Assembly: GCF_009914755.1 (NCBI RefSeq)
Contig: NC_060925.1
Reading direction: 5' to 3' (one strand)
Source: the human T2T-CHM13v2.0 reference genome, Homo sapiens
Length of the DNA stretch: 64,000 bases
In this document: positions 1-64,000 of the stretch, piece after piece
How positions within the stretch are numbered: position 1 is the stretch's first letter
How the letters are laid out: each line of letters starts with the position of its first letter
The notes under the pieces: model-generated
What the model was told of the DNA's origin: nothing
The model's input: the letters and a program-made list of their open reading frames with translations, nothing else
The model's database searches: none
Translations under genes and position numbers: made by a program

Positions 1-739
1 CATGACTATGGAATGTTTCAGCAGAGACGGGGTCCAGATAGAACAACCTAATCCCCCATGCTGGTGTGTGCTATAATAGAGATACAGAAATTCCCATATA
101 TCTGCAGTGGAAAACACAGAATCATTAAGAGAGCCAAGAAGCATCACAAGAGAGCCAAGAGGAATCATTAATCCAGGAGTGAGTGACTGAAATTAAACTG
201 TGCTAAAGTCCATGCATCTTTTGAGGTTGTAGGGTGGGCAGTGGGGGAGTGGTTAAAATACCAAATAACTTTAGACTTTATCAAGCATGAAAAATAAAAT
301 TCTCAAACATAGTAACTAAAGAATAGAAATAAAATGTATAAATTTGAAATCTGTAGAGGAAAATACAGAATAAGAAAAAATAGGATATAAAGAGCCAAAA
401 AAAAAAAAAAGGCCAATACATACTCCCAAAAAGAAGGGGGAAAAGAAGCATAGAAAAGGAACCACAAAGTAAAATAGTAGAAACATATGCAAATACATCA
501 ATAATTAATGAGTAGAAGATAATCAATGGATAGAAGAACTCACAAGTTAGGACGCAGAGGTTGTCAGATTGGACTTTTTAAATTCCAGACATTACTAAAA
601 CGTAAGACTATGAAATTACTGAAAGTAAAAAGGTGGTAAATATATGCCAGAAAAATACTAATGGAATCAGAGTAACTATATTAGTATTAGATAAAATAGA
701 TGAAATAAAAACAAAACATTATCAGTGATAGTCACTATG

Positions 740-3145
740 TGTGATTCACTATATAAACAGAATTAAAAACAAAAACCATATAATCATCTCAGTAGACGCA
801 GAAAACGCTTTTGATAAAATCTAACATCTCTTCATGATAAAAAACCCTCAACAAACTAGACATTGAAGAAATGTACCTCGAATTAATAAGAGCCATCTAT
901 GACAAACCCACAGCCAACATCATACTGAATGGGCAAAAGTGAGAAGCATTCCCCTTGAGAACTGGAACAAGACAAGATGCCCACTATCACCACTCTTATT
1001 CAACATAGCACTGGAAGTCCTAGCCAGAACAATCAGGCAACAGAAAAAAATAAAAGGCATCAAAACAGGAAAAGAGGTCAAACTATCTCTCTTCATGGAT
1101 GATATGATTCTATACCTTAAAAACCCTAAAGACTCTGCCAAAAGGCCCTTGGAACTGATAAATGACTTCAGTAAAGTTTTGGGATACCAAATCAATGGCC
1201 AAAAATCAGTAGCATTGCTATATACCAATACATCCAAGCTGAGATCGAAATCAAGAACACAGTCCCTATACCATAGCTACAAAAAGAATAAAATACCTAG
1301 GAATATATCTAACCAATTAGCTGAAAGGTCTCTACAAGGCGAACTACAAAATGCTGCTGAAAGAAATCAGAGATAACACAAACAAGTGGGAAAATATTTC
1401 ATGCTCATGAATTGGTAGCATCAAAATTGTTAAAATGACCATACTTCCCAAAGCAATCTACAGATTCAATGCTATTCCTATCAAGCCAGCAATGTCCTTT
1501 TTCACAGAACTAGGAAAAAAAAGAGCCTGAATAATCAAAGCAATCCTAAGCAAAAAGAACAAAGCCAGAGGCATCACATTACCCACTTCAAACTACACTA
1601 CAAGGCTACAGTAGCCAAAATAGCATGGTACTGGTACAAAATAAACACATATACCAATGGAACAGAATAGAGAGCCCAGAAATAAAGCCATACACCTGCA
1701 ACCTTCTGATCTTCAACAAGCTTGACAAAATAAGCAATGGGGAAAAAGACTCTGTATCCATTAAATTGTGCTGGGATAACTGGCTATCTATATGCTGAAG
1801 AATGAAACTGGACCCCATCTATATGCTGAAGAATGAAACTGGTCCCTTTATACAAAAATTAACTCAAGAGGGATTAAAGACTTAAATGTAAGACCTCAAA
1901 CTATAACAATTCTAGAAGAAAACCTAGGAAATAACCTTCTCCATTTCAGCCCTGGCAAAGAATTTATGGCTAAGTCCCCAAAAGCAATTGTGACAAAAAC
2001 AAAAATTGATAAGTAGGACCTAAGCAAACTAAAGAAAGAGCTTCTGCACAGCAAGAGAAACTACCAAGAGAGTAAACAGACAACCTGCAGAATGAGAGAA
2101 AATATTTGCAAACCATGCATCCAACAGAGGTCTAATATCCAGAATCTATAAGGAGTTTAAACAAATCAAGAAGCAAAACGCAAAGAACTCCATGAAAAAG
2201 TGGACATGCATGTCTTTTTTTCTAAAGAAGAAAGAAGACACACATGTGGCCAACAAGCATATAAAAAAAAAGCTCAATACACTGATCATCAGAGAAATGC
2301 AAATCAAAACCACAGTAAGATACCATCTCACACCAGTCAGAATGGCTTTTGTTAAAAAGTCAAAAAATAACAGATGTTGGTGAGGCTGTGGAGAAAAAGG
2401 GACACTTCTACACTGTTGGTAGGAATGTAAATTAGTTCAGCCACTGTGGAGAGCAGTTTGGAGATTTCTCAAAGAACTAAGAGCTGAACTACCATTGGAC
2501 CCAGCTATCCCATTACTGGGTATATACCCAAAGGAAAATAAATCGTTCTACCAAAAGGACACATGCACCCAATGTTCATCATCATGCTATTCACAATAGC
2601 AAAAGCATGGCATCAATGCAGATGCCCATCAATGGTGGATTGGACAAAGAAAATGTGGCACATATACCCAATGGAATACTATGCAGCCATAAAAAAGAAC
2701 AAAATCATGTCCTTTGCAGCAACATGGATCTAGCTGGAGGCCATTATTCTAAGCTAAGTAATACATAAACAGAAAACCAAATATGACATGTTCTTACTTA
2801 TAAGTGGGAGCTAAATATTAGACATATGGACACATGGACATAAAAATGAGAAATAGACACTGGGGACTATTAGAAGGGATAGAGAGAGAGTGACACAAGG
2901 GCTGAAAAACTACCTATTGGCTACTATGTTCACTACGTGGGTGACAGGTTCTATCATACCACAAACCTGAGCATCACACAATATGCCCAAGTAACAAACA
3001 TGTACTACACTACAAGGCTACAGTGGCCAAAACAGCATGGTACTGGTACAAAAGTAGACACGTAGACCAATGGAACAAAATAGAGAGCCCAGAAATAAAT
3101 GCATACACCTACAACCCTCTTTAATTTGACACCAAATAAAAGTGG
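740..3145 (+). mobile_element. 5'-truncated L1 (L1PA15/16-like), ORF2 RT to 3' UTR
   Basis: L1 ORF2 fragments ([10 protein letters not shown]); 3' UTR gggctgaaaaactacctattgg...catcacacaatat. Confidence 0.85.
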
Positions 3146-3309
3146 ACCCACAGGAAGAAATAAAGACCATCAGATGCATACATACACGCATATAAACATG
3201 TGTGTATGTATATATACATATACATAGAATATCTTTTAAATCTTATTTTCTTAATTTCATTAAACAATATATGACTTTAAAGAAAAAATCAAACTGTATT
3301 GTTGGGCTT

Positions 3310-3515
3310 ATTATATATGTTTATATATAATATAATATGTAATACTTATATATTATATAAATATATTATGTATATTTATATATAATATATTATGTATATT
3401 TATATAATATATTATGTATATTTATATATAATGATATATTATATTGTGATATTTTATATATAATATAATAGTATATTTATATATAATATAATATATTATA
3501 TTATATATAAAATAT
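3310..3515. repeat. AT-rich (TA)n-derived tandem repeat
   Basis: About three copies of a 22-mer (tatataatatattatgtatatt) within near-pure A/T sequence. Confidence 0.9.
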
Positions 3516-3519
3516 CACC

Positions 3520-4370
3520 AATAATAGTAAGGATATGAAAAAGGGGAAATGGAAATATACTTTTGCAAGGTTGCTATATTTTACCTGAAATAATTTAACA
3601 TAAACTTAAAGAAGGTTTAAAACCAGTTAAACTGCATATTGTAATCCCTAAAGCAACCACTAAAAAGTAATCCAAAGAGAGAGAACTAATAAATCAGCTG
3701 ACACATTAAAATGAAATATTGAATAATACTTGATTAATACAAATAATGGCATGAAAGGATAAATAGGGAAATATATAATAACCAGATGAGACGAACAGAA
3801 AAAAATAGCAAAATGGCAGACTTGAATTCAACCACATCAATAATTACATTAAAGATTACTAGACTAACCACTCCAATCAAAGAAAGAGACTGATGAACTG
3901 GATTTTTTAAAAAGCAGGGACTGACAGCCTGTGTGTTATACTGAAGAGATGAACTTCAAATAGAAAGACAAAAATAGCTTTAAAATAAAAACAATAGAGA
4001 AAGCTATGTTATGCAAACAGTGCGCAAAAGAAATATGGAGTAGCTATACTATTATCAGACAAAATTAACTACCGATAAAGAATATTATCAGAGACAAGGA
4101 GGAACACTTCATGATAACAGAGGATCAATGCATCAGGTAGATTATGTGCTTCATAACAGAGCTTCAAATTACATGCAGCAAAACTTTCAGAAATAAGGAA
4201 ATAAATACACAAATTCAAACTCACAGATGGAGAATTTAGCAAGTCTTTAGAAATCGATATACAACTAACAAAAATATAGTAAGAATACTGAATATCTGAA
4301 TAACACTACCAATCACCTTAGTCTAATTGACGTTTATAGAACATTAAACACAACTGTAGAATACAAATTC
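3520..4370 (+). mobile_element. Old L1M fragment (inter-ORF region / ORF2 endonuclease start); resumes at ~6436
   Basis: gtaatccctaaagcaaccact, atcagacaaaat and gaatacaaattc motifs typical of L1M. Confidence 0.65.
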
Positions 4371-6437
<2,067 letters not shown>

Positions 6438-6728
6438 CACATTCTTTTCAAATGCACATGGAACATTGATCAAAATATGCTGATCTTTAAAAAAAACAGA
6501 TTTCAAAGGGTTGAAATTTTTAACTGTTACCTGAGAAGCCCAGAAACAAATTAAAAAGCAATAAAAACAAGATATCTGGAAGAGCTTAAAATATGTGAAA
6601 ATTTTATATATTTTTGGATAAATAATTGATATTTATTAATTGATATTGAGATAATTGGCTAACTAATCACTTGAGGAAAAATAAGTTTCATTTCCCACCT
6701 ATTTGTATGTAGATAAATAAGCAAATAA

Positions 6729-8947
<2,219 letters not shown>

Positions 8948-9328
8948 CCCACAAATCAAATCCCTGAGCTGATCTACCCACAGGAGTAACTGCTTCAAGA
9001 TGCCACCAAGGGGCATCTTGGTGTTCCTTCCTCTGCCTTGGCTTGCCTAAACACCGAATCAGGAAATATCCAGCAACCAATATAGCAGTTTCATTTTTAC
9101 AATGTGGCATTCAAAACTGAACTGAGTCTCTTCAGGATGGTGATATAACCAGTTCAAAGTTTTGCTTTATCCAGCTGTCACTCATGGATTCAATCAGTAG
9201 GTATTTCTTGGGCATCATCAACAGACACAGTCATCTGCATCATGCGATGGAAGCAAAGGACATAGCAGCTGAGTTACCACCTTTCAGGAGTTTTTATGGA
9301 GGTATCTGAGTAGTAAATAAATGGGATA

Positions 9329-9635
9329 GGCCAAGCTCAGTATCTCGCACCCGTAATCCCAGCACTTTGGGAGGCCAAGGTGGGTGGATTGCCGGAGGAC
9401 AGGACTTTGAGAACAGCCTGGCCAAAATGGTGAAACCCTGTCACTACTAAAAATACAAGAATTAGCCAGGCATGGTGGTGGGTGCCTGTAATCCCAGCTA
9501 CTCAGGAGGCTGAGGCAGGAGAATCACTCTAACCTAGGAGGCTGAGGTTTCAGTGAGCTGAGATTATGTCACTGCACTCCAGCCAGGTCGAGAGAGCAAG
9601 GCTCTGTCTCAATAAATAAATGAATAAATAAATAA
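9329..9635 (+). mobile_element. AluS-type element
   Basis: Dimeric Alu with (AAAT)n tail; TSD aaataaatgggata / aaataagtgggata. Confidence 0.92.
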
Positions 9636-11260
9636 GTGGGATAGATGTATACTTTTTAATAAGTCTTCAAAATCACAAGCACACTTTTCTAAGAGTTACA
9701 TTCATACTCTACATATGGCTCTATGTTCTACTTTTATCACTTTCCCACATGCTTTACTCATATCATTAAACATTCTCCATAAACATCGCTTTCAATGACT
9801 ATGCTACACCTAGCCCCATGGTTGCCATTCAGTTTCTCACAGGAGCTGCCCTGGATAGTGAGACTTGCATTTATGCCAATATGGGGAGTTCATAATCTGA
9901 CACATCTTCCTGCAATTTGAAAATAATGAATCAAACATAGCAAACATGAAATGACCTCTGGAAGGTTTAGGGGCTGCCATCTAGACTGGAGGCTCAACTT
10001 AATCATGACCTTGTTTAAATGAATGGTTAACAGCAAAGTCTCTGGAGCCTGACTGCCTGGATTACAATCCTGGCTGTACCTCTTACCAACTGGGGGATTC
10101 TGGACAGGGAACTACCCTGTTTGCGCCTTAGCTTTCCCACCTATAATATGAAGATTTTTTAAAAAATCTCTTTTGTAGAGTTTTTCTGGAGAAAGCATGT
10201 AAAGTTTTGGCTTCATGGCCAGAACATAACAAGTGCTCACTAAATGTTGGCCATTACCACATTTTGAGCCCAACTCTAAAGAAATTGAGAATCTAGGGAG
10301 GGGAAAAAAAAAGCACAGTGAGAATTCAAAGCCAAAATCTCTGACTTCAGAGCTACTGTTGCCCATGCTATGGGAGAAAAACAGGTGCTGATCCAAGTAG
10401 GGAAAGAGTCAGGGTCCAAGAGTCCCCAGTCGGGGTTAGGGAGGCAGTGATGGCTGGTGGAAAGTAGCCACAGAACTGGGGGAGGTTGGGTGGAATGAAG
10501 TGTAAATAGTTACATGTCCCTACTCTTTGGTTTGGATAGGAGCCCAGGATTTGAGGCAGAAAGAAAAGAACTCTGACTCTCTGGGTTCTCGAATGTGTCA
10601 CCTGCCATGAGTGGGGCAAAGGAGGAAGGTGTTGGGCATAAGAGTTTAGATGGATTAGGGAGCAGGAGGAAATGGAGCCCCTGGGAGAGCTGACTTCCAT
10701 GGAATTCTTTTGGAAATCTATTGATTTATGTTCTGAATTGATGACCTTTGGTATGACCTTGTGGAGATAATTATGAAAAAAGTGAGAGGAGTGGTAATTT
10801 GAAGAGGAGCTGGTCCCATTTCTGCTCTTTCATGTATGATCTCCATGAATCTGCCAGTGCTTTTTCCTTTTTCTAGTATTTACCAACTGGTAAGCTCCTC
10901 TTCGTCCTTAAAGACCTCTTTACTTATTTATCTTCTCTGTCTCTGAATGGCCCAAGCCCACGATTTATTCCTTCAGTACACCCTCTATAATGTTTTAACA
11001 CAATAATTTATTTTCCTTCCTTTAGCTACTAAACGGTGAGGTTAAAAAAACCTTTGTTTTTGAATAAATAAATGAGTGAATAAGTGAATAATTCTATGAG
11101 ATATTCAGAGAAGTGCCTGTAATCGCAGCACTTCGGGAGGCCGAGGTGGGTGGATCACGAGGTCAGGAGATCAAGATATTCAAAGAAATGATTGTAATCC
11201 CCCCCATTTTAGTTTTCTATGGCTATTGTGAAAAAAAATAATACCAGAAAGTTGGTGGAT

Positions 11261-12752
11261 GTAGCAGTCCTGCACCTGTTTTCCCACCTTTCTTGACCAC
11301 AAAGAAAGGGGTCCAGGCTGCTGGATTCTAGTGGACCTTTACCAGTGTGCCCGACATTGCGTTTGTGCTCAGAGGTGAGTCCCAGAGCTGGGCTGGGTTC
11401 CCGAGTACTTCCTATTAACCCAGGTGCCCCATCAAGATGCATTCCTACAAGCAACAGTTCTCTCTTATGCAAATTCATTTCAGAGAGGGTGTGGGTAACC
11501 TATTGAGTCAGAATTGAGACAGAGTTTTTTGATTCTGTAAGTACTTTAAGGCTTGGCTGAGTGCAAACAGCTTGCATGTTTGAGCAGACCAGTTATTAGG
11601 CAATTTTCTTAACTCTGCTTCTACAGGACTTTCCCTCAATTATTGAATACCCATTGTGTTTTTTTCTCAATCACCTGGGAGGAACCATCTATTGTCTTGT
11701 CCTGAAGGGAGTTCCTCCTAGATCTGGTTGGGCCTTTGTATGGTAATTAAGATTTAAATCCCCTGTTAGGAAATCTGCTGGGGTAAGGGAATTTTCAATG
11801 GTTAATGTTAAATTATCTTTTTCTAACAGAATAGCCCCATACTTTGAGATTTTTGAGTTAGCAACCTACCCTTTTTGCTTTTTTAACTTAGGATAGTTCT
11901 GAACTGGTGAGGTGGGCTCACAATGAGGTTTCCTCTAGAGGCTAATTTTCTACTTCCTTCTGTTAGCAAAGCAGTCGCTGCAACTGATGAATGCATTTCG
12001 GCCATCTGCAGGTTCCTGGGTTAAGGATTTTTGATAAGAAGGCTACTGGTTGTCAGTGGCCTCAGTGCTTTTGGGCTATGCCCTTGTTTACACGGACAAC
12101 AAAGTGGTATTGGAGTGTTATAGGGTCACAGAGAAAACTTCCAATTATCAATTATAGGTTTTAAATTTACCCTGGCTTTTAAAGAAATAGGATATACTGT
12201 TTTTTTCTTTACTACTTCTATCTTTCTCTTTCTCTCTTTCTTTCTCCTTTCTGTCTTTGTAGATGCATTTTGGAAACACAGTGGAAGGATGTTCGCTCAT
12301 TGCCCTCATTTGCCACTATATGAATATGCGCCTCCCTTTTATTTACTCAATTTGTTTTCATCCTGATCTATTATGTTGTTGTAGACCCTGTTTCAGTTGT
12401 TAAAGTACTAGGTTATCAGTTCTAAGACCCTGGTAAGGGTGGTGGGGAACGGGTCCCACATAACTGCCCATGTGGAGAGCTGTATGCCTAAATTGGGAGG
12501 GACACCAGGGACAAGACTCCCTGGGTTTATAGCCTAGGGGCCTGAGGATGCAGCATAGAGCTTCCTTAGATCCCTTTGGAGATACAACCTGCTCTAATAC
12601 TTGGGAGAGGAAGTGAAAGCCTGAAGCATTAGTGTCTAGGAGGTAGGGATCAGAGGAAGTCGATTCAGAAGTTAGGAGAATTTTGGGGCTACACTTTCAA
12701 GAAAGTCATGGTCAGGACCCAGGAGGTATGAGTCAGAAGGAAAGGTAGGGTC
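11261..12752 (-). mobile_element. ERV1-class internal fragment (MER4/HUERS-P-like; subfamily uncertain)
   Basis: Resembles remembered class I ERV internal consensus; no LTR or ORF seen. Confidence 0.55.
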
Positions 12753-13270
12753 ACACACATTGGCCTGTTGTGGGGTGGGGTGAGGGTGGTGGGATAGCAT
12801 TAGGAGATATACCTAATGTAAATGAGGAGTTAATGGGTAGAGCACTCCAACATGGCACATGTATACATATGTAACAAACCTGCACGTTGTGCACATGTAT
12901 CCTAGAACTTAACATATAATATAAAAAAAGGAATGAAATCATGTCCTCTGCAGCAACGTGGATACAGCTGGAAGCCATTACCCTAAGCCGATTAACACAG
13001 TAACAGAAAACTAAATACCGCATGTTATCACTTATAACTGGGACCTAAACATTGGATACACACAGACACAAAGATGGGAATGGTAGACACTGAGGACTCC
13101 AAAAAGGGATGGGATGGAGGGAGGGGGAAAGGATGGAAAAGCTACCTATTAGGTACTGTGTTCACTACCTTGGTCAAACTTTAGCATCATGTGATATACT
13201 CATGTAACAAACCTGCACATGTACCCTCTGAATCAACATTTTAACACATAAAATTTTAAAAAAAGAGAAA
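12753..13270 (+). mobile_element. Two stacked L1 3' ends (L1PA5/6-like 12753-12930; older L1PA15/16- or L1PB-like 12930-13270)
   Basis: Two successive L1 3' UTR termini, each ending in an A tail. Confidence 0.75.
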
Positions 13271-13456
13271 AAAAAAGAAATAAAGCCATGCACCTACAGC
13301 CATCTGATCCTCAACAAAGTCAACAAAAATAAGCAATGGGAAAAGGACTCCCTATACAATAAATTGTACTGGGAAAACTGGGTGACCATATGCAAAAGAA
13401 TGCAACTGGACCCTGACTTTTCACCATATAAAAATTAACTTAAGATGGATTAAAGG

Positions 13457-13706
13457 GGCCGGGCACGATGGCTCATGCTTGCAATCCCAGCACTTTGGGA
13501 AGCCGAGGAGGACAGATAGCGAGGTCAGGAGATCGAGACCATCCTGGCTAATATGGTGAAACCCCGTCTCTACTAAAAATACAAAAAATTAGCCGGGCAT
13601 GGTGGTGGGCGCCTGTAGTCCCAGCTACTCAGGAGGGTGAGGCAGGAGAATGGCATGAACCCAGGAGGCTGAGCTTGCAGTGAGCCAAGATCGAAAAAAA
13701 AAAAAA
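13457..13706 (+). mobile_element. AluY-like element lacking its last ~40 nt
   Basis: gatcgagaccatcctggctaa diagnostic; A tail directly after ccaagatcg; TSD gatggattaaagg (13444-13456 / 13708-13720). Confidence 0.9.
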
Positions 13707-13998
13707 TGATGGATTAAAGGTTTAAATGTAAGACCTGAAACTATAAGAATCCTAGATGAAAACCTAGGAAACATGATGATTTACATCAGCCTTGAGAAAG
13801 AATTGATAACTAAGTTCTCAAAAGCAATTGCAAAAAAGTAAAAATTCACAAGTGGGACTTAATTAAAGTGCTTCTGCACAGCAAAAGAAACTATAAACAA
13901 AGTAAACAGACAACCTACAGAATGGGAGAAAATATTCGCAAACTATGCATCTGACAAAGGTCTAATATCCAGAATCCCTAAAGAAATTAAACAATTCA

Positions 13999-16900
13999 TT
14001 TTTTTATTATACTTTAAGTTCTGAGATACATGTGCAGAACGTGCAGGTTTGTTACATTGGTATAGATGTGCCATGGTGGTTTGCTGCACCCATCAACCTG
14101 TCATCTACATTAGGTATTTCTCCTAATGCTATCCTTCCCCTAACCCACCATCCCAGACAGGTCCCCGTGTGTGATGTTCCCCTCCCTGTGTCCATGTGTT
14201 CTCATTGTTCCACTCCCACTTATGAGTGAGAACATGTGGTGTTTGGTTTTCTGTTCTTGTGTTAGTTTGCTGAGAATGATGGTTTCCAGCTTCATCCATG
14301 TCCCTGCAAAGGACGTGACGTCATCCTTTTTTATGGCTGTATAGTGTTCCATGGTGTATATGTGCCACATTTTCTTTATCCAATCTATCATTGATGGGCA
14401 TTTGGGTTGGCTCCAAATCTCTTCTATTGTGAACAGTGCCACAATGAACATACGTGTGCATGTGTCTTTATAGTAGAATGATTTATAATCCCTTGGGTAT
14501 ATACCCAGTAATGGGATTGCTGGGTCAAATGGTATTTCTGGTTCTAGATCCTTGAGGAATTGCCACACTGCCTTCCACAATGGTTGAATTAATTTGCACT
14601 CCCTCCAACAGTGTAAAAGTATAGGGAAAAGAAAGAGAGATCAGACTGTTACTGTGGCTATGTAGAAAGGAAAGACATAAGAGACTCCATTTTGAAAAAG
14701 ACCTGTACTTTAAACAATTGCTTTGCTGAGATGTTGTTAATTTGTAGCTTTGCCCCAACCACTTTGCCCCAGCCACTTTGACCCAACCTGGAGCTCATAA
14801 AAACATGTGCTGTATGAAATTAAGGTTTAAGGGATCTAAGGCTGTGTAGGACGTGCCTTGTTAAAAAAATGTTTACAAGCAGTATACTTGGTAAAAGTCA
14901 TCACCAGTCTCTAGTCTCAACAAACCAGGGGCACAATGCACTGCGGAAAGCCACAGGGACCTCTGCCCTCGAAAGCTGGGTATTGCCCAAGGTTTCTCCC
15001 TATGTGATAGTCTGAAATATGGCCTCGTGGGATGAGAAAGACCTGACTGTCCCCCAGCCCAACACCCGTAAAGAGTCTGTGCTGAGGTGGATTAGTAAAA
15101 GAGGAAAGCCTCTTGCAGTTGAGATAGAGGAAGGCCACTGTCTCCTGCCTGCCCCGGGAACTGAATGTCTTGGTATAAAACCCGATTGTACATTTGTTCA
15201 ATTCTGAGATAGGAGAAAAACCGCCCTATGGTGGGAGGCGAGACATGTTTGCAGTAATGCTGCCTTATTATTCTTTATTCCGCTGAGATGTTTGGGTGGA
15301 GAGAAACATAAATCTGGCCTACGTGCACATCCAAGCATAGTACCTTCCCTTGAACTTAATTATGATATAGATTGTTTTGCTCACATGTTTTTTGCTGACC
15401 TTCTCCTTATTATCACCCTGCTCTCCTACTACATTCCTTTTTGCTGAAATATTGAAAATAATAATCAATAAAAACTGAGGGAACTCAGAGACTGGTGCTT
15501 GTGCAGGTCCTTGGTGTGCTGAGTGCCGGTCTCCTGGGCCCACTGTTGTTTCTCTATACTTTGCCTCTGTGTCTTATTTCTTTTCTCAGTCTCTTGTCCC
15601 ACCCGACTAGAAATACCCACAGGTGTGGAGGGGCAGGCCACCCCTTCATAAAAGCATTCCTATTTCTCCACATCCTCTCCAGCATCTGTGGTTTCCAGAC
15701 TTTTTAATGATTGCCATTTTAACTGGCATGAGATGGTATCTCATTGCGGTTTTGATTTGCATTTCTCTAATGACCAGTGATGATGAGCTTTTTTTGCTCT
15801 GTTTTTTGGCTACATAAATGTCTTCTTTTGAGAAGTGTCGTTTCATATCCTTTGCACACTTTTTGATGGGGTTGTTTTTTTCTTGTGAATTTTGTTTCGG
15901 TTCTTTGTAGATTCGCGATATTAGCCCTTTGTCAGATGGATAGATCGCAAAAATTTTCTCCCATTCTGTAGGTTGCCTGCTCACTCTGATGACAGTTTCT
16001 TTTGCTCTGCAGAAGTTCTTTAGTTTAATTAGATTCCATTTGTCAATTTTGGCTTTTGTTGCCATTGCTTTTGATGTTTTGGACATGAAGTCCTTGCCCA
16101 TGCTTATGTTCTGAATGGTATTGCTGAGGTTTTCTTCCAGGCTTTTTATGGTTTTACATCTTAAGTTTTTAATCCATCTTGAGTTAATTTTTGTATAAGG
16201 TGTAAGGAAGGGGTTCCAGTTTCAGTTTTCTGCATATGGCTAGCCAGTTTTCCCAGCACCATATATTAAATAGGAAATCCTTTCCCCATTGCTTGTTTTT
16301 GTCAGGTTTGTCAAAGATCAGATAATTGTAGATATGTGGTGTTATTTCCGAGGCCTCTGTTCTGTTTCTTTGGTCTGTATATCTGTTTTGGTACCAGTAC
16401 CATGCTGTTTTGGTTACTGTAGACTTGTAGTATAGTTTGAAGTCACGTAGCATGATGCCTCCAGCTTTGTTCTTTTGGCTTAGGATTGTCTTGGCAATGC
16501 GGGCTCTTTTTTGTTCCATATGAAATTTAAAGAAGTTTTTCTAATTCTGTGAAGAAAGTCAATGGTACCTTGATGGGAATAGCACTGAATCTATAAATTA
16601 TTTTGGGCAGTATGGCCATTTTTACTATATTGATTCTTCCTATCCATGAGCATGGAATTTTTTTCCATTTGTTTGTGTCCTCTTTTATTTTGTTGAGCAG
16701 TGTTTTGTAGTTCTCCTTGTAGAGGTCCTTCGCATCCCTTGTAAGTGGTATTCCTAGGTATTTTATTTTCTTTGTAGCAATTGTGAGTGGGAGTTCACTC
16801 ATGATTTGGCTTCTGTTTGTCTCTTATTGGTGTGTAGGAATGCTTGTAATTTTTGCATGTTGATTTTGTATCATGAGACTTTGCTGAAGTTGCTTATCAG

Positions 16901-17040
16901 CTTAAGGAGATTTTGGACTGAGACGATGGGGTTTTCTAAATATACAATCATGTCATCTGCAAACAGGGACAATTTGACTTCTGTTTTCCTATTTGAATAC
17001 CCTTTATTTCTTTCTCTTACCTGTCCAGAACTTCCAATAC
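13999..17040 (-). mobile_element. 5'-truncated L1PA7-like element, interrupted by LTR5A
   Basis: 3' end gttctgagatacatgtgcagaacgtg...; ORF2 fragments on the - strand. Confidence 0.88.
14620..15648 (+). mobile_element. Solo HERV-K (HML-2) LTR5A
   Basis: t(a)tagggaaaagaaagagagatcagac...gccaccccttca, 1029 bp; perfect 6-bp TSD TAAAAG (14614-14619 / 15649-15654); TATAAAA at 15174; AATAAA at 15467. Confidence 0.92.
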
Positions 17041-18759
17041 AAGCAAAAAACAAACAACCCCATTAAAGACACAGACACTTCTCTAAAGAAGACATATGAG
17101 CAGCCAACAAATATTGAAAAAAATGCTCGACATCACTAATCAACAGAAATGTGAATGAAAACCACATCTCACACAAGTCAGAATGGCTATTATTAAAAAG
17201 TTTCAAAGCAACGTATGCTGGCTAAGCTGCAGAAAAAAAAAAATCATGTGTATACATTGTTTGTGGAAATGTAAATTAGTTCCGCCACTGTGGAAAGCAG
17301 TTTGGAGATTTCTCAAAGAACTTAAAATAGAAGTACTATTTGACCCAGCAATCCCAATGTTAGCTATCTATCCAAAAGAAAATAAGTTGCTCTACCAAAA
17401 AGACACCTCTACTCATACATTCATCACAGCACTATTCGCAATAGCAAAGACATGGCATCAACCTTGGTGCCCATCAATGGTGGACTGGATAAAGAAAATG
17501 TGATACATATACACAGTGGAATACTAGGCAGCTGTAAAAAAAAAATAATGAAATCATGTTCTTTGCAGCAAATGGATGAATTGGGAGGCAATAATCCTAA
17601 GCAAATTAACACAGCAACAGAAAACCAAATACCACATGTTCTCACTTATAAGTGGGAACTACATGTTGGATACTTATGGACATAAATATGGGAATGATAG
17701 ACACTGGGGACTACTAGAGGGGTAGGTACAGATATGAGTAACCATTGGAAATTTGACTAATATATACCATACTCACTACCTGAGTGGCAGAATCATTTGT
17801 ATCCAAACCTTCAGCATCACACAATATACCAGTGTAAAAAACCTGCATACGTACCTGAATCTAAAATAAAAGTTGAAATTATAAAAAGAGGAACAAAAAC
17901 AATGCTCATGCACAGATATGCATGTAAAAATGCCAGGGAGGGTTAATTCATAGCAATAGTTACTATTTAACCTACTTTACTTGAGGTTGACAAAGAAATC
18001 ATTTTTTAAATATTAATTTCTGTTTAGTACAGATTGTCCTTAGTCAGGGCTCCTAAACAGACTGCAAAGTTCTGATTGTATAATTACATACTATTGTAGG
18101 ATGAAAGAGAATTGGTAAACAGGCTCCTGCTGTGGCTATAGTACTAGACTGAAGTAGGACTAAAATTGCTCTAGGACTTTCTCTGGTAGAGAAGGTAGAC
18201 CTATCAATGGGGGAAAAAGTCATAACTAACATGATGTAGAATTTTTTTAAATTGTCATGTATATGAATTGAGAAAAAAATCATGCTATGGATATTATGAG
18301 ACCAGTCTCCCCAATGGAATAAAATAAAGTACTTGAACAGCTGCCATGTTAGCATCTGTTTGTCCATATCATCATCCAGTTAATAGAAAGACATAATTCC
18401 CACTCCTCACTCAATATATAGATGGAAGTGGTTTTTATGGTAAATAAAATTAGATTGCAATAAGACAAAAGTAATGATTCAGGGCTTGGTTAATGTTAAG
18501 TTTAAATATACATATCATGTTGAGAATTTTCTTTGAACACATAACAAAAAAAAAGTGCTACTGAATGAACATTATTGCAATGTAGTAAAGCAGAATGCAA
18601 ATTCCTTGAGGTCAGCATTCAAGTCTGTTTTCCTCGCAGCGGTGCCCACACCCCTAGCATACTGCCTGGCACACAGTAAATGCTCATTAAATATTTGTGA
18701 GGTACATGGACAGGGGAATGTGGTAGACAGCTGATGAAGCTGTTCTCCCACTGTTCCCC

Positions 18760-18929
18760 TAGGTGGATCATCCAAAGTCAATCGATTCTGAACTCTGAGG
18801 TCCAAGTCTGCCCTCCCCCTTCACTCTCCCCACAAGTGGGCGGGACAATCCTCCCATGACTTAAGCACAGGTGGACAGGGGTGGTCAGAGAGAGGAAGGG
18901 GCACTCAGAGATCCAGCAGGTGCTGCACC
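18760..18929 (+). promoter_or_regulatory. CYP4A22 proximal promoter / 5' UTR
   Basis: Immediately upstream of the ATG. CAAAGTCA (HNF4-like, 18773-18780) overlaps AATCGATT (ONECUT/HNF6-like, 18780-18787); GC box GGGCGG at 18838-18843; no canonical TATA. Motif matches only. Confidence 0.55.
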
Positions 18930-19124
18930 ATGAGTGTCTCTGTCCTGAGCCCCAGCAGACGCCTGGGTGGTGTCTCCGGGATCCTCCAAGTGACCTCCCT
19001 GCTCATTCTGCTTCTGCTGCTGATCAAGGCAGCTCAGCTCTACCTGCATAGGCAGTGGCTGCTCAAAGCCCTCCAGCAGTTCCCGTGCCCTCCCTCCCAC
19101 TGGCTCTTCGGGCACATCCAGGAG
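18930..19124 (+). CDS. CYP4A22: CYP4A22 exon 1 (codons 1-65; N-terminal membrane anchor and PPSHWLFGH region)
   Basis: ATG at 18930; [25 protein letters not shown]...GHIQE; donor GAG|gtaggg. RRLGG/QVT/KAAQ residues distinguish CYP4A22 from CYP4A11 (RLLGD/QAA/KAVQ, recalled). Confidence 0.97.
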
Positions 19125-19963
19125 GTAGGGAGGAACTCAGTGGGGGAGTGGGAGGGCAAGGAGGGATGCGGCTCTGAGACCCTGGTCACAAAATCCATAG
19201 AGCAAAGCCTTGTTTTGTAACAAACGTGAGGCCTCATAGGAACACCCAGCCTACCTCTCTGGTTTCAGCTTGTCCCAGTCATGAGGAGCTCACTCCTCCC
19301 ATGAAGCCCATCCTGCTGGTCCTCAGCTCTATCACACATGCCCTCCTTCTGCAGATATCAAGTGTGTCTTGGCAGTCCTGCACATGGAGGGCAATGCCTG
19401 ATTGTCTCCAGACTGATTACCCCATAAGCCTTGGCTTTTCTCAAAGAACAAGGCTTCTAGATGCTCCCTGTCCAGTCACTCAATGCCATTGTCTCTGCCT
19501 GGCCCTGCATTTGCCTGGGAGCACAGACACCCATCTGAGGACTCTGTGCCATGAGGAGTTCATGGTCTGTGAAGAATACAGGCAGGAATTTGAGAAGGTG
19601 TCAGACTGCAGGAAAAGAGCTCACTCTGCTGGGGTGGATATCTGAGGCAGAGATCTGCTGGTGTAGGGGACCAACTGGCTAAGTAAGTTTCCCCAAGACT
19701 CACGGAATTTCCACAACAGGTGATTTAGGACCTGAAAACCTGACAATTGTGGGTACACATGAAGGGGGCAGCCTGCACAATGTCCTCCAAGTGAGGAGAC
19801 TGGTGTTTGAGTTGCACATTGAACAGGGTGTATTGACCTCCTGGCTCTCCTCCCACGCACCCAGACTGTGAGCTCCCTGGAGGTGAGCATGTCATCCCCT
19901 TCCTGTGCCCCGGCAATCAGCAAAATCCTGGCACAGCTTGATGGTCAGCTCAGGTGAATAGAG

Positions 19964-20186
19964 CAAGCTTGTCCAACCCATGCCCCATGGGGCTGCATGT
20001 AGCTCAGGATGGCTTTGAATGTGGCCCGACACAAATTCGTAAACTTTCTTAAAACATTATGAGATTATTTTGCAATTTTTTTGAGCTCATCAGCTATCAT
20101 TAGTGTTCGTGTATTTTATGCACGGCCCAAGATAATTATTTTTCTTCCAATGTGGCCTAGGAAAGCCAAAAGATTGGACACACCAG
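19964..20186 (-). mobile_element. MER30 (hAT-Charlie MITE) in CYP4A22 intron 1
   Basis: caagcttgtccaacc...aaaagattggacacaccag; flanks gaatagag / gtgtagag resemble an 8-bp hAT TSD. Confidence 0.85.
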
Positions 20187-22223
20187 GTGTAGAGGAACAG
20201 AGGAAGAAGAGAAAGGAGCAGCAAGAGGGCTGAGGAGGGACACAGCCCATCCCCTGTGCACTGCTATCCCTGCATGGGGAGAGGGGCGGGTAGGAACAGA
20301 GCAAGGTAAACGGCTGCATGGAGAGGGACTCACCAAGGTGCTATGAATTGAACACACTTAAGTAGAGATAGGGGTTGCAGGGAGCTGAGGCCTATTGTTT
20401 CTCAGCAAAGGAGGCAACATAGTTCTCAGCAGAGCAGAACCAATGTGGGGACCTGACAAAGTTCTAGCCCTATATGGACTGGTCCCAATACCACTCCACC
20501 TTCTTTCCCATTCTCCTCTTTTACCATATGTTACTCACTACCTCACTACCTGCCTCTGCATTTCAACCTCTAGGCCTCTGATCACAATGTGCTTGCTACC
20601 TGGAATTATTTTCTCACTCATATCTATCGGTCAAGGCCCAGCACCAAGCTACCTTCTTCAAGAAGGCCTCCTGGGTCTCCCAGAAGTGAAGGGCCGACTC
20701 TTTTTTCTATGGGCTATCCTCAAGAGGCCAGAGCAGTGTTAACTTGACTTAGTTACTGTTCTGCAGTGTCATAAGTGTGGGATTCTTCTGGGAGAGACCA
20801 TCTCTGATTTATGTTTGTAACCTAATAGTCCCTCAGTAAATGATGACTCAGTGAGTGAGGAAGAGCTTTCTAATGTTCAGTTCTGAGTTAGGTCCCTCTT
20901 CAAAGCTTCCCCAGATGCTTGTCCTTCATTCCATATCATGTCCATTATCCCCTACTGCACAGCCTCTAATCTTCCTTACCCCCCAACTAGACTGAAAATT
21001 CCACACAGATAAGGACCACAGCTGTGTCCTAACGCAGTGCCTGAGCCACACTGGGCACATAGTATGTGTGCAGTAAGCATGGGCTGAATGAAGGAGCCTA
21101 CCCCACAGTAGGGCAAGCTGCCTCAGAGCTGGACAATATGATTATCAGAAGGAGGTGGGCAGACATTAGATACTTATGTGGTAGACAGTTGCTTTGAGTT
21201 ACTAGAAGCAGTTGAAATAAAGAAGAGTTGGCTACATGGAACATCACTAGGACCCAATGTCTTTGAGGGTTCCAGATGAGATTAAAGCAAAGCTGAGTCT
21301 TGAAAGCTGAGGAGAGGTGGCTGCTCTGTGGCAGATGGAAGGGCATTCAAGGTAGAGAAAAGAGCAAGTGCCAGGGCCCAGAAGAGTGAGCAGGTGTAGC
21401 TGGTGTGTGAATCAGCAGCAGTGGTGGCATCGGCGTTGGAGCTGAAACAAACGGGTGATGGTGGAATTGCCAGCAGGGCTGGAGGCAAGAAAAGAGAAGT
21501 TGAAGCCAGAAAGCCAAGGGCTTTGTGATCCACATCGAAGAGTTTAGAAAGATGACTGCAGGCAGCAGGGAGCTCATAATTCATTGATAAGTGAAAATGA
21601 GAATAAGAAACCCAAATCTCAAAATTATAGTCCAACACCAGCACCATATGCATATACTCAGACTCCATCCCATAAATCTGTACATATTCAACATGTAGAA
21701 TACTATTATGCACACAATTTTATAGTTAATCTTTTTTTGCTTAGCCATACACATCCCAAATGCTATTTTATCTCAACAAATATTTACCATATATTCTGGG
21801 ACAATACTGAAAATATAACAAGTATGATTATATAAAATTATTGTGTAATTTAAAATGTTCACATTAATTCATTTTATTCTCTAGATATACCAAATGATTT
21901 TACAAATCTGCTCATCAAGTAATACGAGTTATGCACATTGCCCAAGGAAATTGTTGTATTTATGACTTCCAGAGATGTTACACAACATGAAGACAATGGC
22001 TGACTTAAATTTCTGCTGGCAGCATTGAGTGAGGGCTCATAGCGCTTGGCCTAAGGTCAAGTCCTGGGGAGATACAAAGAATCTGGATCACAGCTCAGGT
22101 CATCAGAAACAGATCTAAATCCCTAACCCGTGCTACATGGCTCCTGTAGTTGTCCTGCCCTTCACTCCTGCTGCAAAGACTAGAAGTAAATGAAAGTGTT
22201 CATCTGTCTACCCTCGTTGACAG

Positions 22224-22365
22224 TTCCAACACGACCAGGAGCTACAACGGATTCAGGAACGGGTGAAGACATTCCCAAGTGCCTGTCCTTATTGGATATG
22301 GGGAGGCAAAGTTCGTGTCCAGCTCTATGACCCTGACTATATGAAGGTGATTCTGGGGAGATCAG
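22224..22365 (+). CDS. CYP4A22: CYP4A22 exon 2 (142 nt)
   Basis: gacag|TTC; [47 protein letters not shown]; G|gtgag. Confidence 0.97.
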
Positions 22366-23014
22366 GTGAGATCGAACCCCCATCCCAACTGCAATTTCTC
22401 TTCCCTCTTGACACATGCCCCTGGGTCTGTAAAATTCCAGAAGAGAGTGGCTGTTCAAACATCAATATCTGAAACCTCTCCCACGCATCCACCAAGCCCA
22501 CCATGCCCAGGCTGTAGTCAAAAATATTTACTGAATACTGAATGTTTAAAACAATATGTGGGGCTGAATTTTCTATTCTTTTTTCTATTTCTCTATTAAG
22601 AAAATTGAGGTTTTCTGAAACGTAAATTGCCCCAGATCTGTAAAACAAATTTCATACCCACATTGACTTGGGTTTCGAAGCTCTAATTGTTGCCTGTCCT
22701 GGTCAGGAGGTGACTAGGAAAACATCAATGTAGAAAAACCCATGGCTCTGTATTATTCATTGTCATTGAAGACCTAGCCTATGTATCTCACCAATTCACC
22801 TTCCTAGCCCTCTGGGTGTTTTCCTGCTGGAACACTGAGTCTGTCTTCCTGAGCCCACATTGACCTTCAGGACAGAAATAGAAGTGGATGGGAGTCAAGT
22901 GGGAGGTGACATGGGTCAAACTGCCAACTGACAGACACCAAGAACTGATGCTGCCTCTGAGACTGCCTTCTTAGTAACTCCTAGTTTCCTATAAAGCCCT
23001 TTCTTACTTTTCAG

Positions 23015-23059
23015 ACCCGAAATCCCATGGATCCTACAAATTCCTGGCTCCACGGATTG
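23015..23059 (+). CDS. CYP4A22: CYP4A22 exon 3 (45 nt)
   Basis: tttcag|AC; DPKSHGSYKFLAPRI; G|gtatgt. Confidence 0.96.
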
Positions 23060-23517
23060 GTATGTGTGCAAACTAGGACTGCAGCCCACTCCCTAGTTAG
23101 GTTTGAGTTATTTATTTGGCTCACAGAGAACAACAGATTAGAGGCCACCACTATCATGACCTCATCCCCAAATCAAGCCTCATTTCCCTCTTCTAACAAG
23201 ACCCTCACCCCTTCCTAATGCTGGTGCAAACCTTCCTGAGGCTCAGCTTCTTCCATTTCATGTCTCAGTTCTCTCCAGACATCCTTGGCTTCACATTTAT
23301 TTTACATCTGCCCACAACCCTTTTCAACCTTTATCTCACAGCTGTCATAATCACATGGATGTAGCAGCTCAATTAGAAAATTCACATGCCTGAAATATAC
23401 CTCCTTTTCCTGCATTTGCCCATGATGTGGCTTCTTCTGGATAGTTCTTCCCCCAGGAAGCCACCTTTCTCCCTCCCAAATTGTCACCAGTCATCCCTAG
23501 GTCCGTGCAGCCTCTGA

Positions 23518-23811
<294 letters not shown>

Positions 23812-24712
23812 TGAGAGTAGAGGGTTCCCCAGAGTTGTATAAGGTAGGAGAACACCCAGGCATCAGGTCATATCCACACTTTGTTCCCCACCATAGGAAT
23901 AGAGATTCATGGTGAACACAAGGCCCTTCTCCTCCCACTTTGGAACCTCAGCACAAGGGACTGGAGGCATATGCAATCTTGTTGGACAGTAGGACTTCCT
24001 ATGCTGGCTGGCCTGGGCAATGGCAGCTTCAGTGGCAGCATGGACAGGCCAAGATGTCACCCACCCAGGCTCTGGCCTGGGGCCCCAGGTTTCTGCATGG
24101 ATTTAAGCCACCCTGGGAAGGAAATGAACACCAGGTCTATGTTCTCAGAGCAATACCTTCCATAGATAGCATCATCTCCAGTCAGGACTCTGATTTCTCA
24201 CCCAACTGTGCCCAGCACATTTTGATGAATGGAAAAGAATTGAAGTCCCTGTTTTCTCTACAACACAGTGCCCATACTAGCCCCTTAAGCTATCTTTGGC
24301 ACTGAAACTTTCTGCCCTAAAGTTGGTGTCCTACTAGTCCCTCAGAACTAGCTCAGCTCTCAGAACACTGAAGAGTCCCCCATTATTTATCCCAGAACAA
24401 CAATAACAACAAAATTTTCACAAGCATATGTCCTAACTGAATCTCAAAATTCAATACTTAATCCATGCTATTGTGAGAGGATCTGTTGAATGTTGTATTA
24501 AAAGTGTGTGAGAATTAGGTGTCAGTTTACCAACACTGGCTTTACAGTCCCAGTTTCTACAATGCATCTGCTCTGTAAAGTGAAGAATCCCAACCAAGAT
24601 ATCTGCAAGCTACAGGAAAAAACAAGATATCTGCAGGTACATGAAAAAGCCAGGCCTTATTAGCAAAGCACTTCTTGGAGATTAAGAAGGTCCATGCCCC
24701 CTCCCACCACAG

Positions 24713-24837
24713 GACAAATGGGAAGAGCTCCTTGGCCAGGATTCCCCTCTGGAGGTCTTTCAGCACGTCTCCTTGATGACCCTGGACACCATCATGAAGA
24801 GTGCCTTCAGCCATCAGGGCAGCATCCAGGTGGACAG
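24713..24837 (+). CDS. CYP4A22: CYP4A22 exon 5 (125 nt)
   Basis: cacag|GAC; [41 protein letters not shown]; AG|gtcagt. Confidence 0.97.
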
Positions 24838-25205
24838 GTCAGTGACAACCCTCCAGCTGCAGAGCCCTTGTTCTTATCAAGTGGAGTGCACATACCTGAG
24901 GGGCAGGTGGGGCAGCGTGAAGGCTCACCGCCACACAAAGGAAGAGTCAGTCCCTGACCAAACTCTAATTCCTGTCCAGACCAAACAAAGTCTCAGGAAC
25001 AGATGCCTAATTCCTAGCACAGGTGGACCCTGGATGTTCATACCATCTGATAAAGGCCAAAGGATAATAGGGCTGTAAGATAGAAGAAACATTGCCTCAA
25101 GGCTGCTTGTCCCCATTATCCGAGGCTGCCTCCTCTCAGACCCCATTCTACTTCCGGGTAATGGGCCCACCCCTACTGCGGTCTCTTCTTCATACTCTCC
25201 CTCAG

Positions 25206-25360
25206 GAATTCTCAGTCCTACATCCAGGCCATTAGTGACCTGAACAGCCTGGTTTTTTGCCGTATGAGGAATGCCTTTCATGAGAATGACACCATCTACA
25301 GCCTGACCTCTGCTGGCCGCTGGACACACCGCGCCTGCCAGCTGGCCCATCAGCACACAG
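25206..25360 (+). CDS. CYP4A22: CYP4A22 exon 6 (155 nt)
   Basis: ctcag|G; [51 protein letters not shown]; G|gttctg. Confidence 0.97.
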
Positions 25361-25800
25361 GTTCTGTCTCTTCCTCTTGTCTCCCAGCCTTTCCCAGGCA
25401 CAGTGAAAGTACCTGCCCTGACTCCTCAGGCAGAGAAGGCCCCTAGTAATCCTGCAGAAGCCAGAACACACTCAGCCTGGGGAATTCCCTTGCTCAGGGG
25501 CTGGGAGCCAAGATGTGAGGGGCCGGATTCTGTGCCTTGGTTTATCAATGTCCCCACATGGAGATAACTGAATGAGACCCTGTCCAAACAGCATTCAAGA
25601 GGAGCCTCCATGAACTGTGCCACTGGTGGGAGGGGTGCCCTGCCTCACACAGTACTAGAGCTTCCACCCCTGACCCTGCACCCACACTCACATTCATGCT
25701 GAGATCTACCAGGCAACCACACTGGGGCAGTTGGGCAGCTAGGCCTCCTGGGGGCTGCTGACGGTCTCAGCTCTGCCTGGTAACCATTGTTCTGGTACAG

Positions 25801-25907
25801 ACCAAGTGATCCAACTGAGGAAGGCTCAACTACAGAAGGAGGGGGAGCTGGAGAAGATCAAGAGGAAGAGGCACTTGGATTTTCTGGACATCCTCCTCTT
25901 GGCCAAA
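25801..25907 (+). CDS. CYP4A22: CYP4A22 exon 7 (107 nt)
   Basis: tacag|AC; [36 protein letters not shown]; |gtgagt. Confidence 0.97.
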
Positions 25908-25954
25908 GTGAGTATGTGTAGGAGAGGCCTGAGTCTTTGCCCAGAAGTACATAG

Positions 25955-26185
<231 letters not shown>

Positions 26186-26280
26186 TGAGTGAGGGCTCAA
26201 AAGATGGGGTTCCCTGCCTTCTCCACAGGGGCCCCTGGTCTGCCCAGGCCTTGCTGGTGTTCAGGATGGAATTGTTTCAG

Positions 26281-26414
26281 GAACCACCTGGACCAGATGC
26301 CCTACACCACCATGTGCATTAAGGAGGCACTGAGGCTCTACCCACCGGTGCCAGGCATTGGAAGAGAGCTCAGCACTCCCGTCACCTTCCCTGATGGGCG
26401 CTCCTTGCCCAAAG
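26281..26414 (+). CDS. CYP4A22: CYP4A22 exon 9 (134 nt; ExxR motif)
   Basis: ttcag|G; [44 protein letters not shown]; G|gtatga. Confidence 0.97.
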
Positions 26415-27309
26415 GTATGAAGTTTCCCCACCCTCTCACCCAAAGTCTCCACGGGGACGTGTGGAGGGTGAGAAATCCATGTGTGCTTCAGAGTTCTGCA
26501 CATCTCTGGGTCTCCCTTTTGTTCTAAAAACATCAAAAACATACTTTGTATTTAGGATGAATTTGAAAAGTCTGGCCGAGAGCTTGAACCCACCGAAAGT
26601 TCAAGAAATAAATGTTAATCTCTGAATGTGGCCTTGGGTCAGTAACTGTAAAATCCTATTCCTTGAGATGTGCAGGGCTGGAAAGAGAATCAGACAAGGG
26701 CAGAGAGGGATGTGTTTCTTTCCTCATGGGGTCAGTGCAAAAGAGGCTTATCAGGAATCTCATTTCCTGGGTCAGCTGTTGTCCAGTCTCTGAGGAACCC
26801 TCAGGTTGATGGCAGAGAGCAGCCAATGACCAGATCTGGGGCCACCAAGCCTCAACTCCCCCAGTTCTGGTCCCAGTCCTGCTATAACCTAGTTGTGTGA
26901 ACACAGACAAGACAATTGGTCTCTCTGATACTCAGGTATCTCCCCTGAAAACTGAGAGCAAAAGAATGTCTTCCTTGGAGCATTGTTGTATTGAGTGAGT
27001 TCATGTATATTCTCCAATGACCCTTGGAGAATATTTGATGAATGTGAAATGTCACTGGACTTACTCTAAAGAGTAATGCTCTGATTCTTTTTTGCTTCTC
27101 ATTCCTGCATAAATGGTTGTCTATTCATCATCTGAACTCACATGCTTTGTCAAGCCTAACCCACCTGCATAATGGCAGAATCATCCTAGTCAAAGTGACA
27201 ATTTATAGAAAGTAGGTGTTTTGGGCCTTCTTTTGCCCCTGCAGGCTGAAGTACCAGGCCACCCCATGCAAATGATCGGTCTTCTCTCTCTTTCCAACCT
27301 GCACCACAG

Positions 27310-27374
27310 GTATCATGGTCCTCCTCTCCATTTATGGCCTTCACCACAACCCAAAAGTGTGGCCCAACCTAGAG
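27310..27374 (+). CDS. CYP4A22: CYP4A22 exon 10 (65 nt)
   Basis: cacag|GT; [22 protein letters not shown]; |gtatgt. Confidence 0.96.
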
Positions 27375-27520
27375 GTATGTGGTCCTTGAGAGGAGGAAAT
27401 GGGGTGATCTCTCAAGACCAATACCTTCTCCTGCTTCCACCTCTGGGAGTACTGTACCCTCATGGGTGGCAAGTAGGTGCTGGATCCTTAACTATCCTGG
27501 CTCTGGTGCTCTCTCTGCAG

Positions 27521-27597
27521 GTGTTTGACCCTTCCCGTTTTGCACCGGGTTCTGCTCAACACAGCCACGCTTTCCTGCCCTTCTCAGGAGGATCAAG
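27521..27597 (+). CDS. CYP4A22: CYP4A22 exon 11 (77 nt)
   Basis: ctgcag|GTG; [25 protein letters not shown]; AG|gtgaga. Confidence 0.97.
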
Positions 27598-30045
27598 GTG
27601 AGACGTCCTGTGTGGTAATTGGAATAGAGAAATGAGGGAAGTCTCTGGTCAACCCTCTGATCTTTGTGAGCCCGATGTTCATATGTGGCATCTTCAGGTG
27701 TGCTCTTAAATATTGGTATTTGTGGGAAAGTCAGGCACCTGGTGTGGGCGTCTCTGTGTACAAAAGGAAGGTGGCATTCAGAGCACCCCATGGAGACTTT
27801 GCTCCCTCTGCTTCTTCAAATGGGCAGCCTGAATTCACTGTCAGTGCATGTTCCAAACTTCAGTATATTCATGTATTTTCCTCACTTTAAGGATATGAAT
27901 TCTCAAAATTAGATATTCTCCAGTAAATTCAACTTCAGCTGTTTGCTTTTCTCAGTTGTCAGGAATAGTAAACTGTAGATTTCTCTCTCCCCACACATCC
28001 TCAATGCAGCACACTACCTTCCCTATTTAATTCACTAGTCTGTCGTAGAGATGAATCATTGAAATCTTTGCATCTGTTTATAATACAGATGACCTGCAAG
28101 TCCTACCTTTCAAGCCATATAAGGGAGAGGTTAAGGTAGCCCTTTGAAGAAAGTTTTACAACAGTGTGTGTCATATCATACATTTTTCTGTCTTGCCCAA
28201 TGACATTTTTACTTCATTATATAGTGTTCACATATTTACATCTATTTCCCCATTTGGCAAATTCTGTACATGCCTTGAGATCTTTATACCATAGTCCTGT
28301 AATCCACTTAGCACAATATTGGCCAAAAACATAAAAATGTGAACAGTACACTGTCTTGGAGAGAAAAGCCCAATAATTATCATATAACGCACAACATTTG
28401 AAGCCTCCTGGTATGTGAAATATAAAACACACTTGAAATAGCTGTTGAGCTGGAGAGGAAAACTCCAGAATGGCTGCGGTGGAAATCATCGTGGCATCAG
28501 GAATCGTCCTGTGACATACACACAGGCAAAAATGATAAAAATTCTTAGTAGAAACAAAGTTTGTTCAAAGAAATAATTATGTGACTTCTTCAAATGGTGA
28601 GTCCACTTACATAGAACAGGAAAGCTTCCTCCTGAAACTCCTTCTCCAGCACTGGTCTGTCTATCCCAGCATGAGGAAGTCCTTGTAAACATTGCCTGCA
28701 AATCATGTCGCTGCCACTAGAGAACCGGAGAGCATTCCTAAGCTCCATTTCTAGCTCAGAACTAATATTTTACTCTCAGTGTATTTCATTCTATTTTATT
28801 CATTTTAAAACTTAAATAACATCATTCAAATATAAAAGTATTTCTTAAGCTACCTCTCTGGGTCAAGTCCTATGCAGCATGATGAGAAAACAGAGATAAA
28901 AGGTACAAAAATGTGTTGTACAGAAATATATCCTGTGCTCCAGACACACATCGTTCCATCAACCATTCTTTCACTCATTCACTCACTGAGTGGCTTGTTG
29001 AGTGTCCCTGTCCCTGGTGCTGTCCGTGGCACTGGACTGTGAGTGTTCATGGACAAATCACGAATGCTACCTGGGGGCCTGGGAGGAAGAGGCCCAGCTG
29101 GCAGGGAGTGAGAGGCAGCTGGGCTGTGACTTTAGCCTTGAGGATGTGGCAGGCAGAGGTGGAGGGAGGACATTCTCAGCCATCTCCACATGAACAGGGC
29201 TAGGATGTGGGCTGGACAGGTAAAATGTGGGTGAGGCAAGAGCCCACGGAGGGCTTGTCTGCCGGCTGAGGCATTGGGATGCTGTCCCACCTGTGATGAA
29301 GAGCGTGGGAGGGTCTGAGCTGGGCTGTGGCTTCAGTGTGCAGGGAGGGGAAGCAGAAATCCAGAAAGTCCAAGTGACAAGACTGAGGAAGGACAAGGAT
29401 GGACGTTTCTGGAGTAGAGTTAGAAGGCTACAGGGGCTGGTGGATGGAGGAGTGAGGTTAGACAGGAGCCCGGACCCTGGGGTGGGAGGCAGGTGGGGCA
29501 ACACTGAGGATCACCCACCCAGTTCTCCTCCAGGAAGCCTCCCACTGCCCTTCTGACTCCCTTAATACACCCATCGGGGACCCCCTATGAGGATTCAGGT
29601 CCCTGTGTGTCCCACTACGTGGGAAGCACCTGAGAGTGTGGCCCACCCTCACCCTACAGGACCTGAACTGACCTCCGCACTGGAGAACAAGAAATGTTTG
29701 TGGAGGAGTGAACAAACCATTGATTAACTCTTTATTTATTCATGTGATTAGACTCTGTGCCTTAGAGCCCTGGCCCTGTCTTGATAGAGGGTTTCAGGCT
29801 GCTGAGAGCAGAGGTAGAAGGTAGGAGTTAGGAGTTAGCCCAGGAAGACGGCTCTGTCCAAGGTTTGGGACAGTGTGAAGCCAGGATGGGGTAGAAGTGT
29901 CCGTGGGCTGTAAGTGTGCAGGGGCTGGACACATGAGGTTGGGCACTGAATGTCCACCTCAGGGCTGGGGTCAGGGGCCAAAACCTGCTCAGATCAGAAT
30001 GGGGCCTGAGGACACGTCTCAATTCATTGTCTCCGCCTGGCCCAG

Positions 30046-30241
30046 GAACTGCATCGGGAAACAATTTGCCATGAACCAGCTGAAGGTGGCCAGGGCCCTG
30101 ACCCTGCTCCGCTTTGAGCTGCTGCCTGATCCCACCAGGATCCCCATCCCCATGGCACGACTTGTGTTGAAATCCAAAAATGGAATCCACCTGCGTCTCA
30201 GGAGGCTCCCTAACCCTTGTGAAGACAAGGACCAGCTTTGA
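30046..30241 (+). CDS. CYP4A22: CYP4A22 exon 12 coding part (heme-ligand Cys457, stop TGA)
   Basis: cccag|G; [65 protein letters not shown]. The 12 exons sum to 1560 nt in one frame. Confidence 0.97.
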
Positions 30242-30439
30242 GGGCCTCCACCTGCCGTCCTGTCTTCCTGACCCCCACTCCTATCTCCTGCCTGTCTGCC
30301 TCTGTCCTGCTTTCTGTCTGCCCACCTTCCCTTCTTCCCACCTGCCTGCTGTCCCCCAGTCTGCCTGCCCTTCTCTCTCTCACCTTTCTCCAGGCTCCCT
30401 ACCTGCTTGTCTACCTGTCTCCTACCCACCTGTATCTCT

Positions 30440-31031
30440 TGTTGGGAGAAAAGCTGAGTGTTGGGAGAAGCTGAGGCCGAGCTTGCATGTCTGACATAAT
30501 GTAAAAGAGTCTTGAATCATGTCCAGGATCCAGGGTCTAAAACCCCTTGTGGCCTTTGGAACACCAAGCTCTGTGCTGAAGGGTGGAAGGCTACCCTGAC
30601 GCACCATAATCTAAGCCCGGGGCATAAAACCCCTCGTGGCTTGGATAGAATCCAGGGCTCGTGGCTCTGGAATGTGTCTGGACTTGCTGCCTCCTCGCTC
30701 CTTGCTCTCCCAGGATCAATTGTATCTTGAGTTAAAAGAACCTGCTCTCCATTATCTCAAGTAGCAGAGCAGATGCTAAACCGTCACAGCTGTAAATCAT
30801 GTGCTTAATGCAACATGCCCTTTCGACCCACCCCCCATTCTCACCACCTGTTTCTTTGTTTGATCACCAATAAATAATCTGCACTTCCAGAGCTCGGGGC
30901 CTTCACAGCCTCCATCCTTAGCTTTGGCGCCCTGGACCCACTTTCTCTCTCAAACTGTCTTTTCTCATTCCTTTGACTCTGCCGGACTTTGTCACCCCCA
31001 CGACCTGGTGTTGGGTCCGATAACCCCAACA
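30440..31031 (+). mobile_element. Solo ERVK LTR (LTR14B/HML-1-like) in the CYP4A22 3' UTR
   Basis: TGTTGGG...CCCAACA termini, 592 bp, internal AATAAA, imperfect TSD tctct / tccct. Confidence 0.82.
30869..30874 (+). terminator. AATAAA polyadenylation signal inside the LTR in the CYP4A22 3' UTR
   Basis: First AATAAA I find after the stop codon; lies in a sense-oriented LTR. Confidence 0.6.
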
Positions 31032-31126
31032 TCCCTGAATCTCCACCCACCTCCCAAACTCCTGCCTGCCCTCCAGACTGTCTGCCCATACACCTGTCTC
31101 CTTCTTCCTGCCTGCTTGTCTGTTCC

Positions 31127-31602
31127 TATATTAGTTTCCTATTGCTGCTGTAATAAACTATCACAATCTCAGTGATTTTAAATAACAGCTTTTTATTCTC
31201 TTACAGTTCTGGAGGTCAAAGTCAGATATGGGTTTCACTGGATGAAAACAAGTTCTGGACAGGGCCAAACCCCCACCCCTAGAAGATTTCAGGGAGAGCC
31301 CTTGGCTTTTCAGCTCCAGAGCTGCCTTTTTTTGCATTCCTGGTACTGTCCCCTCCTTCCTCTTTAAAGCCAATGGCATCTTCAAATCTCTCTCTCTGTG
31401 ACTGTCTTCACATCTCTTTCCCTCTTATAAGGACCCTTGTGGTTAGTTACATCAAGCTTATTAAGATAATCAAAGATAATGTCACCACCTCAAGATCCGT
31501 TACTTACTCAAAAGTCCATTGTGACATATGCAGTCCCACAATCACAGGTTTCATGAATTAGGATGTGGACAACATGGAGACCCCATTGTTCATCCTGGCA
31601 CA
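31127..31602 (-). mobile_element. MLT1 (MaLR) LTR
   Basis: tattagtttcctattgctgctgtaa...cacaa...acagttctggagg pattern. Confidence 0.8.
31152..31157 (+). terminator. Distal AATAAA polyadenylation signal for CYP4A22, within an antisense MLT1 LTR
   Basis: gtAATAAAc followed by T-rich sequence; position fits my recollection of a ~12.3 kb annotated gene length. Confidence 0.6.
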
Positions 31603-32087
31603 GCCCCTACCTGATTGTCATCTGATGTGTCCATCTAAATCTCTCCTGTATGCTACCTACCTATGTACATTATTGTCAGCCAGACAATCCCTCTATCTTC
31701 CCTCCTCTCTAGAATAAGGTTCACAAGCTTGCATGCTTTGTCTAGCTTCACATGGAAGGTGATAGGGTTAGAAGAGGAGACACTAAGGCAGGGAGATAAA
31801 TCCCTACTGAAGAGGGAAAACGGAGATGAGGTGTGCCCATTGGTGCCAGAACCCTAGCAGGGCCTGATTTGATCCATCCCCCTGCACACAGCCTCATACC
31901 ATGTCTCCCCTGGTGCCCACACCCTCTCCAGCTCCTGGGGCTCCCATGGTAGCTGAGTTTAGACAAACGATATTTATCTAGGAGATCAGAGGGAGAAGCT
32001 CACACCTGTAGGGAAAAGACTCCAGGCCTCCATTCCATTCAAGATTTAGATTCAAGATGAATCACAGCAAGGCTGAGCTAAGAGCCT

Positions 32088-32529
32088 GTCTTTCTGTGTT
32101 TTGTGTTACTGTAACCGAATACCCAAGGCTGGGTAATTGATCTAGAAAAGAGGTTTATTTGGCTCATGATCTGGTGGCTGAAAAGTTTAAGTTTTGGCAG
32201 CTCAATCCGATGAAGGCCTCATGCAGCTTCCACTCATGGCAGAAAGCAAAAAGGGAGTGGCATATGCTGAGATTGCATGGTGAGAGAGGAAGCAGGAGAG
32301 AGACTAAGGAAGCAAGACTCTGTTTTGATCCCGATGTCTTGGAAACCTGTCCATTCCAGATACAGCTAAAACTCAAGCCTGTGAGGTGGAAGGGGGCACT
32401 AATCTCTTCATAAAGGATCTGTCTCCACGATCTAAATATCTCCCACTAGGACCCACCTCCCAACACTACTGTGTTGGGGATCAAGGCTTCAGGAGTTTGG
32501 TTGGGAACATCCCACATCCCAGCTATAGT
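32088..32529 (-). mobile_element. MST-type (MaLR) LTR
   Basis: ggctgggtaatt...aaaagaggtttatttggctcat...ccactaggacccacctccaacact. Confidence 0.75.
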
Positions 32530-33569
32530 GAGGCTGCACTGAGCTGAGCAGGAAAGCCTCAAAGGCCTGGTCTGTCATGAGGACCTTGTAAACTCAGCTC
32601 TCCACAGTCCCAGTGAGGTGCAGAAAGAGACCCCAGCCTAGCAACGTCACCAGGTACCTGTCAACTTCCTTCATATATGGAACCTGCAGGCTTCTCTGGA
32701 AGCTCATGGAGTGGGCAGCTGTCCAGTCAGGGGTGGGAGGAGCCCAGGTAGGCAAATGGGTCTGGCTGGTGGAAGAGGCTGTTAGACCCCAAGCAGCTCC
32801 TTCCCAACAGCACTTCTTGGGAACCAACTTCTTGGTTGTCCTCTGCCTCTCTGGCTGGCCACCCTGATGGGGCAGGGGCATCCTCAACCCTGTCCACACT
32901 TGGTGACTGCCTGGGTGCTGGTACTGCTGACCCTGGGCCCTGTTCCAGCACCCGGGCCCCATGTACTACCCCTGGGATAGTGTCACTGATTGTCCCAGCC
33001 TCTCTTAATGCAGACCTTGCTTCTCTTCCTAAATCTGAACCCAAATGTTCCTCCCACCAATTGCCCACTCCTAGCCCAGGACCTTGGATGCCATAGAGAG
33101 AATTTCCTCTGCCTGAGGTCTGAAAGCTCATTCTGTTACTCTGAAAGGGCTTCTCTTCTAGTTTTTGCCTGCAACTAGGACCTCCCTCCAAGTCCCCTGA
33201 GTTCCCCGGTCATTGGATTAATTCAGTCCTGCTCTGAGAATGGGCAGGAAAGGGGAGGGCTGGACAGTCGGTGGTCAGCCAGGAGTGGAGGGAGATGGAA
33301 AAACTCGGAGAGGAGAGTGACCTGGGAACATCATGGACAGGATGGCCAGCCAGTCCCCTGGCATCAGGGGATTTACAAGGGCTCATGTTGGCCATGCTCA
33401 AAGACCACAGGACAGTGGGCACTCACTCCCATTACTACCCCTAATACCTGGTTGAAAAGAGGAAGAGGAAGCGAATCAAGTAAGTGAAAGTCTCATTGCA
33501 ATTGGAGAGGTGGAGACCTCAGAGTGATCAATGAGATAGGGAAGATGCACAAGGAGGGGGAATCTGAAT

Positions 33570-34492
33570 ATCTCTATGTAAAAGAATGATGTTGAACTTT
33601 TACATACACGATATACAAAGTAAAAAAAAAATGGATAGAAGGGTTGAAAGATAGCCCACAGAATGGCAGAATATATTCACAAATCAAATGAGAACATGTA
33701 AAGGACTCCAACACAAAACAACAAAATACTACAATCCCATTCAAAAATTCAAAGGACTTCAACAGAAACTACTGCAAAGAAGATATGCAAGTGATCCATA
33801 AGCGCACCTGGAAAGATGCTCAACTTCATTAGTCATTGGGGAAATGCAAATCAAAACCACAGTGAGATACCACTTCATATCCTTTAGAAAGGCTATAATT
33901 ATTTTTTAATGGAAAATATGAAATGTTGGACAGAATATGGAGAAATTGAAACTCTTATGAATTGCTGGTGAATGTAAATTGGCATAGCCTATTTGCAAAA
34001 CCAATTTGTGGTTCCTCAGAAAAATAAAATCACAATTTCCATGGGACCCAGTAATTCCACTTTTGGATGTATACCCAATGGATTTGAAAGCAAGGATTTG
34101 AACAGATCCTTGTAAACCAAAGTTCACAGCAACACTATTCACAGTAGTCATCAGGTTGAAGAGCCCAAGTGTCCATCAACAGATGAATGGGTTCACAAAA
34201 TGTGGTATACAGATAATGGAGTATTATTCAGTCATAAAAAGAATGAAGTTCTGATACACACTACAGCAGGAATGACAGTGATAACAGTATGCTAAGTAAA
34301 ATTTGACAGACATAAAAGGAAAAATATCATATGATTCTACTCATAAGTGGCAAATTCATAGATTAGACAAAGTAGTAGAGAATAACAAGGACTTGGAGAA
34401 GGCAGAGTTATCATTAAATGATTACAGAGTTTCTTTAGAGTGATGAAAACCTTTTGGAAATAGGTAGTGATGATGGTTGTAAAACACTGTAG
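33570..34492 (+). mobile_element. L1MB-type 3' fragment; resumes at ~41889-42070
   Basis: ...gatggttgtaaaacactgt continues as ttgtgaatgtaattaatgcc after the L1PA insertion. Confidence 0.7.
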
Positions 34493-41740
<7,248 letters not shown>

Positions 41741-44033
41741 TCTACAAAAATTCATCAAATATTTTTAGATATTTCTATAGTTAGAACCCAACTAGAATTG
41801 ATCCCTCTCTCCTTGGGTTTATATTTTCTATGTACCTCTCTAAACTAAGTTCTCAAAATTCAAATGAGCTAAAATAAAAGGAGGGAAATTGTGAATGTAA
41901 TTAATGCCATTGAACTGTACAATTAAAATGGGTTAGAGTGTCCAATTGTAGGTTCCGTATGCTATGCTAATTTTTAAAAAGTAACATAACACTAAGATCA
42001 CTGAATTTTAAGTGTTAGATTTTCTGGTGTGCAAATTATATTTTATGAAAGCCTGTTTTTTTTTTTAACAAAAGTGATCTATATGGGCTATTCAGTTTTA
42101 GTAGAAGAGTAAAGGTAAATAAGATATGTAAAATTGCATCAACATTAAACTCAACTTTATCAAAGCCCAGGAAAGAAGTGCCTGGACTGATCTACCCACA
42201 GGAGTAACTGCTTCAAGCTGCCACCATGGGAATAGACTGCTCCTCCTCTGCCTTTCTTGGCCTAAACCCTGAACCAGGAAACATCCAGCAACAAAACATG
42301 GATTTGCTTTTTACAATGTGGCACCCAAAACTGAACTGAGTCTCTTCAAAATGATGATGTAACCACTCCAAAGTCTGACTCATTCCCACTCTCACTCATT
42401 GATCCAATCAGTGGGTATTTATTGGGCATCATCAACTGGCACAGTCCTCTGCTTCATGCCATGGGAAGCAAAGGACATAGCAGCTGAGATACCACCTTCC
42501 AGGAGTCTTTGCTGGAGATGTCTAAGTAGCAAATGAATGGGAAAAATATGTTTTAATAAATCTTGACAATCACAAGTACACTTTTCTAAGAGTTATACTT
42601 TTACATAGTTTTATATTCTCCTTTATACTTTCTTATACACTTTATTCATATCATTAAACATTCTCCATAATGTTCATTATCTTCAATGACTGTGCTACTC
42701 CTAGTCCCACAGTTTGCCATTCACTTTCTCACAAGAGCTGCCCTGGATAGTGAGACTTCCATGTATGCCAATATGTGCAGTTCATAATCTGACACATCTC
42801 CTGTTGTTTGGAAACACGGAATAAAACACAGCAAACACGAAATGCCCCCTCGAAAGTTTAGGGGCTGCCATCTGGACTGGAGGCTCAACCTAATCATTAC
42901 CTCCTTTACATGAATGATTAACAGCAAAGTCTCTGGAGCCTGACTGTCTGGGTTACAATCCCAGCCACAGCTCTTACCAACTGGGGGATCCTAGACAGTT
43001 AGCTACCCTCTTTATGCCTTAGGTTTTCTCACCCACTGTAGGCACATTTTTTAAGAATCCCTTTTGTAGGGTTGTTGTGAAAGAAACCATGTAAAGTTTT
43101 TGCCTGGTGGACAGAATACAGTAAGTTCTCACTAAATGTTGGCTATTACCACATTACACACCCAACTCTAAAGAAGAAATTGGGGTCTCAGGGAGGGAAA
43201 GCAAAACTCACAACTAGAATTTAAAACCAAACTGTCTGACTTCTAAGCTCTTCTCACTACTGTTCTTCATACTATGCGTGAAATACAGGTGCTGACTCAA
43301 GGGGGGAAAGAGTCAAGGTTCAAAAGTCCCTGGTTGGGGACTGGGGAGGCAGAGATGGGTGGTGGAATGTAACCAGAGAACTGGTGAAGGTTGGGGGGAA
43401 TGTAGTGTTAAGTGGTTACATGTCCCTACCCTTTGGCTTAGATAGTAGCCCAGTATTTCAGGCCTGAAGAAAAGAACGCTGACCCTCTGTGTTCTGTAAT
43501 GAATCACCTGTCATGAGGTGGGGCAAAGGAGGAGGGTGTTGGGAGTAAAAGTTTAGATGGATTCGGGAGCAGTAGGAAATGGGACCCCTTGGAGAGCTGA
43601 CTTCCATGGAATCTCCCTCATAAATATTTTGGTTTAGTTTCTGAATTGGTGCCCTTGGCTATGACCTTGGGTAAATAACCATGAAAAAACTACAAGTAGT
43701 GATTATTCCAGTATGAACTTGTCCCATTTCTACTCTTTCGCATATGATCTTCATGGATTTGCCAGTGCTATTTCCTTTTACTAGTATTTGCCAACTGTTA
43801 AACTTCTCTTCATCCTTAAAGACCCCATTGTTTGTTCATTTTCTTCTTTGCTGGGTGGCCCAAGCCCACCATTTATTCCTTCAGTGCATAGTTTATAAGG
43901 TTTTAGCGTAAAAATTTATTTTTCTGCCTTGAGCAACTGAACTGTGACATTGAAAATATTTCATTTTGAATAAATAAATGAATAGATAAGTGAAGAATTA
44001 TGAGATATTAACAGCAGTGATTGTTATCCTACC

Positions 44034-45900
44034 TATTTTAGTTTCCTTAGGCTATTGTAATGAATTACCAGAAACCTGGTGGCTAAAAACAATAGAAATT
44101 TATTATCTCATAGTTCTGGCGGCCAGAATCTGAAATCAGAATTACTAACCAAAAGCAGGTAAAAGCAGGGCCACGCTCTCTCTGGAATCTCCAAGGCAAA
44201 TTCATTTCCTTCCACTTATGGCTCCTGGTGGCTGCTGGCATTCCTTGCTTTGTGGCCACATCACTCTTTCTTCAAAGTCAACATCTTCAAATGTCTCTCT
44301 GCTCTGTCTCCATATGGCCTTCACCCACATGTATGTCAAGTCTTCCTCTGCCTCCCTCTTATAAGGGGATGCAAATGATTTCATTCAGGGCTCACCTTGA
44401 TAATCCAGATTAATCTCCCAATCTCAAAATCCTCAATATAATCACATCCTCCACGATCATTTTTTTTAAAAAGATAACATAGAAAAGTTTCAGGAGTTAG
44501 AACCTGACATCTTTGGGGATCACTACTCAGGCTTCCACAGTCTGCCTTCTGTTTCCCAAAGACTCACATCCAGACCACATGCAAATATACTCATCCCTTC
44601 CCAACAACCCAAAAGCCTCACTTCTTTATAGCATCAACTCATGACCAAAATCTCATCTAAATATCATGAGCTCAAAAGTATCAATTTTATTTTCTAAGTC
44701 ATCTAGTGTAGGTATATGTGAGGCTCTGGGTATAAGGCATCCTTGGATAAAATCTCTCTAAAAATCTGGAGCTGTGAAATCTAATTATATCTAATATCTA
44801 ATTATCTAATAAGATATAATATATAATAATATCCATTTATAGAATATCTAATTATTCTATAAATCAATATAAGCTTTTTCATCCATGCTTCTCACTTCCC
44901 TCTGAGCCCTCATGAGAAGCATTTTAATGTCCATATATCTACTAATACTGTGTTTAAGGCAGTCTATGCTTTTCCTATCATGCATTTCAAAAATCTTCCA
45001 ATCTCTATGTATTCTTCAATTCCAAAGCCAATTCTACATTTGTGAGTATTTATTACAGCACACCTCACCTCTACTACCAAAATCCTAGGGCTTCTGTCAC
45101 AAATTAACACAAATGTGGTGATTTAAAATGACAGAGCCAGTTGCAATGGCATGAGCCTGTAGTCCCAGCTACTCTAACAGTGGAAATGGAAGGATTGTTT
45201 GAGCCCAGAAGTTTGAGACTAGCCTCAGCAACTTAAAGAAGACCCTGTCTTAAAAAAAAAAAAAAAAAAAAAAAGAAGAAGAAGGAGAGAGAGAGAGAGA
45301 GAAAAAAAAAAAGAAAGAGAGAGACAAAATGAAAGAAGAAAAAAAACAGCAGAAATTTATTCTGTCACTGTTCTGGAGACCTGAAGTCCAAAATCACTAG
45401 TTTGGCTTAAATCACAGTGTCAGTGGGGCTGTGTTCCCTGCAGAGCTCTAGGGGAGAATCCATTCCCTGCCTCCTCCAGCCACTGCTGGCTGCCAGCATT
45501 CCGTGGGTTATGGCTGCATCCCTCCAATCTTCAAGGTCAGCATCTTCAAATCTCTCCCTGCTCCATCTTTGCATGGCCTTCCCTGTGTGTGTCGTATCTC
45601 CTTCTACATTTACTGCTCACCTTGATAATCCAGCATAATCTCCCCATGTTGATTCTTAACATCATCACCTCTGCTAAGACTCTTCCAAAAAAAGATATCA
45701 TTTACAGGTTCTATAGATTAGAACTTGATATCTTTCAAGGTCATTATCCAGCATATTATAGTCTTCCTACTGATCCTTGAAGATGGCCCTCCCCCACCAA
45801 AATGTGTTTGCCTTATCCCAACATTCCAAAAGCCTCAACCCATTACAGCATCAGCTCAAGTGTAAAATCTTGTCCAACTACCATTAGCTTAAAACTAGCT
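44034..45900 (-). mobile_element. MLT1 MaLR complex: LTR - internal - LTR - internal start, with an Alu monomer at ~45136-45345
   Basis: Two MLT1 LTR copies (~44034-44540, ~45075-45760), each followed by a similar internal-start sequence (cccaaca...ccaaaagcctca...cagcatca). Confidence 0.65.
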
Positions 45901-45904
45901 TAAA

Positions 45905-47345
<1,441 letters not shown>

Positions 47346-47349
47346 ATAG

Positions 47350-53528
<6,179 letters not shown>

Positions 53529-54099
53529 TTACAGAATTCCCATTTCACTCTTTTTATAGATGGAACTCTTTGATGAGATGCTCCATCTTTCTCTCTATTT
53601 TCTAAAACATATTAATCATGGCTATTTTAATATTTCTGTCTGAATACTCAATATCTGTTTCTCCTATGGGATTATTTCTGTTGTCTGCTTTGGTTTTTCT
53701 TTGGCTTTTGGTGAATGGGTCATCATGCCTACTGATTTCTTATTAAATGCTGAGCATTGTGTGTGAGAGATCATAGAGACTCTGGTTGGTGTTACCTTTA
53801 GCTAAAGAGGGTCAAGTTATCTTCTGGCAGTCACACAGAATACTGTCAGAGCCCCACAGTGTGGTCCATAGGACGTAGGCAGTTTGGACACAGGATTTCC
53901 TTTTGATGTTTGCAAATTGCTTTGCTTTACAGTAGTTGTAATTATACTGTACATTTATTTTGTTCAATTTCTCTCTATGTCACAGCCCAAACAAGCACTA
54001 AAAGGCACCCATAGAGGTTGGAGTTTCAGGCATATGTAAGGAAAAGGGCCAGTAGACACTGATGAGCATTTTTGTGATGTGATTTTCATCTCTTTCCAG

Positions 54100-54993
54100 G
54101 ACAAATGGAAGAAGACCATTGCTGATGCACATCTGAAATCTTCTGAACACATTTCCCAGTGACCCCGAACACTATTATGAAGTATACCTTCAGTCACAAG
54201 GTAGTCATTCAGGCTGCTCTCACAAAATACCACAGAATGGATCACTTATAAGCAACAGAAATGTAGTACTCACAGTTCTGGAGGCTGGACATCTGAGATG
54301 AGGGTGCAGCATGGTCAGGTGCTGGTGAGGGCTCTCTTCAGCATAGTATTCACAGTTCTGGAGGCTGAACGTCTAAGATGAGGGTGCAGCATGGTCAGGT
54401 TGGTCAGGTGCTGATGAGGGCTCTCTTCAGCATAGTACTCACAGTTCTGGAGGCTGGATGTCTGAAATTAGGGTGCAGCGTGGTCAGGTGCTGGTGAGGG
54501 CTCTCTTCGGGGCTGCAGACTGCTGTCCTCTCGCTGTGTCCTCACACGGCAGAAAGAGAGCAAGAGAGCTTGCTGGGGTCCCTTTTATAAGGGCACTAAT
54601 CTCATTCATGAGGGCTCCATCCTCATGACCTAATTTTTTCCAAAAGGCCCCACCTTCTAATAACATCACACTGGGGGCTAAGATTTAAACACATGAATTT
54701 GAGGGGGACACATACATTCAGTCTATAACACCAGGGCAGTGCCCAAGTGAACAGGTTATGAGTAAAGGACAAGAAGTAAACTCATTCGCCACCAGTCATT
54801 TCATCCGTTAGTATGCTGCTCCACCTCTTCTCTTCCAGAACCCTTAGACTCCTGCCCAGAAGTGGTGTCTAACATTACCAAACTCATCCACCCTTGCCAG
54901 AATACTTTCCTGCATCACAACGACCTGGTTTACAAATTCAGCCATCAGAGCTTCCATTTTAATAAAGATTGCCAGGTCGCCATGACCACACAG
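54100..54993 (+). pseudogene. Unprocessed CYP4Z-like (CYP4 family) pseudogene fragment: exon 5 (54100-54201 + 54731-54754, split by MLT1A0) and exon 6 (54839-54993)
   Basis: ttccag|GAC AAA TGG gives DKWKKTIADAHLKSSEHISQ/(fs)TPNTIMKYTFSH, then after the LTR QGSAQVN AG|gt. An 84-nt intron follows, then ttccag| a 155-nt exon reading T/LDSCPEVVSNITKLIHPCQNTFLHHNDLVYKFSHQSFHFNKDCQVA/HDHT. Splice phases match CYP4A22 exons 5-6. Confidence 0.88.
54202..54730 (-). mobile_element. MLT1A0 LTR with an internal ~80-bp tandem triplication
   Basis: ttcaggctgct...aaaataccacag start and gggggacacatacattcagtctataaca end; 5-bp TSD caagg / ccagg. Confidence 0.85.
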
Positions 54994-55429
54994 TTTTGTC
55001 TTGGGCTTTGCATTGCCTGAGACCTCTATAAAACAACCAACTGCCTAAGACACAAACCCTGGTGATGGGTGCTTTCACTGTGGTGGTTGGACAAAATACG
55101 GCATAGAGATAGTCCTCAAGAAATGAATGGTAGCTGAACTTGAGGCAGGGCAAGGCCAGTTCTAGCATCCCGAACACCTGACTTCTAGCCAGGGTTCTAT
55201 CTGCCCTCACATCTCCCCAAGGATCCATCAATGGCCACTCCACTCAGACCCCCAGCCTGGGCAGACTCCCCTCTATGCACTGGTAATGGGGGAGTTCCTG
55301 GTCCAGTATTGATCTTCTCATCAGTTTTCACATTCAGTCCATAACACCAGGGCAGTGCCCAACTGAACAGGTAAAGGACAAAAAGTAAACTTCACATTCA
55401 TGGGACGATCAATGCTGAACCAGTAACTA

Positions 55430-55909
<480 letters not shown>

Positions 55910-56945
55910 TTACACTGTGGTGGAATTGATTAAGTGTAGATGGATTCAACCCTTAAGGAAAACAATAGAAAGCATGTACCTTACAAGAGCCTCGGAAATG
56001 CTCATATTCTTTGATAGAGTGATTGGATCTTCATCTCCTGAGAGTCGGTCCTATAAAAAATAGTCATTGCTTCAGGACATTGATGTAAGTGGCACAAGGA
56101 CCAGGGTCAAGCAGGCAAAGACAGAGGCAGAGACTAGAGATCCATGAGGAGTGGCCAGAAACAAGTGCCCTTACCCCCAGCCCAAGCCAGGACAGGAACT
56201 GGACTAGAGTAAAAGAGGACCAGGAGCACAGCCAGCCAGGATGCTTGGTAGGGGTTCAGGGAAGGGGGAGGCTGAGCCTATGCTTTCCAGGCAGATGGGA
56301 GCCATCTGGGCTCAGCTGAACCATCAGCCAAGCCTGGGCTCACCCAGCCCAGCTGGGTTGCAAACTAAATCTAGACTCTAACCAAATTGCAGACTCTTTC
56401 TAGACCCTACCCTACCAAGTAAAGAATGACCTTTGAGAAGAGGTAAAACTATGTTTAAGACCCTCAGCTGGGTGAGGTAACAGGGGTGAACATAGAGTGG
56501 ACAATGGCTGGTGGGCAATGGGAATGGGCAATGATTGACAGGCAGCTGGCTGTGCACGGCAACCATGGGTCTAAAGCATGCTAGGTCTTATGCTAGGGCT
56601 TTACATTGGATGGTCACCACAGATAAAAGGAGATCCTGAGACCCGGGGAGGCTAAGTGATGTAAGCAGCTGAGCTAGTATTGACTAACCCACATTCATTC
56701 ATTCAGCAAACACTGAGTACTTGTTCAATGCAGGCACTATGCCAGTTTTCGTGGGGACATCCCGTCCTCCAAGAGCTGAGGGTGAGATGTAGTAAAAGAT
56801 GTCAGGGAGACGCCCCGAAGACGGTGAGGCTAGCAGAAGGAAAAACATGAACAACACGGGCATGGAGATGTGTGGTGAGGGAGGGGAGGGGAGGCAGAAG
56901 TTCCAGCAGTAGTGTTGGCAGCACTGGAAAGGGAGAAGGAGGTGG

Positions 56946-56962
56946 AGTCATCTAGTGGCTGC
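56946..56962 (-). promoter_or_regulatory. Candidate CTCF motif (possibly the TAL1 +57 boundary)
   Basis: Minus strand GCAGCCACTAGATGAC has one mismatch to the core; ~3.9 kb from the 60827 site. Confidence 0.45.
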
Positions 56963-58145
56963 TCGAGATATTGCAGGCAAGGAAAGGAAAATCACGATGG
57001 CTGTCATTCACTGAGCATACTGCATGCTTTCTTTACATCCATTTACTCTTCACCACAACCTCATAAGATGGGCCTCATTTTATCCCTAATTTGCATATTC
57101 AGTCCCTGATATACCCTCGTTGGGGTACATCCCACTAATATAAAATTGGCAGGATGGGATTTGCTCAGGGAAATTTGGCTTCAAGCTCATGCACATAGCC
57201 ACTAGGCTACACCTGCCTTGAGTTTAGATTCCTCTCGCAGATGTGAATGGCTGTATTCCAGCAGGAAAGGTCTCCCTAGCTGCAGTGTAGAGGAAAACTT
57301 GGGGGTAAAAATAAAAACAAGGGAGCAGGCAGCTGCAAACATCAGGCAAGATCGAGGCTTGAACCTGGAGGGAGATGTGTTGGAAAGAACCTGGAGGGAG
57401 ATATGTTGGAAAGTGAAACTCAGGGACTGAGGGAGAGGGGGATTCTGGGTGACTCCCCTATCTCTGGTCTGGGTGAATGGATGCCACTTACAGGAACAGA
57501 GGACTCAGGTTGGTGAAAGATCAAGAATTCCATTTTGGACCTGAGGTACCTGTGGAGCTGTGCAGGAGGGAGTGGAGCTGAAGGCGCTGATCTAGAAGTT
57601 GATACTTTACTGGAAGCAGTGTAACTGAGTGCAAGGGATAAGGTCTCCATGTCAACACATAGCTCTCGGAGACCTCCTATATTCCAGGACACTTGCACAT
57701 TGCAATAAAGAGGTGTATGTGGTCTTTGCCTCACAAAGTTCAGAGTTCACAATCTTGTTCAGAGAGATGGGCGGCATGACCAGGGTGAGCCTGCAGGCTC
57801 ACAGAAGCTTGATGAGCTGAGGGCAGGTGGTCAGGAACAGCTTCCCAGATAAAATGGTGATCATCCTATTATACTGAGAGCGGAAGAATCAGATAGACCA
57901 TCTTACCTTTCAACAGGGAGCCGGACAATAGTGTTTTTGGTGACAACAGTCTCAGCAGAGTGTTGGGGAGAGCGACAAGGCTACAGGTGCTGAGTAGTGA
58001 GTGGGAAGGATGGAGGTGGACACAGCAAATGCCACCACTCCTCTTAGATGCTTGACAGGGTCCCTCCCCACTTTCCCACATGCATGTTTCCAAATGGACT
58101 GCATGCTCTGCAAAGGCAAACACTGTTGGCTTCTTTATCTCCCCA

Positions 58146-58148
<3 letters not shown>

Positions 58149-58186
<38 letters not shown>
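58149..58186. repeat. (CA)n microsatellite
   Basis: About 19 CA units. Confidence 0.95.
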
Positions 58187-58189
<3 letters not shown>

Positions 58190-58435
58190 CAAAGAGAACC
58201 CTATGCTGGGGTAGAATTTGCAATAGATTTAAAGTCAAAAGGCCAGGGTTCAATGCCACTAGCTGGCTATGTGACCTTGGGCAAATCACTTTTCTCTCTC
58301 TGAGTCTGCATTTTTTTCCTCTAAAACTTGGGCTCAGTTGTAATCACCTGGTAGGATCATTGTGAGGCTCCAATCAGAAAGTGTCTTACACATCATACAG
58401 TAGCCCTCAGATTCAATGTAGAAAACAGCACCAGC

Positions 58436-59365
<930 letters not shown>

Positions 59366-60517
59366 AAACAGCACCACCACCATCAAGGAAAGCCTGTTCC
59401 CAACCTCCAATTCCAGCTCACTAGCTCAGCCTGTCTCATTCCCCTTTTTCTCTCTCCCCTCTCCTCCCTGCCCCTTTCCTCACTTTGCCCCCACCTGTCC
59501 TCACCATCCCACCCCATACCTCCAAGCTCACAGCTAGAACTGACCAAAGGCCCAGTTATTTATTTACAAAGTCCATGTCCAGAACTGTACCAGCCTCAGC
59601 GGTGTGGAATAAACTGGTGTGGCCAGGTCCATTGTGCTGATGCCTCAAGAGATCCAGGCTGGTACAGATGGGTCTGGCACATTCTGTACCTGCCAGCCAA
59701 GCAGAGCATCCAGCTTACTTCTCACTCGACTCCTTACATAACGCTCGTCGGGTACTCTCCATTCCTTGGGCTTAAATTCCATAGTGTAATATTAGTAAAC
59801 CAGGCTAAATGATCCTAAGGATCTTGCTAGCTCTGACGCACCGTGATCTTGCATCCAATTCAGTTCACTCTGTAATAAATAATCATAATAACAATAGTAA
59901 TTTTCCAAATAGCTAACAGTTATTGTGTACTGTATGCTAAGCACTATTCTATGTATTTCATGTGAATGTTTAACATTCATAACACCACTTATCATGTAGA
60001 CATCATTTACTGCCCTAATTTACAGTGAACTGGAGCTCCGAGAGTCACGTTGATTTAACCACAGTCCCAGGCTACCAAGTGTCCAAGCTGTGCTGCTTCC
60101 AAGCTGCCTGACCCAGACCTGAGCTCTTAACCTCTCAATGGGCATCCAGGTCGAAAGCAGAATCTCTGGCTCAAGTGCCGACTGCCCAGCTGTTTCAGAA
60201 CTCCACCATGCACCCAACTGCTCCTCCAGGACTTCCCTACGGATGTGTTGCAGGCTCTGAAACGTCACACATCCACGCCGCATCCTCATCCCACACATGC
60301 TCCTGCTTGTCCCTGGCATCTGCCATTCTCAGTGCCATTCACTAGCCTATATGATGCCTTCGAATCAGAGGAAGTTACCTCTCCCTCCAGGGATACGGGC
60401 CCACACCTGGTCTCAGGGACCCTTTAGTGGAGGCACAGTCTATATAGCCCAGAGCAGTGCCCCTGATGCCATCGTCTTCCAATTTGCTCAGAGCAGACAC
60501 TGGGATTCATCCTTAAT

Positions 60518-60610
60518 ATCTCTCTCTTCTCTCTCTCTCTCTCTCTCCCCCTCTCTCCCTCTCTCTCTCTCTCTCTCCCCCTCCCCCTCCCCCTCCCCCT
60601 CCCCCTCCCT

Positions 60611-60651
<41 letters not shown>
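60518..60651. repeat. (CT)n / (CCCCCT)n polypyrimidine tract
   Basis: ~130 bp of C/T only. Confidence 0.95.
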
Positions 60652-60653
<2 letters not shown>

Positions 60654-61850
60654 GGAGGCCCCACTGCCCTTGCATTCCACAGGAAGTCCCAGTTGCTGGC
60701 ATGACCTGAGAGGTTCCTGGGACCACGCCATGGAAATGCGTCCGGCCCCAGTGTGACGGGGAAGAGCCGCGCCTGAAGCTCAACTTCCGAGGCTCTCATC
60801 AATCTACGCTTCCTTTGGAGCGTGCAGCCACCAGGTGGCAGCCGAGGCCACGGGCAGACAGAAAAGCTCCCGAAACTGAAGGACTGCCAGGCAGCAGAGT
60901 TCCGGAGGGCTCCCAGGACCTTCAACCAGAAAGAGACAGAGCATATGCGCATATGTATGTCTGAGCCCGTGCACGGAGGAGGAGTATGAACAGACACCGC
61001 GGGACAGATGGCTGGAGTTTAGTCCCTTCCTTCGGGGCTCTTCACCACTCCTTGGGCTTCCCTTCTCCTGTCCAGCCCTGTCCTGGGTGCACAGAGAGGG
61101 AAGTCACTCCATTCCTGCCCTTGAGGAGCTCCCAGACCCAGGGCAGGAGCAGGATGCAGACAAGTAGACAGCACCCTGGGGTGGGTGGAGTGAGTGGGGC
61201 AGGTGGGGCGGGTGCAAAGAGAGGGAGGAGCAGGGGCTGAAGTTGCCCGGAGGAAGTGCTGAACCCAGGAGTGGGGAAAGGAGCATCTGGGAAGAAATGG
61301 CATCTACGCTGATCATGGAGGGCTTTCTGGCAAGTCTCAGGAGCAATAATAACACGGATGTCATCTCTGTTTCCTCCCAGCAGCCCTGCAAGGAATGTAC
61401 TATAGAGCCAATTTTACCGGCAAAGGAATGGAAGATCTGAAAGGCTAGGCGATCCCACAAGCATCGAGGAGCAGGCTGGAATTTGAACCAATCGGCATGA
61501 TTCCCAAGCTCAAGCTTTTGGCCACCCCTGCACTGCCAGGGACAAAAAAAAAAAAAAAAAAAAAAACCCTGGGAGGAGAGCCAAGCTAGGGAGTCAAGAC
61601 CCTCCAGCCAGGTCTGGATGGGAGGCAGGTGCCTCCACCCTGGTCCCAGAGCAAGTTCTGCTGGCTTCAGCCACCTGACTTCCCTGTGAAGGTGGGTAGA
61701 GGCCAGAGCAGACTGTGTGTGATTCTGGCCCCAGCCCCAGCACCTCTACCCCCACCTTTACTACCCCTAGGCTGCGGGAAGAGGCTTTGCCCAGCAATAG
61801 TCCTGATCTAATGGATCCTTGAAGCACAATAAACAGATAGCATTTCTGCA
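60650..61850 (+). ncRNA. LINC00853: CpG-enriched, probably bidirectional promoter and LINC00853 (ncRNA-a4) region; boundaries approximate
   Basis: CpG-rich patch at ~60650-61010 and AATAAA at 61828-61833; the name comes from recalled locus position, and exons cannot be defined from sequence. Confidence 0.5.
60827..60842 (+). promoter_or_regulatory. CTCF motif (probably the TAL1 +53 site)
   Basis: CCACCAGGTGGCAG is a perfect match to CCASYAGRKGGCRS; identity of the site is inferred from recalled locus position. Confidence 0.75.
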
Positions 61851-62699
61851 TGTGTCACTCTGAGTATGACGGCAGTAATCTTGAAACTCCCCTTGACCAC
61901 CTGGCACTCTGGAGACGGAACTCCACAGCCTGTTTTCAAAGCCAACTCCTGGCTGGAAGTTCCTCTTCAAGTCTAAATGAAGTAAGCAGTGCTGCAGTCT
62001 TCCCTCAACTGTGCAGTTGCTGGGTGGAGGCTTTTCTTTTCTGCCTGAGTTTGGGTATAACCTATAATGTAACCCTATGAAACTTACATGTTTTAGGTGG
62101 GAGAGGGGAAAACAAGGTGCAAGCCCTGTTCCAGGAAGAGCAAAAATGTCCTCAACAGTAAGAGGACATTCTGGGCTGAGAGCCAGGGCTTGAGGCAGCC
62201 TGCAATCCTGGCAGATAGCTGGTGGAAGGGACCACAGAGAGATGATACCACACACAGAAGTGAGACCAATGAGATCGTGGGAACTGCCCGGCCAAGGGTT
62301 GACATCAAGGAAGCTTAGGAGGCAGGGGACAGCTGGGAAGGGGACAACCAAGAGAACCAGCTGGAAACTGAAAAGGGATGCAAGAGAGAAAGAGGAGGTG
62401 GGCACTGAGCTCAGGTGGAGGAGGAGAAAGGCAAACAGGAGAGAGAGAGGCAGAGGATGAGACAAAAACAGAGGTGGAGAGACTGAGAAACAGGGAGACA
62501 GAGATGGATGGAGGCTGGGAGAGACAAAGAGGAGACAGGCCTGGGCAGGAGAGGTCCTACGTGGGGAGAAAAGGTTGGGAAGAGAGCAGGAAAGAGAGAA
62601 GGAGCACAGGTGTCTGGAGGTTCCCACCAGGCCCAGCCCACCCCTCCTGCAGGCTGGGTCTCTCCCTTGTCTGCCAATCACGAAGCTCAGGATCCCCTC

Positions 62700-63000
62700 C
62701 CTCAGGGCTGGGGGTGGAGAGCTCGCCTCCAGCCCCGCCCTAGTCCAGAGGCTCCCCCTCCCCAGGCCCTGGGAGGCTGCCCCTGGGACTGGCTGTGCAG
62801 CGATAGATGGTGGGGGCCCAGCTGGTGCGTTATCAGCCTTCTCCAGGAGCGCGCCTGAGCCACTCCGTGGCTGCCAGTCTGAGATTAGGCCCCCGGAGGG
62901 TCATTAAGCGCCACCCTGGCCCGGGCCCAGCCTCCTTTCCCTCCCCGATCTGGCCAGGCTGGCAGGTGGGAATGAGCGATAAGGATTGGGGGTCTCAGCA
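62700..63000. promoter_or_regulatory. GATA/E-box enhancer, likely the TAL1/SCL +51 erythroid enhancer (mouse +40)
   Basis: CAGGTG-N9-GATAAG (62963-62983); CTG-N9-GATAA on the - strand (62830-62846); CAGCTG at 62819; CACCC/GC boxes at ~62710-62740. Confidence 0.75.
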
Positions 63001-64000
63001 GTTCTGGGGCCAGCAGCTCCCTGCTCCCAGCACTCCCCTCTGGATCAGGGCAGGAACATGGGGTGAGGGTGAAGGGCTGTAAGGTCAGTGCCGGCCCAGC
63101 CCCTGCAGGAGCCCCTAGGGTTCCCACTCTCCTAGATCTGCCCATATTGAGCAAGACAGAATGAGAAGGGGGCCAAGGAGGCTCTTGGAGAGGCCTCAGA
63201 CAGCTGCTGGGGAGCAAGGTGAGCCCAGGCAGAAGCAGGCTTCTCCTGGCAAAACCTCACAGGTGTGAGGGGCTGGGATTCACTTGCTGCAGGGAGACAG
63301 GGATGGTGGCTCTGCCTTCTGGCCCTGGCAGGCTGGTGGAGTGACCTGACTCGAACCCACTCCCACCCCCCAGGGACAACTGAGGGCAGAGCTGGGAGGA
63401 AATGTGGCCTCGTGCAAGGAGAATCGGATCCGGCAGTCAGAAGCTTCCCACCAGGAGACAGGAAAGGAAGAGGGGACTGTTTGTGCCTTAGCAGAGGCCT
63501 GACCCTCTAGGAACCTCTGTCTCTCCTTCAGTGAGTGGAGAAGCTGGGCTGGCTGCTGGCCTGGCTTTGCCCTCTGGTCTAATCAAGGAAGACTTCCCAG
63601 AAGAGGAGGAACCTTGGTTGGGTCAAGAAAAAACAATGCGCAGAGTTTAAACTGGCAGAGGTGGGGTGAAAAGGCATGAGTCACAGGCAGCCACGTAAGC
63701 AAAAGCCTAGAGTAGAAATCACAAGCCACAGTTCATTAAGCCGAAGCCCAGAGAGGGGAGGTGACTTGTCTCAAGACACGCAGAAAAGCAAGGATAGGCC
63801 TGGAGCAAAGCCGCTGCTCCCCCACCCACAGGCCTCTTCCCTCTGCTGCAGGCTGCATCCTAAACCCAATGAGGTGAGAAGAGATGATTCCCATTTAAGA
63901 TGAGTCTTCCCCAGTGGTACTTGGTGAAGCCTTGGAATAGCAAAACAATGGCCATAACATAAAGCAAGGGGGCTGTGACAGGTTGAGACAAGTGGCAGAG

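What the first reader, a model, noticed from the sequence alone, without database searches (positions are those of the whole stretch)
54100..54993. Hidden fossil of a lost CYP4Z-like P450 gene, with exon 5 split by an LTR
Seen in sequence: an acceptor ttccag|GACAAATGG opens an exon that aligns to CYP4A22 exon 5 in this window (DKW...TPNTIMKYTFSH vs [13 protein letters not shown]). An MLT1A0 LTR with a caagg/ccagg TSD interrupts it. It resumes as CAG GGC AGT GCC CAA GTG AAC AG|gt (QGSAQVN vs QGSIQVD). After an 84-nt intron (CYP4A22 intron 5 is 368 nt) comes a 155-nt exon 6, the same length as the CYP4A22 exon, reading TLDS...NTFLHHNDLVYKFS...CQVAHDHT across two compensating frameshifts. Established knowledge (recalled): CYP4Z1 exon 6 reads TLDSYLKAV...NNFLHHNDLVFKFS, and CYP4B1 has CQVAHDHT. 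Inference: this is a separate CYP4Z-like paralogue with ancestral features that died no later than the MLT1A0 insertion, so the CYP4Z lineage may be old. The ORF track misses it and I do not recall an annotation here, but I cannot check that.
Basis: partly seen in the sequence, partly recalled or inferred. Interest (0 to 1): 0.82.

Follow-up and report, generated by a model that had tools for sequence, protein, structure and literature searches.

The report
Two-exon relic of CYP4Z-like gene
A decayed two-exon leftover of an old duplicate of the CYP4Z cytochrome P450 gene lies between CYP4A22 and PDZK1IP1, split by an ancient retroelement LTR; it is an ordinary, non-functional pseudogene fragment absent from RefSeq and from one published list of CYP4 pseudogenes.

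Summary
Window 54100-54993 (+) holds CYP4 exon 5, an 84-nt intron and a 155-nt exon 6. Profile E-values are 1.7e-9 and 8.1e-16. Exon 5 is split by a 529-nt dispersed repeat (54202-54730) flanked by a 5-bp target duplication. The relic belongs to the CYP4X/Z clade and is closest to CYP4Z. A whole-genome DNA search returned only CYP4Z1 and CYP4Z2P (68% over 271 nt). Homology to CYP4Z runs into introns 4, 5 and 6. Equal-span scores are fossil-Z1 about 154, Z1-X1 about 120 and fossil-X1 about 60. Tree support for "sister to Z" is weak (UFBoot 54-63). No other exon survives, so a once-complete gene is not shown. It is dead: frameshifts, a lost exon 6 donor and the LTR insertion. Non-coding divergence from CYP4Z is K2P 0.49±0.05, which suggests a pre-primate duplication. 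It lies 15.5 kb outside the recent CYP4A11/A22 segmental duplication. RefSeq does not annotate it, and a published list of 26 CYP4 pseudogenes names only CYP4Z2P for the Z subfamily. It is a new member of a known kind (P450 "detritus exons") and of modest interest.

The parts
53887..54099 (+). Tail of fossil intron 4. It is co-linear with the last ~180 nt of CYP4Z2P intron 4. The acceptor AG is at 54098-54099.
   Evidence: nhmmer of 53487-54099 against the CYP4Z2P locus gives E=0.0013, aligned to chr1:46760892-46760716. Identity is 63.5% over 181 aligned nt. Acceptor read.
54100..54201 (+). Fossil exon 5, left part (102 nt). It carries a 3-nt deletion and a 1-nt deletion (frameshift; TGA at 54160-62 in the native frame).
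   Evidence: Exon-5 profile hit at 54100-54212, E=1.7e-9. Alignments.
54197..54201 (+). Target-site duplication, copy 1 (CAAGG).
   Evidence: Aligns to CCAGG of CYP4Z1/CYP4A22 exon 5, as does copy 2.
54202..54730 (.). Inserted dispersed repeat (LTR-like; MaLR/MLT1-type by recall only), 529 nt.
   Evidence: The whole-genome search gave 6740 first-look candidates. 40 were scored, giving the self match plus 43 matches to other copies at 73-83% identity. Most of these cover insert positions 237-529; four cover the first 138. Several reach the exact ends 1 and 529.
54264..54508 (.). Internal tandem triplication inside the insert (unit ~80-89 nt, 3.0 copies, 83% matches).
   Evidence: Tandem Repeats Finder. 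Other genomic copies skip insert positions 139-236.
54274..54461 (-). Annotated exon of the lncRNA CYP4A22-AS1. It lies wholly within the triplicated part of the insert.
Evidence: The minus-strand AG (54462-63) and GT (54272-73) were read.
54731..54735 (+). Target-site duplication, copy 2 (CCAGG).
54736..54754 (+). Fossil exon 5, right part (19 nt), followed by an intact GT donor at 54755-56.
   Evidence: Aligns to the last 19 nt of CYP4Z1/CYP4A22 exon 5. It is inside the nhmmer hit 54737-55124, E=9.8e-36.
54755..54838 (+). Fossil intron 5 (84 nt, GT...AG).
   Evidence: Lengths are Z1 79, Z2P 79, X1 83, A22 368 and B1 302 nt. Identity is 45/79 to Z1 (0 of 1000 shuffles reach the score) and 37/83 to X1 (3 of 1000).
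54839..54993 (+). Fossil exon 6 (155 nt). It has a +1 insertion near the start and a -1 deletion near the end. The donor is lost (TT at 54994-95).
   Evidence: Exon-6 profile hit with E=8.1e-16. Identity is 65.4% to Z1. BLASTP against Z1 exon 6 gives 20/40 identities, E=5e-12.
54994..55124 (+). Head of fossil intron 6, co-linear with the first ~118 nt of CYP4Z1/Z2P intron 6.
   Evidence: Identity is 71.2% over 118 nt. For the first 60 nt the score against Z1 is 24 (0 of 1000 shuffles) and against X1 is 1 (3 of 1000). Supported also.

Best explanation
This is a dead genomic remnant of an old duplicate of the CYP4Z-lineage P450 gene. It comprises the tail of intron 4, exon 5, intron 5, exon 6 and the head of intron 6, about 700 nt without the insert. 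It lies in single-copy DNA at the PDZK1IP1 end of the CYP4ABXZ cluster.

Shown: it keeps the CYP4 exon sizes and phases and the short X/Z-type intron 5. It is closest to CYP4Z in coding and in non-coding sequence. It is disabled by a retroelement LTR inserted into exon 5 with a 5-bp target duplication, by single-base indels in both exons, and by loss of the exon 6 donor. No other CYP4 exon remains between CYP4A22 and the end of the window.

Inferred: it arose by tandem duplication of the ancestral CYP4Z gene, whole or in part, before the primate radiation. It has drifted neutrally for most of the time since. The rest was removed by deletion and by later L1 and numt insertions, or was never copied.

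It encodes nothing and has no P450 function. Its only present use is indirect, in that the inserted LTR supplies an exon of the antisense lncRNA CYP4A22-AS1.
For: Significance: nhmmer exon profiles give E=1.7e-9 and 8.1e-16, co-linear on the + strand. blastn against the CYP4Z2P locus gives 68.4% over 272 nt, E=1.6e-20. nhmmer of 54737-55124 against CYP4Z2P gives E=9.8e-36.

Z affinity:
- The whole-genome DNA search with 54736-55100 returned 3 of 3 candidates, namely self, CYP4Z1 and CYP4Z2P.
- Exon 6 nucleotide identity is Z1 65.4, X1 57.5, B1 49.7 and A 46-48%.
- Exon 6 amino-acid identity is Z1 25/50, B1 17/50, X1 13/50 and A 12/50.
- Intron 5 is 84 nt against 79 (Z), 83 (X), 368 (A) and 302 (B), and it is alignable to Z1.
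- The intron 6 head matches Z1 far better than X1.
- Equal-span nhmmer scores are fossil-Z1 156/152, Z1-X1 121/118, fossil-X1 63/57, fossil-A22 37/35 and fossil-B1 17/14.
- The exon 6 tree places fossil+Z+X at UFBoot 95.

Insertion: both TSD copies align to the same 5 nt of the parent exon. The insert is a dispersed repeat whose relatives end at the same boundaries.

Death and neutrality: frameshifts and the lost donor are seen. Changes private to the fossil fall 22/17/14 on codon positions 1/2/3 (chi-square p=0.40).

Age: non-coding K2P to CYP4Z2P is 0.49±0.05 over 378 nt.

Location: the relic lies outside the 95.4% inverted A11/A22 duplication, which ends at window 38588.
Against: - Tree support for fossil+Z is weak (UFBoot 63, 56 and 54 for exon 5, exon 6 and both together).
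- Quartet sites in exon 6 are 10 for fossil+Z1, 8 for Z1+X1 and 2 for fossil+X1.
- In the last 43 columns of exon 6 the fossil is equidistant from Z1, X1 and A (23/43 each) and nearest to B1 (27/43).
- Exon 5 is as close to A (82-83/121) as to Z1 (82/121). At the 19 sites where Z1 and A22 differ, the fossil sides with Z at 8, with A at 7 and with neither at 4.
- With flanks cut to 60 nt, fossil-Z1 non-coding identity (54.3%) barely exceeds Z1-X1 (52.6%). A 26-nt indel in the intron 4 tail makes those cut windows partly non-homologous.
- Generic searches see nothing. The Pfam p450 genome scan listed 104 matches, none at this place. Pfam on the exon 6 peptide gave no hit, but the genuine CYP4Z1 exon 6 gave none either. 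PDB phmmer found no P450.
- The codon-position test has little power. Changes private to Z1 are also flat (7/7/9, p=0.84).
- Only two of twelve exons exist, so a complete ancestral gene is not demonstrated.
Confidence: 0.8

Rival explanations
1. Partial duplicate. Only a short genomic piece around exons 5-6 of the ancestral CYP4Z gene was ever copied here, so there never was a complete third CYP4Z-type gene.
For: Exon profiles for exons 1-4 and 7-12 find nothing at E<0.1 outside CYP4A22 in the window. Detectable homology to the CYP4Z2P locus stops at 53887 and 55124. Fossil-private changes show no third-position excess (22/17/14). That fits a piece that was never under selection.
Against: The corrected frame has 0 stops in 92 codons. 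Three of four splice sites are intact. The neighbourhood has been reworked by a 6.1-kb L1-like insert at 47358-53486 and by other repeats. Only 10 kb remain before PDZK1IP1, so deletion of the other exons is plausible. Two neutrally decaying copies at K about 0.5 would lose detectable intron homology anyway.
Confidence: 0.3
2. Offshoot of the CYP4X/Z stem. On this reading the relic split off before CYP4X and CYP4Z separated and is not specifically Z-like.
For: There are 8 quartet sites for Z1+X1 against 10 for fossil+Z1. The fossil keeps the C-Q-V...H-D-H-T end of exon 6 seen in CYP4B1 and CYP4A, whereas both Z1 and X1 have changed it. UFBoot for fossil+Z is only 54-63.
Against: The fossil-Z1 score (about 154 bits) exceeds Z1-X1 (about 120), although the fossil decays neutrally. 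The intron 6 head is 71% identical to Z and barely alignable to X1. The genome-wide search finds only Z1 and Z2P. Exon 6 amino-acid identity is 50% to Z1 against 26% to X1.
Confidence: 0.15
3. CYP4A-derived detritus, like the named fragments CYP4A26P, 27P, 43P and 44P.
For: Exon 5 is 68-69% identical to CYP4A22/A11, as high as to Z1. Amino-acid identity in exon 5 is highest to A (18/39). The relic lies 23 kb downstream of CYP4A22.
Against: Exon 6 is only 46-48% identical to A. Intron 5 is 84 nt, not 368. The flanks do not align to A22 (406 and 237 of 1000 shuffles reach the scores). The equal-span score to A22 is only about 36. The exon 5 resemblance is explained by CYP4Z1 exon 5 itself being 85% A-like. 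The named CYP4A fragments are 74-87% identical to A.
Confidence: 0.02
4. Chance resemblance, with no real P450 remnant.
For: The generic Pfam and PDB searches are blank.
Against: Two adjacent, co-linear hits have E=1.7e-9 and 8.1e-16. Other values are E=9.8e-36 and E=7.7e-18 genome-wide. The positive control (true CYP4Z1 exon 6) is also blank in Pfam.
Confidence: 0.01

Closest known systems
CYP4Z2P (the only named human CYP4Z pseudogene)
   Same: It is a CYP4Z-lineage pseudogene in the same 1p33 CYP4ABXZ cluster. It is the best non-self match of the relic, together with CYP4Z1.
   Different: CYP4Z2P is a recent, transcribed, 12-exon copy. It is 94-100% identical to CYP4Z1 in exons 1-11. The relic is two exons, 65-68% identical, with non-coding K2P 0.49. 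It is split by an LTR and lies outside the recent duplication.
CYP4A26P, CYP4A27P, CYP4A43P, CYP4A44P (single-exon 'detritus' pseudogenes of the same cluster)
   Same: These are the same kind of object, namely isolated exon remnants of dead tandem duplicates. Here they score as exon 12, exon 12, exon 1 and exon 2 respectively.
   Different: They are CYP4A-like (74-87% identity to CYP4A11/A22). They are named and are annotated in RefSeq. The relic is Z-like, has two exons with the intron between them, and is not annotated in RefSeq.
CYP4Z1 (the functional relative)
   Same: Shared features are the exon 5 and 6 sizes and phases, the short intron 5 (79 against 84 nt), the NxFLHHNDLV(F/Y)KFS stretch, and the A-like exon 5.
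   Different: CYP4Z1 has all 12 exons and an open frame. The relic keeps the C-Q-V...H-D-H-T end of exon 6 found in CYP4B1 and CYP4A, which CYP4Z1 has replaced.

Membership tests
Cytochrome P450 family 4, 1p33 CYP4ABXZ-cluster gene structure | Significant similarity to CYP4 exons 5 and 6, adjacent and in order on one strand. | tested here: met
   nhmmer exon profiles give E=1.7e-9 (exon 5) and 8.1e-16 (exon 6).
Cytochrome P450 family 4, 1p33 CYP4ABXZ-cluster gene structure | Exon sizes and phases (exon 5 is 125-128 nt starting in phase 0; exon 6 is 155 nt). | tested here: met
   The fossil has 121 nt (125 minus deletions of 3 and 1 nt) and 155 nt (+1/-1 indels). Boundaries are at AG|G and AG|GT.
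Cytochrome P450 family 4, 1p33 CYP4ABXZ-cluster gene structure | Match to the Pfam p450 domain (PF00067). | tested here: inconclusive
   No hit for the fossil exon 6 peptide, but none for the true CYP4Z1 exon 6 either. The genome scan lists no match at this place, and only 92 of 398 candidates were scored.
Cytochrome P450 family 4, 1p33 CYP4ABXZ-cluster gene structure | The catalytic core. By recall, the I-helix lies in exon 8 and the haem-binding cysteine region in the last exons. | tested here: not met
   No fossil of exons 7-12 at E<0.1 in the window outside CYP4A22. A marginal exon-10-like hit at 57040-57073 (E=0.11) was not recovered by single-sequence search. The relic is therefore a fragment, not a P450 gene.
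CYP4Z subfamily (lineage membership of a pseudogene) | Nearest relative by sequence is CYP4Z, in coding and non-coding parts. | tested here: met
   Exon 6 is 65% identical to Z1 against 58% to X1. Only Z1 and Z2P are found genome-wide. Equal-span scores are 154 to Z1 against 60 (X1), 36 (A) and 16 (B).
CYP4Z subfamily (lineage membership of a pseudogene) | Monophyly with CYP4Z in a tree, to the exclusion of CYP4X. | tested here: inconclusive
   UFBoot is 54-63 for fossil+Z and 95 for fossil+Z+X on exon 6. Quartet sites are 10 against 8. Only human paralogues were available.
CYP4Z subfamily (lineage membership of a pseudogene) | Nomenclature rule of thumb of more than 55% amino-acid identity within a subfamily (recalled). 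| tested here: not met
   Identity to Z1 is 25/50 in exon 6 and 16/39 in exon 5. This is expected for a neutrally decayed fragment, so the rule is not meaningful here.
LTR retrotransposon insertion (MaLR/MLT1-type, name recalled) | A dispersed multi-copy element with defined ends, flanked by a short target-site duplication. | tested here: met
   There were 6740 first-look candidates. 40 were scored, giving 43 non-self matches at 73-83% identity, several of them ending at the insert's ends. The 5-bp duplication matches at 4 of 5 positions, and both copies align to one site of the parent exon.
LTR retrotransposon insertion (MaLR/MLT1-type, name recalled) | Assignment to subfamily MLT1A0 by comparison with a repeat library. 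| not testable with these tools
   No Dfam or RepeatMasker library is on hand. The annotation file gives masked stretches without family names.

The most novel reading that the evidence does not exclude
The relic is what is left of a complete third CYP4Z-lineage gene. On this reading the gene arose by tandem duplication before the boreoeutherian radiation and sat at the original distal end of the cluster next to PDZK1IP1. It was killed early and has since preserved, as a neutral time capsule, ancestral Z features: an A-like exon 5 and the C-Q-V...H-D-H-T end of exon 6, which both CYP4Z1 and CYP4X1 later lost. If so, the CYP4Z subfamily had already duplicated in early placental mammals. That would contradict statements that CYP4Z1 is an evolutionarily new, primate-specific gene. 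It would also date the A-to-Z exon 5 exchange to before that duplication.
Probability: 0.4. Interest if true: 0.4.

Novelty: new member of a known kind. Interest (0 to 1): 0.25.

Why it matters
It adds one unnamed entry to the catalogue of human P450 pseudogene fragments.

It also gives evidence, from within the human genome, that the CYP4Z lineage duplicated long before primates. The non-coding K2P to CYP4Z is 0.49±0.05, and the exon is split by an old dispersed LTR.

The literature seen here is inconsistent on the age of CYP4Z.
- Another paper calls 4X/Z "specific to mammals" (PMC4076195, passage).
- A third lists a dolphin orthologue (PMC4964396, passage).

The relic also helps in reading the cluster's history. 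It marks old single-copy DNA just outside the recent CYP4A11/A22 duplication. It shares the A-like exon 5 of CYP4Z1. Practical consequences are small, because nothing suggests a function.

Tried and rejected
- Generic domain searches were blank and uninformative. These were the Pfam PF00067 scan of the genome, Pfam on the exon 6 peptide with the true CYP4Z1 exon 6 as a failing positive control, and PDB phmmer (a single chance hit at E=1.3).
- Weak tblastn hits of CYP4X1 at 52363-52565 (E=4.3) looked like a possible exon 4. They lie inside a 3.6-kb masked repeat (49945-53563) and were not seen by the exon 4 profile. I rejected them as chance.
- The exon-10-like hit at 57040-57073 has E=0.11 and a 15-nt exact match to Z1 exon 10. 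4 of 2000 random windows reach its score. Single-sequence nhmmer against the A22, B1 and Z2P genes and the X1 and Z1 exon 10 pieces did not recover it. It is left as inconclusive.
- I asked whether the named CYP4A fragments could be the missing exons of the same dead gene. They are A-like (74-87%) and not co-linear with the relic, so I rejected the idea.
- I asked whether the relic is part of the recent segmental duplication. It is not. The 95.4% block ends at window 38588, and no second copy exists genome-wide.
- Non-coding distances on flanks cut to 60 nt gave fossil-Z1 54.3%, Z1-X1 52.6% and fossil-X1 48.7%, against shuffles at 44.4±3.9. I judge this a poor test, because a 26-nt indel shifts the intron 4 windows. 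I report it as evidence against.
It was replaced by ultrafast bootstrap with HKY+G4.
- Literature. Passages were read in PMC4076195, PMC1866355, PMC4964396 and PMC12468015. No paper seen mentions a second CYP4Z pseudogene. The term CYP4Z3 occurs in one unrelated paper, seen as a listing only. One search was too loose to be useful. The four papers were seen as listings only, and by title and abstract none concerns P450 genes. Supplementary tables of PMC4076195 (Table S1) and PMC4964396 (Tables S2-S4) were not seen and may bear on the pseudogene list and on CYP4Z orthologues.
- Not used: the search for homologous proteins and the protein-atlas search. An exon-sized query sees only proteins of similar length, and a spliced protein may not be typed. 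No other-mammal sequence was therefore available.
Full report
WHAT IS THERE. I read window 53900-55200 and the CYP4A22 exon 5-6 region. After the acceptor ttccag, an exon starts at 54100. It runs to 54201, where it ends in CAAGG. A 529-nt insert follows (54202-54730), then CCAGG (54731-54735), then 19 more exon bases (54736-54754) and a GT donor. After an 84-nt intron (54755-54838, GT...AG) comes a 155-nt exon (54839-54993). Its donor is lost (TT). Both 5-nt copies align to the same CCAGG of CYP4Z1 and CYP4A22 exon 5. The insert therefore entered the exon itself and duplicated its target.

Exon 5 is 121 nt against 125 in the parents. It has a 3-nt deletion and a 1-nt deletion that creates a TGA in the native frame. 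Exon 6 has a +1 insertion near its start and a -1 deletion near its end. Read in the CYP4Z1 frame with X at the three breaks, the 92 codons hold no stop.

IS IT MORE THAN CHANCE. I took the exon coordinates from RefSeq. I then built one nucleotide profile per exon from CYP4A22, A11, X1, Z1, B1 and Z2P. On the whole window, outside CYP4A22 itself, only two hits are significant. These are exon 5 at 54100-54212 (E=1.7e-9) and exon 6 at 54846-54993 (E=8.1e-16). They lie on the same strand and in order. tblastn with CYP4Z1 gives E=1.9e-6.

WHICH CYP4. Several lines agree.
- Exon 6 identity is 65.4% to Z1 and Z2P, 57.5% to X1, 49.7% to B1 and 46-48% to A.
- Exon 6 amino-acid identity is 25/50 to Z1, 17/50 to B1, 13/50 to X1 and 12/50 to A. 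BLASTP of fossil exon 6 against Z1 exon 6 gives 20/40 identities, E=5e-12.
- Intron 5 is 84 nt. The parents have 79 (Z1, Z2P), 83 (X1), 368 (A) and 302 (B1).
- The fossil intron aligns to that of Z1 at 45/79, with 0 of 1000 shuffles reaching the score. It aligns less well to X1 at 37/83, with 3 of 1000.
- A whole-genome DNA search with 54736-55100 returned three places, namely itself, CYP4Z1 and CYP4Z2P. The two Z hits are each 68% identical over 271 nt, with E=7.7e-18, and run 90 nt into intron 6.
- nhmmer against the CYP4Z2P locus extends the co-linear homology over 53887-54094 (intron 4 tail, E=0.0013) and 54737-55124 (E=9.8e-36).
- The first 60 nt of intron 6 score 24 against Z1 (0 of 1000 shuffles), 1 against X1 (3 of 1000), and nothing against A22 or B1.
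- Over equal spans (60 nt of intron 4 through 60 nt of intron 6) the summed scores are fossil-Z1 156/152, Z1-X1 121/118, fossil-X1 63/57, fossil-A22 37/35 and fossil-B1 17/14.

The fossil and Z1 are thus the closest pair, even though the fossil is decaying.

EVIDENCE THAT DOES NOT FIT SO WELL.
- With only human paralogues, ultrafast bootstrap for fossil+Z is 63 (exon 5), 56 (exon 6) and 54 (both). The X/Z/fossil clade gets 95 on exon 6.
- Quartet counts on exon 6 with B1 as outgroup are 10 (fossil+Z1), 8 (Z1+X1) and 2 (fossil+X1).
- The last 43 columns of exon 6 are equidistant from Z1, X1 and A (23/43) and nearest to B1 (27/43). This reflects the C-Q-V...H-D-H-T ending, which the fossil shares with CYP4B1 and nearly with CYP4A.
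- Exon 5 is as close to A (82-83/121) as to Z1 (82/121). The reason is that CYP4Z1 exon 5 is itself 84.8% identical to CYP4A22 exon 5, while the other eleven exons are 43-69% identical.
- Non-coding identity on flanks cut to 60 nt does not separate fossil-Z1 (54.3%) from Z1-X1 (52.6%). I think this is because of a 26-nt indel in the intron 4 tail.

I conclude that the relic belongs to the X/Z clade with good support. It is most likely on the Z side and kept an ancestral exon 6 ending.

THE INSERT. A genome-wide search with 54202-54730 had 6740 first-look candidates. 40 were scored, giving the self match and 43 matches to other copies. Most cover insert positions 237-529 at 77-83% identity. Four cover the first 138 at 73-81%. 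Several reach the exact ends. Positions 139-236 are extra, because the insert holds a tandem triplication (54264-54508, unit about 80-89 nt, 83% matches). This is a dispersed LTR-like element with a 5-bp target duplication. Its resemblance to MaLR/MLT1 LTRs is my recollection. The subfamily MLT1A0 could not be tested. The RefSeq exon 54274-54461 of the antisense lncRNA CYP4A22-AS1 lies wholly in the triplicated part, with AG and GT on the minus strand.

AGE AND HISTORY. Over 378 aligned non-coding positions (intron 4 tail, intron 5, intron 6 head) the relic is 65.1% identical to CYP4Z2P, giving K2P 0.49±0.05. That is about 0.25 per lineage. This exceeds the roughly 0.17 that I recall for the human lineage since the human-mouse ancestor. 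That figure is recalled, not computed here. Alignment optimisation and constraint on the Z side both make the estimate a lower bound. The duplication is therefore probably older than primates, and possibly older than the boreoeutherian ancestor.

Changes private to the fossil fall 22/17/14 on codon positions 1/2/3 (p=0.40 against equality), as expected for neutral drift. The test is weak, because Z1-private changes are flat too (7/7/9).

The relic lies 15.5 kb beyond the end (window 38588) of the inverted, 95.4%-identical CYP4A11/A22 duplication. A 6.1-kb L1-like insert lies just upstream at 47358-53486. The 3' end of PDZK1IP1 is only about 10 kb downstream. No other exon is found, so deletion of the rest and a partial duplication cannot be told apart.

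WHAT IS KNOWN. RefSeq lists CYP4Z2P and CYP4A26P, 27P, 43P and 44P in the cluster, but nothing at this place. In my scan the four CYP4A fragments score as exons 12, 12, 1 and 2 respectively. They are 74-87% identical to CYP4A. They are the same kind of object as this relic but from another subfamily. A review lists 26 human CYP4 pseudogenes with only 4Z2P for Z, and uses the term 'detritus exons' (PMC4964396, passages). Another paper states that 41 of 58 human CYP pseudogenes are fragments and that 4X/Z is mammal-specific (PMC4076195, passages). A 2025 review calls CYP4Z1 likely primate-specific (PMC12468015, passage). No paper seen mentions this relic. GENCODE, the Nelson lists and the papers' supplements could not be consulted.

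VERDICT. The finding is a real, correctly described, non-functional two-exon remnant of an old CYP4Z-lineage duplicate, split by an LTR. It is a new member of a known kind and of modest interest. It bears on the age of CYP4Z and on the history of the cluster.

Noticed in passing
L034 (chr1:46962076-46962200, CYP4Z1 exon 5) against window 24713-24837 (CYP4A22 exon 5): CYP4Z1 exon 5 is 84.8% identical to CYP4A22 exon 5, while the other eleven exons are 43-69% identical. CYP4Z1 intron 5 stays X/Z-like at 79 nt. This looks like an A-to-Z (or Z-to-A) gene-conversion tract confined to exon 5. The fossil shares the A-like exon 5.
   Followed up: partly
L017, chr1:46838804-46838930 and 46839123-46839167 (+): Two fossil exons here have no pseudogene entry in RefSeq. 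They resemble CYP4B1 exons 2 and 3 (83% and 76% identity; profile E=4.6e-8 and 0.021). They lie inside the alternative first exon of CYP4X1 transcript NM_001320289.2 (46838775-46839167), whose 3' end coincides with the end of the exon-3-like stretch.
   Followed up: partly
window 54274-54461 (-): An exon of the lncRNA CYP4A22-AS1 is made entirely from the tandem-triplicated part of the LTR that splits the fossil exon 5. The splice dinucleotides were read.
   Followed up: partly
L005, chr1:46720724-46720895 (-) against the annotated last exon 46720492-46720575: The stretch of CYP4Z2P homologous to CYP4 exon 12 (E=4.5e-39) is not the last exon of the RefSeq CYP4Z2P transcript. That last exon lies about 150 nt further downstream and matches the profile only partly (E=3.5e-9). 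This explains the 41.7% 'exon 12' identity.
   Followed up: no
window 57040-57073 (+): This is a marginal exon-10-like match (E=0.11) with a 15-nt exact match to CYP4Z1 exon 10. 4 of 2000 random windows reach its score. It was not recovered by single-sequence search. It may be chance or a last trace of a further exon.
   Followed up: yes
window 15649-38588 against chr1:46822125-46799141; window 12-4374 against chr1:46720150-46715942: The recent inverted duplication blocks are 95.4% identical around CYP4A22/A11 and 93-96% identical downstream of CYP4Z1/Z2P. Read in gene orientation, the block order is Z1 then A22, but A11 then Z2P. One simple inverted duplication of a Z-A block does not explain the arrangement.
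   Followed up: no
window 47358-53486: A 6.1-kb L1-like element lies immediately upstream of the relic. It is 87-95% identical to many copies elsewhere in the cluster. The annotated mitochondrial pseudogene MTND1P34 (45916-47296) is next to it.
   Followed up: no
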